Shown here one piece after another: positions 1 through 64,000 of a stretch of 64,000 bases of DNA. The notes beneath the pieces were generated by a model that saw only the letters and a list, made by a program, of their open reading frames with translations, was not told the DNA's origin and did not search any database. Every line of letters begins with the position of its first letter. Position 1 is the stretch's first letter. Position numbers and translations under genes: made by a program. This DNA comes from Candidatus Giovannonibacteria bacterium. GTDB taxonomy: Bacteria > Patescibacteriota > Minisyncoccia > UBA11713 > 2-01-FULL-45-33. Location of the stretch: contig JACOXN010000003.1 of assembly GCA_016176295.1 (NCBI GenBank), positions 28,212 through 92,211 on the forward strand. Reading direction: 5' to 3'.

Positions 1-941
1 TTATTTCCAAAGGCGCCAAAATAAAAGTCATCTTTTTCGGCTCCACCGAAGAAACCAAATGGTTCGCGGACTATGTGAATCAAAACCCTTCTTTGGGATA
101 CAAAATAGAAGTTGTAACCGCCGAGGAAGATATCCGAAATGCTCTCAAGAAAAAACCGGCTGACTTGATCGTAGTCGAACCCAACGCTCTCGAAAATAAG
201 GAATTGGTAAAAATGTTCTACGAGGTGCTCCCTATGGGAATTTCAATAATGAATTTCGCCGAGTTCCACGAGCATCTAACCGGCAAAGTCCCCACTTCGC
301 TCATCACCGAGTCATGGTTCCTGGAAAATTTGATGGAATTGAACAAACAATCATTCGAAACAATGAAGCGTGGGATAGATATCATAGGCGGAGCCGTGAT
401 ACTGGCCATCACTTTTCTCTTTTATCCGATAGTCGGACTTTTCATAATTTTGGATTCAGAGGGCCCCGTTCTTTTCAGACAAGCTCGCGCGGGAAAGAAC
501 GGAAAAGCATTCAGCCTGGTAAAATTCCGCTCGATGGTAAAAGGCGCCGAAGAAATCAGCGGACTTAAAGAATCATCGGGCGGCAAAAAAGACGCAAGGA
601 TCACGAGAGTCGGCAAAATCCTCCGGAAAATTTATATCGACGAACTGCCGCAGGTGATAAACATAATCAAAGGAGAAATGTCTTTCGTAGGTCCCCGGCC
701 GGAGCGCCCGGAGTTCGTCAAAGTTTTAAAAACAAAAGTTCCTTATTACGACATGCGCCTTTTGGTGCGCCCCGGCATCACCGGCTGGGCGCAGATAAGC
801 ATGAAGAACGATGCTTCCGTGGAAGACGCACCGGAAAAGCTGCAATACGACCTCTATTACATCAAAAACCGCACCATCACCATGGATCTCGCCATAATGC
901 TAAAAACCCTCACCACGATGCTCGGGAGAAGCGGCAAGTAA
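1..941 (+). CDS. Polyprenyl-phosphate glycosyl-1-phosphate transferase (bacterial sugar transferase family, WbaP/CpsE-like); 5' end lies outside the window
   Basis: The frame is open from base 3 (ISKGAKIKVIFFGSTEE...), so the GTG at 75 in the ORF track is probably internal. One TM segment (IIGGAVILAITFLFYPIVGLFIIL) is followed by a catalytic domain with KFRSM, DELPQ, FVGPRPERPEF and RPGITGWAQI motifs. Confidence 0.85.
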   Translation, partial: ISKGAKIKVIFFGSTEETKWFADYVNQNPSLGYKIEVVTAEEDIRNALKKKPADLIVVEPNALENKELVKMFYEVLPMGISIMNFAEFHEHLTGKVPTSLITESWFLENLMELNKQSFETMKRGIDIIGGAVILAITFLFYPIVGLFIILDSEGPVLFRQARAGKNGKAFSLVKFRSMVKGAEEISGLKESSGGKKDARITRVGKILRKIYIDELPQVINIIKGEMSFVGPRPERPEFVKVLKTKVPYYDMRLLVRPGITGWAQISMKNDASVEDAPEKLQYDLYYIKNRTITMDLAIMLKTLTTMLGRSGK

Positions 942-955
942 ACGTGATTCTGTTC

Positions 956-1095
956 AGGAAAACTAAAGTGTTTCTGAACGGATTTTGCGCCATTTTCAGC
1001 AAGGTCTCCGCAGCAGCGGAGTGAAAATGTGCGCAACCCTCGGAGCCCCGCGCTGGCGGGGCGAGAATGAGTGAAAAAACACTTAAGTTTTTCCT
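956..1095. repeat. Structured repeat element, copy A (nested helices P0-P4; candidate structured RNA or REP/MITE-like element)
   Basis: Pairings read directly from the sequence. P0 956-964/1086-1095; P1 966-973/1077-1084; P2 985-998/1022-1036. P3 hairpin CTCCGC-AGCA-GCGGAG at 1006-1021; P4 hairpin GCCCCGC-GCTG-GCGGGGC at 1045-1062. Homologous to 39624-39759 in the same orientation. GC-rich relative to its surroundings. Lies between two convergent genes and touches the stop codon of the 1094-4789 gene. Confidence 0.8.
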
Positions 1096-4000
1096 AAAAC
1101 AAATTCGGGGGCGAGCTGATGGCTATATTGTTTTCAAAAGTTAAATTCAAAACGTTTAAAGTCGAGTTGGCGGTAAGGATGGCGAGAGAGTTGCTGGAGA
1201 ATAATATACCATCAAGCGATGCGTTTGAATTTAGTATCATAAGACCTGTCCCCGGCCCGCCTCCGGGAGCGCTTGTGTGTTCGCTGAATTCAAAATTGGC
1301 AAGCGAAATGTTTGAGCCTCCGTCTATTCTCATACCGATGTTATAATTTTTCTCAATTTTCCCCTGGTTCAAATTTAGTGTCCCCCCGTTCACGCTAAAC
1401 CCCGCGCACTGATTGTTGCAGGCTGCCGGGCCTCCCCCGCCGTGGCGCAAAGTAAATCCGGCGCCGTAAGCCGCACTCCCGGAATTCATAACGATGCCTT
1501 TCCATTGGCCGGGAGCCGAATCACCCAACGAAGAAAACAAAATATCGTCCGCCGAAACTCCTTTCATTTCCAAAGTTCCATTGATTTCCAACGAACTCGA
1601 ATCACCAGCACCCAATATCTTTGTTCCCGATTCTATAACCAAGCCGAAATTCTGCGGCACGGAAAGCGTGGTCCTTGAGGGAATAATGTAAGGCAACGGA
1701 TTGGCCGAAAGCGTGGTTGTGCCGGAAGAAGAAGTGAGAGATCCGGAAAGCGAAATACCATTTATTCCATTGCTGGAACCGCCGTTTCCGGAAAAAATTC
1801 CAATCCTGCCATTTGACGTAACGGCATCGGAAATATTTCCGATAAATTCGTTATCCGAAACCGAAGCATCCGAACTTTGCACATTGAGCCCGTAATAATT
1901 CCCGGAAAAAATGTTACGAGAAATATTCGGCGTTCCTCCGCCTATTGTCAGGCCGCTCTGATATATTGTAGAGTTTTCGGAAAACAAATTGTCTGAAATA
2001 TCGGCATCTGATCCGGATACTTTTAGGCCGTCGCTCCAGGATTTTTCAAAAATGGAATGAGTAATCTCCGCCGGAGAACTTTCGACAGCTACCATGGAAC
2101 GAAAGTTATTCGGCGTATTGCCGTACCATCTTCCACCGTAACGAAATCTGGAGTGAGATATTACATTTTGTGATGCAGGGCCGACCAACAATACATTCTT
2201 CCAGGCACCCGGAGACGGCTCCGTGGTGGTGGCATCGCCATTCGTATCTCCGCCGAATTCATCGTCAAAGATGCTGGTGAAAACTATCGGTTTCTCTCCG
2301 GTTCCTTCCGCTTTTAAAGTGCCTTCGATGTTGAGCAGCGCATCGCTGCCGAATTTGATAACAACTCCCGGCTCGATATTTAACACGACGCTAGGTTTGA
2401 CTGTAAAATTTATATTTCTGGGGATAATGTACGGGCTTCTTCCGAAGATTAAAGTTTTGTCGCTTTCAAGAACCGAACCCGGAGCGATGATGTAATTCAG
2501 GCTATTCCGGTTTTTCGGAGTTGCCGATAAAAACAAACCATTTTTATCGTGCCCGCGCGTGACAACCGTGCTATCGGCGCTTCCCCAGTTGTACGGGTCC
2601 GAAGAAGAAATATCCGCATCCCTCCGTTCCATGCTGTATCCGCTTCCGAAGCTTGATCCGCCGCACCATCTGCCTTCGCAAAGAGGCACGCGGTCGATGG
2701 TTGTCGAACCCCGGCTTAAAATTAATACTTCTCCCGAATTTGAAAGTCCGGAACCCGCGGCTCCGCCAGCCGGCGGACCGCTGAAAGGTAAAATCAAATC
2801 AGCCGGAATGTCGCTTACGGTTTCATCGTTTGAACGCTCTATCAAAAAATATCCGTGAGCCGGTAAAACTCCGGAAAGCGGAAGGTAAGGCACGCCGTCC
2901 TCCGCTTTCAATACCCAGCCGCTAAGATCTATGGGCAGAGATGTGCGGTTATACAGTTCCATCCATTCGTCGGACGGGTCAGAGGGAGTTCCCATCCAGG
3001 CGACTTCGTTTATTACCACCGGGCTCGCCGAAACTTCAACGGTTTTGGAAAGAGGAGGGCTTTCGTTTCCGGTTGTGTCAACGGCTTTCGCGGAAAAAGA
3101 ATAAATTCTGTTGTCTTCGGCCGCAAAAACGGTCGAGGTGGCATGCGTATTTAAAAAATCAAAACCGCTGCAATAAAGTCCGCCGTTCATGCAAGAAATA
3201 TCATAGTACTCCAAGTCAGCTGTATCTGAATTCCATGCCAAAGTAAAAGATCCGGGATTTAAGAGGCATGATTCAAAAGATATGGAATCCGCACATTCGA
3301 GAATTGAGAAAGAAATATCGGGAGGAGTGACATCATTGGTCAACCCGGCAGGTTGACCAGGCGGGAAAACACTCGGTGTTTCAAGTGGTTCAACACCGAG
3401 TGTTGAGGAGCCAGGCAAATCGGAGGAGGGCGCGGCTTGCTCCAACGTCATCGTCGGAGTTCCTCCGCCAAATCCCGGCACGTACGGAATAGATGTTGGA
3501 ACCGGCGCTGGCGTTGGCACAATTTCATTGGATGTGAATTCTCCCAAAACTTCGCCTTCCGTACCTCCCCTCGCACACTCCCTGCCTGCCGGCAGGCAGT
3601 CTTCTAAAGGAGGAGAAATTGAATTGTTCTCGCCCGGCAGAGAAAAACTCGGTGCCGCTTCGGCAACAGTGTCGTTTCGCGGTAATGAGATTTGAAAAGC
3701 GCTCGCCGGAATTTCATCAATGAGCGGGGTCGGCTCCGCCTGCTCCGCCCCAAAAGTTCCGGCCACTGCCGAATATATTTTTTCCGACAATGGTATTCCC
3801 TTCGCCCATAATTCTTTGCTTTTCCTCTCCTTTTCCGCTTCCTCAAAAAATAATCTCATTACTCCCGCGCCGTGTAATACGGCCTGTTTGGAAAGATGTG
3901 ACCAGTAGTCGGTGAGGATTAGGTTATCAGGATCATCTAGAAAATAGTCTTTTTTCTCTGGACTTTGCCATTCAAATTTAGCTAATCGTGCAGCTAATAT

Positions 4001-4789
4001 AATATCATTGTTATACGCAAATATTACAGACTTTCCGTTACTTCTAATTATTTCAACCTCATTAGATATTTTTGGTTTAACATAATCAGTAAACAAAATC
4101 GTATCTTTACTAAAAAAATTACTATTTGAATAACGAGACAAAGAATCAAAATAATCTTGAAGCGTACCAAACGCCAGTGGTTGTGCAGAATCGCCATACA
4201 AAGATTTTGCTAACCCCTCAATTTCAGTGGGCGTAAATTTTTTAGTCCAATACTCGTAAGGGCTGCCGAAATCCAAAACCGGCGGATGAGGATCGTTCCT
4301 TGTGTGGTCCGGCACAGATGCGTCTTCCACTAAATGCAAAATATTTCCCAAAGCAATAAACCCGCGCTCCTTATCTGTCCAAACATAGTCGTGTACGGCC
4401 CTCTGCCAAGAATAATCGGTACGCGAGTCGAAATATCCCATAGAAACTGCCGCAAGTGAGCTGCCGCTAATGGCATACGACGGGTCATACAAAGACTGGC
4501 GAAAAGTGCTCTCCGCCCAAATTTTGGACGCAGGAAAACCCCAAAGGCCCCTGTCATAAACGGGGTCATAAAAATGATTCATCGGGCGTATGTTTTCGTC
4601 CTCGATAATACTCCCTATTTTAACCCATTCTTTCTCTTCCGTAGTCAATGAAAGTTCCGGATAATACAAATTAAACAGATCGACTATTTCATCGGTTAAC
4701 GCCGGATGGGTTGTTTGATCGCTATAAGCAAAAGAAAACAGCGGGGAAAAGAAGGACAATAAAAGCAAAGTGGTGACTCGTATTTTCAT
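1094..4789 (-). CDS. Giant secreted surface protein: signal peptide, Zn-phospholipase-C-like domain, Pro/Ser-rich linker, lamin-tail domain (LTD), right-handed beta-helix repeats
   Basis: 1231-aa ORF. Signal-like N-terminus MKIRVTTLLLLSFFSPLFSFAYS. HLVEDASVPDHTRNDPH His/Asp cluster resembling Zn-dependent PLC. LTD signature VVINEVAWMGTPSDPSDEWMELYN..GWVLK..GYFLIERS..LSNSGEVLILS. The C-terminal ~450 aa are periodic G/S/N-rich repeats (ISxNxF, NGI) typical of parallel beta-helix proteins. Confidence 0.8.
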   Translation of the reverse strand: MKIRVTTLLLLSFFSPLFSFAYSDQTTHPALTDEIVDLFNLYYPELSLTTEEKEWVKIGSIIEDENIRPMNHFYDPVYDRGLWGFPASKIWAESTFRQSLYDPSYAISGSSLAAVSMGYFDSRTDYSWQRAVHDYVWTDKERGFIALGNILHLVEDASVPDHTRNDPHPPVLDFGSPYEYWTKKFTPTEIEGLAKSLYGDSAQPLAFGTLQDYFDSLSRYSNSNFFSKDTILFTDYVKPKISNEVEIIRSNGKSVIFAYNNDIILAARLAKFEWQSPEKKDYFLDDPDNLILTDYWSHLSKQAVLHGAGVMRLFFEEAEKERKSKELWAKGIPLSEKIYSAVAGTFGAEQAEPTPLIDEIPASAFQISLPRNDTVAEAAPSFSLPGENNSISPPLEDCLPAGRECARGGTEGEVLGEFTSNEIVPTPAPVPTSIPYVPGFGGGTPTMTLEQAAPSSDLPGSSTLGVEPLETPSVFPPGQPAGLTNDVTPPDISFSILECADSISFESCLLNPGSFTLAWNSDTADLEYYDISCMNGGLYCSGFDFLNTHATSTVFAAEDNRIYSFSAKAVDTTGNESPPLSKTVEVSASPVVINEVAWMGTPSDPSDEWMELYNRTSLPIDLSGWVLKAEDGVPYLPLSGVLPAHGYFLIERSNDETVSDIPADLILPFSGPPAGGAAGSGLSNSGEVLILSRGSTTIDRVPLCEGRWCGGSSFGSGYSMERRDADISSSDPYNWGSADSTVVTRGHDKNGLFLSATPKNRNSLNYIIAPGSVLESDKTLIFGRSPYIIPRNINFTVKPSVVLNIEPGVVIKFGSDALLNIEGTLKAEGTGEKPIVFTSIFDDEFGGDTNGDATTTEPSPGAWKNVLLVGPASQNVISHSRFRYGGRWYGNTPNNFRSMVAVESSPAEITHSIFEKSWSDGLKVSGSDADISDNLFSENSTIYQSGLTIGGGTPNISRNIFSGNYYGLNVQSSDASVSDNEFIGNISDAVTSNGRIGIFSGNGGSSNGINGISLSGSLTSSSGTTTLSANPLPYIIPSRTTLSVPQNFGLVIESGTKILGAGDSSSLEINGTLEMKGVSADDILFSSLGDSAPGQWKGIVMNSGSAAYGAGFTLRHGGGGPAACNNQCAGFSVNGGTLNLNQGKIEKNYNIGMRIDGGSNISLANFEFSEHTSAPGGGPGTGLMILNSNASLDGILFSSNSLAILTANSTLNVLNLTFENNIAISSPPNLF

Positions 4790-4850
4790 GAAATTAGCTT
4801 AAATTTTATAAGCTAATTTGTAGCAAAATGATTAAAACTTTTCAATATCC

Positions 4851-4872
4851 AAAAAATCCGCCAAGAAGCGGA
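4851..4872 (-). terminator. Candidate intrinsic terminator after the 4906-5391 gene
   Basis: On the minus strand: TCCGC-ttcttg-GCGGA followed by TTTTTT. The stem is short (5 bp). Confidence 0.4.
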
Positions 4873-4905
4873 ACAAATGATTACCAAAGTTGCACATTAA
4901 TAAAT

Positions 4906-5391
4906 CTAAAGCTCAACAATTTTCCAAACACCATTGGAACCCATTGCAATATCTATAGCCAAAGCTAATTGATTTACATCGTTGTAAATGTAAAAAGTAA
5001 AGCGCGAATCTCCGAGAGCTTTTTTCTCTTTTGGTCTATTTAAATCACTTACCATCAATGTTAGTTTGTTATTATCCTTAATCTTCTTTAAATTCTCTTT
5101 CCACTTTTCCTGGTCATCAATAATAAAATATTTCGCGGCCAAATCGGTGTCCCCGGCTTTTAAGGCATCAATGAAAAGCTGGAGGGTTTCTTCGGGGGTT
5201 TTGCCGCCGTAGGTGTCTGCCATGTACTTTTGCTCAAGCTCTTTCTGCAGCTCCTCGGCGCGTCGAGCGTCATCGCGCGGACCTTTTAGATTGTAGTAGT
5301 CAACGGCAAAAATAACGGCCAGCCCCAAAACAATCAGCCCCAAAAGCATCCCAAAGAATTTCCAAAAGTGTTTATTCGTCATCAGCTGCAT
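4906..5391 (-). CDS. Hypothetical membrane-anchored protein
   Basis: 161-aa ORF with an N-terminal hydrophobic anchor (FWKFFGMLLGLIVLGLAVIFAV) and a charged extracytoplasmic domain. No recognisable motif. Confidence 0.6.
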   Translation of the reverse strand: MQLMTNKHFWKFFGMLLGLIVLGLAVIFAVDYYNLKGPRDDARRAEELQKELEQKYMADTYGGKTPEETLQLFIDALKAGDTDLAAKYFIIDDQEKWKENLKKIKDNNKLTLMVSDLNRPKEKKALGDSRFTFYIYNDVNQLALAIDIAMGSNGVWKIVEL

Positions 5392-5451
5392 AATATTTAT
5401 ATATTATCCCGTAACAACCTTAAAATCAACAATTCAATAAAATTTTAAGCC

Positions 5452-5489
5452 ATACTCAATTTTGTACGACCGTTTGTTTTTGAGTATAT
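5452..5489. repeat. 38-nt dyad-symmetric repeat, copy 1 (ATACTCAA-N22-TTGAGTAT)
   Basis: ATACTCAATTTTGTACGACCGTTTGTTTTTGAGTATAT matches 6078-6115 at 35 of 38 positions. 8-bp outer inverted arms plus a central ACGACCGT near-palindrome. Lies just downstream of the PaaX-like gene. Confidence 0.75.
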
Positions 5490-5512
5490 TCATAAAGCGT
5501 CTGAACATGCTA

Positions 5513-6052
5513 TCAAAGACCGAAAAACGACCTTAACTCCCCATCCTCCGGTATGGCAGCCGAATCTATTAAGATCAGTTCTTTGCCAAATATAAAGTCG
5601 CTCCAGAGATCAAAAAAATCTTCCGGCAGGCGGTAAGGATAAGCCCAAACGCTTTTTTGAAGCTGGTAAAATCCGAAACCGGTCAGTTCCTTGCGGAAAA
5701 AATCCCTTTTGCTCCTTACCTTCTCCGGTATATCAAAAATCAGCAATCGCCATTTGCCGTCCCACTTTTTAGATTTGGATAAATCCAACTTCAACTTTAT
5801 ACGCAACGCCAAAGCTTCCCCCGCTTCCGAAAGGCAATACTCTACTTTTCCTTTCCGGCGCTCTCCGATAATAAGCCCCTTCTTTTCCAGCCTGTTCAGA
5901 GTATTTCTGAACGATTGAGGCTTAGCGTGAACGCAAAAAGCATGGAAATAAGGATGCGGCCAAAAAGATTCGACAAAAGCTTTGTTAAGAGCGTCTAATA
6001 TCAAAACCGCAGAATCCGAAAGCGTTGGCTCATAAATTATCTTTTTTCGCAT
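5513..6052 (-). CDS. PaaX-family-like transcriptional regulator (N-terminal wHTH plus Cas2-like ferredoxin-fold domain)
   Basis: WDGKWRLLIFDIPEKVRSKRDFFRKELTGFGFYQLQKSVWAYPY is the characteristic PaaX/Cas2-fold segment. The start is set at MRKKIIYEPT (6052) because the longer track ORF (to 6121) overlaps the ArsR gene. Confidence 0.65.
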   Translation of the reverse strand: MRKKIIYEPTLSDSAVLILDALNKAFVESFWPHPYFHAFCVHAKPQSFRNTLNRLEKKGLIIGERRKGKVEYCLSEAGEALALRIKLKLDLSKSKKWDGKWRLLIFDIPEKVRSKRDFFRKELTGFGFYQLQKSVWAYPYRLPEDFFDLWSDFIFGKELILIDSAAIPEDGELRSFFGL

Positions 6053-6071
6053 AAAATAAGATTTAATTATT

Positions 6072-6335
6072 TTATATATACTCAATTTGATACGACCGTT
6101 CGTTTTTGAGTATATGACCATTGAGCAGACTGGCCTGTACCAAGCGTCTCGTGTGTTCCGAAATTGTTTTAATGTTTGCCTCTAAATCGTTCGCTATCCC
6201 TTCAGCGGTAATGCCTTCAAATTTATCAACAAGCATCAAAATCTCAATACGTCGATGATTTGCAATGCCTTTGAAGTTTCTCTCCATTTGCCTGGCCGTT
6301 TTTGTTTTGTCTTTCATAGTATTTAACATAAGCAC
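6072..6335 (-). CDS. ArsR/SmtB-family winged-helix transcriptional regulator
   Basis: 87-aa ORF. FKGIANHRRIEILMLV..EGITAEGIANDLEANIKTISEHTRRLVQASLL is a typical ArsR HTH core. Alternative ATG starts at 6329 and 6317. Confidence 0.75.
   Translation of the reverse strand: MLMLNTMKDKTKTARQMERNFKGIANHRRIEILMLVDKFEGITAEGIANDLEANIKTISEHTRRLVQASLLNGHILKNERSYQIEYI
6078..6115. repeat. 38-nt dyad-symmetric repeat, copy 2
   Basis: ATACTCAATTTGATACGACCGTTCGTTTTTGAGTATAT. Overlaps the last codons of the ArsR gene and sits ~25 nt upstream of the PaaX-like start. Confidence 0.75.
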
Positions 6336-6338
6336 ATC

Positions 6339-6366
6339 ATTCCAACATTCTTGAGAATGTTGGAAT
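6339..6366. promoter_or_regulatory. Perfect 12-4-12 palindrome immediately upstream of the ArsR gene (candidate operator)
   Basis: ATTCCAACATTC-ttga-GAATGTTGGAAT, 4 nt upstream of the annotated GTG. ArsR/SmtB repressors classically autoregulate through imperfect 12-2-12-type inverted repeats. Confidence 0.5.
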
Positions 6367-6498
6367 CAAAAAATATTCAGTAATATCTACTCCGCATTAA
6401 TTTCTGATATTTACATCCTATATTTTTTATCACAAAGAGAGGTTAAGCATTCTCTAAATCGACAAGTCATTCTAGTTATTGCGCAATATTGAACTTAA

Positions 6499-7059
6499 CT
6501 AGACTAATTTCGACTCACCCGAAAAATCACGGTAAGGATAAAATACAACGCCATGGAGCTCCAAAACATCCGTTCCGCAAGTTTTTGCTTTATGTCGTGC
6601 CTTATCTATATACTCCAGAAAAAGATTGTGATCCATTTTGAGATCTGTATATAGATCTTCCTTATCAAGCATAATATGTTTTGCGTTGATTTTTTTTATG
6701 ATTGCCTCAAGATTATTTACTCCGTTTTTTGTTTCGATCTTGGGCACAAGTCCAATGCTTGCGGGCAGCTGTTTGCGGATTTCATAAATTTTCAACGGGT
6801 CTTCAACGTTTGAAACGGCAAAATATTTAATATTTGGGAATTTTTTTACTAATGATAGAGTTTCCTTAAGCGTAATACTGGGCCGAGGCGGCTTGGAACG
6901 CCCCTGCGGATAATCCAGATAAACATCATGCTTAATTCTTTTCAGCAGACCAGTCAAAGAAACCAAGTCCTTTACCCAAGCAACATTTATACGAAGAACC
7001 GCCCCTTTGGGAAGCTTAAGCGGCGTTGTATCAAGAACATGGTGTGAAACTATCAGCAT
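6499..7059 (-). CDS. Minimal pyruvate-kinase-barrel-like protein (function unknown)
   Basis: 186 aa. The segments LRINVAWV, YFAVSNVEDPLKIYEIRKQL, LVPKIETKNGVNNLEAII and HIMLDKEDLYTDL parallel the PK A-domain blocks (MRLNFSHG, FIAASF.., SKIENQEG.NN.DEIL, GIMVARGDLG.EI). The B and C domains are missing and the RGDLG loop is altered. Confidence 0.4.
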   Translation of the reverse strand: MLIVSHHVLDTTPLKLPKGAVLRINVAWVKDLVSLTGLLKRIKHDVYLDYPQGRSKPPRPSITLKETLSLVKKFPNIKYFAVSNVEDPLKIYEIRKQLPASIGLVPKIETKNGVNNLEAIIKKINAKHIMLDKEDLYTDLKMDHNLFLEYIDKARHKAKTCGTDVLELHGVVFYPYRDFSGESKLV

Positions 7060-7063
7060 ATTT

Positions 7064-7516
7064 TTATGTATTTTCTTTTTGGTCTTGAATCTTTTTAATA
7101 ATTTGGCTTGTTGATATGCCGTGGTGATAACCCAATTTATGAACCTTTCCTCCGATTTTTTTCATGGTTTTTTCACCGGGTATTTCTTCATTTTCTTCCC
7201 AACCTGCGCCGGGGCCCTTTGCTAAAATATGTGGCTTCAATTTTTTAATAATTTTATCAGGCTCAAGTTCTTTTTGCACCACAATCTTGTCCACAAAAAC
7301 ACAGTGTTGAATCAAATGCATCCTATCCTTAAGACTAATCACCGGTTTTCTTTTGAAAGACTCCGCTACCTCGTCGGTGAAAAGCCCTACTATGAGTTCG
7401 TCACCCAATGCTTTGGCCTCTTTAAGGAGCTCTACATGCCCTTTATGGAAAAGGTCAAAAACGCCATAAGTATAAACAACGGTCTTTTTCATTTTATGCT
7501 GTTTTTTTGGCGCCAT
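7064..7516 (-). CDS. tagD: Cytidylyltransferase, glycerol-3-phosphate cytidylyltransferase (TagD)-like
   Basis: YGVFDLFHKGHVELLKEAKALGDELIVGL (HxGH nucleotidyltransferase motif) and C-terminal GISTSQIIKKI. An alternative start at 7492 (MKKTVVY) is possible. Confidence 0.7.
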   Translation of the reverse strand: MAPKKQHKMKKTVVYTYGVFDLFHKGHVELLKEAKALGDELIVGLFTDEVAESFKRKPVISLKDRMHLIQHCVFVDKIVVQKELEPDKIIKKLKPHILAKGPGAGWEENEEIPGEKTMKKIGGKVHKLGYHHGISTSQIIKKIQDQKENT

Positions 7517-7568
7517 AATATTAAATATAACTTCGGTATTTTTTATATTGTTTCATAACAAATTAAAT

Positions 7569-7856
7569 TTATATTTTCAATTTCTTATTTTTCATTTGCG
7601 ACCCTCTAACTTTCAAATAAAGGACCAGGCAAATTGCCAAAAAAAATAACCCGAAAATATATTTGATTACCAGCGGTGGCTGTTGGATAAGACTGGCGTA
7701 CCAAAGAGCTATAATATTCGCAATAAATTGGATAAAAAGCAAGAGAAAGCTTAAGCCTTCCACGGTTTTAGTCTTCATCGTTTTAATTATCTGCGGAATA
7801 TAACAGATTGTAAACAAAATTGTAGCTATCCAGCCCAAAAGTGATGATAGTTCCAT
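7569..7856 (-). CDS. PQ-loop / SemiSWEET-type small membrane protein
   Basis: 95 aa with three predicted TM helices and a PQ motif in TM1 (ICYIPQIIKTMKTK). Confidence 0.7.
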   Translation of the reverse strand: MELSSLLGWIATILFTICYIPQIIKTMKTKTVEGLSFLLLFIQFIANIIALWYASLIQQPPLVIKYIFGLFFLAICLVLYLKVRGSQMKNKKLKI

Positions 7857-7865
7857 GTGCGTAAG

Positions 7866-9059
7866 CTATATTTTTTTAACTAGCAATTCATCAATTTTTT
7901 TAACCGTCTCCTCTGTCGCATGACCTTTATTAAAAAGCAGTGCATCATCTATATCATAAACCTGCTTTTTTTGCACATCCCCGGATATCATTCCTGAAAC
8001 TATTCTGTTCAGTTCTTCCGGTGTTTTGACTAAATATCCGTACTTGCCCCTAAAATCACCCAGTGAATTCATTTCGTGGTCTTTAAAAAATTCCGGTATA
8101 TCAAGGAAAATTATTTGTTTCCTCAAAAAATAATACTCAATCCAAAGCGTGCTGATATCACCTATCCCAATATCACTAGCCATAATAAACTCGGTGGAAT
8201 CCTGTTCAATAACATTATATATCCTTTTTTTACTCAAATTATCTTTTTCAAAAAATTCCTTCCAGTTTACTCCTCCACTGCTCTTGATATTTTTTGGGTC
8301 CATGTAAGCACCCGGATGGACTTTGATAATAAGATTGACATGATGCTTCTCAGGAAGATCTAAAATATCTTTAAGCCATGAAAAAATGCTCGCATTTTTA
8401 TTGTACGTAGGACCGTAAAAAATAGTTGGCAGTGACGGGTCAAGACCCAGTTTGTTCAGAAAATCCGTTCTATCGCCGGGTTTTTGAAAAAGTTTATCCG
8501 ATTTCGGGCCGCCCAATCGGTGTATCCTCGGAATTTTTTTTATATTATGGTCCTTGCAATATCTAAGCAAATCTTTTTCGTAAAGAGCGCCTGTGATAAT
8601 CGTATCAGATACTCTTTCAATCGCGGGCGAAAAAACATCGTATTTTGTTTTAGAAGTAATTGTATGCGGAAAATTTATCGAAAACCGCGTATTCCTGGGA
8701 ACATGGATATCGTAATTCAATGTCGTATTAATATAGAGGTCCACGCCCGAGATCCAATCGGTAAACGCAACATCAATCCATAATTTCGGCGCACCAGGAA
8801 ATTCCCTTTGCAGCTGTTCCAGAAAATTTTTTTTAAGCGGATATTTTGAAGAATATATAATCAATGATTTTTTTTCATACATTTTTTGGATGACGCTCAG
8901 AATACACAAAAGATCATGAGGCGTGGTAATTTCCATAAGAATCACCGGAGCTTTTTTACGATGTGCTCGGAAAGATAAAAAAATAATCCACAAAACCCGC
9001 GGTATTTGAAAAAATTTCCGAATGATCTTATATATTTTTTTTGCGGCTTTTATAAGCAT
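7866..9059 (-). CDS. CDP-glycerol glycerophosphotransferase (TagB/TagF family)-like
   Basis: C-terminal blocks IFYGPTYNKN, LIIKVHPG and ASDIGIGDISTLWIEYYFL resemble TagF-family motifs (YAPTxR, KxHP, SD..sS...e). Adjacent to the TagD-like gene. Confidence 0.6.
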   Translation of the reverse strand: MLIKAAKKIYKIIRKFFQIPRVLWIIFLSFRAHRKKAPVILMEITTPHDLLCILSVIQKMYEKKSLIIYSSKYPLKKNFLEQLQREFPGAPKLWIDVAFTDWISGVDLYINTTLNYDIHVPRNTRFSINFPHTITSKTKYDVFSPAIERVSDTIITGALYEKDLLRYCKDHNIKKIPRIHRLGGPKSDKLFQKPGDRTDFLNKLGLDPSLPTIFYGPTYNKNASIFSWLKDILDLPEKHHVNLIIKVHPGAYMDPKNIKSSGGVNWKEFFEKDNLSKKRIYNVIEQDSTEFIMASDIGIGDISTLWIEYYFLRKQIIFLDIPEFFKDHEMNSLGDFRGKYGYLVKTPEELNRIVSGMISGDVQKKQVYDIDDALLFNKGHATEETVKKIDELLVKKI

Positions 9060-10282
9060 TATTTTGAAACCAAATCAGAAAATAATTCCAATAATTTCTT
9101 TATATTCGAGGCAGCGCTAAATTCCTGCAGATATTCTTTATTGACATTTTTTTCAAATCTACCTTCTATTAACTCTTTCATGTGCCATGCCAATTTATCA
9201 ACTTCTCCGTATGTGAAGCATCTGTAACCAAGCTTTTCGAGAAATAGCCAAACAGGGCTATCCTTGCTGGTTACCCCCAAAATGGCCGCCCCGCTCCCTG
9301 CATAATCAACCACTTTGGACGGGAAACACCAACTTTCAGCATCTTCAACATCAATTAGTACAAGGCAATCCGCCAATTGCATATATTGTAGGCTATCACG
9401 GTATCCTACCTGCCCAATGAGCTTTACAACAGACCCAAGATCATATTTATTTATTAACGTCTCCATATCAGCTGGCGTAAAATCCGTATAGCCGCTGTTA
9501 TAACCAACCAATCTAAACTCAATCTTGCCGGACAAACTCCGATTTTCAGAAATAATTTTTTTTAATGCCTTAAATAATATCTCGGGATTTCTTGCTTTAT
9601 AAAAAGCGCCTACATGGCTGAAAACAAATTTCTCCTTCGATTTTTTCATTTTTACTTCCTCGTTGGCGAGTGGATAATCGGACTCGGCAAAAGAATGATG
9701 TATAACCGCTCCTTTATCCTGCCACTCGCGCGGATATTTTTTCATCACCATGTCGCGCATGCTCGCGTTAATGAAAATCACCGCATCGCTGTTTTTAATT
9801 ATCTTAGTTTCCTGCTTTAAAACAATTTTTTTTCGCCACCAGGACATTTTAGACCAAGGATTATCATACCAGGGATCACTAAAGTGAGAAACAAAAAGCA
9901 CGCCGGTCTTTTCTTTTACGATTGCCCCAATAATATTGCTTTCCTGCGGATTTGCAAAAGAAAAAATAATATTTAGATCGTGCTTTTTAACTATCCCCGC
10001 TAATTGTTCTGCAATATCGTTATAATATCGGCGGCGCAAATAACCACGGAGCGGAGGAATCCGATTCAGATATTTATTCAACTTAAACTGCGAAATTTTG
10101 TAGATTTGCGCATTTATTTCCCAATCACCATTTGAGCCGTAATTTACTATCACGGGTTTAATTCCCTGGCGGATCCATTCCGGGATCATTTTTCCGATAA
10201 GTATTGCCTGCGGACGAACGGTCGGTGGCGTCCAAAAACTTAAACAAAGCGGACGTATCTCATTTTTATTCTCGGCTACCAT
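9059..10282 (-). CDS. Glycosyltransferase, GT-B fold (GT4-like)
   Basis: The C-terminal domain pattern FVFSHVGAFYKARNPEILFKAL..FRLVGY..VKLIGQV..LADCLVLID..FPSKVVDYAGSGAAILG fits GT4-type retaining transferases. Confidence 0.6.
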   Translation of the reverse strand: MVAENKNEIRPLCLSFWTPPTVRPQAILIGKMIPEWIRQGIKPVIVNYGSNGDWEINAQIYKISQFKLNKYLNRIPPLRGYLRRRYYNDIAEQLAGIVKKHDLNIIFSFANPQESNIIGAIVKEKTGVLFVSHFSDPWYDNPWSKMSWWRKKIVLKQETKIIKNSDAVIFINASMRDMVMKKYPREWQDKGAVIHHSFAESDYPLANEEVKMKKSKEKFVFSHVGAFYKARNPEILFKALKKIISENRSLSGKIEFRLVGYNSGYTDFTPADMETLINKYDLGSVVKLIGQVGYRDSLQYMQLADCLVLIDVEDAESWCFPSKVVDYAGSGAAILGVTSKDSPVWLFLEKLGYRCFTYGEVDKLAWHMKELIEGRFEKNVNKEYLQEFSAASNIKKLLELFSDLVSK

Positions 10283-11394
10283 TTTTTTCCTGCGAATTTT
10301 TTGATTAGTGAGACCGTCCTTTCCACAGTATCAGATTTATAATACGGATCTTTAATTTTGTTGAATATTTCTTGAATTTTATCATGCTCCGAGTCTATTT
10401 GTCTGACAGCGTCGATAATTCTTTTTTTATCGGTTCCGGCCAAAAAATTCACTCCCAAATCAACTGTTTCAGACCATGCAGTAATATCCCGCAGAGTTAT
10501 ACAAGGAACTTTTGACCAAAAAACTTCCTTTTGCAGTCCTCCCGAATCGGTTACGACTATACTAGCTCCTGCGATCAAATGCAAAACTTCCCTATTCTCC
10601 AAGGGCTCTATTATGACAAAATTAGCAAGACCTTTTTTTGCATATTTAAGCTTTTCAAGCCTAGCTTTAGTGCGCGGATGGATTGGCCAAACTACCTTGT
10701 ACTTTTGTAAACTTCTCAAAGCATCTAGCACATTCTTCATTTTTTTCGGGTCATCAACATTTCCCGCTCGGTGCATGGTCAAAAAAATATATTTCTCCTC
10801 TTTCAAGCCTAACTTTTCCCTCAAATCTAAACTCTTACTTTCTCTAAAATTTTTCTGAAATACCTCATATAACGGGTCCCCAGTATTAAATATTTTTCCT
10901 AAAACCTTTTCGTCGCGCAAATTTTTCGCGGAAGTATCGGAAACGGCAAAAAGGACATTTGAAGCATGGTCAATGAGGCGACGGTTTTTTTCTTCCGGCA
11001 GGCTCATATCCCATTCTCGCGGCCCGGCTTCAAGATGCGCAATCGGAATGTTGTATTTCATTGCCGCGACCAGCGCGGCAAGAGAAGAGTACGTGTCTCC
11101 CAAAACTGCGATAATATCCGGATTAAATTTTTCAAAGAATTCTTCCAAACCCGCTGTCATTACGGGCATCAACCTTCTTTTGCTGTTTTTACCGGCCTTC
11201 AAATTTTTATCCGGCATCGGCAATTTTAGCTCTTTAAAAAAAGATTCGCTCATTTCATAATCATAATGCTGACCGGTATGAATCAAACGAAAATTAACTT
11301 CGGGATCTTTTTTTAAACGAGATATAACGCCAGCGGAGCGTATGATCTCGGGCCTTGTACCGACGATGTATACAATTTTCTTTTTATTTTTCAC
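10276..11394 (-). CDS. UDP-N-acetylglucosamine (or UDP-diacetamido-sugar) 2-epimerase, WecB/WbpI family
   Basis: [31 protein letters not shown] and HLEAGPR motifs. Confidence 0.8.
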
Positions 11395-11909
11395 AATTTC
11401 TCAATGATATTCCCCCCTCTATCCACTTTACCGTGAATTTTCGCGGGATTTCCATATACAAGCGCAAAATCTGGCACATCTTTAGTCACAACTGAACCAG
11501 CGCCAATCAAAGCATATTCGCCTATTGTCACGCCTGGAAGTATGGTTGAACCAGCGCCTACGGATGCACCTTTTTTTATCAAAATTTTTCCCAAAACCCA
11601 ATCACGATCGTCTTTCAGTTTTCCATTTTCATCAATAGCCCGCGGAATTTTGTCATTAGTTAATATGACACCTGGACCCAAAAAAACACCATCCTCTAAA
11701 ATAACGCCATGATATACAAAAACGCCATTTTGTATCTTAACATTGTCTCCGATAGATACGCCAAAATCAACATATGATCCTTTGCCCAGAATGCAATTTT
11801 TCCCGACCGTGACTTTTTCCCTGACTTGCGCCTGGTGCCATATCTTTGTTCCTTCGCCTATCCGGCTTTCCGGTGATACGTCGGCAGATGGATGTACATA
11901 ATAGTTCAT
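11391..11909 (-). CDS. Left-handed beta-helix (hexapeptide) sugar N-acetyltransferase, WbpD/WlbB-like
   Basis: Continuous hexapeptide repeats ([39 protein letters not shown]..). Size and layout match 3-amino-sugar N-acetyltransferases. Confidence 0.7.
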
Positions 11910-11930
11910 GTTTATATAACTCCTGGAGAA

Positions 11931-12602
11931 TTAATAGTTTTCGGACGGACTTCTTTGATGCCACCATAATGGATGCGTCAAAATACAAAGCCTGGGGACC
12001 TCTTTTTCGATAAAACTGCACATACACCCTTCTCGCCATCTGGCACTACTATCGGAAATGTATTTCATGTCTTTTAAAAAAAGCGACGAATACGCCTGGT
12101 ATAACAGGTCGAATTTGTCTTTATTCTCGTCAGTTACAAGAAATTCTCCGTCGCTATTATTGGGTTCGTGGCACGATACTCCGGAAATTTTTGCATTGAT
12201 AATTCTTTCAAAGATATCTTTGTCCCTTTTAAAAAAGTTTTCTGGATCCTCTTTGAACAAACGAGCAAACGCCGCGTCATAATGCAGGCCCAGTTCATGC
12301 CCCGCAGAGGATAAATCTTTAACAATACTGTGGTTTTCAAAGCTCATAGGATTATAACCGCCATGCATCCGTATAAAATAAGTAGCCTTGATGCCAAGGC
12401 TATTTTCAATAATCAAAAAATTTTGGACCAAAGACAGTTTGTGATCAATGTCGTGCCGCATCAAAATAACTTTCTGACCGGCATTTAATTCTTTTTCTCG
12501 TCTGACGAATTCCCTAAATGTCAAAAAAATGTATTTTTTTGCAAGGGCATTTTGCAGGACTTCTTTATAATGCGACGCTTTGAATGAACAGTTACCTATC
12601 AT
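11931..12602 (-). CDS. Polysaccharide deacetylase-like protein (CE4-related, divergent)
   Basis: The MRHDIDH, GLHYDAAF and SCHEPNN metal/His-type blocks give a weak match only. Confidence 0.45.
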   Translation of the reverse strand: MIGNCSFKASHYKEVLQNALAKKYIFLTFREFVRREKELNAGQKVILMRHDIDHKLSLVQNFLIIENSLGIKATYFIRMHGGYNPMSFENHSIVKDLSSAGHELGLHYDAAFARLFKEDPENFFKRDKDIFERIINAKISGVSCHEPNNSDGEFLVTDENKDKFDLLYQAYSSLFLKDMKYISDSSARWREGCMCSFIEKEVPRLCILTHPLWWHQRSPSENY

Positions 12603-13390
12603 GATGTTTTATTACAAGTAATGCCTATGATGACTTTGTTCGATGTAAACGTCGCGCTATTCTTAAATATTTCAGCCGTTAATTCATTCATTTTATTCTC
12701 TAACGACTCTTTATACAATGGCGTCGCTTTCCAATATTTCAGGAGCACATCGGCATCCGGAAACTCAATCGGATTATTAAAATATTGGACTTCCACATTT
12801 CCGAATTCTTTCTTAAGCATTGGAACCGCGTCATGCTCCAAGAAATAAGACCAGCGCAAAAAATCTTCTGAAAAGCTACCACCGGCCTGCTTCACCAAAT
12901 CCAAGAACTCCATGTTGTTCTTCGCCGTTGGTCCGCAAATAAAAAGACGGCCTCCAGGTTTTAATTGAGCATGCAAGTCCCTGAATGTTTTTCTGGGTTC
13001 TTTGGTGTAATAAATAGCAAACGAGGAAAGAACTCTGTCGAAAGGGCCAGTGAAAACTTTTTCACTTATTTCCGTCAAATCCGCCTTTACAAGCGATATG
13101 TTTGCGGCATTTCTCTCTTTGATCTTGTCCGCGCACTTTTTAAGCGATTCGTCGCTAATATCTGCACCTACAACAGAGCCAGCGGACCCGACCGTATCAG
13201 AGATATCAAAAAGATGTTTCCCAGTTCCGCACCCCACGTCCAGCACGCTCATGCCGGTGCTTAAATTGAGATTTTTTAAAACCCAGCCGTCAAAATCGGA
13301 TTTTGAAAAGTTTTCGTGAACATAAATCCTGTAATCAAGCGCTCCCGAGTCTATCTCGATCTTTGGTTGATTTGAATCATTCATTTTCAT
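12599..13390 (-). CDS. Class I SAM-dependent methyltransferase
   Basis: VLDVGCGTGKH SAM-binding motif I, followed by FDRVLSSFAIYY and PGGRLFI blocks. Confidence 0.8.
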   Translation of the reverse strand: MKMNDSNQPKIEIDSGALDYRIYVHENFSKSDFDGWVLKNLNLSTGMSVLDVGCGTGKHLFDISDTVGSAGSVVGADISDESLKKCADKIKERNAANISLVKADLTEISEKVFTGPFDRVLSSFAIYYTKEPRKTFRDLHAQLKPGGRLFICGPTAKNNMEFLDLVKQAGGSFSEDFLRWSYFLEHDAVPMLKKEFGNVEVQYFNNPIEFPDADVLLKYWKATPLYKESLENKMNELTAEIFKNSATFTSNKVIIGITCNKTS

Positions 13391-14352
13391 ATCCTCAAGG
13401 CCACTTCCAAAGCACGCAATGCATCTTCGGGTTTAAACGACGGTTCGCGTTTTTCCAAAACGGCAGAAACGAATTCCTTAATCTCACATTTCAGAGGTTC
13501 CTCCTTGACAAGCTCGATATTAGTTATTTTAGGAGAATAGAACTTAGCGCGAAATTCTTCGAAGTCTTTGTATAGCCCGTTCGCAAAATGACCGTTCTCG
13601 TACAAGGTCATTTTTTGGTCTATGTAGTCAAGTCTGGCAAAAGCTTTAGTTCCGGTTATATCCAACACTCTGATCTTTGCCGGTGTAAGCCAATTGACTT
13701 CAATATACGCCGAAGAAGTCGGATACTTAAGCAAAATGAAAGCGTTATCCTCCTGGTCTTTCAACACGGCCTTTGACTTATTGGCATAAATATCAACAGG
13801 CAACTCACCGAGCAGATAATTCGCAATATCTATATCATGAATGGCTAAATCCAGGATTACATTAGCATTCTTAGTCTGTGGAGGCAAACCACCCAGCCTA
13901 CGCACGTTAATAGATATTACTTTGCCAAATTTACCGCTTGCAACGATTTCCGCAAGCTTTCTTACTATGGGATTAAAGCGCTCGATGTGGCCCACCATCA
14001 GCACTACGCCCTTTTCCCTGGCTTTTTTTATTATCTTAACTGCCTCATCCGAAGTGGTCGCTATGGGTTTCTCCAAAAGAACATGGATACCTTTATTTAA
14101 TATGTCCATGCTAACCTTGTGATGAAGGTAAGTAGGAACAGCTATTGAAACGGCTGTAATATTTTCGTTTAAAAGTAGCTCATTATAATCCGAATAAAAT
14201 TTGCATCCGTATTTATTTGCCAAAGCTTCGCCGTTTTTTAAATCCGTATCGCAAATTGCCGTCAAAACAACGTTTGGTAATTCAGAAAAAACTCTTGCAT
14301 GGTTTTTACCCATAATACCGGCTCCGATCACCGCCACATTTAATTTATCCAT
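13387..14352 (-). CDS. Gfo/Idh/MocA-family NAD-dependent sugar oxidoreductase (WbpB-like)
   Basis: N-terminal Rossmann VAVIGAGIMGKNHARV and EKP motif (VLLEKPIA). Confidence 0.8.
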   Translation of the reverse strand: MDKLNVAVIGAGIMGKNHARVFSELPNVVLTAICDTDLKNGEALANKYGCKFYSDYNELLLNENITAVSIAVPTYLHHKVSMDILNKGIHVLLEKPIATTSDEAVKIIKKAREKGVVLMVGHIERFNPIVRKLAEIVASGKFGKVISINVRRLGGLPPQTKNANVILDLAIHDIDIANYLLGELPVDIYANKSKAVLKDQEDNAFILLKYPTSSAYIEVNWLTPAKIRVLDITGTKAFARLDYIDQKMTLYENGHFANGLYKDFEEFRAKFYSPKITNIELVKEEPLKCEIKEFVSAVLEKREPSFKPEDALRALEVALRI

Positions 14353-14353
14353 A

Positions 14354-15448
14354 TTAAATATTTTTTATTGTATCTATTATGTAAGTGATATCCTTGTCGG
14401 AAACCCCGGGATGCACGGGCAGTGATAAAACCTCCTTAACCATTTGCTCAACAATCGGGAGAGAATACTTGCCCGCAGCGCGCACAATATGTGGAACCAA
14501 ATGCAATGGTTTAGGATAAAAAACCGCGTTTCCTATACCTTTTTCGGATAAATATTTTGAAAACTCATCTCTCGTCATTTTACAGTGTTTCGTAATTCTG
14601 ATCGTATACTGGTGAAATACATGTTTGCAATCTGGGCTTACATGTGGCAAAATTATTCCTTTTATCTTGTCCAGCCCCTTTGTAAGCATCGCCGAATTTT
14701 TGATTCTATTCTTATTGAAATTTTCTATTTTTTTCAACTGTGCCAGCCCGACGGCAGCAGAAATATCCGTCATTCGGTAATTATACCCCATATCAAAATA
14801 TTCATAGCGGGCTTTCTGCGATTGTCCATGATGCCGGAACATTCTTGCTCTTTCCGCATATTTCTCATTATCTGTTACCAAAATTCCACCTTCGCCAGTA
14901 GTCATATTTTTTGTCGCATAAAAAGAAAAACAACCGATATCTCCCAAAGCACCAGCTTTTTTATTTTTAAACACAGCACCGTGCGCCTGGCAGGCGTCTT
15001 CGATGATCTTTAATTTATTTTTGTTCGCAATTTTTCTAATTTTCTCAAAAGCATACGGATGCCCAAAAATATCAACGGGGAGGATAGCTTTTGTTTTAGC
15101 CGTGATTTTTCTCTCCAATTTATCCGGATCAATATTGAATGTTACAGGTTCAATATCGCAAAAAACCGGCTTTGCGCCTAATTGCAAAATTGCATTTACC
15201 GTAGCTACAAAAGTAAATGGAGTAGTGATAATCTCATCGCCTTTTCCTATACCAGCGGCGTATAAAGCAGTATGCAAAGCCGCCGTGCCGCTATTTACCG
15301 CAATCGCATATTTGGCCCCGCAATACTCAGCAAATTTCTTTTCAAATTCCGAAACTCTCGGCCCCTGGGCGATAATGCCGGACCGCAAAACATTGGTAAC
15401 CGCCACAATTTCTTCTTCGTTGAAATATGGTTGCGCAATATTGATCAT
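14354..15448 (-). CDS. DegT/DnrJ/EryC1/StrS-family PLP sugar aminotransferase (WbpE-like)
   Basis: AVNSGTAALH, DEIITTPFTFVAT and SFYATKNMTTGEGG (PLP-lysine region). Confidence 0.85.
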   Translation of the reverse strand: MINIAQPYFNEEEIVAVTNVLRSGIIAQGPRVSEFEKKFAEYCGAKYAIAVNSGTAALHTALYAAGIGKGDEIITTPFTFVATVNAILQLGAKPVFCDIEPVTFNIDPDKLERKITAKTKAILPVDIFGHPYAFEKIRKIANKNKLKIIEDACQAHGAVFKNKKAGALGDIGCFSFYATKNMTTGEGGILVTDNEKYAERARMFRHHGQSQKARYEYFDMGYNYRMTDISAAVGLAQLKKIENFNKNRIKNSAMLTKGLDKIKGIILPHVSPDCKHVFHQYTIRITKHCKMTRDEFSKYLSEKGIGNAVFYPKPLHLVPHIVRAAGKYSLPIVEQMVKEVLSLPVHPGVSDKDITYIIDTIKNI

Positions 15449-16995
15449 GATAATATTCGTTCTATCTCAGTCTTGTAAGCTCCCCATAACAAACTCTTCC
15501 CCTCTCCAGCCCATTCTTTGGTGATTTTATCGTAATCGAAGCCAGTATCAAACACGGCAGCAACATAATTTTCCAATTTTCGTTCATATTCGTCCGTGTT
15601 CAAATTTTTACTTAGTACTTCCTTTATTTTGGCAGACAAAGTAGTCAGATCGGTATGATGGGTCACATTTGGTAATTTTAATGAGGTACCCAAATCACCC
15701 AATTGAATGGCAGGTATCTTTAAAAAAGCTGCCTCAGCAATCGAAGTGCTTGACGGACTAATCACCACAGATGATCCTTTCAATACTTTTTCCGATGCGA
15801 TCCTATAATCAATAAATTTAACGTTGACGGTTCTTGCCACTTTTTCTATATAGGAAGGCGACCGCTTACCTATCATCACAGGATGTTCTTTTACTACCAA
15901 AGTATAATCATCCGGAAGAGATTGCGCGACAAGCCTTGCCGTTTCTATTTGATTGGAAAAATAGGGCGCCCTGACATCGATTGTCTCCTCTGGTTGAAAT
16001 TGAAGAGGCAGATAGGCATACCTTTTAACCGCCTCCAAAGGATAATAACTAAAACGATTCATAAACTTTTTATAACTCTTTTCACAAAAGTGATCCCTCA
16101 AAATAATCTTTGGTGGTTTATATTCGTATGTCGGACCCAGCTTCAGCATGTCCTTTGGCCTTTTTATGTACCAACGCAAAATTTGCTTGTAAGGTCCCAA
16201 CTCGGCTCGAATTTTCTGAAAAAAGGTTTTATTATCGCTTATCTTTATATATGTCGGGGTCTTAAAATTATCTCTAAATTCATTAATATATTGCCGAGCA
16301 CGTGCTCGATTCGGTGTTTCTTTTCGTCGGTCATTCAAAAAATTAACGCGGTCAAAAAAAATGCCGCGATCACACTGATATCCTTCCACAAAAATATAGA
16401 ATCCCTGCACTTTACTGTCCGTAGATGCCAACACCGGCACATTGTGTTTTCGCCCGTATAAATTGAACATAATATGCATCAAGGAGACAAAATTAGGACA
16501 GATCACCAGATCAGCTTTAAAGCCGTCAAAAAAGAATTTTATGCATTTATAGACAGCCTGGATATATTCAATCATTCGTTCGTCGGAAACATTCTTTTTA
16601 TATCCGAAATAATATTTATCTCCGTAAGATTTTGTGTAGAGCCGCATTGAATAAACAAAAGGCCAAATTGAATCGACACCTAATTCTGAACAAATCTCCT
16701 CCAAGGAATAAACATCCCCCGCAAGATATGCTCGCGGATCTCTTAATATTCCATCACCAAATAAAATATGATGATATTTAACATCGGGCTGATTCACAAT
16801 TAAATCGTGAGTAGTCTCCTTAAAAGTTAATGCCGCAAGTTCGCATCCTTCATCAAACAACTTCTTCGCCAAAAAACGGCCAACGCCTTTGCCCCAAGAG
16901 CGTTGTTGAAAAATTAAAACGCGTTTTCCTTTTAGATTACTCATCTTATCCAGCTTAGATAATAAAACCTTATCATGTATGGCTTTGTTTCTCAA
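15445..16995 (-). CDS. Capsule polysaccharide biosynthesis protein family (KpsC/KpsS/LpsZ-like, Capsule_synth) paralog 1
   Basis: YAYLPLQFQPEETIDVRAPYFSNQIETARLVAQSLPDDYTLVVKEHPV matches the family core (LQxxxDxxI ... KxHP). Paralogous to 33289-34719. Confidence 0.6.
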   Translation of the reverse strand: MRNKAIHDKVLLSKLDKMSNLKGKRVLIFQQRSWGKGVGRFLAKKLFDEGCELAALTFKETTHDLIVNQPDVKYHHILFGDGILRDPRAYLAGDVYSLEEICSELGVDSIWPFVYSMRLYTKSYGDKYYFGYKKNVSDERMIEYIQAVYKCIKFFFDGFKADLVICPNFVSLMHIMFNLYGRKHNVPVLASTDSKVQGFYIFVEGYQCDRGIFFDRVNFLNDRRKETPNRARARQYINEFRDNFKTPTYIKISDNKTFFQKIRAELGPYKQILRWYIKRPKDMLKLGPTYEYKPPKIILRDHFCEKSYKKFMNRFSYYPLEAVKRYAYLPLQFQPEETIDVRAPYFSNQIETARLVAQSLPDDYTLVVKEHPVMIGKRSPSYIEKVARTVNVKFIDYRIASEKVLKGSSVVISPSSTSIAEAAFLKIPAIQLGDLGTSLKLPNVTHHTDLTTLSAKIKEVLSKNLNTDEYERKLENYVAAVFDTGFDYDKITKEWAGEGKSLLWGAYKTEIERILS

Positions 16996-17010
16996 TAAAA
17001 AAGCCCCGAA

Positions 17011-17490
17011 CTATGTTCGACGGGCCAAAGTCATTTCGACGCAAACGATTTTTTTGTAGGGAACTATGCCGCCATATTTATAGCCAGCTTTGGCGAAAGC
17101 CTTTAGTGAAGGAACATTGTCCTGTTTGATGTGCGCAATTATCCGTTGCACTTCCGGGTGCTCCGAAAAAAGCATTTTGGCAGATTCACGCAGGCCTTTA
17201 GACGCATAGCCTAAACCAAAAAACCTATGCTCTACAGATACGTGTACTTCTGCTATTTCGCCCCGAATGTCGTATCGCACTTGCCCGACAGAAGTTTCTC
17301 CGAAATGCTGTACAACGTCGTCAATCACATAGAGGATGCGATTGGGATCCGCCAAAACTCCGGCAAACCACTTCTGATGGGTTTCAAGATCGACTTCATC
17401 CGAGTTCCACGACGCAAGGCGAACCGGTTCTTCATTTCGAAGATTGAATAAAAATTTTTCGTCGCCATGTTTTGCTTTTCTTATATTCAT
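17011..17490 (-). CDS. GNAT-family N-acetyltransferase (PseH-like candidate)
   Basis: GNAT acetyl-CoA pocket (HRFFGLGYASKGLRE). Start set at MNIRKAKHGDE (17490) because the longer track ORF overlaps the upstream synthase gene. Confidence 0.65.
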   Translation of the reverse strand: MNIRKAKHGDEKFLFNLRNEEPVRLASWNSDEVDLETHQKWFAGVLADPNRILYVIDDVVQHFGETSVGQVRYDIRGEIAEVHVSVEHRFFGLGYASKGLRESAKMLFSEHPEVQRIIAHIKQDNVPSLKAFAKAGYKYGGIVPYKKIVCVEMTLARRT

Positions 17491-17533
17491 TCCATGTCTC
17501 CTTCTTTTATAGCCGCAATTCCAATCAATCGAA

Positions 17534-18655
17534 TTAATCCGCACCAATACTACCAGCAATATGTTCTTTTTTCAAGGGTGTGCCGAATTCGATATCTACT
17601 GCCGCTATCTTTCCGACTACTTGGTCAAAATATTTCGTGTGCAGGCCAAATGCCGGACGAACTGAACGAACATTTTCCGGAGTAAATTTTTCTCCTTTTT
17701 TAATATCTTTGGCAACGAAAAGCGAGCGCCGCCAGCGTAAATTATATTTCTCAAGCTTGTTTCGTGGTCCGTAGTTAGGCGTTCCTAAAGCTTTTTGGTA
17801 TCGAACTTCATTAATCTGGTAATTCTTTTTACCATGCAAAATTTCAACGAGTTCTTTCAGCTCCGCAGGCTCAAGGGAGAAATCAGCATCCGGACCGCCC
17901 AAAGCTCGGTCCAAAATAATATGCTTTTCTACGATTGCCGCCCCCGCGCGCATAGCCATAATCGGCACATCTACCCCCCCGGAATTATCGGAAAAACCTG
18001 CAACCACTCCCCATCTTTTTGAAATATCCTGAATTGTGGCTAGATTTGTGTGTTCCTCATCCGCTTCATTTTTATAATCGGTAATGCAGTGCAGGATAGC
18101 TATATCTTTTGCGCCGTTTTCACGAAGAGTTTTTAAAGCGAGCTCAATATCTTCAATGCTCGCATATCCAATTGACATTATTACCGGTTTTCCGGTCTCA
18201 GCGACTCGTTTTAACAAAATAAAGTCATTCACTTCATAAGAAGCAATCTTGTAGAATTGCGCATTCATTTTCTCCAAAAAATCAACGGCAGTAACATCAA
18301 AGGGAGAAGAAAAAAGAAAAATTCCGAGTTCATCCGCAAGTTTTTTCAGTTTCGGCTGCCATTCCCACGGAGTGTAAGCCTGCTGATAAAGCTGGTAAAG
18401 AGTCTTCCCTTTCCACAACGCCGGATTATCGGCATCCGCTCCGACGCGAAACCATTCTTTGTCGGAATTAAGAGTGATAGTGTCCGCAGTATAGGTCTGA
18501 AGTTTTATCGCATCCGCTCCCGCTTCTTTCGCAACCCTGACCAACGCTTCCGCTTCCGCATATTTCTGATGATGATTGCCGGATATCTCCGCCACTACAA
18601 AAACCGGCTCGCCGTCTCCTACCATTCTATTCCCTAGCTTAATAACTTTGGCCAT
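17534..18655 (-). CDS. pseI: Nonulosonic acid synthase (NeuB/PseI/LegI family), probably pseudaminic acid synthase
   Basis: VAEISGNHHQKYAEAEALVRVAKEAGADAIKLQTY plus a C-terminal SAF-type domain (FVAKDIKKGEKFTPENVRSVRP). The PseI versus LegI/NeuB choice rests only on the PseB/PseC context. Confidence 0.75.
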   Translation of the reverse strand: MAKVIKLGNRMVGDGEPVFVVAEISGNHHQKYAEAEALVRVAKEAGADAIKLQTYTADTITLNSDKEWFRVGADADNPALWKGKTLYQLYQQAYTPWEWQPKLKKLADELGIFLFSSPFDVTAVDFLEKMNAQFYKIASYEVNDFILLKRVAETGKPVIMSIGYASIEDIELALKTLRENGAKDIAILHCITDYKNEADEEHTNLATIQDISKRWGVVAGFSDNSGGVDVPIMAMRAGAAIVEKHIILDRALGGPDADFSLEPAELKELVEILHGKKNYQINEVRYQKALGTPNYGPRNKLEKYNLRWRRSLFVAKDIKKGEKFTPENVRSVRPAFGLHTKYFDQVVGKIAAVDIEFGTPLKKEHIAGSIGAD

Positions 18656-18661
18656 CCATTT

Positions 18662-19291
18662 TTAAATATTAATTAAATATTTATACGTCCCGCTTCTTAT
18701 TTGTTCCGCTCCTTCTTTTTCTTTCGCAATCAATTCCTGCAGCTCAGATGAATCGTAAGCTTTTTGTATAACTTCGTTCCATCGGGAATAATCACTATCC
18801 AGAAGCACTTTCTCCGCTTCCACTAAGTTTATTTTTTTTGCGCTTGGATGGCCTTTTAGGTCCGGTCCAAAATCAAGCATGGCTCGTATGCGCGGCAAGT
18901 GGTAACGGTTGGAAATGAGATCAATTTGGCCAACAGTATTATTATCAGCAATAACAACGAGCGCTTTTAATTGTTCGTAAGTAGAGTTGGTTTTTCTTTC
19001 CTCCATGACTTTGTTTTCTGGTACCCCAAGCTCAATCAATTCCCGTTTCATGATGGATGACAAGAAAAGTTCCTTAGGAAGAACTAATTTTGATTTGCCT
19101 TTTTCGCCTAAAACAAGCAAAGACCGATCGGGATTTTTTTTAAAAAGCAGACTTCCCGCGACGATTCTTAAATAACCCCCCGGTGCGCCATGATGATCTT
19201 TTAAATCAGAAAAGTCGGTTGAATGCCACAAGCCATCGCTTTTCTTTTCAAACCAACCGCTAAGAATGGCGATAATGCGTTTATTTTGCAT
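18662..19291 (-). CDS. DUF218 (YdcF/SanA/ElyC-like) protein
   Basis: GVPENKVMEERKTNSTYEQL and LISNRYHLPRI blocks correspond to the DUF218 signature (Gvp...i..e..s.nT.eN ... s..H..R). Confidence 0.6.
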   Translation of the reverse strand: MQNKRIIAILSGWFEKKSDGLWHSTDFSDLKDHHGAPGGYLRIVAGSLLFKKNPDRSLLVLGEKGKSKLVLPKELFLSSIMKRELIELGVPENKVMEERKTNSTYEQLKALVVIADNNTVGQIDLISNRYHLPRIRAMLDFGPDLKGHPSAKKINLVEAEKVLLDSDYSRWNEVIQKAYDSSELQELIAKEKEGAEQIRSGTYKYLINI

Positions 19292-19964
19292 TTTGAGTAT
19301 TCGGCATATTATTTACAAACTGGCAGCAAAGCCCCGGAACCCGCGCGGAAATAAATAAAGCTTTCGCCAGCAATGGCTCCCAGCCGAATGCGCAAAGAGC
19401 GACAGCTATAGCGCCGTCAATATTTATCGGGAGATTCTTGCCGCTTTGCAGTTTCAATTCTTTTTCCAAATCTTTCGCAATTGAAATAAATTCCCCGCCT
19501 ATTCCTAATTCTCCCATTACCGCAAAAATAAGTTCAACTCTCGGATCAATTTCATAAATTCTGTGACCGTAACCCGGTAAGCGTTTTTTGGCTGTAAGGC
19601 TCTCCGACACAAATTTAACCGGAGTAATTTCATCTTTTTTTATCCGATAAAACATCTCCATACATGCTTCACCTGCGCCGCCATGAATATCATTGATCTC
19701 CAAAACTCCGGCGGCAACGGCTTCTGAAATTGTTTTTCCGACTTTGCCTGAGGAAATTACTGCCTTTGCCGAAGGAGTATCCGGACCATGATCAATGGTT
19801 AAATTCAAAATAAGCTCAAAAACTTTTAACTCGGCTTCATTTGGTTTCCGCCCTGAAAGCAATTCAAAAAACATTGCCGGATATGTAAGCTGTCGGCTTG
19901 CCTGCAATTGTTCCGTATCTCCAAAAAATGCAATGTTGTTTTTGTGTTGAATGGTTTTTGCCAT
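19281..19964 (-). CDS. Short citrate-synthase-fold protein, ATP-citrate-lyase C-terminal / citryl-CoA-lyase-like
   Basis: 227 aa. LTIDHGPDTPSA, INDIHGGAGE, LPGYGHRIYEIDPR and PINIDGAIAV parallel ACLY C-terminal blocks (ADHGPAVSGA, IGDRFGGA, IMGIGHRVKS..PD.R, LNVDG). Confidence 0.65.
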   Translation of the reverse strand: MAKTIQHKNNIAFFGDTEQLQASRQLTYPAMFFELLSGRKPNEAELKVFELILNLTIDHGPDTPSAKAVISSGKVGKTISEAVAAGVLEINDIHGGAGEACMEMFYRIKKDEITPVKFVSESLTAKKRLPGYGHRIYEIDPRVELIFAVMGELGIGGEFISIAKDLEKELKLQSGKNLPINIDGAIAVALCAFGWEPLLAKALFISARVPGLCCQFVNNMPNTQNAK

Positions 19965-19968
19965 AATT

Positions 19969-20874
19969 CTAGGACTTCTTTATTAAACCCGCGATATCAT
20001 CAAAATGTTCCGCGACCAAAACTCCGGCCTCCCGCAAAACTCTTCTCTTTTCCTTGGCCGTACCTTTCCGACCCTCAATAATTGCTCCTGCATGGCCAAA
20101 TTGGACATCATTCGGCAATACGGCGGCGAAATCCCCGGCAATGAACGCCACTACCTTTTTTTTGATCCTCCTCTCCGAAACAAGTTCTGCGACGCGTTCC
20201 TCCGCAGTACCTCCCAATTCCCCGAAAATAACCGATGCCGTTGTCATTGGGTCGTCCTCCAATGCAAGCAAAAAATCGGCAAAGTCGGTGCAAATTATCC
20301 TCTCGCCGCCGATACCCGCGGCATACGACACACCAAGATCGTTATTTTTGAGATGAAGGCTGATTTCGGATGTCATGCCGCCCGATTTGGAGATAACAGC
20401 AACATTGCCATCAACAAAAACGCGTGACGGATCGGCCCCGCCAATCGCGCCAATTTTAATTTTATTATGCGGGCTAATGAAACCTACCGAGCTGGGGCCC
20501 AAAACGCTTGCTCCGAACTGTCTGGAAAGAGAATAAATGATAGCTGCATCTTTTGTCGGCACTTTCTCTGCGCCGATCAATACGAATTTTATCCCCGATT
20601 CCATTGCTTCGGTAACCGCCCCTTTTGAAAAAAGAGGTGGCACAAACATAACTGACCCATCTACTTGCCCAACCGCTTGCACGGCATCTTTCACCGTATT
20701 AAAAATCGGTACCCCATCCAAAATCTCTCCGCCTTTGCCCGGGGTTACTCCCGCCACTATATTGGTGCCGTAAGCACGCATCCAAGGCAGAGCCCTCTGC
20801 CCCTCCGAACCGGTGATCCCTTGGCCGATTATTTTCGCGTTTTCCCTAAGCAACAAGCTCATGTTTTTTAGCAT
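19969..20874 (-). CDS. CoA-ligase alpha-type subunit, ATP-citrate-lyase / citryl-CoA-synthetase-like (SucD fold)
   Basis: GITGSEGQ CoA-binding start, SKSGGMTSE, and phosphohistidine loop VQFGHAGAII followed by AKEKRRVLREAGVLV (ACLY has FGHAGA...KNQALKEAGVFV). Start moved to the ATG at 20874 (AGGAG upstream) because the track ORF over-extends into the beta gene. Confidence 0.7.
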   Translation of the reverse strand: MLKNMSLLLRENAKIIGQGITGSEGQRALPWMRAYGTNIVAGVTPGKGGEILDGVPIFNTVKDAVQAVGQVDGSVMFVPPLFSKGAVTEAMESGIKFVLIGAEKVPTKDAAIIYSLSRQFGASVLGPSSVGFISPHNKIKIGAIGGADPSRVFVDGNVAVISKSGGMTSEISLHLKNNDLGVSYAAGIGGERIICTDFADFLLALEDDPMTTASVIFGELGGTAEERVAELVSERRIKKKVVAFIAGDFAAVLPNDVQFGHAGAIIEGRKGTAKEKRRVLREAGVLVAEHFDDIAGLIKKS

Positions 20875-22015
20875 ACTCTCCTGCGAGTTTAGAAATAATA
20901 TTTGCCGATTCCGCGATTGATGTTTCTTCTCCGTATAAATGCAGATCAAGTTCCTTAATTCCGCGCAGCATTTCAAATGCCTCTTTGTCCCTTGGACCTC
21001 CGCGTCTGATAACTATCGGGAAATCAAATTTTTTAACCAGTTCTTTTTCCGCGCTCCTTAAGCCTTCCATCAATCCCGACAATGTCGCGTAAATATCGGT
21101 AAAATTAGCGATGGCGCCTACTATCCAAAGACCGCAAAGACCCGGCTTGGACATTACGATCTTAGCCAATTTTTCGATTTTTTCTTTCGGTGGATTTCCG
21201 GAATATTCCGTATAATTCGCCGGCCTACCGCCAGCCGCAAAAAGAGCATCAAGCGCCGTCAGAGAACCGCCGCCTCCGGAAGCCAAAACAGCTATATCCC
21301 CTGAAAGGTCGAAATACGCCGAGCCGGCCGTGCCTCTGTAGTCCCCCTCGTCAATTTTTTTTGCCGCAATTTCTCTTTCTGTCGGAGGCCTTCCGGAAAT
21401 CGATCTCGTAGGGAAATTCCATTCTTTGTGCCTCCCCGAAGCCGCGTCATCCAGTTTAATTTTTGCGTCAAGCGCGACATATCCCTGTTCGGACAAAACT
21501 AAGGGATTAATTTCCAAAAGCAGGCAGTCGCCATCAAAAAAAAGTCTAATAATTTTTTTTACCAGCTCGTCCGGCAATCCGGCAAGTGCCGGCACATGTT
21601 CCAGCGGATTTTTCGGGTCAATTGGAAATACACTGCTTTTGCGGTCCTCAATGCCGGTACCGCCTTCATCGGAAAACATTAAAACCGGTTCCCTGCTTTC
21701 CGTATCATAAGAAATAGAAATATAGTACTCGGAGCCGGAATATTCTATCTTCTCTTCGGCCAAAATACTCTCTATTTTTTCTCCGTTGATTGAAGAATCA
21801 AACATTTTGTAAACAGCGCTTTTGGCTTCGTCAGCATTGCTCACAATAATAATTCCTCCGGCATCTTTCCTTTTTCCGGTAAGTGTCTGCGCCTTCAAGA
21901 CAATATTCGATGCAACGGCAAAATCTGCCTTGAGAGATTTGATCAGCCGGGATTTCGGCACATTTATGCCCGCCTCTTCAAGAATCTTTTTGCCTTCAAA
22001 TTCGTAGAGAATCAT
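20846..22015 (-). CDS. ATP-grasp beta-type subunit, ATP-citrate-lyase / citryl-CoA-synthetase-like (SucC fold)
   Basis: ANYTEYSGNP (ACLY-type ANYGEYSGAP, not the SucC-type ANFLDVGGGA), IVGAIANFTDIYATLSGL, IVIRRGGPRDKEAFEML and LHLYGEETSI parallel ACLY blocks (IGGSIANFTNVAATFKGI, IFVRRGGPNYQEGLRVM, IHVFGTETHM). Confidence 0.7.
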   Translation of the reverse strand: MILYEFEGKKILEEAGINVPKSRLIKSLKADFAVASNIVLKAQTLTGKRKDAGGIIIVSNADEAKSAVYKMFDSSINGEKIESILAEEKIEYSGSEYYISISYDTESREPVLMFSDEGGTGIEDRKSSVFPIDPKNPLEHVPALAGLPDELVKKIIRLFFDGDCLLLEINPLVLSEQGYVALDAKIKLDDAASGRHKEWNFPTRSISGRPPTEREIAAKKIDEGDYRGTAGSAYFDLSGDIAVLASGGGGSLTALDALFAAGGRPANYTEYSGNPPKEKIEKLAKIVMSKPGLCGLWIVGAIANFTDIYATLSGLMEGLRSAEKELVKKFDFPIVIRRGGPRDKEAFEMLRGIKELDLHLYGEETSIAESANIISKLAGEYAKKHELVA

Positions 22016-22785
22016 TTTATCCGACCTCGATCTTTATCATTTTTTAACGATTTCTCATATCCCTCGTTCCGACCGATGGTTTGATTTATTTTAGCAATTT
22101 CGGGGTTTTTATCTAAAAAATCTAAAATATCCGTAAAACCGAAGTTTTTATTTTTTTTGTTAAGAGATCCGAATATTTTTTCCACCAAAATCAGATCTTC
22201 GAGGTTATCAACCGTTAACCTGATATCTGAAACATCTTTTTTATATTTTATATTTCCCAGCCTGAAAATTTCTGGATGGTTGGCAATATAAGCTGTCACA
22301 TGCTCTCGCTCCGATGGTAATCTGGCTTCGCGCCATGCCTTCTCCAGCGCAGCAAAAGAAAACACCTCTACATCCATTCCGTCCGGATAAGTGGGAGGCC
22401 TCACGTTGCTCACATAATCAAACTTATTTTTGTTTTTTAAATAATAATTCACCACATCGTCCACTATTTTCGGGTCCATTAAAGGGCAATCCCCAGTGAT
22501 GCGCACAATGACATCTCCACCAAATTTTTTGGCAGACTGATAATATCTATCCAAAACATCATTTTCCGAACCGCTGAACACGTCTATTCCCAATTTTTTG
22601 ACAACTTCCGCAGTTTCGTTATCCTCCGGTTTGTCGGTTGTGGCCAGAACAATCTTATCCAAAGTTTTGGCGCGTTTTAGACGCAATATTAAGTGCTCAA
22701 GCAAGGTCTTGCCCTCCACCACTTTAAGCACCTTTCCGGGAAGACGAGTGGAACCAATTCTTGCCTGTATAATTGCGACAGTCAT
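22012..22785 (-). CDS. Cytidylyltransferase (SpsF / acylneuraminate cytidylyltransferase family; CMP-nonulosonate synthetase candidate)
   Basis: N-terminal AIIQARIGSTRLPGKVLK and ITGDCPLMDP blocks. Confidence 0.7.
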   Translation of the reverse strand: MTVAIIQARIGSTRLPGKVLKVVEGKTLLEHLILRLKRAKTLDKIVLATTDKPEDNETAEVVKKLGIDVFSGSENDVLDRYYQSAKKFGGDVIVRITGDCPLMDPKIVDDVVNYYLKNKNKFDYVSNVRPPTYPDGMDVEVFSFAALEKAWREARLPSEREHVTAYIANHPEIFRLGNIKYKKDVSDIRLTVDNLEDLILVEKIFGSLNKKNKNFGFTDILDFLDKNPEIAKINQTIGRNEGYEKSLKNDKDRGRIK

Positions 22786-22852
22786 ATTGTTGTTTTAATT
22801 ATTAAATATAACACATCTTGGAACACTTTTGTTTTTAAAAAACCAAGTCAGC

Positions 22853-22881
22853 TTGCTTTTTTTCTATATTTGTGGTATAAG
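22853..22881 (+). promoter_or_regulatory. Candidate sigma70-type promoter for the 22945-23997 gene
   Basis: TTGCTT (22853-22858), a 17-nt spacer, then TATAAG (22876-22881) preceded by TGg (extended -10-like). AGGAGG RBS at ~22930. Confidence 0.4.
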
Positions 22882-22944
22882 ACATATTAGCTTCGTATTT
22901 TATAACTTGAAAATTGAAAAGCTCAATACAGGAGGACTTACGAA

Positions 22945-23997
22945 ATGGATATATTCTTGGTCGCTGACGACTTTGGTGAATCAGAATGCCTCGAAAAGAT
23001 TGCAAACGCATTTCATAAGCGAGGACATACGACAACGAAATTTTTGGGGTTTGGAAAAAAATTGGTTCTTACGGACAGTGTTCTTCGCCAGGCTTTGAAA
23101 GCCAATATTCTGTTGGCTTCCATTTCCGGAGACAGCGAAATGGAAAGACATCTCACATCCGTCGTAAGACAACACACTAATATGCCTGTAGTCGTTTATT
23201 CGATCAACAAATACGCTTTTCGGAATGAAAAGGCTACTGCCTTGCGCGAAATCGCCGACGTACTTCTGGTGAGCAGCGAAGACGAAATTCCGGAAGCAAG
23301 GACACTGTTCAGCAATGCAAAAAAAATCGAAGCGATCGGCAACATCATGCACGAAGATTATTATCCGGCTCTCTCCCGCTTTGAATCCCGCAAAATAGCC
23401 GGAGTTTCAGAGGAACAAAAACTAATTTTTGTCCCCGGCGACAAGTGCATCGGCATCAACTGGCCGCTATTTTACTCCGTGATAGAAGCGGCGCATTGCA
23501 TCACGGTTCAGATACATACTCCAGTGGTATCTCTCGGCATTCATCCGGGTGACGCCACATACCGGCGCGAAATCTACAGCGATCTTGTAAAATACAGTCG
23601 AGGAGTACCTGTAAAAATATACACGCGTGACGTGCTGAATTCATCAATACTTGTTACTGCATGCGATTTGTTGGTCACTGCGTGTTCCTCGCTTGCAGTT
23701 GCCGCCGCATTCCAGAGAAAGCCCATCATAGGCTTTTTCTTCGAAAATATGCTGGCTGAGTACGAGGATGTTTACGGCACGTTCAAATGGGAACCGGCAG
23801 AAAACGAGTCTGCTTTGGTGGTCCGTTCTGGCTCCATTGATTCCCTGAGCAGAGCTATGCATAGTCTGTTATTGCCGCATAGTTCTGATAGCCGCTACAT
23901 GAAAAAAAAACAGGCAGACAACTACCCAGCCCCACCGGCCCTCGGGTCTACCGCAAAAAAAGCGGTAGATATAATTCTTCAAACTATCGTTCGTTAA
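22945..23997 (+). CDS. Hypothetical protein, possibly GT-B/Rossmann-like (weak PseG-type candidate)
   Basis: 350-aa ORF with an RBS and its own terminator. It is one of only two plus-strand genes inside the glycan cluster. The C-terminal LLVTACSSLAVAAAFQRKPIIGFF resembles the nucleotide-sugar-binding half of MurG/PseG-type proteins. Functional support is weak. Confidence 0.45.
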   Translation: MDIFLVADDFGESECLEKIANAFHKRGHTTTKFLGFGKKLVLTDSVLRQALKANILLASISGDSEMERHLTSVVRQHTNMPVVVYSINKYAFRNEKATALREIADVLLVSSEDEIPEARTLFSNAKKIEAIGNIMHEDYYPALSRFESRKIAGVSEEQKLIFVPGDKCIGINWPLFYSVIEAAHCITVQIHTPVVSLGIHPGDATYRREIYSDLVKYSRGVPVKIYTRDVLNSSILVTACDLLVTACSSLAVAAAFQRKPIIGFFFENMLAEYEDVYGTFKWEPAENESALVVRSGSIDSLSRAMHSLLLPHSSDSRYMKKKQADNYPAPPALGSTAKKAVDIILQTIVR

Positions 23998-24026
23998 ATA
24001 GCGATAGTACCCCCTTACCCCCTAAT

Positions 24027-24059
24027 AATCCCGCAAAGAAGCGTTTGCGGGATTTTTTT
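24027..24059 (+). terminator. Intrinsic terminator between convergent genes
   Basis: AATCCCGCAAA-gaagcg-TTTGCGGGATT followed by a T-run (24053-24059). Confidence 0.7.
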
Positions 24060-24074
24060 ATAATCTTAGCAAGA

Positions 24075-25394
24075 CTAAGTCAGACGTTTAAAATCTGAAT
24101 GAGCTACCGGGCCTTCAAGTAATTTATGAATCTGATTATTATTCAATGCTTCCTTTATTATTTCAAAAACTTCACCAACCGCTTTAAGATAAACCTTGAT
24201 ATGCGCTTCTTTATGCGCGTAAGAAACATACACGCTCGGCGTGGCAAGAAACCCCCGCTTCAGCATTTCTTGGGTAAATAAAGTACGTAGAGCTTGGTTA
24301 TCTTTAGAGTAATTAAATGAAAAAGTGATCAATGCTTCCGGCCCTACCACCGAAATATTCAAGCCGTGTTTCTGCGCCAGAAGCGACCAGCCGTCTCCGA
24401 TCATTTTCCCGATTTTTTTAATGTGCAGAGGGACATTCTTAGCCTGCAATTTTTTTATTGTGGCAAGAGCCGCTGCCGGACCGACCCGCTCAGTCCAAAA
24501 CGTACTGGAAATAAATGTATCCTGCGCCGACTGCATGACTTTTTTCCTGCCTATTATAGCAGCCATCGGGTATCCGTTGCTCATGGCTTTGGCAAAGACG
24601 GCGATATCGGGATGAACGCCGTAAAACAGATGAGAACCGCCCGGATTCAATCTCCAGGCGATGGTAATTTCATCAAAAATAAGAACCGCACCTATTTTTT
24701 CCGCAATTTTTTTTACTTTTTTCAGAAAATCATTTTTTGGTTCCTGGTGCCGCAAAGGTTCCACGACAATAACCCCGATATCCCTATGTTTTTTTACGAT
24801 TTCCTCCAATTCATCTATGCGGTTGTAGTTAAATGGAACAGCGCTTCCTTTAAGCCCTCTTGGAACTCCTTTTGGTTCCAGACCCGGAAGCAGATGCCCG
24901 TCCAAATTTTTGTCGCTTGAAAGATTAGAAGACAGATACCAATCCTGCCAGCCATGATAGCCGCAAAAAGCCACTCTGTCTCTGCCGGAATGCGCCCTGG
25001 CGATCCTTACTGCGACCGCCATGGATTCCCCGCCGGTACGGGCAAAACGCGCCATCCCCGCCCAAGGATGGAGTTTAATGAGCAATTCAGCCAATTCAAC
25101 TTCCTCGGGGGAATTCAATGTATTCATGGAACCCTCGTCAATAACTTTTTTTACGGCTTTATTCACGTCATCGTCCGCGTAGCCCAAAATACAACTCCCT
25201 ACGCCCATGATGGTCATGTCTATGAATTTATTACCGTCCAAATCCCAGACTTCCACACCTTTTGCTTTTTTAAAATAAGCCGGCCATTGCTCCGGCAAAA
25301 ACATTTCCGAACGCTTGGACAAAAGCTGTCCGCCTCCGGGAATTACTTTTTTAGCTGTATTCCATAACGCGATCCCTCTTTTTGGCTTTTTCAT
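24075..25394 (-). CDS. Class III PLP aminotransferase (glutamate-1-semialdehyde aminomutase-like)
   Basis: 439 aa. GSCILGYADDDVN, RFARTGGESMAVAVRIARA, IVVEP and IFDEITIAWR blocks. Confidence 0.75.
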   Translation of the reverse strand: MKKPKRGIALWNTAKKVIPGGGQLLSKRSEMFLPEQWPAYFKKAKGVEVWDLDGNKFIDMTIMGVGSCILGYADDDVNKAVKKVIDEGSMNTLNSPEEVELAELLIKLHPWAGMARFARTGGESMAVAVRIARAHSGRDRVAFCGYHGWQDWYLSSNLSSDKNLDGHLLPGLEPKGVPRGLKGSAVPFNYNRIDELEEIVKKHRDIGVIVVEPLRHQEPKNDFLKKVKKIAEKIGAVLIFDEITIAWRLNPGGSHLFYGVHPDIAVFAKAMSNGYPMAAIIGRKKVMQSAQDTFISSTFWTERVGPAAALATIKKLQAKNVPLHIKKIGKMIGDGWSLLAQKHGLNISVVGPEALITFSFNYSKDNQALRTLFTQEMLKRGFLATPSVYVSYAHKEAHIKVYLKAVGEVFEIIKEALNNNQIHKLLEGPVAHSDFKRLT

Positions 25395-25401
25395 AAAAGA
25401 T

Positions 25402-26298
25402 TTATTTTGTTAAAACATTAACGATCACTTTTGCGTCAGACAAATCCTGAAGCGGTTTTGATTTTTTTTTCACGCAAGAAAAAAAATGCTTGAGCTCCTC
25501 AATAAACATACCATCGAGATCTTTTTTGTTTTTTCGGAAATCCAATTCGTATTTTCCGTCTTCAGCCAAAATCTCAATTGTATGAACCGGGGTTTTTCTT
25601 AAATAATCCATAGAAAGTGATGATATGACGCCATTTTCATGTTCAAATACCACTGATGCCGCTTCTTCGCTCTTGGTATCTATCGAATGTATTTTACTTT
25701 TGTTTATCTTACTGTTTTTAATAGGGCCGAGTAAGGCGCGCAAATAATCCGCCACGTGCGACCCCGAGTCCAACACAACTCCACCACCCTTTCTTTCTGC
25801 AGCATAAATTTTTTTGTAATTGGCGTTGGCACGGGCAGCAGGAAGAAAATAGCCCAGAGTGATATTGGCAAGTATTGGCTTACCAAATTTATTTCTCTTC
25901 ACATCTGACGCGAATTTAATAAAACTGCGGTTAAACCTGTAATTACAGGCCACCATAACAACTTTCTTAAGTTTCCTTGATTTCTTTACTAAGGCGCCTA
26001 CTCCTTTTAGATTATGCGAAAGCGGCTTTTCGATGAAAACATGAGCTCCGTAATTCAGCGCCAGAGACGCCGTTGCCACGTGCAAATGGGTGGGATTACA
26101 AACAAACACAACATCCGGCTGTTCCCTTTCCATCGCAGTTTTAACATTGTTATAAAAATTGAACTTACCAAGCACCAGCAAAGACTCGGGTTTCTTTTCA
26201 TCCGGATCGCAAACCGCCAGATCTTTATAACCCAGCTTAAGCAGATTTTTTAAATGCTTTGTACCAATTGAACCTGCACCAATAACCAAAATAGTCAT
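25402..26298 (-). CDS. Gfo/Idh/MocA-family oxidoreductase
   Basis: ILVIGAGSIGTKHLKNL Rossmann motif and FIEKPLS motif. Confidence 0.75.
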   Translation of the reverse strand: MTILVIGAGSIGTKHLKNLLKLGYKDLAVCDPDEKKPESLLVLGKFNFYNNVKTAMEREQPDVVFVCNPTHLHVATASLALNYGAHVFIEKPLSHNLKGVGALVKKSRKLKKVVMVACNYRFNRSFIKFASDVKRNKFGKPILANITLGYFLPAARANANYKKIYAAERKGGGVVLDSGSHVADYLRALLGPIKNSKINKSKIHSIDTKSEEAASVVFEHENGVISSLSMDYLRKTPVHTIEILAEDGKYELDFRKNKKDLDGMFIEELKHFFSCVKKKSKPLQDLSDAKVIVNVLTK

Positions 26299-26337
26299 AA
26301 TAAATGTAACTCTAGCACAGAAAATAGGTTGCTGCCC

Positions 26338-27465
26338 TTAACCGGTTATTCCTTGGATTTTCTCGATTACGAATTGCTGATATTTCTGCGTTAGACCGGG
26401 AAAAATCGGGATGGAAATCTCGGATTCGTAGAATTTTTCCGCACTGGAGCAAAGCCCTTTTTTGTATCCAAGTTTCCGGTAATAAGGATGCCAATATACC
26501 GGAATATAATGGACTTGCACGCCAATGCCGGCATCGCGTAGTTTTTTAAAAACTTCCGCGCGCTTTGAATTATCTTTAAGCCTCAAAGGGTAGAGATGCC
26601 AACTCGAGCTTGCACCTTTGTATTCTTTGGGCAGAATGATATTTTTATTGTTTTTGAAAGCCTCATTATATCGCGCGACTATTTTTTTTCTTGCCACTAT
26701 GAATTTACCCAATTTTTTCAGCTGTGTAATACCAAGCGCGGCCTGCATATCCGTCATACGATAATTATGCGCCAACTCCTGCATTTCATAGTACCAATCA
26801 CCGGCTGGTGAAGTCTCTAATTTTTTAATGTCTTTCGTAATTCCATGGCTCCTGTAAAGGCAAAGTTTCTCATAAAAATCCTTGTTATTCGTTGCAATCG
26901 CCCCGCCCTCGCCTGTCGCTATTGATTTAACGGGATGGAAGCTGAACATGGTCATATCAGCGATGCCGCCGATCTTTTTGCCTTTGTATGAAGCACCCAA
27001 AGCATGGGCGGAATCTTCAAGGAGTATTAAATTGTGTTTTTTTGCCAAGACTTTAAGCTCATCCAATTTCGCGGGAAGCCCGGAATAATCCACCGGCACA
27101 ATAGCGCGTGTTCTGGGAGTTATCTTTTTTTCGACTTCCTTGGGATCTATATTTCCGGATCCTTCTTCAATATCCGCAAAAACAATTTTTGCTCCGCTCC
27201 ACAAAGCCGCGTTGGATGTTGCGGCAAAAGTGAGAGGTGTAGTTATTACCTCGTCGCCCTTTTTCAAACCTGCGGCAAAGTAAGCCGCCTCAAGAGCGGC
27301 AGTACCGTTTGAGAATGCGACGGCGAACTTAGCTCCCGCTTCCTTAGCCAGAGCTCTTTCAAATTCACCGACTTTCGGGCCTTGAGTTAAAAAATCGGAT
27401 CTCAAAACATCAACAACCGCTTTGATGTCGTCTTCACCAATAGATTGATGGCTGTAGGGAATCAT
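26338..27465 (-). CDS. pseC: UDP-4-amino-4,6-dideoxy-N-acetyl-beta-L-altrosamine transaminase (PseC-like, DegT family)
   Basis: MIPYSHQSIGEDDIKAVVDVLRSDFLTQGPKV is a PseC-type N-terminus, with FSFHPVKSIATGEGG as the PLP-lysine region. Start moved to the ATG at 27465 (the track uses an upstream TTG). Confidence 0.75.
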   Translation of the reverse strand: MIPYSHQSIGEDDIKAVVDVLRSDFLTQGPKVGEFERALAKEAGAKFAVAFSNGTAALEAAYFAAGLKKGDEVITTPLTFAATSNAALWSGAKIVFADIEEGSGNIDPKEVEKKITPRTRAIVPVDYSGLPAKLDELKVLAKKHNLILLEDSAHALGASYKGKKIGGIADMTMFSFHPVKSIATGEGGAIATNNKDFYEKLCLYRSHGITKDIKKLETSPAGDWYYEMQELAHNYRMTDMQAALGITQLKKLGKFIVARKKIVARYNEAFKNNKNIILPKEYKGASSSWHLYPLRLKDNSKRAEVFKKLRDAGIGVQVHYIPVYWHPYYRKLGYKKGLCSSAEKFYESEISIPIFPGLTQKYQQFVIEKIQGITG

Positions 27466-27477
27466 TGTATTAATTTT

Positions 27478-27527
27478 CAATTATCAATTTACAATTTTCA
27501 ATAAATGTTAAAATCATCAATTTTCAA
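27478..27527. repeat. Left inverted-repeat block flanking the four-helix-bundle ORF
   Basis: CAATTATCAAT (27478-27488) plus three AATTTTCAA 9-mers (27472, 27493, 27519). Reverse complement of the block at 27888-27929. Confidence 0.65.
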
Positions 27528-27889
27528 ACACCTCTGGATGAACGGCTAATTTTAGCAAAAATTAGAAGCAATTCATTTGCTTCTCTCCAAAATTTTTTTA
27601 TTTCTTCTGTTCGTTCTGAATTTGCTCTTGCCAGCAATCGTAACCAATGTTTCGTTTCTTTTATTTCTTTCTTCACTATGCCAATCTTATGAATAAAATC
27701 TTTTTTACTTTCCGCCTCTACTGCCTCACAATAGTTTGCCCCCGTTGATCCCGAAGAACCTACCAATTGATCAATAATTCTGCGGTTTACCACATCAATA
27801 CTTAAAGTTCTAACAAAATCAATAATTTCTTCCGCAAACTTTGCTGTTCTTTCCTCAAGATCAAACTTCTGATTTGATAATTTATCCAT
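27524..27889 (-). CDS. Four-helix-bundle protein (family formerly called '23S rRNA intervening-sequence protein')
   Basis: 121 aa. GANYCEAVEAESKKDFIHKIGIVKKEIKETKHWLRLL is the hallmark of this family. Confidence 0.8.
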   Translation of the reverse strand: MDKLSNQKFDLEERTAKFAEEIIDFVRTLSIDVVNRRIIDQLVGSSGSTGANYCEAVEAESKKDFIHKIGIVKKEIKETKHWLRLLARANSERTEEIKKFWREANELLLIFAKISRSSRGV

Positions 27890-27929
27890 TGAAAATTCAT
27901 TGATAATTGTTCATTGAAAACTGAAAATT
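27888..27929. repeat. Right inverted-repeat block flanking the four-helix-bundle ORF
   Basis: ATTGAAAATT-c-ATTGATAATTG (27888-27909), then TTGAAAACT (27914) and CTGAAAATT (27921). Overlaps the ORF start codon. Confidence 0.65.
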
Positions 27930-27947
27930 ATTTATCGAATTTCGTGC

Positions 27948-28934
27948 TTAACTTTCTAGAACTTCTTTGGCTTTTTCTAATGGCAAAAGAAAATCTTTGT
28001 GGTTGCTCACATATAAGGAGTTTACCGGGAAGTTTGGTTTATTCGCATGAACACTGGGCTCTTGGTCGGCGCTGAACTCCGGCAAAATCGCATAAAAAAG
28101 TCCGAGATCCTTTGCCCGCCTAGCCTCGTATTCCGTAATTAAAATCTCATGCATTTTTTCACCCGGACGCACTCCAACCGTTTTTAAAGTGCAGTTCGGC
28201 GCTAAAGTTTTTAGTACATCCACGACTTTCAAACTATTCATCTTGGGCACGAAGATTTCGCCTCCTTCCATAACGCCGAGCCCCGTCAAAATAACATTCA
28301 TAACATTGTCTACTTTTATCCAGAAACGAGTCATGCGCTCATCCGTGAGGGTAAGCACTCCGGTATGCTTCTGCTTCGCAACCAGCTCCACAATGCTTCC
28401 GCGGCTCCCGATGACATTGCCGTATCTTACTACGCTGAACTTGGTCTTTCCTTTCGCCCCGCGGTAAGCATTGGCAGCTATTACCAGTCTTTCCGCGCAC
28501 AGTTTGCTTGCCCCGTAAAGATTAACCGGCTGAACCGCCTTGTCCGATGATACAAAAAGAACTTTTTCAACGTTATTGTCCAAGGCGGCATCTACCACAT
28601 TTTGAGTTCCCAAAACATTTGTTTTTATAGCTTCGAGCGGATTATATTCCAAAGCCGGAACTTGTTTCAACGCCGCGGCATGCACCACAATGTCTACTCC
28701 GTTAAAAGCGCGGTCCAACCTAGGCAAGTCCCTCACGTCTCCCAAAAAATATCTTACCCTAGCGTCATTTACTTCATTTTGCATGACGCTCTGTTTAAAT
28801 TCGTCCCTGCTGAAAATTATTATCTTTTTAATATCAGGAATTGCCAGCAATTTAGCCACGAAAGCATGACCAAATGTACCGGTCCCCCCGGTTACTAAAA
28901 TTGTTTTTCCTTTTAAAAATGAATTGTCCATCAT
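27948..28934 (-). CDS. pseB: UDP-N-acetylglucosamine 4,6-dehydratase (inverting), PseB/FlaA1-like
   Basis: GKTILVTGGTGTFGHAFV, IIIFSRDEFKQ, RYFLGDVRD and YGASKLCAE (SDR YxxxK). Confidence 0.85.
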   Translation of the reverse strand: MMDNSFLKGKTILVTGGTGTFGHAFVAKLLAIPDIKKIIIFSRDEFKQSVMQNEVNDARVRYFLGDVRDLPRLDRAFNGVDIVVHAAALKQVPALEYNPLEAIKTNVLGTQNVVDAALDNNVEKVLFVSSDKAVQPVNLYGASKLCAERLVIAANAYRGAKGKTKFSVVRYGNVIGSRGSIVELVAKQKHTGVLTLTDERMTRFWIKVDNVMNVILTGLGVMEGGEIFVPKMNSLKVVDVLKTLAPNCTLKTVGVRPGEKMHEILITEYEARRAKDLGLFYAILPEFSADQEPSVHANKPNFPVNSLYVSNHKDFLLPLEKAKEVLES

Positions 28935-29085
28935 ATTATCTATCGCAATTAACGACTAGTTTATAACAATTTAACTACTTTAGCAAGCAAAAAGTTTTAA
29001 TTAATTATTAAAGATGTACGACATTTTGTTTGAAAAAGCATAGACCGAATTCTCAAATAAAAATACTTAAAAAAACCTCAGGGCT

Positions 29086-29619
29086 TTACTCCTTGAATTT
29101 TACTAAAACTACCCGGTCCACATATTTTCCATCTGACAAATATTGTTTTTTTTGTCTGAATTCTTCGTTGAAGCCGGCTTTTTTAAAAGTCTTTACTGAC
29201 CCGATATTGTCTTCATAGGTACCCGCGAGTAGTTTATGTATTTTAAAATATTTAAAAGAAAAATCCGAAAAAAGATGAATAGCTTCGGCTGCAAAACCTT
29301 TACCCCAAGAACCTTTGTCTCCAATCATAATTGCGATGCTGCCAAACCCGTGATCCCAATAAATGTCTCCCAATTTAATGGTGCCAATAAATTTATTTAA
29401 GTCTTTCCTGATTATTGCCAAAAACACCGAGTTAGAATCTGCATTCACTTTTTTGACATATTTCTTCGTAGATTCGAGGGTATGTTCAGTAAAACGGGTT
29501 TCCATATACTTACCGACCTCCTTATCGTTAAGCCAGGAACAATATTCTTCTGTGACGTCTGCCGGAGTAATGCTCCTCAAAACAATTTTTTCACCTTTGA
29601 TAAGTATTTTTTTATTCAT
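29086..29619 (-). CDS. GNAT-family N-acetyltransferase (RimJ/RimL-like)
   Basis: 177 aa with the GNAT core WGKGFAAEAI. Confidence 0.7.
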   Translation of the reverse strand: MNKKILIKGEKIVLRSITPADVTEEYCSWLNDKEVGKYMETRFTEHTLESTKKYVKKVNADSNSVFLAIIRKDLNKFIGTIKLGDIYWDHGFGSIAIMIGDKGSWGKGFAAEAIHLFSDFSFKYFKIHKLLAGTYEDNIGSVKTFKKAGFNEEFRQKKQYLSDGKYVDRVVLVKFKE

Positions 29620-29637
29620 TATTTTTAAATAATACTG

Positions 29638-30843
29638 TCACGCATTTAATTTACTACATTTTTTCTTAAACTCTCCCATCTGTTCTGCGGAAAGATGAAC
29701 CGGTCCGAAAGCTGAAGACCCTCCCCAAACGTTGTCTTTAATCCATTCCCCTTTTTCTATACGCCACACATGGGGGTCACGGAACGTGTCGGCAATGCGC
29801 CAAAATTCATCTTCGGTCATGCCCACATACTCAAGCCAATAATAAAGGTCGCTCGAAACGACATGGTCATATTTTTTTACCATTGCAATTCCTTCTTCTC
29901 TTGTCATATAGCCGTCTCGGATATCTTTTGAGGCATGGTCGGAACCTCTTCCATAGCCAAACTTTATGAATTTAAGTAAATCGTGAACTCCGTTCTCATA
30001 TCTGTCATCCAAATTAGAAAAACGCCTGTACGTCCTTTCAAACGGTTCTTGTTTCGGTTTCCACCCGTATTTTTCCTGAACCATCCTGGTATGCTGATTT
30101 GGATCCCATTTAAAGAAATTTCCTATATATAATCCCCTGATACCAACCTGCAATATTTCTTCATCAGACGGATATTTAGACCATAATAAATCTTTTTCCA
30201 AAATTTTTTCCCGAGGGTCGTTTAGCATATCATGCCATTCGAACCCCCGTAAATCATGCTCATGCCTTACTCTGGCGCTAAATTCCAAAAAATCATCCGG
30301 ATCGTACATCCCGGAAATATCCCAATTGGTCTCTCCCCATATCATCAAAGGAATTTTGAATTTAACGGCTATCTGTATAGGATAGGTCATTATTCCGCAG
30401 TGGTTATGCCAATTCATATCCCCCATTTTGCGAAAACAAAGCCTATTCAATTTTTTCAGCACTTCTACACTTGGCCCAAAAACCAAATGATCGGCGTTAA
30501 AAACTTGACGCATCCTGTCGCGATTGTAATTCCCTTCGGGAAGGTAATTATTACCATCATAAGTGACCAAAAGAGGCTTAAGGCCATACTCTGAAATCAT
30601 AACGTGAGTTTGATAATAACTGTCTTTTCCTCCGCTAACAGGGATTATACAGTCGTAGCTCGACTCATTGCTTTTCAAAATTTCATTTATGGTCTTTTCA
30701 AAAACTTCTTTTCTGCGCTTCCATTCGTCATCACCAAAACTTTTTGCCCTTTCAAACGCCCGACAACTGGAACAAATACCGTCCTCATCCATGTTGAGAT
30801 TCACGGCAATTTCAGGATATACGCAGCGGGAACAATATCTCAT
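29638..30843 (-). CDS. N-acetyl sugar amidotransferase (PP-loop ATPase; WbuX/PseA/LfnA family)
   Basis: N-terminal Cys cluster MRYCSRCVYPE..DEDGICSSCRAFE and PP-loop-like IIPVSGGKDSYYQ. Confidence 0.8.
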   Translation of the reverse strand: MRYCSRCVYPEIAVNLNMDEDGICSSCRAFERAKSFGDDEWKRRKEVFEKTINEILKSNESSYDCIIPVSGGKDSYYQTHVMISEYGLKPLLVTYDGNNYLPEGNYNRDRMRQVFNADHLVFGPSVEVLKKLNRLCFRKMGDMNWHNHCGIMTYPIQIAVKFKIPLMIWGETNWDISGMYDPDDFLEFSARVRHEHDLRGFEWHDMLNDPREKILEKDLLWSKYPSDEEILQVGIRGLYIGNFFKWDPNQHTRMVQEKYGWKPKQEPFERTYRRFSNLDDRYENGVHDLLKFIKFGYGRGSDHASKDIRDGYMTREEGIAMVKKYDHVVSSDLYYWLEYVGMTEDEFWRIADTFRDPHVWRIEKGEWIKDNVWGGSSAFGPVHLSAEQMGEFKKKCSKLNA

Positions 30844-30854
30844 AATATTATATA

Positions 30855-31664
30855 TTACTTAATGATTAATAAATCCGGAGATCGTACATTATAACCATTT
30901 TCATAAAGATAAGTTTTTGCCCGATAAACACTTTGATCCGTATAGTTAAAAATATTAGCGGCGGCAACGGCATCAACTTTTGTTTTGTCGAAGGCTTCCG
31001 CAAAATGGCCCCATTCACCGACCCCCCCTAAAGCAATAACTGGTATCTTAACACTTTCCGAAACCGCGGACAAAAGTTCTATATCATAACCTGTTTTTGC
31101 GCCATCCCTATCAATGGAATTAAGCAATATTTCTCCCGCTCCTTCAGCCTCTACGATTTTGGCCCACTTAACCGGATCATAAGAAGTTTTTTCCTGTCCG
31201 CCGCGCGACATAACCAAATATTTATCGTTTATTCGCTTTGCATCAATTGAAACAACAACACATTGTGAGCCGAATTCCCTTGCAGCATGAGCGATGAATT
31301 TCCTGTCGTCCAAAGCTTGGGTATTTATGGAAATCTTGTCCGCGCCAAGCGATAATCTTTTTTCAATATCGCTCAAGTTTTGAATTTTACCTCCCACCGT
31401 CATAGGCATGAAAGTTACTTTAGCGACATCTTCAATTATTTCTACGAAAGAACTCCGATTGGGATACCCTTGATCTTCCCTCCGAATGTCATATGTTTCT
31501 TCCTTTGAGATATCCAAATAAATGATCTCATCCGCCGCCCACTCGCTCAAACGTTTGACAGCCGTTACCGGGTTACCAAGATTCTGGTGTCGCTTAAAAC
31601 CCTTACTCTGTACAAGCCAGCCATTCTTCAAAAGCAACACAGGTATGAGCCTGTTCTTTTTCAT
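30855..31664 (-). CDS. HisF-like imidazole-glycerol-phosphate-synthase cyclase-fold subunit (WbuZ-like)
   Basis: RLIPVLLLKNG, DEIIYLDI, VGGKI and GAGEILLNSIDRDG blocks. Confidence 0.8.
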   Translation of the reverse strand: MKKNRLIPVLLLKNGWLVQSKGFKRHQNLGNPVTAVKRLSEWAADEIIYLDISKEETYDIRREDQGYPNRSSFVEIIEDVAKVTFMPMTVGGKIQNLSDIEKRLSLGADKISINTQALDDRKFIAHAAREFGSQCVVVSIDAKRINDKYLVMSRGGQEKTSYDPVKWAKIVEAEGAGEILLNSIDRDGAKTGYDIELLSAVSESVKIPVIALGGVGEWGHFAEAFDKTKVDAVAAANIFNYTDQSVYRAKTYLYENGYNVRSPDLLIIK

Positions 31665-32281
31665 CGAAGCGATAAAAAGTTTTCAAGCAGTAATTTTCCG
31701 GCCTTTTGGCTTTTTTCAGGATGAAACTGAACACCAAAAATATTGTCTTTCGAAATAATTGAATTAAATTGCTCACCGTATTCGGTTTTGGCAATTACAT
31801 TTTCATTATTTTCTTCCTTGAAAACATAGCTATGCACAAAATAAAAATCCTGATCAACTGACAGCCCGTTAAGCAATGGGGTTTGCTTGGCAATGCTTAC
31901 GTTGTTCCATCCTATATGCGGCAATGGAAGGCCCCCGGTGCTCATTTTTTTTACCTCTCCGTGAATCCACCCAAGACCTACATGCTCCCCAAACTCAAAG
32001 CCCCTGTCTGCCAGCACTTGCATCCCCACACAAATACCAAGAAACGGCTTTTTATTCCTTATAATCTCATTTTCCAAAATATCCAGATGAATTGTTTTTT
32101 TTATTTTTTCCATGGAAGTTCCGAATGCCCCGACTCCCGGAAGTATTATATGTGAGCCGGCTAAAATATCCTCAGGTCTGTTAGACACAATTACATCTTT
32201 TCCCAAAGCAAAAAGAATATTAAAAACAGATCTTACATTGCCGGAACCGTAATCTAGAATACAAATTTTTTTGGAATTCAT
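31661..32281 (-). CDS. HisH-like class I glutamine amidotransferase subunit (WbuY-like)
   Basis: ICILDYGSGNVRSV, LPGVGAFG, FLGICVGMQVL (catalytic Cys) and VQFHPEKS. Confidence 0.8.
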   Translation of the reverse strand: MNSKKICILDYGSGNVRSVFNILFALGKDVIVSNRPEDILAGSHIILPGVGAFGTSMEKIKKTIHLDILENEIIRNKKPFLGICVGMQVLADRGFEFGEHVGLGWIHGEVKKMSTGGLPLPHIGWNNVSIAKQTPLLNGLSVDQDFYFVHSYVFKEENNENVIAKTEYGEQFNSIISKDNIFGVQFHPEKSQKAGKLLLENFLSLR

Positions 32282-33282
32282 TTATTTTTTGCTACCAACC
32301 ACATGTGAGAAGAAAGTTTATTCTCCTTGAGAAAAGACTGAAACTTCCCTCCAAGGGTATCCCACTTGTCAAATAAAATGGTTTTCAAAAACGGAAACCC
32401 GGAAACGTCAAAATCTCCCGAAATAACTTTATTTCTGACAATATCGGCATCCAATTCCCCGGGAGTGAAACACTCTAAAACCTCAAAACCACCGCGTTCG
32501 AATAATAGCTGAAGAGAAGTCGGATTAAAAAGATTTATATGTTCCGCATCAATGCTTTCAGAAACCAGTCCGAGAGTTGCGATTTCAAACCCCTGATAAT
32601 TTGGACAAGTAACAATAAAAATTGAATTTGGCGCCATCAGCCTCCTGCAATTTTTTATAAAATCTTCCGGAGAATATAAATGTTCAATGACTTCAAATGC
32701 GGCAACAATATTGGGTGAAAACTGCAAAGAAGAAATATTTTCCACTGAACGCTCTAAAGTTTCTACACCCCTCTTCCGACAAGATTCTGCGCTATCTTTT
32801 CCAGGTTCAATAGCAATGACTTTTTTGAACTTGCCGGTTTTTTTTACCTCTTCCACAAAAGTGCCAAACCCGGCTCCCACTTCAACTAAGCAGTCAGTTG
32901 GTACATCTAATTTCCCGCAAATTTCGAACAATTTCTTTACTCTCGGCTTAACAATCCTCTCCCTGCGAGACGTCTCAGAACTAGGAAAAATATACTTGTT
33001 CCAATAGGCGTAATTAGCAGAATAGGCGTAAAACTCGTTCAATATTTCTGGAGTTGCCCGGGGGTTCATAAAAACTGTGCCGCATTTACGGCATTTTTCG
33101 AATTTAAAGCCGAATTTTTCAAAAACAGAATCGGGATCATTCGAGCCACAGGCCGGGCAATTAACCATGATAAACTTGTCTTTTCTGTCGCTTAAAAAAT
33201 TTATATCCTTGGCAATCGCTTGCTCCATTCCTTCTCGATATTCCTCGGGCCTTATGTCGTGTTCATTGAAACTATTATTCAT
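32278..33282 (-). CDS. SAM-dependent methyltransferase with N-terminal zinc-ribbon
   Basis: CPACGS...CRKCGTVFMNP zinc ribbon, then the LVEVGAGFGTF SAM motif. Confidence 0.75.
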   Translation of the reverse strand: MNNSFNEHDIRPEEYREGMEQAIAKDINFLSDRKDKFIMVNCPACGSNDPDSVFEKFGFKFEKCRKCGTVFMNPRATPEILNEFYAYSANYAYWNKYIFPSSETSRRERIVKPRVKKLFEICGKLDVPTDCLVEVGAGFGTFVEEVKKTGKFKKVIAIEPGKDSAESCRKRGVETLERSVENISSLQFSPNIVAAFEVIEHLYSPEDFIKNCRRLMAPNSIFIVTCPNYQGFEIATLGLVSESIDAEHINLFNPTSLQLLFERGGFEVLECFTPGELDADIVRNKVISGDFDVSGFPFLKTILFDKWDTLGGKFQSFLKENKLSSHMWLVAKNK

Positions 33283-33288
33283 AAAGAT

Positions 33289-34719
33289 CTATTTTGAAAT
33301 ATTTGCTAAAATCTTGTCTGCTAAATTCACTTTCGCTTCTTCCGGTGATATAGTAAGTTCCCTCTCCGGAACCGATTCCAAATAAGCCTGGATAGTAACA
33401 TCTCCCAAACTTTTCAAATAATTAATAACTTCTGACTCTTTTACGTCAAAACCGGACTTAATTTTCTCCAAAGCCGCACGACAAGAATCTAGGCCACTTA
33501 TCCTGAAAACACCTGGACAATCACGATACCACGGGTACCCAAAAATCAAAGCTGGCTTTGAACGTAAAATTGCTTCCCAGCCTGGTGTACCAGTTACCAC
33601 AGCAACAGTTTGAGAATTTTTTATTAAAGAAAAAGTATCTGTAACGATGGGCACCAATTTTACATTGTTTATTTTTGAAATTCTATTGTAAAAACCCGGA
33701 TATCTGGCACTCGAATAATTTAAACCGCCCCGTAACCACCATTGGCCGGGATGTTCTTTTACGTATATTGTCCAACCTTCGGGCAATGAAGCAGATAATG
33801 TATCGATCATCAAGATTTGGTCCGCGTACATGTCTCCCATGGGACTCGTGACCATCTCTGGTTGGAATCCGAGAGCAACATATATGAATTTTTCTGAAAA
33901 AACCGGAGGAACTTGCACACTTTCGTACTCTGTCTTTAAATTCATTCGAAATTGCTTAAGTGCAAATCGAAACAATTTATTAAATATGGTTCCATCTTTG
34001 ACGCTTACCAGGGTAATTTTAAGCCGCCTAAAAAAAATGTTTTTTCTGCCAGCAATCAAATTTCTATAGTGCTTCATGTAAACCGGCTCAGAATCCTTTT
34101 GCTTATCTGAGTGAATCATATAATATTGTTTTATGTCCTGGCTTAGATCATCGATTGAACAATTACTTTTTTTATTTTTTTCTATAGCGTTCCTCAAATC
34201 AGAGCTGCCATCTATCCAATCCGAATATGTTAAAACTCTGTTGGCAACCCAAGTATCGTCGAACATGACGGTTTTAATGTTCAGCATTCTGGCAAGAGAG
34301 TATATTATATAATTGTAAACAGTGTGGGGTATGGCGGGAAATATTATAGCGTCGGGCTTATATTTTTCAATTAGCCCATCCCAATATTGAAGCATATTGT
34401 AATAAATATGCCGTCGCTCATCCACACACAAAGTATCAAATTTCTTATTCATCATTGTGAGCACGATAGATTCGGTTTTGTACATCTTCTCGATCAGATC
34501 CTTGCTTGGGGGCGGAAACTCCGAGGGGTCAATACCTTTAGCCGGCTCGCATACCCAGGCATCGTAGTGGTCATGAAAAACCGTTCCCTGCAGATCGGGC
34601 GCCTTACCGTTCTCATACAAACCCACCCAATACGGAATTGAGTGCCCATTTTCTTTTAGTTTGTTTATGAGCTGTTCCATTTGAGAATATGGAGCAGCCC
34701 AGATCAAAAATAGTTTCAT
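33289..34719 (-). CDS. Capsule polysaccharide biosynthesis protein family (KpsC/KpsS-like) paralog 2
   Basis: FIYVALGFQPEMVTSPMGDMYADQILMIDTLSASLPEGWTIYVKEHPGQWW has the same core pattern as 15445-16995. Confidence 0.6.
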   Translation of the reverse strand: MKLFLIWAAPYSQMEQLINKLKENGHSIPYWVGLYENGKAPDLQGTVFHDHYDAWVCEPAKGIDPSEFPPPSKDLIEKMYKTESIVLTMMNKKFDTLCVDERRHIYYNMLQYWDGLIEKYKPDAIIFPAIPHTVYNYIIYSLARMLNIKTVMFDDTWVANRVLTYSDWIDGSSDLRNAIEKNKKSNCSIDDLSQDIKQYYMIHSDKQKDSEPVYMKHYRNLIAGRKNIFFRRLKITLVSVKDGTIFNKLFRFALKQFRMNLKTEYESVQVPPVFSEKFIYVALGFQPEMVTSPMGDMYADQILMIDTLSASLPEGWTIYVKEHPGQWWLRGGLNYSSARYPGFYNRISKINNVKLVPIVTDTFSLIKNSQTVAVVTGTPGWEAILRSKPALIFGYPWYRDCPGVFRISGLDSCRAALEKIKSGFDVKESEVINYLKSLGDVTIQAYLESVPERELTISPEEAKVNLADKILANISK

Positions 34720-36488
34720 TATTCCCGAATATTATATACTTTATAAAAATATGAATCTTTGTTTTTTAATAGTTCCTCTGGTGATCCTTCCTCGACTATC
34801 TTTCCGTCTTTAATCGCAAGTAATTTATCTGAGTTCATAATAGTTGAAAGCCGATGTGCAATAACTAAAACTGTAATTTTACCCTTGAGGTTTTCAATGA
34901 CTTTTTGGATCTTTACCTCCGATTCGTTGTCCAAGGCACTGGTGGCTTCATCCAGTATTAACAGCTGGGGATCCCGCGCCAAAACGCGCGCAATCACAAT
35001 TCTTTGGCGCTGTCCGCCGGATAAAAGAGCGCCCCTTTCACCTATCACTGTTTCAAACTTTTCCGGCAAACCGGAAATGAAATCATAAATGTTGGCCATT
35101 TTGGCCGCTTCGATCATTTTTTCCTCAGTAATCGAATTATTATAAAATTTTATATTACTGGAAATTGTATCGTTCATCAAAAAGATATCCTGGGAAACAT
35201 ATCCTATGTTCCTACGCCATTCTTCCATGCTAATGTTTTGAATGTTGTTTCCATCCAGTATTATTGAACCGCTTACCGGTTTTAATAGGCGCAGAAGCAA
35301 ATCCACCAAAGTTGTTTTACCGGCTCCTGAAGGGCCCACCAAACCTGCCATCTGTCCTTTATTTATTACGAAAGAAATATTCTGAAGCACATTCCTTTCG
35401 AAATTGTATGAAAAATTAATATTATTAAATTCTAAACTTCGATTGAAAGTAAATTTATCGTTTCCGCCTATCGGTTCTTTGCGTAAAACCGATTCATCCT
35501 CATAATTCAAAACCCTTTCTACATACGGAATAAGCGAGTTGGTTCCGATAAAAAATGACTGGACCTGCTCAATATATACGAAAATTTGCTTGGAAACGTA
35601 CATGATAACCGCGAAAGCCGCAAAATTGAAATTCCCGGCCTTATAAGAGAGTGCGAAAATCAGGGAAATAAAGATAAGGCTTACCGGTTCCAGCAAAGAA
35701 CTGCTGAAAGCGCTTATAATCGAGGATCGGATCCGCAGTTCCTTTACCTTTGCAAAATATTCGCCGCCCTTTCCGGCCACAGCTTTTCCTGCAAACATTG
35801 TTTTTACCGTTTTCATGCCCATGATATTTTCGTTGGTAAAATGGGCTATTTGCTTCTGTAATTTTTCGTCTTCATGCGATATGCGCCTGACCCGCGAAAC
35901 GACCGGACGCAAAACTGCTAAAAACAAAACACCGCCCAAAGCAAAGGTCAAAAAAGTTGTCTGCAGCGATATGTTAACGGCAATAAAGGTATAAACTAAC
36001 AGATTTGCGAATACCAGCATGGCGCTCGAAACAACCGTCATCATCGATTTTGTATACTGCAGATCTATCATAAAAATGGTTTCCAAATATCCGAGTTTTT
36101 GTTTTAAAAGATAAGGCCAATCTGCCTCCAAAGTCGCGCCAAAGAGCTTGTTTCTTTTCTTCTCTTCATAATCAGCGGAAATCCTGCTGTTAATGTATGA
36201 AAAGAAAACCAATACCGCCGCCTTCAGCACAAAAAGCACGATCATAAAAATAAGCAGATACTTCAAACTGAATTCTATATTGAGAAATGAAAATATATTT
36301 TTAATAGAGCGGGTTATCACATCGTCATTTCCGGTCTCTGCCCCCACTACAAAAGAAAACAAAGGCACCAAAGCATTTATTCCTATACCCCCCAAAAGAC
36401 CGCTCAAAAATCCAAGAACCGAAAGCAAGGCGATATGATATTTGTATTCGCCAAAGCTTCTGTAAAATAATTTAAAAAACTCTACCAT
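34719..36488 (-). CDS. ABC exporter, fused permease-ATPase (MsbA/type I exporter-like)
   Basis: Six-TM N-terminal half. Walker A GPSGAGKTT, signature LSGGQRQR, Walker B LLILDEATSALD. Confidence 0.9.
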   Translation of the reverse strand: MVEFFKLFYRSFGEYKYHIALLSVLGFLSGLLGGIGINALVPLFSFVVGAETGNDDVITRSIKNIFSFLNIEFSLKYLLIFMIVLFVLKAAVLVFFSYINSRISADYEEKKRNKLFGATLEADWPYLLKQKLGYLETIFMIDLQYTKSMMTVVSSAMLVFANLLVYTFIAVNISLQTTFLTFALGGVLFLAVLRPVVSRVRRISHEDEKLQKQIAHFTNENIMGMKTVKTMFAGKAVAGKGGEYFAKVKELRIRSSIISAFSSSLLEPVSLIFISLIFALSYKAGNFNFAAFAVIMYVSKQIFVYIEQVQSFFIGTNSLIPYVERVLNYEDESVLRKEPIGGNDKFTFNRSLEFNNINFSYNFERNVLQNISFVINKGQMAGLVGPSGAGKTTLVDLLLRLLKPVSGSIILDGNNIQNISMEEWRRNIGYVSQDIFLMNDTISSNIKFYNNSITEEKMIEAAKMANIYDFISGLPEKFETVIGERGALLSGGQRQRIVIARVLARDPQLLILDEATSALDNESEVKIQKVIENLKGKITVLVIAHRLSTIMNSDKLLAIKDGKIVEEGSPEELLKNKDSYFYKVYNIRE

Positions 36489-36507
36489 TGAACTTCAATA
36501 ATGTTTT

Positions 36508-37620
36508 TCATAAAAATCTTAAAATGTTTTCCGCCCTTCGGGTCCAGGTGTACTGCCCGGAATCACGATAAGCATTCGCGGCAAGGCGATCCGCTAATTT
36601 TTTATCTTTCAGAACTCTCTTAACCGCTTCCGCAAATGCCACGGGATTTCCAGCTTCCACCAAAACAGCAGTATTCTCATTCAGCACCTCTCTCACGCTG
36701 GGCAGGTCTGAAACCACGATGGGGCGCTTAGCCGCCATATATTCAAACATCTTCATCGGAGACATAAAGTAAGTATAATGAGTTGTCGCGGGAAAAGGCA
36801 TCAACAATATATCGAAAGCTTTTTGATAAAGCGCGACAATGCTCTGGGTCTGGTGGTCACGGAAAAAAGCCCTGCTTTTCAGCCCTTTGGAATCCGCAAG
36901 CTGCTGATACTCTACCACATGCCGGGGCTTTCCTCCCATGGCCACAAATATGACGTTTTCTTCAAGAAGCGGTAAAGCCTCAAGCACGTCAAGGAACCCT
37001 TTGTCCTCGCCCATAGTCTTAAAACGCCCGCAATAGCCGATAATTTTCTTATCCTGGGGCAAATTGAGCTTTTTCCGGGCTTCAGCCTTTGAAACATCTA
37101 TATCAAAAATGCCGGGATCAACCCCGTCCGGAGCGACAAATGTTTTATTGCGAATCAGACCATATTTTTCCGAGTACATATCGCGCAAATGCGAGGTAAC
37201 AAAAATATACTTATCCACGAAAAAAGATAAAACTTTTTCGGCAAACATGTCCGTACGGTTGTCTTCGATAAGCCTGTGTATCTCGTAAGCAAACTTGACC
37301 TTGAACCGGAAATAAAACTTATTGAAAAGAGCCATAAAAAACAAAAGCCGCGGCTCCCGGCAATAAATCCTGTCGATGCGGTTTTTTTTTGCGAATTTCA
37401 GATACTGAACCGCCAAAGAGTAACTTTTTAAATTGCCGAAATTTATTATTTGCAGGTTGTGTTCCGAAAGCCCCGCCTCGGCAGAGAGGTCGATCTTTGC
37501 GCCGCCGAGAAAAAAATTGGTTTTCATCTTATCTGCCAACGCTTTGGACATGGCGATTATCTGCATGCGGTTCGCAAGCCCGGAAGGATAGGTTATCGAA
37601 GTGGCGTAGATCAAACGCAT
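36508..37620 (-). CDS. Glycosyltransferase family 4 (tandem paralog 1)
   Basis: GT4 C-terminal domain. LYQKAFDILLMPFPATTHYTYFMSPMKMFEYMAAKRPIVVSDLPSVREVL is nearly identical to the next gene. Confidence 0.8.
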   Translation of the reverse strand: MRLIYATSITYPSGLANRMQIIAMSKALADKMKTNFFLGGAKIDLSAEAGLSEHNLQIINFGNLKSYSLAVQYLKFAKKNRIDRIYCREPRLLFFMALFNKFYFRFKVKFAYEIHRLIEDNRTDMFAEKVLSFFVDKYIFVTSHLRDMYSEKYGLIRNKTFVAPDGVDPGIFDIDVSKAEARKKLNLPQDKKIIGYCGRFKTMGEDKGFLDVLEALPLLEENVIFVAMGGKPRHVVEYQQLADSKGLKSRAFFRDHQTQSIVALYQKAFDILLMPFPATTHYTYFMSPMKMFEYMAAKRPIVVSDLPSVREVLNENTAVLVEAGNPVAFAEAVKRVLKDKKLADRLAANAYRDSGQYTWTRRAENILRFL

Positions 37621-37626
37621 AAATCT

Positions 37627-38961
37627 CTAATTTCTAATTGCTCTAATTATTAATTCAGCTCGCTTCTCCCACGTATAACTCTGAACGCCCTCATAAGCTC
37701 TCGCGGCCAGCTTTTCGCCCAAACCGGGATCGGACAGCAGTTTTTGGATGCCGTCCGCCAGACTTTTCGGATTCCCGGGCTCCACAAATATGGCGCTGGA
37801 TTCATTCAGTACTTCCCTGACACTGGGAAGGTCCGAAGCCACAATGGGACGCTTTGATGCCATGTATTCGAACATCTTCATCGGGGACATGTAGTAAGTA
37901 TAGTGCGTTGTGGCGGGAAAAGGCATTAAAAGGATATCGAAGGCTTTTTGGTATAGGGCAAGTTTATTTCTTGAAACTCTCTCGACATTTATCAGGCGAG
38001 CCAAACTTGATGCATCTAAAATTTCACTGCTCGCGCTTTCCGTTTCGCTAGCGCTTAACCCTCTCTCCGGGGGCTCCGACGCGCGTACGCGCTCCGAAAA
38101 GCGCTCGCTATCATTTGAAATTTTATCTGCACTTGGCCTAGATCCAACCGAAACAAAGTAGACATCATTTCTCGTCTCAGAAATTTTACGCAAGGCTTCC
38201 AAAATTTCTGAATGCCCTTTCTCCATTCCCATCGTTTGCAAACTTCCCGTGTAGCCCAAAAGAATTTTATCCTGGGGAAGATTCAGAGTTTTTCTGGCCT
38301 CCTCTTTTGAAATATTAATGTCAAAAACATCCAAATCCACTCCGTCCGGGGCCACCAAAATATCCATGTCGTTAAATCCGGCCCCTTTATATAATTCTTT
38401 TAAAGCCGCCGTAACCGCCACAATTTTGGAAGTTTTTTTCACGAAAAATTTATGGAGCCAAATCATGCTCCAGCGATGCGATTCAAAGATAGTTTTGAAA
38501 CCGAGTCGGGAAAACAGGAAAATAATTTCAGGGTTCCTTGAATATATCATCGCAGATCCACGCAGATTATCTGAAATCGCAGAATTACGCCGATTACTTG
38601 AACTATTAAATCCGCGCAGATTTTTTGCGTGAAAAAATAACTTGAACAAATAAAAAAAACTCTGGAGGAAAAAACCCAATTTTCTCAAGAAAAGCGGGGT
38701 TAAAGCGATAAAGTCGGGGACTGAAATTTTAGTGACGGTAAAATTTCTTTCGATGCCGTAATACTCGAACAAATCCTGCTTGATGTCATTTTTTCTCGTG
38801 GGGATTATCAATTCTACTTCTATATTATCCGCGTTTATCTGCGAACCAATCTGCGCGTATCCGCGCTTTTGCAATGCAAAAGCCTCGCACATTTTGGCTA
38901 CCTGGTAGCCGTGCGCTTTTTCGGTGGGAATGCGAAAGTTTGCGATATAAACCAATTTCAT
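37627..38961 (-). CDS. Glycosyltransferase family 4 (tandem paralog 2) with repeat-derived in-frame insertions
   Basis: Same C-terminal block (LYQKAFDILLMPFPATTHYTYYMSPMKMFEYMASKRPIVASDLPSVREVL). Has extra low-complexity segments (SADKISNDSERFSERVRASEPPERGLSASETESASSEILDAS; NLRGFNSSSNRRNSAISDNLRGSA; GYAQIGSQINADN). Confidence 0.8.
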   Translation of the reverse strand: MKLVYIANFRIPTEKAHGYQVAKMCEAFALQKRGYAQIGSQINADNIEVELIIPTRKNDIKQDLFEYYGIERNFTVTKISVPDFIALTPLFLRKLGFFLQSFFYLFKLFFHAKNLRGFNSSSNRRNSAISDNLRGSAMIYSRNPEIIFLFSRLGFKTIFESHRWSMIWLHKFFVKKTSKIVAVTAALKELYKGAGFNDMDILVAPDGVDLDVFDINISKEEARKTLNLPQDKILLGYTGSLQTMGMEKGHSEILEALRKISETRNDVYFVSVGSRPSADKISNDSERFSERVRASEPPERGLSASETESASSEILDASSLARLINVERVSRNKLALYQKAFDILLMPFPATTHYTYYMSPMKMFEYMASKRPIVASDLPSVREVLNESSAIFVEPGNPKSLADGIQKLLSDPGLGEKLAARAYEGVQSYTWEKRAELIIRAIRN

Positions 38962-38962
38962 A

Positions 38963-39613
38963 CTATTTTTTCAGAAGAAAAATGTAACCCAGAGGATATT
39001 TTTCTTTAAGCTGCGGCCTTAGCTTCAGTAAAACTCGGTCAAGTAAATAATATATGGGAAAAACCGCGAGCTTTAAAACGCCGGGCAGAGGAAACGAAAC
39101 CATAATATTGTAGCTTACCGCGCACGGCCCCAAACCGACTTCTTTGACGACTACATTCTTAAAACCGGCTTCCGCAAATATCTTCTTCAATGACTCCTTT
39201 GTATACCTGAAATAGTCATGCGGGTCCGCGTGATAGCTCATCATGAAAGGCACAAAACCCAAAACCTCGTTACCGGATTTAACGACCCTTTTTGCCTCGC
39301 CTATCAAAAACCTGTAATTATAAATATGTTCCAGAATGTTGAACATGAGCACCTGATCAACACTTTCATCCGCATACGGCAGCGGGTCTTTTTCAAGGTC
39401 TACGGTCTTGCCGATTGCATGCAGGCTTTTGAAATCAATATTTATAATCTCCGTACGGGGCTCTTTTTTTAAGAATTGAAAATAACTGGGGTTTACACCC
39501 CCGCCCACGTCAAGTACCTTTCCTTTGACCGTATAATTGGCAAGCTCCAGGTTCATCATTGTCCGGAGCAGACTTTTTTTTCTCCAAATCCCTTTAGCTA
39601 TTTTAAAAAACAT
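38963..39613 (-). CDS. Class I SAM-dependent methyltransferase
   Basis: VLDVGGGVNP SAM motif and VDQVLMFNILEHI. Start moved to the ATG at 39613 (MFFKIAKG...) because the upstream 51 codons of the track ORF merely translate repeat copy B. Confidence 0.7.
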   Translation of the reverse strand: MFFKIAKGIWRKKSLLRTMMNLELANYTVKGKVLDVGGGVNPSYFQFLKKEPRTEIINIDFKSLHAIGKTVDLEKDPLPYADESVDQVLMFNILEHIYNYRFLIGEAKRVVKSGNEVLGFVPFMMSYHADPHDYFRYTKESLKKIFAEAGFKNVVVKEVGLGPCAVSYNIMVSFPLPGVLKLAVFPIYYLLDRVLLKLRPQLKEKYPLGYIFLLKK

Positions 39614-39623
39614 GATTTTTAGA

Positions 39624-39759
39624 GACGGACGAATGAGTCTCTGAACGGGTTTTGCTGCCTTTTTGGCATGGTCTCCGCGAAGCGGAGCAAAAAGGTCAGC
39701 AACCCTCGGAGGCCGCCGCTGGGCGGCCGAGAATGAGTGAAGAGACTCAATCGTCCGTC
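39624..39759. repeat. Structured repeat element, copy B
   Basis: P0 39624-39632/39751-39759; P1 39635-39642/39741-39748; P2 39652-39665/39688-39702. P3 CTCCGC-GAA-GCGGAG at 39673-39687; P4 GGCCGCC-GCTG-GGCGGCC at 39711-39728. Intercistronic, between the GT4 stop (39747) and the methyltransferase start (39613). Confidence 0.8.
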
Positions 39760-40835
39760 GATTCAAATAAATTAATAAACTCTCTTACTCCTTTCTCTTT
39801 GCCAAATCCTTTGGAAAATTCCAGCGCTTCAATCCTGGCTTTATTATACGCTATTTCATCCGAAAGCAGAGACTTGATGCGGCCTTGGAAACATTCGATA
39901 TCACCGACTTCGCACAAATAATTTTCCAAAGATTTCGGCACGAGTTCCCGAATGCCGCCAATATTTGAAGCCACAAATGGCACACCCGACGCCATCGCTT
40001 CCAAAATAACGCGCGGCGAGCCTTCCTCGCGCGAAGGCATCAGAAAAACACGGGCGTCTTTAAAATATCTTACCACTTCAGCATTTGCTACGGGACCCAA
40101 AAGTTTTACTTTTCCCGTCAGACCGGAATTTTCAATTTCCAATTTACAATTTTCGAATTCCGGCCCGGCACCGATAACCACAAATTCCACGTCGTCATTT
40201 TTAAAAGCTTCAGCTATTTTGGGCACAAAATCAACTCCTTTTCTTTTTGACAAATGATGAACGAAGAGCACGATTTTCGGGGATAATTTCTTGTTGGCAT
40301 CTGGCTTGAATCTCTCCGTGTCTATCCAATTCGAAACCACGCGGTATTCTTTTACACCGTAACGCGCAACATACTCTTTGGCGAGCGACTCCGGGCCGGT
40401 GACCAAAATTGAGTTACGTAAAATAAACCGGAAAAGTTTTTCTTTGAGCCAATTTTGCTTAAAGAGCCACGGCATTCCGCGGTTCCAGTAAAAAACCTTC
40501 ACTTGGCGGCTAAGCCGCCAAGTGGTTAATAAGACTGCCAAAACGCCATAATAAGAATAGTGGACATAAAAACCCCTGAATCCCGAAGATAGAAGTTTGA
40601 AACACATCCAAAGCATCTCCAAAAAACGCAACGGTGGAAATTTGTATTTTTGAACATAAATCTGCGCCTCCCCTAAATCAATTTTTTGTCCGAAACTTAG
40701 TTTCGGACATTTTTCCACGATAACAAAAATATCCGCGGTCTTTGCCGCTTCGCGGATAAGCAGGTAATTATAAAAAAAATGGGTATCGGTACCCTCCTCG
40801 TAAATAGGTAAAATATAGGCAACTTTTGGTTTCAT
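39747..40835 (-). CDS. Glycosyltransferase family 4
   Basis: LFVHHLSKRKGVDF, VIGAGPE, FLMPSREEGSPRVILEAMASGVPFVASNIGGIRE (E-x7-E region). Confidence 0.85.
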   Translation of the reverse strand: MKPKVAYILPIYEEGTDTHFFYNYLLIREAAKTADIFVIVEKCPKLSFGQKIDLGEAQIYVQKYKFPPLRFLEMLWMCFKLLSSGFRGFYVHYSYYGVLAVLLTTWRLSRQVKVFYWNRGMPWLFKQNWLKEKLFRFILRNSILVTGPESLAKEYVARYGVKEYRVVSNWIDTERFKPDANKKLSPKIVLFVHHLSKRKGVDFVPKIAEAFKNDDVEFVVIGAGPEFENCKLEIENSGLTGKVKLLGPVANAEVVRYFKDARVFLMPSREEGSPRVILEAMASGVPFVASNIGGIRELVPKSLENYLCEVGDIECFQGRIKSLLSDEIAYNKARIEALEFSKGFGKEKGVREFINLFESTDD

Positions 40836-40910
40836 GCTACTTTTATTCTAACCTAAATATAACTTTCGCCAAATAAAAAAGTTCCCCGATGGGCATCGGG
40901 GAACTCCATT

Positions 40911-41798
40911 TTATATGAGTTCCTTGTAATGCTTTTTGTACCACTCCACGGTGCGCCGCATGCCCTCGCGGATAGGCGTAAACTCGTATTTTCCGAGCCA
41001 TCTTTCAAGGGTCGAGGTATCGCCGCGGATGACCGCCTTCGAGGTCTCGCCTTTCCTCATCGGAAGATACTCAATGGGGGCTCCCGTTATTTCGGAAATA
41101 AGCTTGGCAACCATGATTACCGGAACTCCTTCGCCGCTTCCTGCGTCGATAACTTCGGACGCCACTTTCGGAGCTTCAAGCGCCATTATCAAAATGTCGG
41201 CGGTGTCCCCTGCGTAAACCAGATCCATCATTTGGCCGCCGTCGCCGTAAACCTGGAGAGGCTGACCGGTAAGAGCCCGGATGATAAATGAAGGCGCGAA
41301 TTTCCGCACCGGTTTGTATTTCTGCCGCTCGCCATAGACGTTGAAGGCGCGCACGACCTGTATCTCGGTGCCGAGCTCCTGGTTGTAAACGTAAAGAGCC
41401 AGGTCCTTGGCGGTCCTTTTGGAAATAGCGTAGGGATTTTGCCACACGTCCGGCAGAGTGATGTAAACGCAGCGCTTTTTCAGGCTGTCGTATTTTCGGA
41501 GAGCTTCAAAGACATTGATGGTCCCCAGGACATTGACCCGCATCGTTTCGGGCACATGCTGAAGCGTCTCGGCGGTCCCCAAAATTCCGGAAAGATTGAT
41601 AACTGCGTCGGCCGCGTAAACCGCCTGATTGACGGCATCCGCATCGCACACGTCGCCGATGAAATATTCGACACCGCATACCTGCTTTTTTGAAACGAAG
41701 CGCCGATCAAAGCTAATGGCCTTATGCCCCATTTTCAAAAGCCTTTCTATGACATGGCTCCCGATAAATCCCTGTCCTCCGGTAACCAATACTTTCAT
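40911..41798 (-). CDS. NAD-dependent sugar epimerase/dehydratase (extended SDR, GalE-like)
   Basis: VLVTGGQGFIGSHV Rossmann motif and YAISKRTAK (YxxxK). Confidence 0.8.
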   Translation of the reverse strand: MKVLVTGGQGFIGSHVIERLLKMGHKAISFDRRFVSKKQVCGVEYFIGDVCDADAVNQAVYAADAVINLSGILGTAETLQHVPETMRVNVLGTINVFEALRKYDSLKKRCVYITLPDVWQNPYAISKRTAKDLALYVYNQELGTEIQVVRAFNVYGERQKYKPVRKFAPSFIIRALTGQPLQVYGDGGQMMDLVYAGDTADILIMALEAPKVASEVIDAGSGEGVPVIMVAKLISEITGAPIEYLPMRKGETSKAVIRGDTSTLERWLGKYEFTPIREGMRRTVEWYKKHYKELI

Positions 41799-41869
41799 CT
41801 TGCCTCCAATACCGATATCGGATTTAATTCTTCAGAGAGAATAACAAAAATAAAGATTAATTTCCAATA

Positions 41870-41898
41870 TTGACAATTATTTCCCCTATTGCTAAAAA
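41870..41898 (+). promoter_or_regulatory. Candidate sigma70-type promoter for the 41919 gene
   Basis: TTGACA (41870-41875), a 17-nt spacer, then TAAAAA (41893-41898). GGAGG RBS just before the ATG. Confidence 0.45.
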
Positions 41899-41918
41899 AA
41901 TAACGAACGGAGGTATTT

Positions 41919-42431
41919 ATGCTAGTCCCCCGCGGAGTTCTTTTAAAGAATGAGACAATATTCGTGCTCACCGGCAACGGATGGGAAAGAACAAAATTCG
42001 CCATTGAACTCTACAAACAAAATTGGGCTTCGCATCTTGTGATGGTTGGCTCGACGGGAAGCCGTCCGCCGAAAAATATGTCGGCGTACGCTAAATTTTC
42101 AGGCATTCCGCATAACCGAGTTGAAACAGCGGAAAACTCGCGAAACACCAAGCAAAATATTGCCGAAGTGCTGGATATCTGCGAAAGGAGAGGTTGGAAA
42201 CGCGTGCTGGTGGTTACATCCCCGCACCACGCGCTGCGGACGCATCTCTATTTAAAAAAAGCGAAGCCGGCAAGAAAAGGGATCAAGATAACATTGTATC
42301 CTCCGGAAAACTACAGCTGGTTCGACTGGGTCGAGAGCTCGCGCGACGCGGGGAAAAAAGCATTTCGGCTCTGGTTCCTGGCCGGAGAAATTTATAAAAT
42401 CATCAAATACAAACTCAAAGGAGATCTTTGA
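41919..42431 (+). CDS. DUF218 (YdcF-like) protein
   Basis: FVLTGNGWERTKFAIELYKQNWASHLVMVG, NSRNTKQNIAE, VLVVTSPHHALRT. Confidence 0.65.
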   Translation: MLVPRGVLLKNETIFVLTGNGWERTKFAIELYKQNWASHLVMVGSTGSRPPKNMSAYAKFSGIPHNRVETAENSRNTKQNIAEVLDICERRGWKRVLVVTSPHHALRTHLYLKKAKPARKGIKITLYPPENYSWFDWVESSRDAGKKAFRLWFLAGEIYKIIKYKLKGDL

Positions 42432-43527
42432 GTATTTTTTTATATTGTTCCAGGTATTCTTCTTTTGAGAGCACGCTGGGAAAAGAAGCTTTGGCCCCAT
42501 CTTTTAGAGCTCCCAGCCGCTCGCGAATCGTTATAACTTCCGTTATTTTTTGATAAATAGCTCTTGCGTCCCCCACAGGCACTACCATGCCGTTGAAACC
42601 GTCTATCACATCCTCATTGGCGGGCGCTACATCGGTCATCAGAACGGGAAGCCCAGCCGCCAGCGCCTCCAAGGGAGCCCGCGCTCCGCCTTCATAATTT
42701 GAAGTAAGAAGATAAAGATCCGCGGTTTTGTAATAAGACGTCAGGTCATCCGTCCAGTCTTCGAATTTAATATTTGCTTCCAATTTCAGGCTCTTAACTT
42801 TTTGTTTGAGACTTTCTTTTTCCGGCCCTTCGCCAACTATCAAAAGCAGGGTCTTTGGGAATCTTTCGGCAATAGTTTTCATGATTTCAAGCGCCAGATA
42901 TATATTTTTTTCAGCCGAGAGCCTTGAGGGCATCAGAATAATGAAATCGCGGCTCGGATATTTTTCATGCAGTTTCATTTTTACCGGCGCGTTCCTAATT
43001 TTGTCTATATCAAGATAGATAGGAAGAACGGTTATTTTATGTTCCTGACTTTTGAACCCTAACCCAAGAATGGAATTTTTAATTCTTTCCGAAACAACTC
43101 GTACTCCGCTTGCCCTTGGGATCAAAAATTTCGCGAGCCGCACCCGTAATTTGTTAGACGCCGAGTGTTTAACAAAATATGAACTGAAAATATCGGTGTG
43201 TATCTGCATTTGCCAGGGTATGCCGAATTTTCTGGACAAAAGCCACGCAAGGAAACTCCTTTCCGCATCCTGCGCGGTGATAACATCGTATTTATTTTCC
43301 TGCATCAGTTTTTTTGCCTTCCGATATCCTCCCCAAAACCTGTAAAACCGCCCGCCCACTGAGAAAACCCGCGTCCCCGAAGCAAGCTCCGCATCCGGCA
43401 TTTTTGTCCTGGTGAGCACCAAAATATCCAGTTCCCCGAAAGTGTTCCCGTATTCAACCATCCTATCCGCTACTACGGAGCCGGGCTTCAGCACCCCCGC
43501 ATCCCCGCTAATCATCAATACTTTCAT
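42415..43527 (-). CDS. Glycosyltransferase family 4
   Basis: LLIVGEGPE and LLTSNYEGGARAPLEALAAGLPVLMTDV. Confidence 0.85.
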   Translation of the reverse strand: MKVLMISGDAGVLKPGSVVADRMVEYGNTFGELDILVLTRTKMPDAELASGTRVFSVGGRFYRFWGGYRKAKKLMQENKYDVITAQDAERSFLAWLLSRKFGIPWQMQIHTDIFSSYFVKHSASNKLRVRLAKFLIPRASGVRVVSERIKNSILGLGFKSQEHKITVLPIYLDIDKIRNAPVKMKLHEKYPSRDFIILMPSRLSAEKNIYLALEIMKTIAERFPKTLLLIVGEGPEKESLKQKVKSLKLEANIKFEDWTDDLTSYYKTADLYLLTSNYEGGARAPLEALAAGLPVLMTDVAPANEDVIDGFNGMVVPVGDARAIYQKITEVITIRERLGALKDGAKASFPSVLSKEEYLEQYKKILKDLL

Positions 43528-44552
43528 TGTTTTAAAATTTTTATTGTTTCGGTAATCATCTGTTCTTTTTCAAATTTTTTCAGCTTCTCGCAGGAATTTT
43601 GGACGAACTTGTCGCGCATTACGCTGTCCATCATCATTGTTACGACGGCTTCTTTCAATTTTTCACGGTCGTTATACGGAACCAGCAATCCGTCCTTTCC
43701 GTTTTCGATGACCTCCGGATTTCCGCCGACGTCGGTCGTAATTATCGGAGTTCCCGCGGCCATGGCCTCCAGGAGCTGATGAGAAAGCCCTTCATAAGCG
43801 GTATTTAAAACAAAAACATCGGCCGCGCGCAGATAAAGCAGCAGCTTTTCGCGCGGCTCGCCGGTCAGGATAAAAAGTTTCGCATCGGGAATCTGTTTCA
43901 GGATATCGGGCATAATTTCCCTCAGGGTCTTAAAACCTTTCCATGGCACGTCCCGGCCGGCTGAAACGATAATGGTGCCCGAAATACCCAAACGTTTTCT
44001 CGCTTCGTCTTTTGCAACTGTAAATTGCGGAGCCTCGAATGCATTATAAATAACATGAATCTTATCATCCGGCACTCCCCACAAAGCAACCGTTTTTTTT
44101 AAATATACACTTGGAACTATTATTTTAAATACCGAGTCCGCCGAGAATTTTTGCAGTATCCGAAAAAATTCAACCTTAAGCCCGTAACTTTTCTTTAAAA
44201 AATCATCCAACGTTTCTTTTACTCCGAACCTCTGCACCCCCTGCTCCCAGGCGTAATCGCCGACTATTTTTAAATAAAATCTTTTTCTTAATAACCTCGC
44301 CGCCAAAGTCGCTGGGAAGCCGACGCTTACCGGGTCTTGCGCGAAAATTATATCCGCATGCCTGCATTTTCTGACGAGTTTCCAAAAATAAGCAAGATGC
44401 CGAAGAACCTTGGGCAGATGCCGGACTTCACCGAAACTCAAAATTTCCGCGTCTACCCCCCTCTTCGGCAATTCCACTGAAAGCAGTTTGCTGTAAGTAG
44501 CGGGCCCTCCGATATCCGGAGGAAAAAGCGGTGTCGCTATTAAAATCCTCAT
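43524..44552 (-). CDS. Glycosyltransferase family 4
   Basis: Start taken at MRILIATPLFPPDIGGPATY (44552, a 4-nt overlap with the upstream stop). VLNTAYEGLSHQLLEAMAAGTPIITTDVGGNPE. Confidence 0.85.
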   Translation of the reverse strand: MRILIATPLFPPDIGGPATYSKLLSVELPKRGVDAEILSFGEVRHLPKVLRHLAYFWKLVRKCRHADIIFAQDPVSVGFPATLAARLLRKRFYLKIVGDYAWEQGVQRFGVKETLDDFLKKSYGLKVEFFRILQKFSADSVFKIIVPSVYLKKTVALWGVPDDKIHVIYNAFEAPQFTVAKDEARKRLGISGTIIVSAGRDVPWKGFKTLREIMPDILKQIPDAKLFILTGEPREKLLLYLRAADVFVLNTAYEGLSHQLLEAMAAGTPIITTDVGGNPEVIENGKDGLLVPYNDREKLKEAVVTMMMDSVMRDKFVQNSCEKLKKFEKEQMITETIKILKQ

Positions 44553-45682
44553 AAGAGCTGAACGAATATTTCTTTCATCTGATTTGAAACGGTGATCCAC
44601 AAGAATCTAGCTTGTATCTCTTTTCTCGCGTTCAGTATGATCTCATCGCGTTTTTGCGGCGCAAGCGTAAGCGCTATGCGAATAGCATCCGCCAGATCCT
44701 CAATGTCATTGGGCCAGGCCAAAAATCCTGTTTTCCCTTCATAAAGAAAATCCGAAGTGCCGCCCACTCTGGTACCGACGGTGATAACTCCCGCCGCCAT
44801 CGCTTCCAAGAAAGCATTGCCCAGCCCTTCTGTGCGCGAGGGCCTCACAAAAATATCGGCTTCTTTATAATAAACCGGCAGTTCCGCGTAAGGAACCTCC
44901 CCCAAAAATTTAACCCGGTCTTCAAGATCCAGACCTTTTGCTAATTTCATCAAATATTTCTTATCCGGCCCGTCCCCGGCAAGTATTATGCGGAATGAAA
45001 AAAAATTTTTCAGCCGGCCGCAGGCTTCAAGCAAAAGATCAATGCCGTTCTTTTCGACAAGCCTGGAAGCGGAAAAAATAACTGGAGGTTCGTTCATCGG
45101 AAGAACAGATATCGACAAAAGCTTTTCGGGAACGCCGTTGGGGACTAAAGTTGCCGGTCCATTGTAATTTAAATCCCTCACCTTGTACAAAAGATACCGG
45201 CTTATTGCGGTTACGTGGTCGGCTTTTTTAAAAATAATCCTCCACCAGAGCCAAGAAAAACCCAGCGTCCGCAATCTGAATTTCCATTCCTCCGCTCCTT
45301 CCTGGATGGCAAGGATGAAAGGTATCTTTGGATTAAAAAGTTTTACAAGAAAAGCTCCGATCGAAGCATAAGAAACCATTACCCCCCAAAGCAGAAATTT
45401 TCTGTCTTTCAATTTCCAGTCCGCCGTCACGCTCGGGCTCAATAACTCCCAGAATATTAGAAACGGAAGCAAAAGCTTGTCTAGGTTGGTACCCAGTCCG
45501 AGCCGGATAATGGTTCCCTCGGGCGTTTTTTCTCTCGCCGGCAAATTCCTTTTCAGGCGAGCGGTTAAAATATAAAAATCAAACTCACCGCGAAGATTTT
45601 TTGCTATCTCTTCGATCGCTATTTCCGCTCCTCCCAAAAAAGGCTTATACACGGTGGTAAGCACGACTATGGCGGGTTTCAT
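44549..45682 (-). CDS. Glycosyltransferase family 4
   Basis: MKPAIVVLTTVYKPFLGGAEIAIEE N-terminus (the track start at 45703 is also possible). VRPSRTEGLGNAFLEAMAAGVITVGTRVGGTSD. Confidence 0.85.
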   Translation of the reverse strand: MKPAIVVLTTVYKPFLGGAEIAIEEIAKNLRGEFDFYILTARLKRNLPAREKTPEGTIIRLGLGTNLDKLLLPFLIFWELLSPSVTADWKLKDRKFLLWGVMVSYASIGAFLVKLFNPKIPFILAIQEGAEEWKFRLRTLGFSWLWWRIIFKKADHVTAISRYLLYKVRDLNYNGPATLVPNGVPEKLLSISVLPMNEPPVIFSASRLVEKNGIDLLLEACGRLKNFFSFRIILAGDGPDKKYLMKLAKGLDLEDRVKFLGEVPYAELPVYYKEADIFVRPSRTEGLGNAFLEAMAAGVITVGTRVGGTSDFLYEGKTGFLAWPNDIEDLADAIRIALTLAPQKRDEIILNARKEIQARFLWITVSNQMKEIFVQLL

Positions 45683-45719
45683 TATCCTATTGTAACCCGC
45701 CAAAGGAAATAATGTAATT

Positions 45720-47171
45720 TTACTCCAGGCTGCGCATGGCGGCGTGCTTTATGAACACGATAGCCAAACTGCCCAATAAACTGAGCGCCAATCCGATCAT
45801 TAACCATCTGAAACCCGTAAATATGCTCCGTGGGGGAACGGAAGACGTCAATTGCTGCGGTGAAACGGACCCTGCTTCCGCATTGACAACAGGGACGGCA
45901 TTTAAAAGCGGCTTTGATGCGGAAGCCGAGGTGACAGATATTTTTTTGATCGGTTTCAAAGTTTCGTTAGCGGCTCCGGGCGTGGCTTTAGTTTCTGTCC
46001 ACTCGCCTTCCGAAAAGGAAAGGCTCTGTCCCGGCCCCAAAACGGCTGGATATTCCTCTGAAATCAATATTTTTCCATTCGGGTATAAAAGTCTGACTGA
46101 GCCCGCAGGCGCGACAGAAAAGCCCATCACTTCCTCGCTAAAAACCGGAAACGCTCCTGCCGCAAGAACAGTGTTTGCGGGGAAAAAAAACTTTGAACCG
46201 CCAAGGTCTAGGCCGAAATTAGAAATATCAATTTGTCTGGAAGAACTATTTTTTAATTCAATAAATCCTCCTCCCGCCTGTGCGCCCCACTGAGAAGGCC
46301 GCAGCTCGGAAATAACCAAAGGATTTTGTATCACGGCCGCTTTTAAAATATCGGAGGCCGAATAATCTCCCAGGGAAACGGAAAGATAAACCGTATAAGT
46401 CCCTGGGTACAGGAATGTATGCGTGACCTTTTTCCCCTGCAAGGTTGCTCCGTCGCCGAAGCTCCATGAAAATAGCGCGCTGGGGAGAGATTTACCGGCT
46501 CCGTCCTCGGCGATGCCCACAAAATCTGAAATTGCTCCGGCCAATACAGTTTTATCCGCGCCGGCATGTGCGGATATTTTAGTCTCCGGATTGGGAAGCC
46601 AGCCGGAATTTTCAGCGGGTACCGAGGAAGGATCCGCAGAATTATTCGGAGTCTCTTCCGCGCTCGGTGAAGAGCTTGAGCTGCTCGTTTCGGAATTGGC
46701 CGCTCTCGGCGTAGCTGCGGCCATCCCCCAGCCGGATGAAGTTTTTTGCAAAGTTTCTTTCGTAGTATTGCTGCCGCCCAAGGCCCAGTTTCCCGAACCG
46801 TCAACCCTGTCGACTTCCGCTCCCGCAACATTTTTTAGTATTAAAATTTCGCCTGAATTTGAAAGTCCGCTTCCGAAAGGCGCGATAAGGTCTGCCTCCA
46901 CCTCGGGCACGGTTGTGTCATCGGTCCTTTCAATGAGAAAATATCCTCCCGCCGGTATAGTTCCCGAAAGCTCCACATTCATTCCCCCGTCCTGGGAAAA
47001 TAGCGTCCAGCCGTTCAGATCCTCGCCGTCGTCGGAATATAACTCAAGCCACTCGTCGGACGCGGAGTTTTCCGTTCCCATCCAGGCAACTTCATTAATT
47101 ACCACGCCGGCGTAGGCGGGAAAACTGACTGAAATCAAAAATAATGCAATGAAAAAAGGTGATATTTTCAT
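45720..47171 (-). CDS. Secreted/anchored surface protein with two lamin-tail domains and a PKD-like domain
   Basis: Signal-like MKISPFFIALFLISVSFPAYA. LTD1 is VVINEVAWMGTENSASDEWLELYS..GWTL..GYFLIERTDD..LSNSGEILILKN. PKD-like segment FSWSFGDGATLQGKKVTHTFLYPGTYTV. LTD2 is LVISELRP..GGFIELKNSS. C-terminal TM anchor WLMIGLALSLLGSLAIVFI. Confidence 0.8.
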   Translation of the reverse strand: MKISPFFIALFLISVSFPAYAGVVINEVAWMGTENSASDEWLELYSDDGEDLNGWTLFSQDGGMNVELSGTIPAGGYFLIERTDDTTVPEVEADLIAPFGSGLSNSGEILILKNVAGAEVDRVDGSGNWALGGSNTTKETLQKTSSGWGMAAATPRAANSETSSSSSSPSAEETPNNSADPSSVPAENSGWLPNPETKISAHAGADKTVLAGAISDFVGIAEDGAGKSLPSALFSWSFGDGATLQGKKVTHTFLYPGTYTVYLSVSLGDYSASDILKAAVIQNPLVISELRPSQWGAQAGGGFIELKNSSSRQIDISNFGLDLGGSKFFFPANTVLAAGAFPVFSEEVMGFSVAPAGSVRLLYPNGKILISEEYPAVLGPGQSLSFSEGEWTETKATPGAANETLKPIKKISVTSASASKPLLNAVPVVNAEAGSVSPQQLTSSVPPRSIFTGFRWLMIGLALSLLGSLAIVFIKHAAMRSLE

Positions 47172-47204
47172 TGAAAAAAGCTTAGCGTATCCTTTTTATA
47201 AAAG

Positions 47205-47234
47205 CAATAAAAAAAACGCCGTTAGCGGGCGTTA
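47205..47234 (-). terminator. Intrinsic terminator overlapping the stop of the 47232-47684 gene
   Basis: On the minus strand: TAACGCC-cgctaac-GGCGTT followed by TTTTTTTATT. Confidence 0.55.
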
Positions 47235-47684
47235 CATTTTTTGGACTTTGACGGAGGTTTCATCGAATGACAGAAAATACGACTCCGCAACACCCGGCTT
47301 GAAGCTGTTTTTTGCTTTTTCATCGTCTTCTTTTTGGCGGTCAAAAATATCTTTGCGGTAATGTTCACTATTGTGCAAAAATTTGTACCAGCCGCAATCC
47401 TGATGGTGGATGATGATTACTCTATTGGTGCCGTGGTGGTCCGCAAAAAATTTGACCCATTGCTTGGCGATCCAGGATGCCTTCAATAATTTTGACACCA
47501 AAAAATGAATGGCTCCTGGCACTGCAATGAAATTAAAATTCTTTACCACGAGATGGTCCTCAACAAATTTATGTGTCTTGTTCACGAACCGCCCGTCACT
47601 ACAGCAAAAAACCAGCACCTTTTTTCCTTCCGGATCCACTTCGAATTCTTCACTCCAAAGAATATCGCTTTCTCCGAACATCAA
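47232..47684 (-). CDS. Small beta-carbonic-anhydrase-like protein (divergent)
   Basis: CCSDGRF and IIIHHQDCGWY mirror the beta-CA zinc-ligand motifs (CxDxR ... HxxC). At 150 aa it is shorter than typical enzymes. Confidence 0.4.
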   Translation of the reverse strand: MMFGESDILWSEEFEVDPEGKKVLVFCCSDGRFVNKTHKFVEDHLVVKNFNFIAVPGAIHFLVSKLLKASWIAKQWVKFFADHHGTNRVIIIHHQDCGWYKFLHNSEHYRKDIFDRQKEDDEKAKNSFKPGVAESYFLSFDETSVKVQKM

Positions 47685-47748
47685 ACCTCCCCATTTGAAT
47701 GGATTTTCAAATACCAGACTGACTTTATAGCAAATTTAGTTTCTCGAG

Positions 47749-49065
47749 TCAATGGGCGAGACCGCTTCCGAAGAGAAACCGCATCGCCTTATTTTGGGAT
47801 CTGTGGGGAAGAATAAGCAAAAGATAACGGGAAGCTGTAATGGCGGAAAACATACTGACCAAAACTCCGAGCCCGAGAGTCAAAGCAAAACCTTTTACAA
47901 TACTTGTTCCGAACCAGTACAAAATAGCAGCGGTTATCAAACTGGACACGTTTGAGTCGCGAATTGAGGTCCAGGCTCTGGAAAAACCTTCTTTCATTGC
48001 GGAGTCAACCGATTTTCCGGCTTTTAACTCCTCTTTCATGCGTTCGAATATCAAAATGTTGGCATCCACCGCCATTCCAACCGAAAGTATGAAACCGGCG
48101 ATTCCGGCGGATGAAAGCGTAACCGGAATAAGTTTAAAAAGAAGAAGCGACAAAGCGGCATAAATGCCGAGCGCCACAACGGCAATCAGCCCCGGAAGAC
48201 GGTACCAAAGTATCATGAAAATGGCGACTGCGAGGAACCCCCAAATTCCGGCGCGCAAACTTTTCATCAGCGATTCAAAACCTAAAGACGGCTCGACGCT
48301 CTGCTGTGAAACCAGAGTGATGGGAATCGGCAGAGCTCCGGCATTGAACCGTCTCACGAGCTGCTTTGCCTCGTCCACAGTGAAATTCCCGGTTATCTGC
48401 GCGCTGCCGCCCGCTATCTTATTCTGTACGATGGGAGCACTGATTATCGAACCGTCCAAAAAGACAGCCAACGGCAAATTCACGTTGCGCCCGGTTATAT
48501 CCTCAAAGAGCTTTGCTCCTTCGGAATTGAATTCCAAAAGCACGTCCGGCGATCCGCTGGTGCCGTTAAAACCGAGCTGGGCTCTATTTACGAATCTGCC
48601 GGAAAGTTCGGTGGGGACGAAATCTTTAATTTCCGCGCTAGAAGTGGCCGTAACTTTTCCTGAACTGTCCCTGGCCAATTCTTTAAACTCCAGATAAGGT
48701 GTTTCGCCGATGGTTTTTATCGCCTCATTAATATCAAAAACTCCGGCCAGCTCAACAATAAGGCGGTTTTTCCCGCCGACTTGCGCCGTCTGAACCAATG
48801 GTTCGGAAACCCCGAAAAGATTGACTCTCCGTTCAATTACGTCTTTCAAGCCGTCCATTGAAGAGCTTATGTCCGCAGCTGGCAAGGAAGAAACGTCGGC
48901 TTCGTATTCCAAATGCGCCCCTCCCTGAAGATCGAGGCCCAGGCGGAAATTTTTTGCCCAGCGCTCGTCATGAAACCCGAGAAATTCGGCGGAATCATAA
49001 AATCCGGCGGCAAGTCCGAGTATCAAAATGGATAGCGCGATTATCCGCACTTTGGTCGAATTCAT
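47749..49065 (-). CDS. secD: Protein translocase subunit SecD
   Basis: N-terminal TM, LGLDLQGGAHLEY, a periplasmic domain, and a C-terminal six-TM block (GIAGFILSVGMAVDANILIFERMKEE). Confidence 0.85.
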   Translation of the reverse strand: MNSTKVRIIALSILILGLAAGFYDSAEFLGFHDERWAKNFRLGLDLQGGAHLEYEADVSSLPAADISSSMDGLKDVIERRVNLFGVSEPLVQTAQVGGKNRLIVELAGVFDINEAIKTIGETPYLEFKELARDSSGKVTATSSAEIKDFVPTELSGRFVNRAQLGFNGTSGSPDVLLEFNSEGAKLFEDITGRNVNLPLAVFLDGSIISAPIVQNKIAGGSAQITGNFTVDEAKQLVRRFNAGALPIPITLVSQQSVEPSLGFESLMKSLRAGIWGFLAVAIFMILWYRLPGLIAVVALGIYAALSLLLFKLIPVTLSSAGIAGFILSVGMAVDANILIFERMKEELKAGKSVDSAMKEGFSRAWTSIRDSNVSSLITAAILYWFGTSIVKGFALTLGLGVLVSMFSAITASRYLLLILPHRSQNKAMRFLFGSGLAH

Positions 49066-49130
49066 AGATAGTTAGTATCCTAAATCAAAATACTTGAAAA
49101 AGCAAAAGTCGCTATCCGCCCCGGATTTTT

Positions 49131-50195
49131 TCAATCCTTTGTTTCCTTCACTTTCTTCAAATAATCTTTACCAAGCCACTCGAGAAAAGCTTTTTTGAAT
49201 CCCTCCTCGCTCCTAAAAATACCGTCGCTCCAACTCGTCAAAAATGGGCTGGCAGGCTTATCCGGCGGATAAATCAGTATGGTTTCGCCGTTCGTCTCGT
49301 GCATTTCACGCATTTCATTATTAACACCCGCCGAAAACGTGACTTCAGGAAAGAAAGCTATCATGCCCGTACACCCCGGAATAAGCCAATAAAGGTCGCG
49401 TGCTACGACCTGATGATAAGTAGCATGGTCTATTACTTTTAAATGCTGAGGGGAAAGTGGCTCAATAAACCTGGGGTCGATTACCACAATATATTTTTCA
49501 AGCCATTTGAGCAGATCGTCAATACGCTTTCTAGCCGGAGAGAATTTTTTATCGTAAAAAAGAGAAAGCGGCATCCCCAGATAAAACTTTTTCCTCCAGG
49601 GTTCGTAAATCATTCGATAGAGCAGCCGCGGGTCGGTTTTAGAGGGAACCACGAAAAAAGGCTTGCGGTCGCGCTTGGACCAGTCTTTAGTTGTCTCGAA
49701 TTCCGCACTTTGCCAATCCAATATCCTTTCCTTTCCGTATTTTTTTGAAACCCCGGACCCGAAAAGAAAACTTTTCCATTGTTTTCTCTGCCGTAGGCTG
49801 TTTTCAATGCTCTCGACATTGTCGAGAAAATTAATATAAATGTCCGGCCGGAACTTTTCCAGATAATGATGGTCGAAAGCGGATGAATAGCGGTATTTCC
49901 AATAAAACCACGCGTGCATGGTTACAATGGTCACGTAATTTTCCTTACGCAGCTTCGGCAATTCAGAATAAATGCTCTCCAAAACCGCGCTTCTTAAAGC
50001 GTTTATGGTGGTCGGGTTGGTATTTAAGACATTTTCGGGAGTTATCCTGATATTTATGCGCTTGGCATGTTCAAGAAGCATATCGCCGGTTTTAAATATC
50101 TTGACTTTCTTGTGCCTGGATTCGGCGTATTTCCTGAAACTCTCAAGAGCTTCATCCTTACCGGACCCGGATATTGCTGTGGCGATAACAAGCAT
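49131..50195 (-). CDS. Hypothetical two-domain protein: P-loop kinase-like N-terminus, possible nucleoside 2-deoxyribosyltransferase-like C-terminus
   Basis: ATAISGSGKDE is a Walker-A-like start. The C-terminal half (FYLGMPLS..., GMIAFFPEVTFSAGVNNEMREM) loosely resembles the NDT/Rossmann-like fold. Both calls are tentative. Confidence 0.35.
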   Translation of the reverse strand: MLVIATAISGSGKDEALESFRKYAESRHKKVKIFKTGDMLLEHAKRINIRITPENVLNTNPTTINALRSAVLESIYSELPKLRKENYVTIVTMHAWFYWKYRYSSAFDHHYLEKFRPDIYINFLDNVESIENSLRQRKQWKSFLFGSGVSKKYGKERILDWQSAEFETTKDWSKRDRKPFFVVPSKTDPRLLYRMIYEPWRKKFYLGMPLSLFYDKKFSPARKRIDDLLKWLEKYIVVIDPRFIEPLSPQHLKVIDHATYHQVVARDLYWLIPGCTGMIAFFPEVTFSAGVNNEMREMHETNGETILIYPPDKPASPFLTSWSDGIFRSEEGFKKAFLEWLGKDYLKKVKETKD

Positions 50196-50271
50196 AAATT
50201 ATATGAGAAAAATATAAGACATATCTGAATCATAGCCATTGAAAAAGACGAGCGCAAGAAAATAGGGGGAT

Positions 50272-50304
50272 AACATTAATGTTCAACATTCAATGTTGAA
50301 CATT
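50272..50304. promoter_or_regulatory. Array of five alternating AACATT/AATGTT hexamers (13-1-13 perfect palindrome)
   Basis: AACATT AATGTT c AACATT c AATGTT g AACATT, lying ~70 nt upstream of the 49131-50195 gene start. It shares the AACATT/AATGTT half-sites with the palindrome at 6339-6366. Confidence 0.45.
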
Positions 50305-50335
50305 TTTAGAAAAAGAAAAAAACCGTAATAGGGTT

Positions 50336-51049
50336 TTACTTTTTTTTCTTTTTGAACTTTTTCAAAACTACTTCCCCGTCCAGAAGGTTTTTGTGGAGGG
50401 TTTCCTCGCTCCGCTTCATGTGCACCTCAATGTAACCGATAAGATTACCTTTTTCATCCACGGCTTTAACCGGTTTGGAATAATACGGCGCGAAAGTACA
50501 GTCTTCGCTTTTTTCCGCGTACTGAATGATCTCATAAGCGCGGTTGATTCGAACTTTGATCTCGTCCTTGATGTCTATGAATACCCCGGCCAAGCCCAGC
50601 TCGGAATCTTTGAAGTGAAGCGCCGCGACAAATAAAGCGTGCGCCGTGCCGCGGACATACAACCAGTAGCGAAGCTCGTCTTTTGCCTGCCACTCGCCTT
50701 TTTCGACTTTTATCTGCGGAACCCGCTGAATGAAAGTGTACATGGAGTAATTGAGCTCACCGTCTTCGGCTCCATCGTATCCGTACTTTTTCCGGAGTCC
50801 GTAAATGGCTTCGGCCAATTTTCTCTCCGGCGTATGCATCGGAAACGGCATCGGCCCTGCTCCGTCAACTTGGATCAGTCTTGTTAAAACAAAACCTACT
50901 TCTTTGAAGATTCCCAGATAAACCGGAATGAGGTCTTTGTTTTCTTTGATCTCTTCGGCAGCTTTTTGGGACAGCACCTCCACCAAAGGGTCAAGAATTT
51001 TCCTGTCGTCCGCAGGAGGAACCGATTTTAAAGAACCCACATAAGGCAT
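50336..51049 (-). CDS. Hypothetical protein
   Basis: 237-aa ORF with good coding character and a Lys-rich tail. No motif recognised. Confidence 0.55.
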   Translation of the reverse strand: MPYVGSLKSVPPADDRKILDPLVEVLSQKAAEEIKENKDLIPVYLGIFKEVGFVLTRLIQVDGAGPMPFPMHTPERKLAEAIYGLRKKYGYDGAEDGELNYSMYTFIQRVPQIKVEKGEWQAKDELRYWLYVRGTAHALFVAALHFKDSELGLAGVFIDIKDEIKVRINRAYEIIQYAEKSEDCTFAPYYSKPVKAVDEKGNLIGYIEVHMKRSEETLHKNLLDGEVVLKKFKKKKK

Positions 51050-51130
51050 AAATTTTTCCTTTTTTTAATCTAAATACGTATTAACACATTTTTTTAAAAA
51101 TTAATACTTGACAGAGCGTGCTTAGTGAAA

Positions 51131-51154
51131 TAAAAAAAGGACTGAATTCAGTCC
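51131..51154 (-). terminator. Intrinsic terminator overlapping the ThyX-like stop codon
   Basis: GGACTGAATTCAGTCC perfect palindrome, followed on the minus strand by TTTTTTTT. Confidence 0.6.
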
Positions 51155-52509
51155 TTGACTATGATGTCCTGTTCTCCGCGCTTTACGTCGAACCTGTCGG
51201 GGTCTTTATCCAGATGAAGCACCAGACCATATCTCTTGAACCGCTTGTTTAGTTCGCCTGCTATCTGTAATGCTCTCATGCGAAGCGTTGGGTGCACGAA
51301 CCGCGTGGAACGAAGTTCCGCAAGATATACCAAAGCATGGATGCCCCCGGTGAGTCGGTTTGGACAGTTATAACCCATCGCAATATAGTATTGCGCGGTT
51401 GCCGGATTACACTTCAGTCTCTTTATCTTTTGCTCCTGTTCTTTCAGAAATTCCGCGGCTTCCAAAACAAATTTGTCAGGAAGTTCCGATAGATACCATG
51501 GATGAAATCCAAATTTTGTAGTGAGTAAAGGCATTTGCTGTATGACCGCCCGATGCCTCTCAATATCCCGGAACGAGCCAAAATCAAGCATGCATAAGAT
51601 CTGCATTAATCCACACTCGGCTATCTTTTTGGGGAGCTCCGTTTTTGACGGGCGCCCCATCAAGTAGGCTCTGTATCCGCTTAAAAGTTTTCTGTCGATC
51701 TTGTCCCAGGCCACCTGGAAATCCGGCCACTCGTCGGCTGTCAGATAATTCAGATCCCATACGCATTTTGCGTTATATATCTCGGTTTCCGCGTGTCTTT
51801 TAACCGAAAACGAGGAGGGGTACGCTTCAAGCACGACACTCTCAAGGGCGTTGGCAACCGCTTTCACTTCATTCAAAGGATGGTGACGCAGGATCATTAG
51901 TTCATCGGCCATCTGACGAAGATTGCTATGCCAGGAAAGTTTGGTCGAGGCTCCAGCAGGCAAAAAACCACGCATGATATCAAACGCGCGCGCTTTTATC
52001 GCCTTATCGTAAACGGCATTCTTTTCATTCTCACTGCGGGGAAATCTGTTTTCGAGGTGAGGGATTAGGACGCCAAGCCCTTTCAGATAAAAGCTACGCC
52101 AGGACTCAAGCACGTCTGCACTGCCGGCGGTTCCAATCGGGTCGATAAATTTCTGCACGGAAAAATCAAGAAAGCGGGTCGAACATTCCTGACCGGAATA
52201 AAGCTGCCAATCCTGCACCGCTTTTGCTACCAACATCGAAACACCCTCGATAAAGATAGTGCCCGTGCCGCAATCCCCGATTGATTTATGACCATAGCCC
52301 ACATAGAACTGCGACATGAATTTTTCGGGTCCTTTTTCCGCAAGCGTTTTCAAATGCTGTGATATTCCGCCAATGGAACGGGAGTGAAGCGCCTGAAGCA
52401 TTGCTTCCGCCTCAGGGCCAATAACCGCGCCTGTATTTAAAACCAAAACTATTCCGCCGTCAGGAAGAACCCTTATGGTATGTTTCAACTCAAGCACTTG
52501 ATTATTCAT
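51148..52509 (-). CDS. ThyX-like (flavin-dependent thymidylate synthase fold) protein, atypically long
   Basis: 453 aa. The N-terminal half has a ThyX-like block GHKSIGDCGTGTIFIEGVSMLVAKAVQDWQLYSGQECSTRF, with DWQ where RHR is expected. The C-terminal half carries FRDIERHRAV. Confidence 0.55.
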   Translation of the reverse strand: MNNQVLELKHTIRVLPDGGIVLVLNTGAVIGPEAEAMLQALHSRSIGGISQHLKTLAEKGPEKFMSQFYVGYGHKSIGDCGTGTIFIEGVSMLVAKAVQDWQLYSGQECSTRFLDFSVQKFIDPIGTAGSADVLESWRSFYLKGLGVLIPHLENRFPRSENEKNAVYDKAIKARAFDIMRGFLPAGASTKLSWHSNLRQMADELMILRHHPLNEVKAVANALESVVLEAYPSSFSVKRHAETEIYNAKCVWDLNYLTADEWPDFQVAWDKIDRKLLSGYRAYLMGRPSKTELPKKIAECGLMQILCMLDFGSFRDIERHRAVIQQMPLLTTKFGFHPWYLSELPDKFVLEAAEFLKEQEQKIKRLKCNPATAQYYIAMGYNCPNRLTGGIHALVYLAELRSTRFVHPTLRMRALQIAGELNKRFKRYGLVLHLDKDPDRFDVKRGEQDIIVKD

Positions 52510-53003
52510 TCACTCTCCTCTTTCAATTTATCTTGCGCAAGTATATCACAAACATCTTTTTTGTTTACGAGTTTTACCCCCATCAAAGCCGCGTCTCTTC
52601 TGACTCTGGCGATCTGTTCGGCATATTTCTTGGGCTTGTATTCCACATCGTAATAAATTGTTTTTACGCCGACATTCGCAATAGCTTTAAAGCATACATA
52701 GCAGGAAAACATCGTAGAATAAACTTCAGAATCTTTCAGTGAAATACCGTCCCTGGCTGCCTGGACTATGGCGTTAATTTCAGCGTGAATAGTGCGCACA
52801 CAATGTCCGCTTTCATCAAGATCGCACCCGACCTCGTAACAGTGAGGTAAATTTCGGGGAGAACCGTTGTAACCCGTGCTTAGAATTGTATGTCCTTCCC
52901 TGCTGACAAATACACAGCCGACCATCCCGTTATTACAGGTACTGCGCTCTTTTGTTTTTTCCGCGATGCCGAAGAAATATTCGTGCCAATTGGGCCTTTT
53001 CAT
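52506..53003 (-). CDS. dCMP deaminase (ComEB-type cytidine/deoxycytidylate deaminase)
   Basis: HAEINAI zinc/catalytic motif and SCYVCFKAI second zinc motif. Confidence 0.8.
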   Translation of the reverse strand: MKRPNWHEYFFGIAEKTKERSTCNNGMVGCVFVSREGHTILSTGYNGSPRNLPHCYEVGCDLDESGHCVRTIHAEINAIVQAARDGISLKDSEVYSTMFSCYVCFKAIANVGVKTIYYDVEYKPKKYAEQIARVRRDAALMGVKLVNKKDVCDILAQDKLKEESE

Positions 53004-53055
53004 TTATATTCTCCAAATCAAAGTGCTTGAGCTTATATAGTTTTAGCATGGCGCG

Positions 53056-53086
53056 AAAAAAAATCCCAGATTAGTTCTGGGTTTTT
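53056..53086 (-). terminator. Intrinsic terminator after the phosphoribosyltransferase-like gene
   Basis: CCCAGA-actaa-TCTGGGA followed by TTTTTTTT on the minus strand. Confidence 0.6.
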
Positions 53087-53112
53087 ATTTATTCGTCAAA
53101 TACCAAGGAGGA

Positions 53113-53808
53113 CTAGAGTTTAGTGTATTTATTTTGCCAGCCTGCCGGATCGGCCAGGAATTCCCGAAAGGAATCGAGTAGTTTTTTCGAGAACACGCCC
53201 GCCTTTTGGGCCGCATCCAGGAGTTCTGCCAGGGTAAAAAGATAAAGCGGCGTCACGTTCGCTTTTTCGAGAGCGGCTACCGATTCGGGATTATCATAAA
53301 ACAGAATACAGGCCGCGTATCTCACCTCGCGCCCCATGCCCCGAAGTATCTTTACACTCTCTAAAGTGCTCTTTGCGTAATTAATGAGCTCTTCCATGAC
53401 GATGCCTTTTTTGTTGCAGCCATCAAGTCCTATGATGCTCTCTTTGAGGCCGTACAGTTTTTTCACTGGCCGCACATATGTGAAACTGAAACTTCGGAAA
53501 AGCATTTTCTCCAGATACTCGGAAAGGAGCCAACCCGGTATCATTCCTCCTGTCACATTGCCGGCGATGAAATCAATGCCGGCCTTGGCCGCTTTTTCGG
53601 CGACTATGTTTCTGGCCAGTCCGTAAACAAGAGGCTTAATGAGGTCTTTGTCTCCCGCCAGATGTTTCAAAGAAATATAGCCGGGCCCGCGATTTCCCGA
53701 TGAATAAATAAAGGGTTCCGCTCCCGCCTCGCAATCGCGAATCTGCAATACACCGGCGTTAAGCACGCGCCCCAAAAGATCTTGTCTGTTCATTTCTGTC
53801 CTTTCCAA
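53113..53808 (-). CDS. Phosphoribosyltransferase-fold protein (orotate PRT-like, divergent PRPP loop)
   Basis: IDFIAGNVTGGMIPGWLLSEYL and KKGIVMEELINYAKST occupy the positions of the type I PRT flexible-loop and PRPP-binding motifs. The acidic PRPP motif is degenerate. Confidence 0.5.
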   Translation of the reverse strand: MERTEMNRQDLLGRVLNAGVLQIRDCEAGAEPFIYSSGNRGPGYISLKHLAGDKDLIKPLVYGLARNIVAEKAAKAGIDFIAGNVTGGMIPGWLLSEYLEKMLFRSFSFTYVRPVKKLYGLKESIIGLDGCNKKGIVMEELINYAKSTLESVKILRGMGREVRYAACILFYDNPESVAALEKANVTPLYLFTLAELLDAAQKAGVFSKKLLDSFREFLADPAGWQNKYTKL

Positions 53809-53863
53809 ATTAAAAATAACTCTTAAAAGAGTGTATCAAAACAAAAAAAATAAAAAAGGCCCG

Positions 53864-54529
53864 CTAGAGCCCCAGTTGTTCCTGAACAGCTTTTATAACT
53901 TTTTTGGTTATTTTATGCTGCTCGTCATCCGCGTTGATGATCTCCCATCTTTTAATATTTTCTATATTATGCCGCTCCGCTTCGACCAAATAACCATTCC
54001 GCACTTTCTCAAAAAATTCCATTGGCTCCGATTCAAAACGGTTTATCTGGTCTTCCTTGGTAATGCGCTTCATTGCCACCTGCGGGGCGAGATCAAAAAG
54101 AAATGTGAGGTCGGCGTTAACTCCCTGGGTAGCTTTATGATTAATTTCCTTGATAAACTCCAAGTTCATTCCCCGTCCATGACCCTGGAATGCCCGCGAA
54201 GAATCAGGCCCTCTGTCGCTCACAACAATGGCTCCTCTATTCAAAGCCGGTAAAACCACTTTTTGATATAAAGCCGCGCGAGGTTTAACGAACAGCTCAA
54301 ATTCGGATTTTGCCAATTCAGTTCCTTCAAGGTCGGGACGGTTCTTTCTCAAATCCATAATCTCTTTGCGGAAATCGGGAATTTCCAAGACCGGGTCAGG
54401 ATGAGGAGGTTCTTTAATTTCAACAACCTCATACTCTTTGCCCAATAAATATCCGATTAGCCGATGAAGCTGTCCGGATTTGCCGCATTTATCTATTCCT
54501 TCTAAAATAATCAGCTTGCCTTTTGCCAT
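53864..54529 (-). CDS. tmk: Thymidylate kinase
   Basis: LIILEGIDKCGKSGQ P-loop and VVSDRGPDSSRAFQG (DR motif). Confidence 0.8.
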   Translation of the reverse strand: MAKGKLIILEGIDKCGKSGQLHRLIGYLLGKEYEVVEIKEPPHPDPVLEIPDFRKEIMDLRKNRPDLEGTELAKSEFELFVKPRAALYQKVVLPALNRGAIVVSDRGPDSSRAFQGHGRGMNLEFIKEINHKATQGVNADLTFLFDLAPQVAMKRITKEDQINRFESEPMEFFEKVRNGYLVEAERHNIENIKRWEIINADDEQHKITKKVIKAVQEQLGL

Positions 54530-54603
54530 CTTGCCTCCATTTTACACCTTTTGTATATCTCTCGATAATTTTAACATATAACCTGACAAAAAGCCTATGG
54601 AAT

Positions 54604-54632
54604 AAAAAAACAGCTTTTAAAGGCTGTTTTTT
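54604..54632 (-). terminator. Intrinsic terminator after rplK
   Basis: AAAAAAACAGCtTTtaaAgGCTGTTTTTTG: a short stem flanked by A- and T-runs (bidirectional design). Confidence 0.55.
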
Positions 54633-54647
54633 GTCCAAGTGTTTAAG

Positions 54648-55073
54648 TTAGTCTCTTACTTCAATTCCCATGCTTCTTGCGGTACCAGCCACGATTTTCA
54701 TGGCGGCTTCCACATCATCGGCATTCAAGTCTTCCATTTTTTTCTCGGCAATTTCTTTAAGCTGTGCTTTGGATATTTTACCCACCTTTCCGGTAAGAGG
54801 ATTAGCGGCGCCTTTTTCCACTCCCGCGGCTTTCCGGAGAAGCGCCGAGGCCGGCGAAGTTTTAAGTTTAAAATCGAAAGTCCGGTCCTGATATATAGTT
54901 ATTTCTGCGGGCACGATGTTGTCGCCCATCTGGGCGGTAGCCGCGTTGAATTTCGAGACGAATTCACCGATATTCACACCGTGCTGGCCAAGAGCCGGTC
55001 CCAAAGGAGGCGCCGGGGTCGCTTTCCCCGCAGGCAACTGAACTTTAATTATTGTTTTTACAGGTTTTGCCAT
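54648..55073 (-). CDS. rplK: 50S ribosomal protein L11
   Basis: [30 protein letters not shown] is the classic L11 N-terminal domain. Confidence 0.95.
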
Positions 55074-55111
55074 AATTGGTTAATGAGTTAAATGGTTAAA
55101 TGCATGAGCAG

Positions 55112-55657
55112 TTATAATTTCTTAACTTGCAGAGGATCAAGCTCCACGGGCGTCTCTCTGCCGAAAATTGAAACCAGGACTTTCACTTTTCCTCTGGACT
55201 CGTCCACATCGCTTATCTTTCCTTCGAAGTCTTTGAACGGACCATCGCTTATTCTTACCGCGTCTCCCACCATAACGTCAATTTTATGCGTAGGTTCGTC
55301 TTTACCCATTCTGGAGAAAAGACCTTCTATTTCCTCGTTGGATAAGGGCGCCGGAGTGGTACCCGAGCCTACGAAACCGGTCACTCGCGGCGTGTTCCTT
55401 ACAACATACCACGAAGCGTCCGTAACTATCATCTCAACCAAAACATATCCGGGGTATACCTTATCTTCGATAACCTGGCGTTTCCCGCCTTTTATCTTTA
55501 TTTTCTTTTCTTTGGGAACTATAACCTGAAATATCTGGTCCTCCATACCAAGAGATTCAATGCGCTGTTTTAAATTCCGGGCAACTGCGTCCTCATATCC
55601 GGAATAAGTATGCAAAGCGTACCAATTTTTTCCAAATTCTCCTTTTTGCTTAGGCAT
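55112..55657 (-). CDS. nusG: Transcription termination/antitermination factor NusG
   Basis: WYALHTYSGYEDAV NGN domain and C-terminal KOW (GDAVRISDGPFKDFEGKISDV). Confidence 0.95.
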   Translation of the reverse strand: MPKQKGEFGKNWYALHTYSGYEDAVARNLKQRIESLGMEDQIFQVIVPKEKKIKIKGGKRQVIEDKVYPGYVLVEMIVTDASWYVVRNTPRVTGFVGSGTTPAPLSNEEIEGLFSRMGKDEPTHKIDVMVGDAVRISDGPFKDFEGKISDVDESRGKVKVLVSIFGRETPVELDPLQVKKL

Positions 55658-55672
55658 AAGATAATTTTTAAA

Positions 55673-55858
55673 TTATTGTATAAAAGAGGAGATTACCGCC
55701 GCGAAAACGAAATCAAAAACCCCGAGTACGGCGGATACGCCGAGGGAAACCGCTATCACTATGATGGTAAAACGGATGGTCGCCTCCCGGCTCGGCCAGT
55801 TGACCTTCTTCATTTCGACTCTCACTTCTTTCAGATAATTTACGAATTTATTGAACAT
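55673..55858 (-). CDS. secE: Preprotein translocase subunit SecE
   Basis: 61 aa. EVRVEMKKVNWPSREAT followed by a single TM. Conserved secE-nusG-rplK order. Confidence 0.85.
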   Translation of the reverse strand: MFNKFVNYLKEVRVEMKKVNWPSREATIRFTIIVIAVSLGVSAVLGVFDFVFAAVISSFIQ

Positions 55859-56062
55859 AAAACTATAATACTAATTTGCAAATTTTATACGAATAATACA
55901 AATATACGAATAATTTTTTGTAATTTGTGGCATTCGAATATTGTTTGTGGATTTGTGTTATCCTGGCATTTTTAAAAGCCCTCCGGGGCTCTATGTGTTT
56001 TAATATACTCCCTTGCGATAAATAAGTCAACATGCTAAAAAATTAAAAAAGAGGACATTGAA

Positions 56063-56797
56063 ATGAACATAATATTGCTTGGAATAGCCGTTTTACTTGC
56101 GGGCAGCTGCTCTGTTCCTCCATCCACGGCAAAAATAACGCTCGGCATCTACTATACATTCCAGCCGGTCCAACAGTATGTTGCTTGGCCAGAAAGAAAA
56201 AACGGCCTTGAAGTTGCAACCACTCATGAAAATTTCAAAAACGAAATCCGTGAAATGGTGAAAAACACGGAGCTGCAAATCACCAACGAAGTCTTCCAGG
56301 GTGAACGCAAAATCGAGCTTGTTATCAACTTCGTGGAACGTTGGGAAATAGGAAACTTTCCCTGGCACAAACCTGATAAAACAGGCACGGCGGACGGAGA
56401 CAAATTCTTTGAGAGCGTGCATAAGCTAAAAAACAAACCGAAAGCCGATATTTATATCGCCTTGATTGCAGTTGAAATTTCAAACGTCAAGCTGAGGAGT
56501 GAATTTGCAAGTACAGTCTCCTCGGACCAAACATACGATGCGGTCCAAAAAGAAAATACCATTCTGATCGGCGCATTCCTAAAACACACCAAAGAAAAAA
56601 ATGAAACCTTGCTGCAGCACGAATTGGGACATTGGCTGGGCGTAGAAAGGCATGAACCGCAAGAGAACTGCGATAAAACGCAGTTGGTAATGTGTGCCTA
56701 TACTATTTCGAAAGGCGCTATAAGCGAAGTACACAAAAAAGCGATCAAAAAATTTTATCTGGGCCGCACTGGCCAAAATCCGCCTTCAGAATATTAA
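56063..56797 (+). CDS. Putative lipoprotein with HExxH zinc-metalloprotease motif
   Basis: Signal peptide ending LLAGSC (relaxed lipobox). LQHELGHWLGVERHE (HExxH plus a downstream His). Confidence 0.5.
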   Translation: MNIILLGIAVLLAGSCSVPPSTAKITLGIYYTFQPVQQYVAWPERKNGLEVATTHENFKNEIREMVKNTELQITNEVFQGERKIELVINFVERWEIGNFPWHKPDKTGTADGDKFFESVHKLKNKPKADIYIALIAVEISNVKLRSEFASTVSSDQTYDAVQKENTILIGAFLKHTKEKNETLLQHELGHWLGVERHEPQENCDKTQLVMCAYTISKGAISEVHKKAIKKFYLGRTGQNPPSEY

Positions 56798-56812
56798 AAA
56801 GGCGGTTTTTTT
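56780..56812 (+). terminator. Intrinsic (bidirectional) terminator between convergent genes
   Basis: CCGCCTT-cagaatattaa-AAGGCGG followed by TTTTTTT. An A-run is present for the opposite strand. Confidence 0.6.
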
Positions 56813-56820
56813 ATAAAAAA

Positions 56821-58785
56821 TTATATGTCCAGATTTTTGACCGTTTTGGCGTGCGTCTGGATAAAAAGTTTACGCGGACCCACTTCGCTCCCCATCAAAA
56901 TATCGAATATTTTATCGGCCTCTTTCGCGTCGTCGATGGTCACCTGCTTAAATACGCGCCTGGCCGGGTCCATGGTGGTTTCCCAGAGCTGCTCCGCGTT
57001 CATTTCACCCAATCCTTTATACCGCTGAACGTTGGAACCTTCCGAATCTTTTGTCATTTTATTTTTTTCCTCTTCGGAATAGGCATATTTTATTTCTTTG
57101 CCTTTTTGCACGCGGTAAAGCGGCGGCTGGGCGATATAAATGTATCCGTTCTGGACAAGCGGCAGATAATACCTGTAAAAAAGCGTCAAAAGCAAAGTCC
57201 TGATGTGCGCTCCGTCCACGTCGGCATCCGTCATAATGATGATACGGTGGTAGCGGAGTTTGGAAATATCGAAACTTTCCGCGATGGCAGCGCCCAAAGC
57301 GATAACCAATGTTTTTACCTGCTCGGAGCCAAGTAATTTATCGAGGCGCGCTCTTTCAACGTTCAATATTTTTCCGCGAAGCGGCAAAATGGCCTGGAAA
57401 CGCCTGTCACGCGCTTGCTTCGCGGAACCTCCGGCTGAATCTCCCTCAACAATGTAAAGTTCTGACTCCGCCGCGTTTTTGGACTGGCAGTCTGAAAGTT
57501 TCCCCGGCAATGCCAATCCATCCAGCGCACCCTTTCTTAAAATAGTGTCCTTGGCGGCCTTGGCGGCTTTTCTGGCTTTTAACGCCAAAATAACTTTATC
57601 CAAAATATTCCTCGCATCTTGCGGATGTTCCTCGAGATACGCATCGAATTCGGAACCGAAAACCGATTCCACGGCTGTTCTGGCTTCCGGGTTGCCCAAC
57701 TTGTCTTTGGTCTGCCCTTCAAACTGGGGGTCGCGCAATTTGACAGAAATTATCGAGGTAAGCCCTTCTCTCACGTCTTCACCGGTCAGATTTTCCTCCG
57801 ACTCTTTCAAATAATTATTTTTCCTCGCGTAATTGTTGAGAGACCTGGTGAGCGCAGTGCGGAATCCAGTCAGATGCATGCCTCCGCCGGGGTTATAAAT
57901 GTTGTTCGCAAAACTGTTCTCGCGCGCCTGGAGATCGTCCACATATTGGAGAGCAATTTCCACAGAAATGCTTTCGTTTTCTTTTTGAGTATAAAAAATA
58001 TTTTCGTGCTTCGGTTCAAGCCCCTCGTTCAAATATCTGACATAAGATGAAATTCCACCCTCAAAATAAAATGAATAGGACCTGTGGGCCAATTCGTCTT
58101 TTTCTCTTTCATCATTGAATATTAGCCTAATGCCTTTGGTAAGGTAAGCCTGCTGGCGCAAGCGTTCCGATATGCGCTTCCAGTCGAACTCCGGGATTTT
58201 TCCGTTCTGCCCGGTAAAAATTTCCGCATCCGGCTCGAATGTGGTGGCCGTGCCGTTATTTTTGCATTTGCCGACCTTCTGGACTTTGGTTTTTGGTTTT
58301 CCCCGCTGATATTCTTGCGCCCATTGCTCGCCCTCACGGCAAACCTCGACTCTTAGCCAGCTGGAAAGAGCGTTCACCACTGAAACTCCTACTCCGTGCA
58401 AACCTCCGGAAACTTTATATCCGCCTCCGCCGAATTTTCCTCCCGCATGAAGAACCGTCATGACGGTTTCCAAAGCGGATTTTTTGGTTTGTTTATGCGT
58501 TTCAACGGGAATTCCGCGGCCGTTATCCACGACTCTAACTCTTCCCTGCGGCAAAAGCGTAACCGAAATATGGTCGGCATGCCCGGCCATAGCTTCGTCG
58601 ATAGAGTTGTCTACAACTTCCCAAATGAGATGGTGAAGCCCATCCACTCCGGTGGAACCAATGTACATTCCGGGGCGCTTCCGCACCGGGTCCAGCCCTT
58701 CCAAAACCATAATGTCCTGCGCGGTATAACTCGCCTCCTTTCCTCCCGTATTGGCAGGCTTATTTTTTGGTGCTTTTTTGGCCAT
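56821..58785 (-). CDS. gyrB: DNA gyrase subunit B
   Basis: LEGLDPVRKRPGMYIGST, GGLHGVG, EGDSAGGSAKQARDR, PLRGKILNVE, IIIMTDADVDGAHI. Confidence 0.95.
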   Translation of the reverse strand: MAKKAPKNKPANTGGKEASYTAQDIMVLEGLDPVRKRPGMYIGSTGVDGLHHLIWEVVDNSIDEAMAGHADHISVTLLPQGRVRVVDNGRGIPVETHKQTKKSALETVMTVLHAGGKFGGGGYKVSGGLHGVGVSVVNALSSWLRVEVCREGEQWAQEYQRGKPKTKVQKVGKCKNNGTATTFEPDAEIFTGQNGKIPEFDWKRISERLRQQAYLTKGIRLIFNDEREKDELAHRSYSFYFEGGISSYVRYLNEGLEPKHENIFYTQKENESISVEIALQYVDDLQARENSFANNIYNPGGGMHLTGFRTALTRSLNNYARKNNYLKESEENLTGEDVREGLTSIISVKLRDPQFEGQTKDKLGNPEARTAVESVFGSEFDAYLEEHPQDARNILDKVILALKARKAAKAAKDTILRKGALDGLALPGKLSDCQSKNAAESELYIVEGDSAGGSAKQARDRRFQAILPLRGKILNVERARLDKLLGSEQVKTLVIALGAAIAESFDISKLRYHRIIIMTDADVDGAHIRTLLLTLFYRYYLPLVQNGYIYIAQPPLYRVQKGKEIKYAYSEEEKNKMTKDSEGSNVQRYKGLGEMNAEQLWETTMDPARRVFKQVTIDDAKEADKIFDILMGSEVGPRKLFIQTHAKTVKNLDI

Positions 58786-58875
58786 GTTAATAAATAAATA
58801 TTAGCATAAATACGCTATCCCCACAAGCTGAAATTATTTCCAAAAATTGTCTTAGTTTAACTAAAGTCATTCCAC

Positions 58876-58927
58876 AAATTAAAAGCCCGTAGCGATATTT
58901 GCCTAACGGCAAAAGTCGGTACGGGCT
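58876..58927 (-). terminator. Intrinsic terminator after the small lipoprotein gene
   Basis: AGCCCGTA...TACGGGCT outer stem with an inner TTGCC/GGCAA hairpin, followed on the minus strand by TTTTAATTT. Confidence 0.55.
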
Positions 58928-58938
58928 TTGATTTTCAT

Positions 58939-59232
58939 TTAATTGAGACAAATATCCGGAGGATTTGGTACGCCTGCTCCACTTAGACCCTTACCTTGCT
59001 TTACCACCTCGACATCCAGAGCAAAACCATTCGCAGCTCCGGCAAATAATCCGTATACGGCATAAACCGGCGCAAGCAATATGGCACCCGCAACCCCGCC
59101 GGCTGATTTCCTGTCCGCTTGCTTCCCTATACAGTGCGCAGGATACATCACCGGCCCCACAACAGTTCCGACTGCTGTACATCCATGCAACGCAAGCGAA
59201 ACCAAAATAACCGCAAGCAGCATTAATCTCAT
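58939..59232 (-). CDS. Small Gly-rich lipoprotein (hypothetical)
   Basis: MRLMLLAVILVSLALHGC lipobox. Glycine-zipper-like AGGVAGAILLAPVYAVYGLFAGAANG. Confidence 0.6.
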   Translation of the reverse strand: MRLMLLAVILVSLALHGCTAVGTVVGPVMYPAHCIGKQADRKSAGGVAGAILLAPVYAVYGLFAGAANGFALDVEVVKQGKGLSGAGVPNPPDICLN

Positions 59233-59273
59233 TGCTATAGCTCCTAAAATCTAAAACGAGCCTAACATAGGCA

Positions 59274-59329
59274 ACGAAAAAGTAAAAGCCCTGTCCTGAT
59301 CTGCCAAATGGCGGATTACGGACAGGGCT
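59274..59329 (-). terminator. Intrinsic terminator after the M24 peptidase gene
   Basis: AGCCCTGTCC...GGACAGGGCT 10-bp stem, followed on the minus strand by TTTTACTTTTT. Confidence 0.6.
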
Positions 59330-59340
59330 GATTTTTTATT

Positions 59341-60549
59341 CTACGGAATAATCATCGATCCCAGATCTTTGGGAAATTGCGTGAGATTGCGGCAGCCGTC
59401 TTTGGTGACAAGCACCATGTCTTCGATACGGATGCCGCCAATGGGTATACCTTTTTTACTTAGTAAAAAGCTTGGCTCAATTCCATTTTGATAATAAAGC
59501 CCAGGCCCGACGGTCACAACATTCCCTTCCGACAAAAGCGAACCTGAAGAATTTATCCGCGGCGCCTCGTGAATATCCAATCCAACGCCGTAACCGACAC
59601 CGTGAAAAAAACCTTCCATCGGCCTGGTTTCCGTATTGGTATGGTAACCGTCTTTTTCAAAGTCTCCGATAGTGGTGTCATAAATATATTTTCCGTCAGC
59701 TCCATCCATCACCATACTGATACCCTTTACTTGTCCGCGAAGTACTCCGTTGTACATATCTTTTAGTTCTTGCGGCGGTTCGCCTTTGAAAAATGTCCGC
59801 GTCATATCCGCGTAATAATGCGTTTCGAGCGAGAGCGGGAAAACATCCATAACTATCGGTTGGTGAGCCGTTAAGGGACCGAAACCTTTGCAATGCGGGT
59901 CGGCGGCCTGGAGTCCGCAGGAAACAATAGTATCAACTCCGAGATAGCCTTGGGAATAGAGCGAGCCATCAATTATTTTTCGCAATGATTCAGAAGTGAC
60001 TAATCCGCAATTGATGTAAATATCCGGCGATCCATAAGCAATAATTTTGTCCTCTTTGATATAACATGACCACAAAAATACCAGAGCTTTGCCGACGGCA
60101 TTCTCAACCGCCCTCTGTGCTTTTTCTATCTCGGCCACTTCCCAATCGGTTTTAATGGCGCGCTTCGGATAAAACGGCGGCGGCGCGGCAACTATGCTAA
60201 ACGATTTAGCCAGATGATCTTTTATGCCACACGGAAATGTTTCCGGCACTATGATCTTTTGCACGCCGTGCTTTTGAAGAAAATTCGCAACATATCCTTT
60301 GGTTTTGCTGTCATAGTCGGATAAATTCACGGCCTCTATTTCGGGTCTGCATTCTTTCGCCGCCCTTTCAAGCTCTAAAGGACTAATCAAAATAAATGAT
60401 TTTCCATCCGGTATTTCCACCAACACAACCGGATCCGGCGCTTTAAACCCTGTCCGCCACAAAATATCAGCTGAAAAATGCGGGGGACCCAGATCAGTCG
60501 TTCCCCATAACACCAAAGCGGTTTTTTTGACAGCAGTTTTTCTTTTCAA
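59341..60549 (-). CDS. M24-family metallopeptidase (Xaa-Pro aminopeptidase / creatinase fold)
   Basis: Pita-bread metal ligand blocks: VMDVFP..YYADMTRTF, HGVGYGVGLDIHE, TVGPGLY, GIRIEDMVLVT. Confidence 0.8.
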   Translation of the reverse strand: MKRKTAVKKTALVLWGTTDLGPPHFSADILWRTGFKAPDPVVLVEIPDGKSFILISPLELERAAKECRPEIEAVNLSDYDSKTKGYVANFLQKHGVQKIIVPETFPCGIKDHLAKSFSIVAAPPPFYPKRAIKTDWEVAEIEKAQRAVENAVGKALVFLWSCYIKEDKIIAYGSPDIYINCGLVTSESLRKIIDGSLYSQGYLGVDTIVSCGLQAADPHCKGFGPLTAHQPIVMDVFPLSLETHYYADMTRTFFKGEPPQELKDMYNGVLRGQVKGISMVMDGADGKYIYDTTIGDFEKDGYHTNTETRPMEGFFHGVGYGVGLDIHEAPRINSSGSLLSEGNVVTVGPGLYYQNGIEPSFLLSKKGIPIGGIRIEDMVLVTKDGCRNLTQFPKDLGSMIIP

Positions 60550-60633
60550 ATGAGACTCCTTTAAAAATCAGATCTAAAAAGAAAATAGCACTTAAAAATA
60601 AATTAAGCAATCAAACAAAACCAGTTCAGAGTC

Positions 60634-61719
60634 TTATTGGTTTTGTTTAGCGAGCGCAGACTTAATGATATGGTCCAAAAGCTTTGAAAAAGAAATTCCG
60701 GAAGCGGCGGCAGCTTTGGGAAGTAGACTCCGGGCAGTGAGGCCGGGAATAGTATTTATCTCAAGGATATAAATTTTAGCTCGATCTTTCGCCCAGATCA
60801 TATCAGTCCGCGAAAACCCGGAGCATCCGATAAGCACATGCGTTTTCAACGCGATGCCCTGGCATTCAGCCAAGATATCGTGCGGAACTTCTGCCGGAGT
60901 TATTTCATCCGAACCTGACTCGGCATATTTTGATTTGTAATCGAAAAAATCCCCCAGCTTGGGCACTATCTCTGTGGGCAGAAGCGGCGTTAAATTATTT
61001 TTACCGTCATCCAGCACTCCGCATGTGAGTTCAACTCCCGGGATAAATTCCTGTACCAAAATATTTTCTGAAGACATTGCCGCTTTTTTTACGGCTTTTC
61101 CAAGATCGGTTATTTTTTTTACGATGCTGACCCCGACGCTTGAGCCGCGGTCGGCAGGCTTCACCACCAAGGGAGCGCTGAACTTGTTTTCGATGTTTTT
61201 TAAAACTTGCTCGCTTTTATTCTTAAATTCCGAGGCTCCAAATGACATTGATTCCGGCATATTGAGCCCATTGGAAGAAAAAACTTGCTGTGAACGTATC
61301 TTATCCATGCCTAAAGCACTGGCCACAGCTCCAGACCCCGTGTAAGGAACCCCGGCGGAATCCAATATGGCCTGCACTTGGCCGTCCTCCCCGAACTCCC
61401 CGTGCATGGCGATGAAAACTACGTCTGCAAAAGAGCCGACGGAGTGGAAAAACTTTTCGGATGAAATTTCCAGGTGGGGGCGGCCGCCGCGGAATTTAAA
61501 TTCCGACCTTGTCCGCGGTGGGGCTAAGGAAATTTCAGATGAAAAGTTTTTTCCCGATGGTAAAAGCCATTCGCCTTTTTTGGTGATGGTCGCAAGCGTC
61601 GGCTCATATTTTGAGCGGTCCAAATACTGATGCACCATTTCCGCAGTCTTAAGAGACACTTCGTGCTCGCTCGAAGGGCCTCCTCCCAAAACCAAAACTT
61701 TTATCTTTTTCCTTGCCAT
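60634..61719 (-). CDS. ddl: D-alanine--D-alanine ligase
   Basis: VLGGGPSSEHEVSLKTA, FIAMHGEFGEDGQVQ, VVKPADRGSSVGV, INTIPGLT. Confidence 0.9.
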   Translation of the reverse strand: MARKKIKVLVLGGGPSSEHEVSLKTAEMVHQYLDRSKYEPTLATITKKGEWLLPSGKNFSSEISLAPPRTRSEFKFRGGRPHLEISSEKFFHSVGSFADVVFIAMHGEFGEDGQVQAILDSAGVPYTGSGAVASALGMDKIRSQQVFSSNGLNMPESMSFGASEFKNKSEQVLKNIENKFSAPLVVKPADRGSSVGVSIVKKITDLGKAVKKAAMSSENILVQEFIPGVELTCGVLDDGKNNLTPLLPTEIVPKLGDFFDYKSKYAESGSDEITPAEVPHDILAECQGIALKTHVLIGCSGFSRTDMIWAKDRAKIYILEINTIPGLTARSLLPKAAAASGISFSKLLDHIIKSALAKQNQ

Positions 61720-61775
61720 TATTAATATAATGCGATAATTTTAAAAAAGATTCAAAATAAAATTGGGGATGAAAT

Positions 61776-62507
61776 ATGTTTTTTAGGCTGACAATCATCT
61801 TTCTGCTCGGTTTTTCCATCCTGGCCTGGAAACTTTGGGACCAAGAGAAGAAGTTTCAAGGCAGGGAACTAAAAACCGTCAAAGGTTTTGAAAGCGTGAT
61901 CAAGAAAGACGATAAAAATTACGTATTCTGGTTCAAGAACGGGGCCGGTAAGTCCATAAAGCTCGAAATAGAAACCGATTCAGCGGATAAGATCAGAATT
62001 ATCGACGGGGTTTTAGAGGGAAAACCTATGGCGCTGGAGTACGTCTGCGGCGGGCACGATGACTGCGGCAAGATTAGAAAAATTTCCAAAGACCTAAAAA
62101 TGAACGTTGAAGCGATAAAAATATTCGTACATTCCTATGACGACATCGAAATCCCTCAAGCGCTCTCTAGGCGCTTTTTTTGTTTAAAAATCGGGGCTTA
62201 TTCCTTGAGATCTCTTACTGTAAATTTTTCAGCATCTTTACTGGCTGTTTTGAATTCTTCGAGTTCGGCTATTCTTGCTTCAACCTCCGCAATTTCTCGC
62301 AACATATCAGCTTTAACTTTAGGATCCGGCGTGGCTTCGGCGTCTTTTTTTTCGTCTTCTACAGCTTTTTTTAGTTCCTGGACATATTCATCAGAATCGG
62401 AAAGAAACTCCCGCACCTCGCCCTCATCCATCTCGCGGGATTTGCGTAGTTCTTTTATCATTTCGATTTTTTCCTCCTGCTCCAAGTCTGCGTATCTCCG
62501 ATCTTGA
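61776..62507 (+). CDS. Hypothetical membrane-anchored protein; C-terminal ~100 codons run antisense to 62198-62551
   Basis: The N-terminal TM (LTIIFLLGFSILAW) and a plausible globular part extend to ~62180. The Ser-rich tail is the antisense reading of a Glu/Lys-rich gene, and no stop codon occurs before 62507. Confidence 0.45.
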   Translation: MFFRLTIIFLLGFSILAWKLWDQEKKFQGRELKTVKGFESVIKKDDKNYVFWFKNGAGKSIKLEIETDSADKIRIIDGVLEGKPMALEYVCGGHDDCGKIRKISKDLKMNVEAIKIFVHSYDDIEIPQALSRRFFCLKIGAYSLRSLTVNFSASLLAVLNSSSSAILASTSAISRNISALTLGSGVASASFFSSSTAFFSSWTYSSESERNSRTSPSSISRDLRSSFIISIFSSCSKSAYLRS

Positions 62508-62551
62508 TCCTTTTCGGTCTCTTGAAATTGCTCGAATTTAAATTCTCCCAT
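62198..62551 (-). CDS. Hypothetical acidic coiled-coil protein
   Basis: 117 aa, highly charged and helical (EEKIEMIKELRKSREMDEGEVREF...AEVEARIAELEEF). Confidence 0.5.
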   Translation of the reverse strand: MGEFKFEQFQETEKDQDRRYADLEQEEKIEMIKELRKSREMDEGEVREFLSDSDEYVQELKKAVEDEKKDAEATPDPKVKADMLREIAEVEARIAELEEFKTASKDAEKFTVRDLKE

Positions 62552-62562
62552 GATTTATCTTA

Positions 62563-63318
62563 TCATTTAGTAGATTTTAAAACAATTATCCTCCCGGAAA
62601 AACAGTTAATAAAATCTTCCGCGCGAACGAAATAATTTTCCTGGGTATCATTATAAAAACCGGCCGGGTCATTGATATAAAATCCTGAAATCCTGCCAAA
62701 ATCGATCTTAAAACCAAGTACCACCACCAAATGTCCGTTTTTATCCACATGGTTAACCCCGCGGTAGCGTATCTGGTTGGAAACCGACGCGATGACAAAA
62801 TTATTTTTTAATATTTCAGAAGCAATAGTATGGATACCTATGAACCATAGCAGTTTTCCGGAAAAACCGAAGCTTTCCGCGAATTTTAAAAATTGATAAT
62901 GCAAAAGCCCGATAAGCCGTTTGGGATTTTCCGGATTTTCTCTGTAACACCCGGCTTTAAACGCCCTCTTCCCCAATTCTACAATCGGAGGAGGCTGGAT
63001 GCCGGTAGCTTTTAAAATCATTGAAAAACAAGCCATCCCGCAAAGCTTGGGCACCCAAAAAACATAGTCATAGAGTGACTCTGCTCCGGAGCCCCGCCAA
63101 TTGGGATCATCGCGAAGATTATCATCATTCTCCACGAACTTTTCCACCATCTGGGGGCTTGCGAACTGGCAAACATAGGGTATCTTGTCTGAAATACGGT
63201 AATCTCCATCCTTCAACGCGGCAATTTTTTTTGCAAATTTTTTTTCCTGAAGATTTCCTGCAATTTTATACCCAAAATATAATAATTTCTTTTTGACCAG
63301 TTTTTTTATCTTACTCAT
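62563..63318 (-). CDS. Peptidase C39-like (papain-fold) domain protein
   Basis: YVCQFASPQ ... KLCGMACFSMILKATG (candidate catalytic Cys) and a downstream NGHLVVVLG (candidate His). Confidence 0.5.
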   Translation of the reverse strand: MSKIKKLVKKKLLYFGYKIAGNLQEKKFAKKIAALKDGDYRISDKIPYVCQFASPQMVEKFVENDDNLRDDPNWRGSGAESLYDYVFWVPKLCGMACFSMILKATGIQPPPIVELGKRAFKAGCYRENPENPKRLIGLLHYQFLKFAESFGFSGKLLWFIGIHTIASEILKNNFVIASVSNQIRYRGVNHVDKNGHLVVVLGFKIDFGRISGFYINDPAGFYNDTQENYFVRAEDFINCFSGRIIVLKSTK

Positions 63319-64000
63319 CGGAGTTCCGCCCCGAATTGCCTGGCGGTTTCGCTATATACATCGTTTTGAATCTTATCGACCTCTTCCGTAACCAACGTCC
63401 TCTCATTCGATCGGTAAACTATCCGATAGGTGTAGCTGGTTTTTCCTTCGCCAAATTTTTCTATATTTTCATATTTGTCCTTAAGCTCTACTTGTTCGAT
63501 AAGATCTCCTCCCAGGTCACGAATAAGGTCAAAATAGTTATTCGGAACGAAAGCATTGGAAACAATAAAAGAAATATCGCGGATTATCGGAGGATATTTG
63601 GAAACTTCCCTGAATTTATTCCCCAGCTTCAGCTGTTTCTTTACTCTGGGGTCATCGGACCAGAGAAGACGGATATCCGGCAATTCCATACTGATTATGG
63701 CCAAGCGCTCCAGCCCGAAACCGAAAGCCCAGCCGCCCCACACTTTTGAATCAACACCCAATTTTTCGAGAACCGAGGGCTGAGCGATGCCGCCGCCCAG
63801 AACTTCCAGCCATTTGCCGTCCTTTTCTATCTCCATTTCAATAGAATCATATGTGTACGGAAAAGAATCATCATTGAACCGATACTTTATGTCCGGACCT
63901 AATGCCGCCTGAGCGATCTTTACAAGCGCCGCTTCGAGATCAAGGCGCGTTATTTTTTTCTTGTCATTCCTCGTCAAATAAAGCCCGTCTATTTGATGAA
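63315..64000 (-). CDS. pheS: Phenylalanine--tRNA ligase, PheS catalytic core fused to a C-terminal FDX-ACB anticodon-binding domain (mitochondrial-type); 5' end outside the window
   Basis: The frame is open to base 64000 (..HQIDGLYL = class II motif 2 FHQxEG). Motif 3 is GWAFGFGLERLAIISMELPDIRLLW. It is followed by SKYPPIIRDISFIV..YFDLIRDLGGDLIEQVELKDKY..YTYRIVYRSNERTLVTEEV, the FDX-ACB pattern seen in human FARS2. Confidence 0.85.
   Translation of the reverse strand, partial: HQIDGLYLTRNDKKKITRLDLEAALVKIAQAALGPDIKYRFNDDSFPYTYDSIEMEIEKDGKWLEVLGGGIAQPSVLEKLGVDSKVWGGWAFGFGLERLAIISMELPDIRLLWSDDPRVKKQLKLGNKFREVSKYPPIIRDISFIVSNAFVPNNYFDLIRDLGGDLIEQVELKDKYENIEKFGEGKTSYTYRIVYRSNERTLVTEEVDKIQNDVYSETARQFGAELR

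Follow-up and report, generated by a model that had tools for sequence, protein, structure and literature searches.

Why does the second of two tandem, paralogous glycosyltransferase genes in a Candidatus Giovannonibacteria genome carry a GC-rich palindrome in the middle of its reading frame? The gene lies in a stretch of 64,000 nucleotides of contig JACOXN010000003.1 (assembly GCA_016176295.1), here called the window, and encodes a GT4 protein whose best Foldseek matches are MshA, PimB' and BshA. A first-pass annotation, made from the sequence alone, suggested that a small hairpin-forming, REP/MITE-like element had landed in a coding loop and was tolerated there as a disordered insertion. Other copies of the element, the absence of the insert from most GT4 relatives and its low pLDDT in a structural model support that suggestion. 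The feature probably belongs, as a single copy, to a family of dispersed, non-autonomous palindromic repeats of Candidatus Giovannonibacteria (CPR/Patescibacteria) that resembles the Rickettsia palindromic elements (RPEs).

The element is modular, with a GC-rich 84-nt unit inside AT-rich inverted arms (Table 1). The core of the unit is asymmetric and is closed by a 10-bp stem and tandem G·A mismatches. Its sense strand is the minus strand, which is also the coding strand of the GT4 gene. The repeats from which a palindrome had been proposed are all present. The 10-bp inverted repeat TAAAATTTCA (38017-38026) / TGAAATTTTA (38116-38125) is found in place, and the terminal repeat in fact reaches 16 nt (38011-38026 / 38116-38131, complementarity 88%). 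The nested pair GCGCTTTCCG (38033-38042) / CGAAAAGCGC (38095-38104) forms nine Watson-Crick pairs out of ten, the tenth being a G:U wobble on the coding-strand RNA, and the 12-nt palindrome GCGCGTACGCGC (38081-38092) is exact. The GC-richness noted for the segment is likewise real, as the 84-nt centre has 65% GC against 41–43% in the flanking 100-nt windows and 43% in the whole window.

Table 1. Features of the GT4 gene and its palindromic insert (positions in the window).
Feature	Position	Strand	Details or basis
Host gene, intact GT4 (GT-B fold) glycosyltransferase, 444 aa	37627..38961	(-)	Pfam Glycos_transf_1 + Glyco_trans_1_4
Codons of inserted peptide SADKISNDSERFSERVRASEPPERGLSASETESASSEILDAS	38008..38133	(-)	GT4 residues 277-318, 42 aa
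Tryptic peptide predicted from the GT4 insert, GLSASETESASSEILDASSLAR			
Whole palindromic element	38011..38131	(-)	Inverted repeat and RNA fold; 121 nt, outer arms plus conserved centre
5' outer arm, sense strand, TGCAGATAAAATTTCA	38116..38131	(-)	AT-rich, bears ..GA(T/A)AAAATTC.. motif
3' outer arm, sense strand, TGAAATTTTAGATGCA	38011..38026	(-)	Inverted-repeat search
Conserved 84-nt unit	38027..38110	(-)	2-bp clamp, tandem G·A, stem P1, P2/P3 core and apical loop
P1 stem 5' strand, GCGCUUUUCG on sense RNA	38095..38104	(-)	Compensatory changes
P1 stem 3' strand, CGGAAAGCGC on sense RNA	38033..38042	(-)	Compensatory changes
Core between P1 arms	38046..38091	(-)	Alignment of seven canonical copies
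P2 pairing	38081-38091 with 38046-38054	(-)	
P3 pairing	38069-38075 with 38057-38063	(-)	
Apical loop	38064-38068	(-)	

The encoded peptide had been described as extra relative to the paralogue, and alignment confirms that it is in-frame and missing from 14 of the 15 other GT4 proteins aligned, the adjacent paralogue included. The one relative that bears it is P0002, the closest orthologue (65% identity), at the syntenic locus L004; P0003, P0004, P0005, P0007, the adjacent paralogue and more distant GT4s all lack it. An ancestral domain feature, the alternative raised at the outset, fails on this distribution. In the AlphaFold model residues 277-315 have a pLDDT below 50 and the rest is a confident GT-B fold, so that the predicted structure shows the insert as a low-confidence excursion; it is probably disordered and would leave the fold undisturbed. 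A second host, a CCA-adding enzyme, carries its insertion in a variable loop that is 6–8 residues long in insert-free relatives, and in L025, the CCA enzyme from the L004 genome, the site is empty, with the short palindrome AAGGGAT...ATCCCTT there as a possible scar. In both GT4 and the CCA enzyme the insertion thus falls in a surface loop or is compatible with the fold.

A search for other copies of the element, which the first-pass annotation had proposed as a check, recovered the core in other genes of related genomes. The 84-nt unit is the part that recurs, in-frame, in at least six other genes; the hosts besides GT4 are a CCA-adding enzyme, MiaA, GatB, a HolA-like protein, a PMT_2-type membrane glycosyltransferase and HrcA, and by Pfam the host proteins are functionally unrelated to one another. 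Family copies were recovered with exact 20-mers from the core and then with a covariance model (R1), which scores the window unit at 110 bits (E = 1e-25) and the family copies at 101–111 bits, and which found a second copy on contig L015 and diverged variants in L022 and L024. Near-identical units occur in L004, L009, L014, L015 (two copies), L016 and L019. Matches to the 20-mers in L007, L008 and L010 (high-GC genomes), L012, L018, L020 and L021 were discarded as chance matches.

No second copy was found in the 64-kb window by blastn-short or by the covariance model with filters off, and copy number is apparently low, with one canonical copy in these 64 kb. The annotation had been cautious about linking the element to a repeat called copy A/B (39610-39775, 943-1105), and this caution was apt, as the covariance model gives no match there and the two are therefore unrelated. 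A phmmer search with the insert peptide gave zero matches at E <= 0.001 and is uninformative, because it missed the query's own protein too.

All known copies are coding, with no intergenic copy among those found, and they obey a reading-frame rule in both orientations. Exactly two of the six frames of the canonical unit are stop-free, one per strand, and all seven independent canonical insertions are read in one of these two, a pattern with a chance probability of (1/3)^7, or ~5e-4, if frame were irrelevant. The HrcA copy, which is in reverse orientation relative to its gene, is read in the antisense frame and has gained two TAG codons in its disused sense frame. Insert lengths are always multiples of three, and the diverged or interrupted variants (L015-GatB, L022 and L024) are still in-frame. 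Six proteins share the conserved peptide SERVRASEPPxRGLSASETE; in the HrcA and L022 copies the opposite strand is read, giving an entirely different peptide. The two L015 copies lie 1.6 kb apart in opposite orientations, which rules out a fixed orientation relative to replication.

Folding of the coding-strand RNA predicts a long hairpin of -52.6 kcal/mol (z = -5.3), which none of 200 dinucleotide shuffles equalled in stability, and all copies give the same long-hairpin fold (n = 10, -53 to -92 kcal/mol). In helix 1 (P1), 6 of 12 pairs show compensatory double changes across 7 copies, a result matched by 0 of 500 shuffles. The P2 and P3 pairs are invariant across the aligned copies, and covariation therefore speaks neither for nor against them. 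Across the seven aligned canonical cores, position 38067 occurs with each of the four bases, and no other position varies except in L019, where one P2 base is changed from C to U at 38085. The asymmetric internal loops and tandem G·A mismatches are invariant next to a stem that covaries. Stem wobbles on the element-sense strand are strongly skewed (37 G:U vs 2 A·C), and both copies that lie antisense to their host gene keep the G:U excess.

The outer arms vary between copies and pair within each copy, with a mean duplex energy of -25.2 kcal/mol within copies vs -12.6 +/- 4.5 kcal/mol between copies. Some arms of CCA-enzyme copies resemble inverted copies of the host flanks, and some extend into conserved host codons, e.g. 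LIDPF in the CCA-adding enzyme. Other hairpins with similar arms lie in the window, over which a minimum-free-energy scan was run; arm motifs are common to these and to hairpins at other loci, and the ..GA(T/A)AAAATTC.. motif is among those present in other hairpin elements.

The core is much better conserved than the gene around it. Between the two orthologous GT4 copies 87 of 90 core nucleotides are identical, and identity at third codon positions is 97% in the core vs 50% in the rest of the gene (P = 2e-8). Where the residue is the same, the codon is identical in 27 of 28 cases in the core vs 47% elsewhere, and two of the three core differences are non-synonymous; the arms adjoining the core have diverged normally. 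These comparisons indicate that the core is under constraint at the nucleotide level. Some of the apparent invariance among copies is ascertainment, because copies were found via exact 20-mers. The two L015 copies differ more from each other than L015-MiaA does from copies in other genomes, and a likely same-genome copy in L024 is highly diverged. Same-genome copies are hence not homogenised, which argues against concerted evolution or within-genome gene conversion as the cause of core identity.

Inspection of the flanks of ten copies gave no consistent direct repeat that could be a target-site duplication; the arms reach to different lengths from copy to copy, which blurs the boundaries. Among the 20 window ORFs scanned there was no transposase, Y1-transposase domain or RAYT, and no related insertion sequence was found among these ORFs or in phage and plasmid records. 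Phage, plasmid and viral records gave no match to the element itself. Rfam 15 gave no gathering-score match in the 64-kb window, and at E <= 10 it gave nothing relevant at 37900-38250, including no ribozyme or intron family.

The closest analogue is the RPE. The families RPE-1 to RPE-10 were described as in-frame insertions within unrelated genes (Ogata et al. 2000 Science 290:347; Ogata et al. 2002 Genome Res 12:808; reviewed in PMC10969869). Like them, the element is a ~100–150-bp self-complementary, palindromic repeat with a long predicted hairpin, found in-frame in housekeeping genes that are unrelated to one another, within a reduced genome, encoding a conserved peptide, tolerated by the host fold and lacking a known transposase. 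RPE-1 is retained in mRNA, as RT-PCR has shown. The present element belongs to the CPR and not to Alphaproteobacteria. Homology to the Rickettsia RPE families is very unlikely given the different phylum and the GC-rich core, and we therefore file the element as an analogue, outside RPE-1 to RPE-10. It also differs in being modular, with a near-invariant, asymmetric, GC-rich core inside copy-specific AT-rich arms, and in its apparently low copy number with every known copy coding. Two features exceed the RPE picture, namely core conservation well beyond host synonymous sites and wobbles strongly biased to one strand. We found no report in the literature of such palindromic elements in CPR bacteria.

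Other known systems match less of this pattern. Some bacterial MITEs fuse in-frame with ORFs, e.g. Coxiella QMITE1/2 (PMC5896051), and ERIC, BOX and Correia elements have been reviewed (PMC10969869). MITEs share with the element small size, dispersal, terminal inverted repeats (here the 16-nt arms), the lack of an encoded transposase and, for some, in-frame insertion; several families here have similar terminal arms (..CTGAAAATTC..), as in MITE subfamilies mobilised by one transposase. However, MITEs normally have target-site duplications and are mostly intergenic, while the element has no consistent duplication and no related insertion sequence was found among the window ORFs scanned or in phage and plasmid records, and its 'terminal repeats' are less conserved than its interior, the opposite of what MITEs usually show. 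REP and REPIN elements, which are mobilised by RAYT transposases (PMC3733652), are also imperfect palindromes, and REPs act as single-stranded hairpins with strand-specific recognition that tolerates G:T pairs and bulges. REPs are, however, 20–40 bp long, extragenic and high-copy with GTAG or CGTC at one end, whereas the element is ~120 nt, intragenic and present once in the 64 kb of the window, with no RAYT in the DNA examined around it. Coding palindromes are known from Nematomorpha mitochondrial genes (PMC6649704), where long inverted repeats also lie within functional genes with both arms translated (as predicted for the element), but those repeats are perfect, gene-specific and made of conserved coding sequence, and the element belongs to a family that is dispersed and has in common a core not derived from the hosts. 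Yeast mitochondrial GC clusters and byp elements, like the element, are GC-rich hairpins that spread in an AT-richer compact genome, coding regions included. Translational bypassing of the byp elements of yeast mitochondrial genomes was reportedly described by Lang et al. in PNAS in 2014. Such elements interrupt the frame and the ribosome skips them; the frame through the present element is open in every case, a point in favour of read-through translation.

Could the 84-nt core instead be a functional structured RNA or single-stranded DNA under purifying selection at each locus, e.g. a protein-binding or recombination/processing site, with the in-frame peptide as a tolerated by-product? On this account it would sit inside genes because ultra-compact genomes have almost no intergenic space. 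Conservation far above host synonymous sites, near-identity in seven different genes, invariant internal loops and tandem G·A beside a covarying stem, the one-strand G:U excess even in antisense copies, and the unhomogenised same-genome copies are all in its favour. The copies nevertheless stand in both orientations relative to transcription, those on L015 being opposed at close range, so that no consistent context exists at the level of mRNA or replication strand. No Rfam family was matched, P2 and P3 show no covariation, being invariant, and the exact 20-mer search contributes to the apparent invariance. Diverged and interrupted variants persist in-frame as well, which suggests that the host can do without the precise sequence of the core, and overall we think this explanation rather unlikely. 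Removal of the insert before it reaches the protein, either as a tiny mRNA intron or by a translational bypass ('hop') like that of byp, might be read from the very stable hairpin, which brings the flanks together, and from conservation at the nucleotide and not the amino-acid level. Use of a stop-free frame is, however, expected of a translated element and unnecessary for one that is removed; with 7/7 canonical copies in such frames, HrcA stops confined to the unread frame, lengths always in multiples of three and no ribozyme or intron family at E <= 10, removal is very improbable and we infer that the insert is translated.

It is harder still to credit a lineage-specific peptide module under protein-level selection (a linker, interaction motif or modification site) with an incidental palindrome. 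The shared peptide of six proteins is what one would expect of it, but conservation lies at the codon level with two of three differences non-synonymous, the antisense HrcA and L022 copies encode something completely different, the hosts are functionally unrelated and the segment is modelled with low confidence. A local origin in GT4 by hairpin-templated (quasi-palindrome) mutation, or an assembly artefact, with no mobile element at all, is extremely improbable. Template switching can make and lengthen palindromes, and the likeness of some CCA-enzyme arms to inverted host flanks is in keeping with this, but the same non-palindromic 84-nt core is found in seven unrelated genes of several genomes, which refutes a local origin of the core and leaves it possible only for the outer arms. 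The sequence is also no artefact, as three independent sequencing runs yielded contigs that encode the same 444-aa protein, residue for residue, and the element-bearing sequence is reproduced in an NCBI metagenome-assembled genome. An alternative of another sort, which we hold to be possible if doubtful, is that the element represents a hairpin module of a novel sort, mobile or maintained, with a specialisation for the coding regions of ultra-compact CPR genomes. Its ~55–84-nt asymmetric core would be kept near-invariant by selection and would act single-stranded, with one particular strand always read, however the host gene is oriented; it would enter or nucleate palindromes whose arms lengthen as flanking host codons are duplicated in inverted, templated form, and shrink back later, making loops such as that of the CCA enzyme recurrent sites of insertion, inversion and turnover. 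Several observations count against an RPE-like reading: a dead selfish insert is expected to decay at a near-neutral rate and the GT4 core does not, copy number is low, there is no consistent target-site duplication or partner transposase, and no intergenic copy is known.

The RPE-like reading remains the one that we prefer, and under it the element would be essentially selfish. The GT4 gene would have received a copy of the unit, in a stretch that codes for a permissive surface loop, before the split of the window genome and that of GCA_030688645.1. Its persistence would follow from a length in multiples of three and placement in a stop-free frame, by which it would be transcribed and translated with its host as a ~42-residue excursion. 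The hairpin may be kept by compensatory stem changes, through selection on a single-stranded form or template switching between arms, and our best guess for its movement is copying that depends on a hairpin or a single strand, by a machinery provided in trans.

In-frame 'selfish' palindromes were for a long time presented as something peculiar to Rickettsia. That an unrelated family behaves likewise in the CPR, another lineage with tiny genomes, and does so in essential genes for translation, replication, chaperone control and the cell envelope, suggests that coding palindromes recur where genomes have scarcely any non-coding space. Such elements would be a source of new protein loops and may lie behind some of the unusual low-complexity insertions and differences in length that CPR proteins show, with consequences for annotation, alignment and structure prediction. 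Whether RPEs are functional or pass through a defined single-stranded intermediate has, to our knowledge, never been settled, and the conserved core and strand-biased wobbles of this family offer a testable handle on that question.

The centre of the element is 65% GC, compared with 41–43% in its flanks and 43% in the window overall. The terminal inverted repeat, nested pair, 12-nt palindrome and GC-rich centre listed by the first-pass annotation are all present, and the RNA of the coding strand is predicted to form one long hairpin (−52.6 kcal/mol, z = −5.3) that 0 of 200 shuffles matched in stability. The same GT4 protein is encoded on contigs of three independent runs, which rules out an assembly artefact as the source of the insert. 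The database protein P0001 is identical to it, and its source names point to a Candidatus Giovannonibacteria genome (CPR/Patescibacteria). The features of the window and of contig L015, which carries two further copies, are collected in the table.

Coordinates of the GT4 element, its host gene and related features
Feature	Position	Strand	Remarks
GT4 host ORF, 444 aa	37627..38961	minus	family-4 glycosyltransferase by Pfam
GT4 paralogue, 370 aa	36508..37620		adjoins host ORF; 44% identical to host protein
In-frame insert, 42 residues	codons 38008-38133	minus	
Terminal inverted repeat, 16 nt	38011-38026 / 38116-38131		88% complementarity
Nested 10-nt pair	38033-38042 / 38095-38104		
Exact palindrome, 12 nt	38081-38092		
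Element copies in GatB and MiaA, contig L015	5275-5358 and 6939-7022	plus and minus	1.6 kb apart, opposite orientation
Hairpin in D-Ala-D-Ala ligase (Ddl ORF 60634..61719)	61448-61551	minus	in-frame; peptide KNFSSEISLAPPRTRSEFKFRGGRPHLEISSEKFF
Hairpin in LTD/PKD-domain ORF 45720..47171	~46520-46625	minus	in-frame; peptide PAENSGWLPNPETKISAHAGADKTVLAGAISDF
Copy A/B, intergenic multi-stem structured repeat	39610-39775 and 943-1105	plus	

When the GT4 protein was aligned with 15 others, paralogue included, the insert was found in only one, P0002 (65% identical, syntenic locus L004, GCA_030688645.1). Of the relatives that come next, P0003, P0004, P0005 and P0007 do not have it, nor do the paralogue or GT4s further away, so the 42-residue peptide is not an ancestral feature of the domain. 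In an AlphaFold model built from the GT4 alignment (mean pLDDT 77.8; Foldseek matches MshA, PimB' and BshA), the insert (residues 277–315) has pLDDT < 50, as poorly predicted as two other lineage-specific inserts at residues 34–44 and 119–134, and outside such segments the model is a confident GT-B fold. The in-frame inserts of this gene at 38551–38630 and 38826–38870 are GC richer than their surroundings, are composed of GCGGAT/GCAGAT-type short repeats and both have pLDDT < 50. Among the GT4 insert peptides, NSSSNRRNSAISDNLRGSA is unique to the window genome and RGYAQIGSQINADN is common to proteins P0001–P0004.

Sequence search and covariance model found no second copy within the 64-kb window. 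Exact 20-mers from the core recovered one copy in the GTDB representative genome Ca. Giovannonibacteria RIFCSPHIGHO2_02_FULL_44_11 (contig L009) and others on seven JGI metagenome contigs that represent five distinct sites; the remaining matches had only a 20-mer in common and were rejected as chance. A covariance model (R1) made from seven copies scores them at 106–111 bits, finds an eighth on L015 (101 bits) and detects diverged variants on contigs L022 (71.5 bits) and L024 (35.5 bits). L001, the contig of the window itself, and L024 share a sample and may share a genome. The element is hosted by a CCA-adding enzyme, a PMT_2-type membrane glycosyltransferase, MiaA, GatB, HrcA and a protein that is HolA-like by a weak Pfam match, all functionally unrelated to each other. 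A search for further copies, proposed by the first-pass annotation, has thus found them in other genes and genomes, and a purely local origin of the palindrome is unlikely.

Every copy folds alike. From the outside inwards, an AT-rich outer stem (10 to >25 bp) is followed by an asymmetric A-rich loop, a clamp of 2–3 bp, an invariant tandem G·A / A·G mismatch, the 10-bp stem P1, an internal loop (GAG/AAA), the irregular stem P2 (CGCGUACGCGC paired with GCGCUAGCG), a short P3 (AGCCC/GGGUU) and an apical loop whose single free position takes all four bases. In helix 1 (clamp and P1), compensatory double changes occur in 6/12 pairs and 98.4% of cells are paired; its covariation was reached by 0/500 shuffles and slid controls all collapsed. 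P2 and P3 are invariant, hence covariation is uninformative on both. When copies are compared, the ungapped identity of their outer arms is only ~38%, but pairing is kept within each copy (mean arm duplex energy −25.2 kcal/mol, against −12.6 ± 4.5 between copies).

Signs of dynamic arms are visible in the CCA-adding enzyme, where relatives 72–95% identical differ in the insert of the loop that separates NA(I/M)A from IDPFGG. L009 has a canonical core in sense orientation, L022 an antisense variant, L024 a variant (−92 kcal/mol) whose apex holds a nested hairpin and whose outer stem is perfect over 25 bp, and L023 similar arms around a different centre; other relatives have several further low-complexity inserts, and empty sites occur as well, for example in P0122 (L025, same genome as L004). 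This surface loop is a hot spot for insertion and turnover. Across L009, L022–L025 and proteins P0121–P0199, its inserts include palindromic elements of either orientation and KSDF/PGKSDF-type repeats, and the proteins are 455 to 577 aa long. In L022 and L024 the 5' host flank recurs in inverted form on the 3' side, where the empty allele has no such copy; the L009 stem extends into conserved LIDPF codons, and AAGGGAT...ATCCCTT is kept even in the empty allele. Palindromes may extend and collapse by template switching, which could yield 'compensatory' stem changes without any selection.

A survey of the window by free-energy scan and inverted-repeat search found other in-frame hairpins whose arms are similar. 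The Ddl hairpin has arms (CATCTGAAATTTCC / GGAAATTTCATCCG) like those of the GT4 element around a different centre; its homology to the CCA-adding enzyme insert at L023:1785–1905 runs through that centre, so it stands for a second family with the arm motif in common. The LTD/PKD hairpin (arms CTGAAAATTCCGG / CCGGAGCAATTTCAG) has yet another centre, and the fold of the region that contains it reaches −97 kcal/mol. Several core families thus have one arm motif in common (..CTGAAAATTC / GAATTTTCAG..), like the terminal repeats of MITE subfamilies. Very short GC-rich perfect palindromes are also translated in-frame (L004:10001–11359, L006:1269–2447 and window 3316–3510), including CCTGCCTGCCGGTAGGCAGG (CLPVGR), CCTGCCTGCCGGCAGGCAGG (LPAGRQ) and GGAAGTCCGACTTCC (GSPTS), with STLGVEPLETPSVF and GQPAGLT in a 1231-aa LTD protein; coding hairpins of various sizes may therefore be frequent in this lineage. 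No other local fold in the window is as stable as copy A/B (−82 kcal/mol); 15/48 predicted pairs are changed on both sides between A and B with pairing kept. Copy A/B matches no Rfam family and may be an unclassified structured RNA or a mobile element. It is unrelated to the GT4 element, and the earlier caution over such a link was justified. ORF 27524–27889 (minus), within the polysaccharide-biosynthesis cluster, corresponds to the gene at L001:12360–12622, which was called with a match to PF05635 (23S_rRNA_IVP).

Rickettsia palindromic elements (RPEs) are ~100–150-bp palindromic repeats found in-frame in unrelated genes at fold-tolerated sites (PMC10969869). The GT4 element behaves alike, although homology is implausible. 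Its translated arms recall the coding palindromes of Nematomorpha mitochondria (PMC6649704). The first-pass reading of a small hairpin-forming element that landed in a coding loop and is tolerated there is supported by the repeat family, the empty orthologues and the low-confidence insert. The element also resembles MITEs that make in-frame fusions (PMC5896051), but its copies show no consistent target-site duplication of the MITE kind, and all REP/RAYT criteria fail. A scan of 20 window ORFs outside sugar metabolism found no transposase; the element has no match among phages, plasmids or viruses, and no Rfam family fits it. Full-text literature searches turned up no description of elements of this kind from CPR/Patescibacteria. 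The best explanation, which we consider probable, is that this is a non-autonomous coding palindrome of the RPE type, translated as part of a surface loop that tolerates it.

The main argument for translation is a frame rule. Four of the six frames of the canonical 84-nt unit contain stop codons, leaving one open frame on the sense strand (SERFSERVRASEPPERGLSASETESAS) and one on the antisense strand (LLALSVSLALNPLSGGSDARTRSEKRSL), and each of the seven independent canonical insertions lies in one or the other (six sense; one antisense, in HrcA), with a probability of about (1/3)^7 = 5e-4 if frame were irrelevant. The HrcA copy has gained two TAG codons in the sense frame, which its host gene does not read. 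This pattern favours translation over splicing or bypass, making removal of the insert from the mRNA unlikely, and selection on the peptide is also unlikely: the antisense copies exclude any particular peptide as its target.

The main rival, though rather unlikely, takes the core for a single-stranded nucleic-acid motif that has a function and is kept by selection. The cores of the two orthologous GT4 copies are identical at 87/90 nt, with two of the three differences non-synonymous; identity at third codon positions is 97%, compared with 50% over the remainder of the gene, and same-residue codons are identical in 27/28 cases against 47% elsewhere (P = 2e-8). Divergence in the arms beside the core is close to that of the remaining gene. 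Ongoing gene conversion is a poor explanation, since on L015 the GatB and MiaA copies are unlike at several positions of the core, and so are not homogenised, while the MiaA copy matches those of other genomes. Stems on the element-sense strand contain 37 G:U against 2 A·C whatever the orientation of the host gene (two antisense copies included), and this strand folds better by 3–19 kcal/mol in 7/7 canonical copies; given the opposite orientations on L015, the favoured strand is not that of the mRNA, and it is not fixed relative to replication either. The apparent invariance of the core is inflated, as copies were found by exact 20-mers, and in the L015 GatB, L022 and L024 variants the core is changed and still in-frame. 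The core constraint and strand bias are more than a decaying selfish insert would be expected to show; together with the dynamic arms they could, if confirmed, set the element apart from known ones.

Follow-up and report, generated by a model that had tools for sequence, protein, structure and literature searches.

Copy B of a branched palindromic DNA family in Patescibacteria, a probable mobile insertion at a GT4/methyltransferase gene junction

The element that we call copy B, 136 nt long and located on the minus strand between a GT4 glycosyltransferase gene and a methyltransferase gene, is best explained as one insertion of a family of branched palindromic DNA elements, some 100-155 bp long, in Patescibacteria (CPR). 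On this reading, to which we assign a probability of roughly 0.6, the family is low in copy number and mobile or selfish, of the RPE or MITE kind. Pattern scans together with a covariance model yield 27 copies in Patescibacteria contigs, and the named hosts among the titled genomes are Candidatus Giovannonibacteria. As no Rfam family matches it and our search of the literature on CPR brought up no account of elements like these, the family is previously undescribed.

Copy B and the genes on either side

The RNA read from the minus strand of copy B folds into a three-way junction whose closing stem, P1, pairs the arms GACGGACGAUUGAGUCUCU (39759-39741) and AGAGACUCAUUCGUCCGUC (39642-39624) over 19 bp that include one U.U mismatch (Table 1). 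Along this strand the parts follow one another in the order GACGGACGAUUGAGUCUCU-UC-ACUCAUUCUCG-hairpin-CUCCGAGGGUU-long hairpin-AAAACCCGUUC-AGAGACUCAUUCGUCCGUC. The minus-strand fold reaches -78.3 kcal/mol, with z = -9.25 against 200 shuffles, and the lowest-energy 140-nt fold of the window, by which we mean the whole 64-kb stretch of DNA that was analysed, also falls at copy B: -82.1 for the plus-strand fold, where the window mean is -26.8 (sd 8.1). The element is richer in G+C than the window (58% vs 43%). A covariance model of the family scores copy B at 139.8 bits (E ~1e-34) and returns only copies A and B from the window, the next best score being 13 bits, while the pattern of the P1 arms has exactly two matches in the 64 kb where 0.05 would be expected. 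The coordinates and anatomy that a first-pass annotation had given for copy B are all correct, and copy A exists as well, being recovered by the model.

Table 1. Coordinates of copy B, its parts, its neighbours and copy A within the window
Feature	Position	Strand	Remarks
Copy B, whole element	39624..39759	-	branched palindrome; from fold energy and covariance model
P1 5' arm GACGGACGAUUGAGUCUCU	39741..39759	-	holds the GT4 stop TGA 39749-39747, element positions 13-15
Junction J1/2 UCACUCAUUCUC	39729..39740	-	most conserved segment of the family
P2 hairpin GGCCGCC-CAGC-GGCGGCC	39711..39728	-	all 7 pairs changed on both sides across the family; 96.5% of cells paired
Conserved junction UCCGA, within CUCCGAGGGUU	39706..39710	-	from family alignments
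P3 long arm with inner hairpin	39647..39705	-	conserved 7-nt bulge ACCAUGC at 39666-39672
P1 3' arm AGAGACUCAUUCGUCCGUC	39624..39642	-	stops 10 nt short of the methyltransferase AUG
Copy A	~956..1095	-	143.5 bits; fold z -7.36
GT4 glycosyltransferase gene	39747..40835	-	Pfam Glycos_transf_1, E 3.6e-35
Methyltransferase gene, 216 aa	38963..39613	-	start ATG 39613-39611; from homologue lengths, coverage and N-termini
Spurious 51-codon N-terminal extension	39614..39766	-	read through copy B in element frame +2

Searches for known classes of structured RNA or signal gave little. Rfam 15 has no match to the whole window at the gathering threshold, and matches to the region at E values up to 10 are at chance level only. 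A tRNA and tmRNA scan found none, and a promoter and terminator scan of 39300-40100 found no convincing site. An intrinsic terminator was considered and set aside, as no U-tract follows P1 on either strand; a canonical terminator is present elsewhere in the window, near 59290. Judged informally against consensus motifs, the core nucleotides of a k-turn or of a hammerhead do not fit the complementary strand, and a tRNA-like T-loop was dropped on the same kind of comparison. Retron, omega-RNA and bridge RNA were dropped because no cognate protein is encoded nearby.

Copy B fills the gap between the GT4 stop (39747) and the methyltransferase ATG at 39613, as the earlier annotation had proposed and as the ORF coordinates confirm. 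The outer stem does overlap the end of GT4: three sense codons (T-D-D) and the stop TGA lie inside the P1 5' arm. The window GT4 protein ends in ...LFESTDD*, whereas orthologues end in ...LFKKT* and ...LFKNKCY*; given that the orthologues end differently, the last residues of the window protein (S-T-D-D) and its stop are encoded by the 5' arm of the element. On the other side, only UCUAAAAAUC separates the methyltransferase AUG from the 3' arm of the 19-bp helix. Start regions in the window are A/U-rich, and 10 of its 51 genes have a Shine-Dalgarno-like motif.

The six-frame ORF 38963..39766(-), 267 aa from a TTG start, reads through copy B, as had been noted before. Comparison with homologues indicates that the 51 codons which it adds to the methyltransferase are spurious, as the first-pass annotation also held, and that the ORF is an artefact of an element frame open by chance. 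Its 120 best homologues are nearly all 191-226 aa long and cover 72-85% of the query (mostly 79-82%); representative N-termini read M-(I/F)-(L/F)-K-I-A-K-G-I-W, corresponding to ATG 39613, where the window protein has M-F-F-K-I-A-K-G-I-W. No extension matching the 51 codons occurs in any of these 120 proteins, including longer ones of 236 and 341 aa. A 100% identical methyltransferase of 216 aa (P0001) is already called from 39613 in public data. That the 267-aa ORF should be real, with the element encoding a genuine Arg/Pro-rich N-terminus of the methyltransferase, is hardly tenable: the frame is indeed open from TTG 39766 and family members are translated within miaA, yet besides the homologues the Pfam methyltransferase domain begins at residue 80 of the ORF and the TTG lies inside GT4. 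Of 18 family copies, 8 have no stop in element frame +2, and that this frame is open in copy B is accordingly unremarkable and due to chance. The peptide RRTIESLHSFSAAQR comes from this extension.

Judged by related operons, copy B is an insertion rather than a regulator peculiar to this operon. An identical copy B, together with a 100% identical methyltransferase, is present in a second, independent sample of the species (L040). The environments of SRR12113420 carry the species. No element is found at the GT4/methyltransferase junction in L039, L038 and L041, whose methyltransferases are 74%, 75% and 69% identical, respectively; the GT4 stop and the methyltransferase start overlap as ACATGA in L039, and in L038 and L041 the two genes either overlap or are almost contiguous. 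Within the window, intergenic gaps are mostly -4 to +20 nt, and the copy B gap of 133 nt is an outlier. Three related operons without the element make copy B a lineage-specific insertion. When the filled site of the window is set against the empty sites of L038 and L039, the insert is seen to lie in an A/T-rich TTTATTT/AAAAA context, with at most a 2-nt TC repeat and no clear target-site duplication visible.

A strand-symmetric family at unrelated loci

Copies were collected with exact-pattern scans of species-representative genomes and metagenomes, from which chance matches were removed, and with a covariance model built from 17 copies; covariation was computed on an alignment of 23. The model recovered copies that no pattern had supplied, namely second copies in L032 and L023 and those in L042-L045, L050 and L051. 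The segment CTCATTCTC of J1/2 is kept also in copies found without that search pattern (L042-L045, L050, L051, L032b). Pattern matches discarded as chance are L005, L009, L010, L012/L019, L016/L020/L030 and L031, and L011/L017/L021 matched a pattern and had no covariance-model score. Two patterns run against viral contigs gave chance matches alone, which the model rejected; blastn against phage and plasmid collections found no match, and a protein-database search with the four open frames of the element joined scored nothing. Across the family the element is 101-179 bp long, and its density is about 1 copy per 20-30 kb in the stretches examined, with 2 copies in the 64-kb window.

The evidence for a conserved fold is strong. 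Both sides have changed in 36 of 41 pairs over the 23 copies, and none of 500 shuffles reaches the observed covariation score. In P3, such changes affect 14/14 pairs of the distal helices (P3b, P3a) and 5/9 of the basal helix. Of the cells, 88% are paired; shuffling lowers this share to 71%, and sliding the partners to 51% at most. Conservation is highest in unpaired segments, namely CUCAUUCUCG, CUCCGAGG, the bulge ACCRUGC and AAAAYCCGUU, and they are conserved in the pattern-independent copies as well. The distal part of P3 is missing from L003 and L035, which are short forms. The terminal arms differ between loci while their complementarity is kept. The two copies of the window illustrate this: copy A, located between a convergent sugar-transferase gene (75..941 +) and a gene for 1231 aa (1094..4789 -), is identical to copy B in loops and junctions and differs from it in the stems, where all changes are compensated; identity is ~80% over the core and the arms are fully different. 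G-U pairs occupy 15 cells and A-C 19, so that there is no G-U excess, and in 18 of 19 copies the fold of the complementary strand is equally good or better. Neither these counts nor the sense and antisense energies give a strand signal, and no single reading frame is open throughout the family.

The neighbours of the element are diverse. Co-directional contexts are copy B itself, RsmI/RsmE, RluA/L19, NuoK/NuoL and KhpA; convergent ones are copy A and L023 (each adjoining a sugar-transferase gene), L27/L9 and MurE; and one copy lies antisense between QueF and MscS. Among the neighbours examined we see no association with a gene class or pathway, which argues that the element is not devoted to glycan operons. 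By our own tally, restricted to unambiguous contexts, the element has the sense of the flanking genes at 6 loci and is antisense to them at 2. The scanned neighbour genes of the copies include no transposase, integrase or reverse transcriptase, and a Pfam scan of 18 of the 63 window ORFs found no mobile-element gene.

At three unrelated loci (copy B, L014 and L025) the stop codon of the upstream gene falls at element positions 13-15, which lie nine nucleotides 5' of the core motif. Inspection of the 23-copy alignment by eye shows TGA, TAA or TAG at these positions, give or take one base, in 10 copies, with UCA or UUA as the mirror image in the 3' arm. The copies embedded in miaA mostly have no stop at positions 13-15, or have one in a frame that the gene does not read. 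As far as these alignments can tell, the element tends to end an incoming ORF at once, which would fit survival at the ends of overlapping genes.

Copies also occur inside continuous miaA ORFs, antisense in L001, L002, L004, L024, L042 and L043 and sense in L007, L044, L045, L050 and L051; the sense copy of L007 is closely related to the antisense miaA copies and has homologous arms. The related contig L043 also carries an RNase III gene. Element-bearing miaA ORFs encode 317-367 aa (357-362 aa in L001, L002, L004 and L024), and insert-free homologues 277-310 aa. The spacing from RAIEI to ELKKRI is 39-45 residues in insert-free MiaA and 70-120 in many Patescibacteria MiaA, the extra residues being either products of the element, read in frame -0, +0 or +1, or peptides encoded by other palindromic families; the DNA of six further miaA genes confirms the element in both orientations. 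None of these ORFs is interrupted, an indication that the inserts are translated and not removed. Other palindromic families, three or more in number, are likewise found in frame in miaA and GT4 genes. One example of a predicted peptide spanning the miaA insert is GETNDPLNGFSAVFGTVPE.

Divergence at these loci carries information on how the element is inherited. At four miaA loci the element is 93-97% identical vs 70-80% for the coding flanks, with sharp boundaries, and over 11 miaA loci the identities of element and flank correlate at r = 0.15. L024 and L050 have miaA flanks at 0.80-0.89 identity, yet carry different variants in opposite orientation; L002 and L007 have flanks at 0.62-0.67, yet their elements are 87% identical. 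This decoupling, together with the filled and empty junctions and the flips, speaks for an element that was acquired or replaced repeatedly at a hot spot, more than for plain vertical descent. At the orthologous RluA/L19 spacer of L025 and L037, the element has diverged like its flanks (78%), with its changes compensated and the structure kept. Conservation of the element above its flanks and the compensated changes of L025/L037, both read from alignments, suggest selection in place, unlike what a purely selfish relic would show. Template switching at quasi-palindromes could give compensation of the Watson-Crick kind alone and without selection. It cannot explain the conserved loops, however, and some sequence-specific constraint therefore exists.

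Known systems and alternative explanations

By analogy of behaviour, the closest known system is that of the RPEs of Rickettsia, followed by Correia and MITE elements. RPEs are palindromic repeats of ~100-150 bp that occur between genes and in frame inside unrelated coding genes, where the ORF is kept; they comprise several coexisting families, none with a known transposase (PMC10969869). In-frame insertion with an open ORF is found here in miaA, and copy B itself is intergenic. According to published descriptions RPEs encode a conserved peptide in one frame, unlike the present family, which is read in three frames and both orientations and has no conserved peptide. The family further differs in its phylum, Patescibacteria, and in its branched three-way-junction core with covarying stems; the likeness drawn here is one of behaviour. 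Correia (NEMIS) elements of Neisseria and MITEs are small, non-autonomous palindromic insertions that are co-transcribed with operons and may be inverted in place, and in transcripts the paired arms of Correia inverted repeats are cleaved by RNase III (PMC10969869). Copy B, with its 19-bp closing stem, and the flipped miaA copies resemble them in this. The inverted repeats of Correia elements do not vary in sequence from copy to copy, and a TA duplication flanks them; here, in contrast, the arms differ between loci, no duplication is seen and copy number is low (2 in 64 kb). With classical MITEs the family shares small size, multiple copies and presence/absence polymorphism, but it has no uniform terminal inverted repeats.

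Other repeats resemble it in single traits. MIRUs lie intercistronically in operons, where their ends overlap the upstream stop and the downstream start region and translational coupling has been proposed; copy B is likewise intercistronic and overlaps the upstream stop. MIRUs, however, are short direct tandem repeats with small ORFs rather than branched palindromes, and reports of them within coding sequences in both orientations are not known. The attC sites of integrons, 57-141 bp long and found at gene 3' ends, are recombination sites recognised as folded single strands, with structure kept and sequence variable. Some family copies have AAC...GTT at the inner end of P1 as attC does, but the R''/R' motif RYYYAAC/GTTRRRY is absent, inner P1 being CUCUUCAC...GUUCAGAG; the centre is conserved where that of attC varies, and copies are single, with no cassette array and no integrase seen. 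REP and REPIN sequences are long-lived intergenic palindromes that form hairpins and are thought to be moved as ssDNA by a domesticated HUH transposase (RAYT). Within a genome, REPINs hardly differ from one another; they are confined to extragenic DNA and marked by a GTAG motif. Our family has none of these features, and no RAYT was found.

Could copy B instead be a dedicated cis-acting mRNA element for processing, stability or coupling, served by a conserved binding factor or RNase and selected through the flanking genes? Strong covariation with conserved loops is the classic signature of a functional RNA, and the same reading would accommodate the 6 sense vs 2 antisense unambiguous contexts, the copies at gene 3' ends with a stop at a fixed position of the 5' arm, the compensated changes in the L025/L037 spacer and the RNase III encoded in L043. 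We nevertheless consider it unlikely. A structured cis-regulatory RNA should show strand specificity, association with a gene class and a match to a curated family such as those of Rfam, and of its marks the present family has covariation only: G-U cells are not in excess over A-C, the antisense strand folds as well or better, and copies inside miaA are translated through in both orientations. The first-pass annotation had implied that copy B might be a regulatory RNA of the glycan genes in particular, a reading that these results oppose and that is further contradicted by the absence of the element from three related GT4/methyltransferase operons and by the presence of other copies beside unrelated genes. 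Removal as RNA, whether by a small self-cleaving ribozyme or as an intron-like intervening sequence, is very improbable. The compact three-way junction with invariant junction nucleotides, and the long closing helix that joins the flanks, would suit it, but no Rfam ribozyme matches even at E up to 10, visual inspection of both strands shows no hammerhead core motif, antisense copies would be without effect in the host mRNA, and the open frame kept by all miaA copies, in three frames and both orientations, would be needless if the element were excised.

The strand symmetry and Watson-Crick-only pairing that speak against an RNA are what one would expect of a DNA site used by the host, a cruciform or single-stranded hairpin bound by a protein of chromosome organisation, replication or recombination and kept in place. 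Orientation independence even inside ORFs, the sharp conservation boundaries at miaA (93-97% inside vs 70-80% in the flanks) and the spacing of one copy per 20-30 kb or so in the stretches examined agree with such a site. Presence and absence vary among related operons, however, element and host divergence are uncorrelated at miaA, no candidate binding protein was identified and, to our knowledge, a branched core of 140 bp far exceeds known chromosomal binding sites such as parS; we therefore give this explanation only a slim chance. A mobile or selfish element, which we prefer, also has points against it. Copies within one genome, such as A and B, are old and diverged, and these two have different arms, so that there is no sign of a recent burst, and we counted against mobility that no mobility gene adjoins the copies, that no clear duplication is seen and that the arms are unconserved.

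A broader proposal would be that several branched palindromic families reoccupy the same coding hot spots, such as the miaA linker and GT4, in either orientation and are kept by selection on the folded single strand, which would imply a structure-specific system for their mobilisation or maintenance. We put this forward tentatively, as somewhat less probable than its negation. If it is true, the system would rest on a recombinase of ssDNA hairpins, or on a host protein for which these palindromes serve as sites. No other RPE-like system beyond Rickettsia would then have a functional fold supported directly by covariation, and copy B would be a living example of an element that rewires an operon junction through its own stop codon.

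Possible course of insertion and effects at the junction

Under the insertion model, the element would settle at junctions of genes and, within coding sequences, in loops that tolerate it, whatever its orientation, and persist only where reading frames survive. Its pairing would be kept as Watson-Crick complementarity on both strands, with a few unpaired junctions strongly conserved, and the machinery that copies or moves it presumably recognises the folded single strand. Conserved junctions, covarying stems, strand symmetry and decoupling from the host all point to mobilisation of a folded strand, which is undescribed for the phylum. The genomes of CPR bacteria, tiny and tightly packed as they are, tolerate palindromic elements of 100-150 bp in essential genes and at overlapping gene junctions.

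Copy B in particular would have inserted into an A/T-rich overlap of the GT4 stop and the methyltransferase start, so that GT4 now takes its last codons and its TGA from the 5' arm while the methyltransferase keeps its own ATG at 39613. When closed, P1 would lie within the footprint of an initiating ribosome and may mask the unstructured, A-rich start of the methyltransferase; a ribosome that reaches the UGA of the 5' arm and terminates there would unwind P1 and expose the downstream start. Coupling of the two genes could in this manner be retained as in the ancestral ATGA overlap. Closed P1 is also a plausible substrate for RNase III. Structure-dependent coupling or RNase III cleavage at copy B is thus plausible from the geometry of the junction, and effects on mRNA stability, processing or coupling, such as the earlier annotation had in mind, would possibly arise, at best as secondary consequences of the insertion. 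The replacement of a 4-nt stop/start overlap by a structured spacer of 133 nt offers a natural experiment on coupling and mRNA processing where Shine-Dalgarno sites are few.

For annotation, the family means that six-frame or automatic gene calls in CPR genomes yield false N-terminal extensions and odd Arg/Pro/Gly-rich insertions in enzymes, and the covariance model permits their masking.

The miaA linker and a second palindromic family

The linker that separates the RAIEI motif from the ELKKRI motif in miaA is a hot spot that carries at least four different insert families, as drawn from the database MiaA homologues P0121-P0240 and exemplified by the peptides RRGVDFAGF...EESKIN and ERLVFSKSFRS...TNYRFEKIQ. 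In some linkers two inserts are adjacent, and the length, otherwise about 40 residues, reaches about 120. In the miaA of locus L043, the P2 hairpin of the family-1 element is split by an additional hairpin, about 36 nt long, representing an insertion within an insertion.

A second set of branched palindromic inserts, unrelated to family 1, was also observed and is termed family 2. Its core reads approximately CACGCATATTCGCC-NNNN-GGCGAATTGCTCT...GCGAAAGG, and its peptide is YSPxGELLxSxRRAAxG or, when reversed, LAQxDGGDLPAGRQGRA. Run against the family-2 inserts, the family-1 covariance model gave no detection. The GT4 orthologues of the related operons L038 and L039 each carry an in-frame insert of this family, the two differing in position and pointing in opposite directions, and in the miaA genes of contigs L001 and L004 a family-2 insert adjoins a family-1 copy. 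One methyltransferase homologue in the database, P0019 (341 aa), joins the methyltransferase with a portion of the glycosyltransferase that follows. This protein includes LPAGRQG, a peptide typical of family 2, and probably reflects a further mis-call or fusion related to an element.

Coordinates of the palindromic elements, hairpins and terminator
Feature	Location	Strand	Remarks
Family-1 copy	L032:1759-1903	+	Diverged
Family-1 copy	L032:1963-2102	-	Diverged
Family-1 copy	L043:10556-10734	-	Within miaA
Weak family-1 model match	L043:1250-1351	-	20 bits; directly 3' of RNase III gene
Family-2 insert	L039:454-620		In frame within GT4 orthologue
Family-2 insert	L038:4414-4610		In frame within GT4 orthologue
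Family-2 insert	L001:about 6320-6440	-	Within miaA
Imperfect inverted repeats, 24 nt	window:61448-61551		Within D-Ala-D-Ala ligase gene 60634..61719 (-)
Strong-hairpin cluster, with LPAGRECARGG nearby	window:3325-3474 and about 3630		Hairpins z = -5.5; within 1231-aa gene 1094..4789 (-)
Canonical intrinsic terminator	window:59290-59330	-	G+C-rich hairpin, then U-tract

Other arrangements and palindromes

The two family-1 copies of contig L032, opposite in orientation, separated by 60 nt and preceded by an upstream MurE-like gene, are a nested or clustered arrangement. Copy A (window:956-1095) and the copy in contig L023 (3421-3565) each lie directly 3' of a Bac_transf sugar-transferase gene with a convergent gene opposite. 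Their arms are wholly different; the elements are 76% and the flanks 70% identical. This is either an old orthologous copy or the same type of site used repeatedly. What the model weakly matches in L043 is a branched palindrome of another kind, whose arms measure about 23 nt.

Within the window, the ligase-gene repeats are 88% complementary around a G+C-rich core (fold z = -3.7) and are translated as ...SSEISLAPPRTRSEFKFRGGRPHLEISSEKFF..., which has the look of a further palindromic insertion, in frame, within an essential gene. The hairpin cluster falls in a low-complexity linker of the large secreted protein of 1231 aa, close to the peptide LPAGRECARGG, which is similar to the family-2 LPAGRQG.

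Genome organisation

The canonical terminator lies downstream of gene 59341..60549; therefore ordinary terminators are in use in this genome. About 55 of the 63 ORFs in the window are on the minus strand, 4-nt overlaps between ORFs are numerous, and a Shine-Dalgarno-like motif precedes only about 20% of starts.
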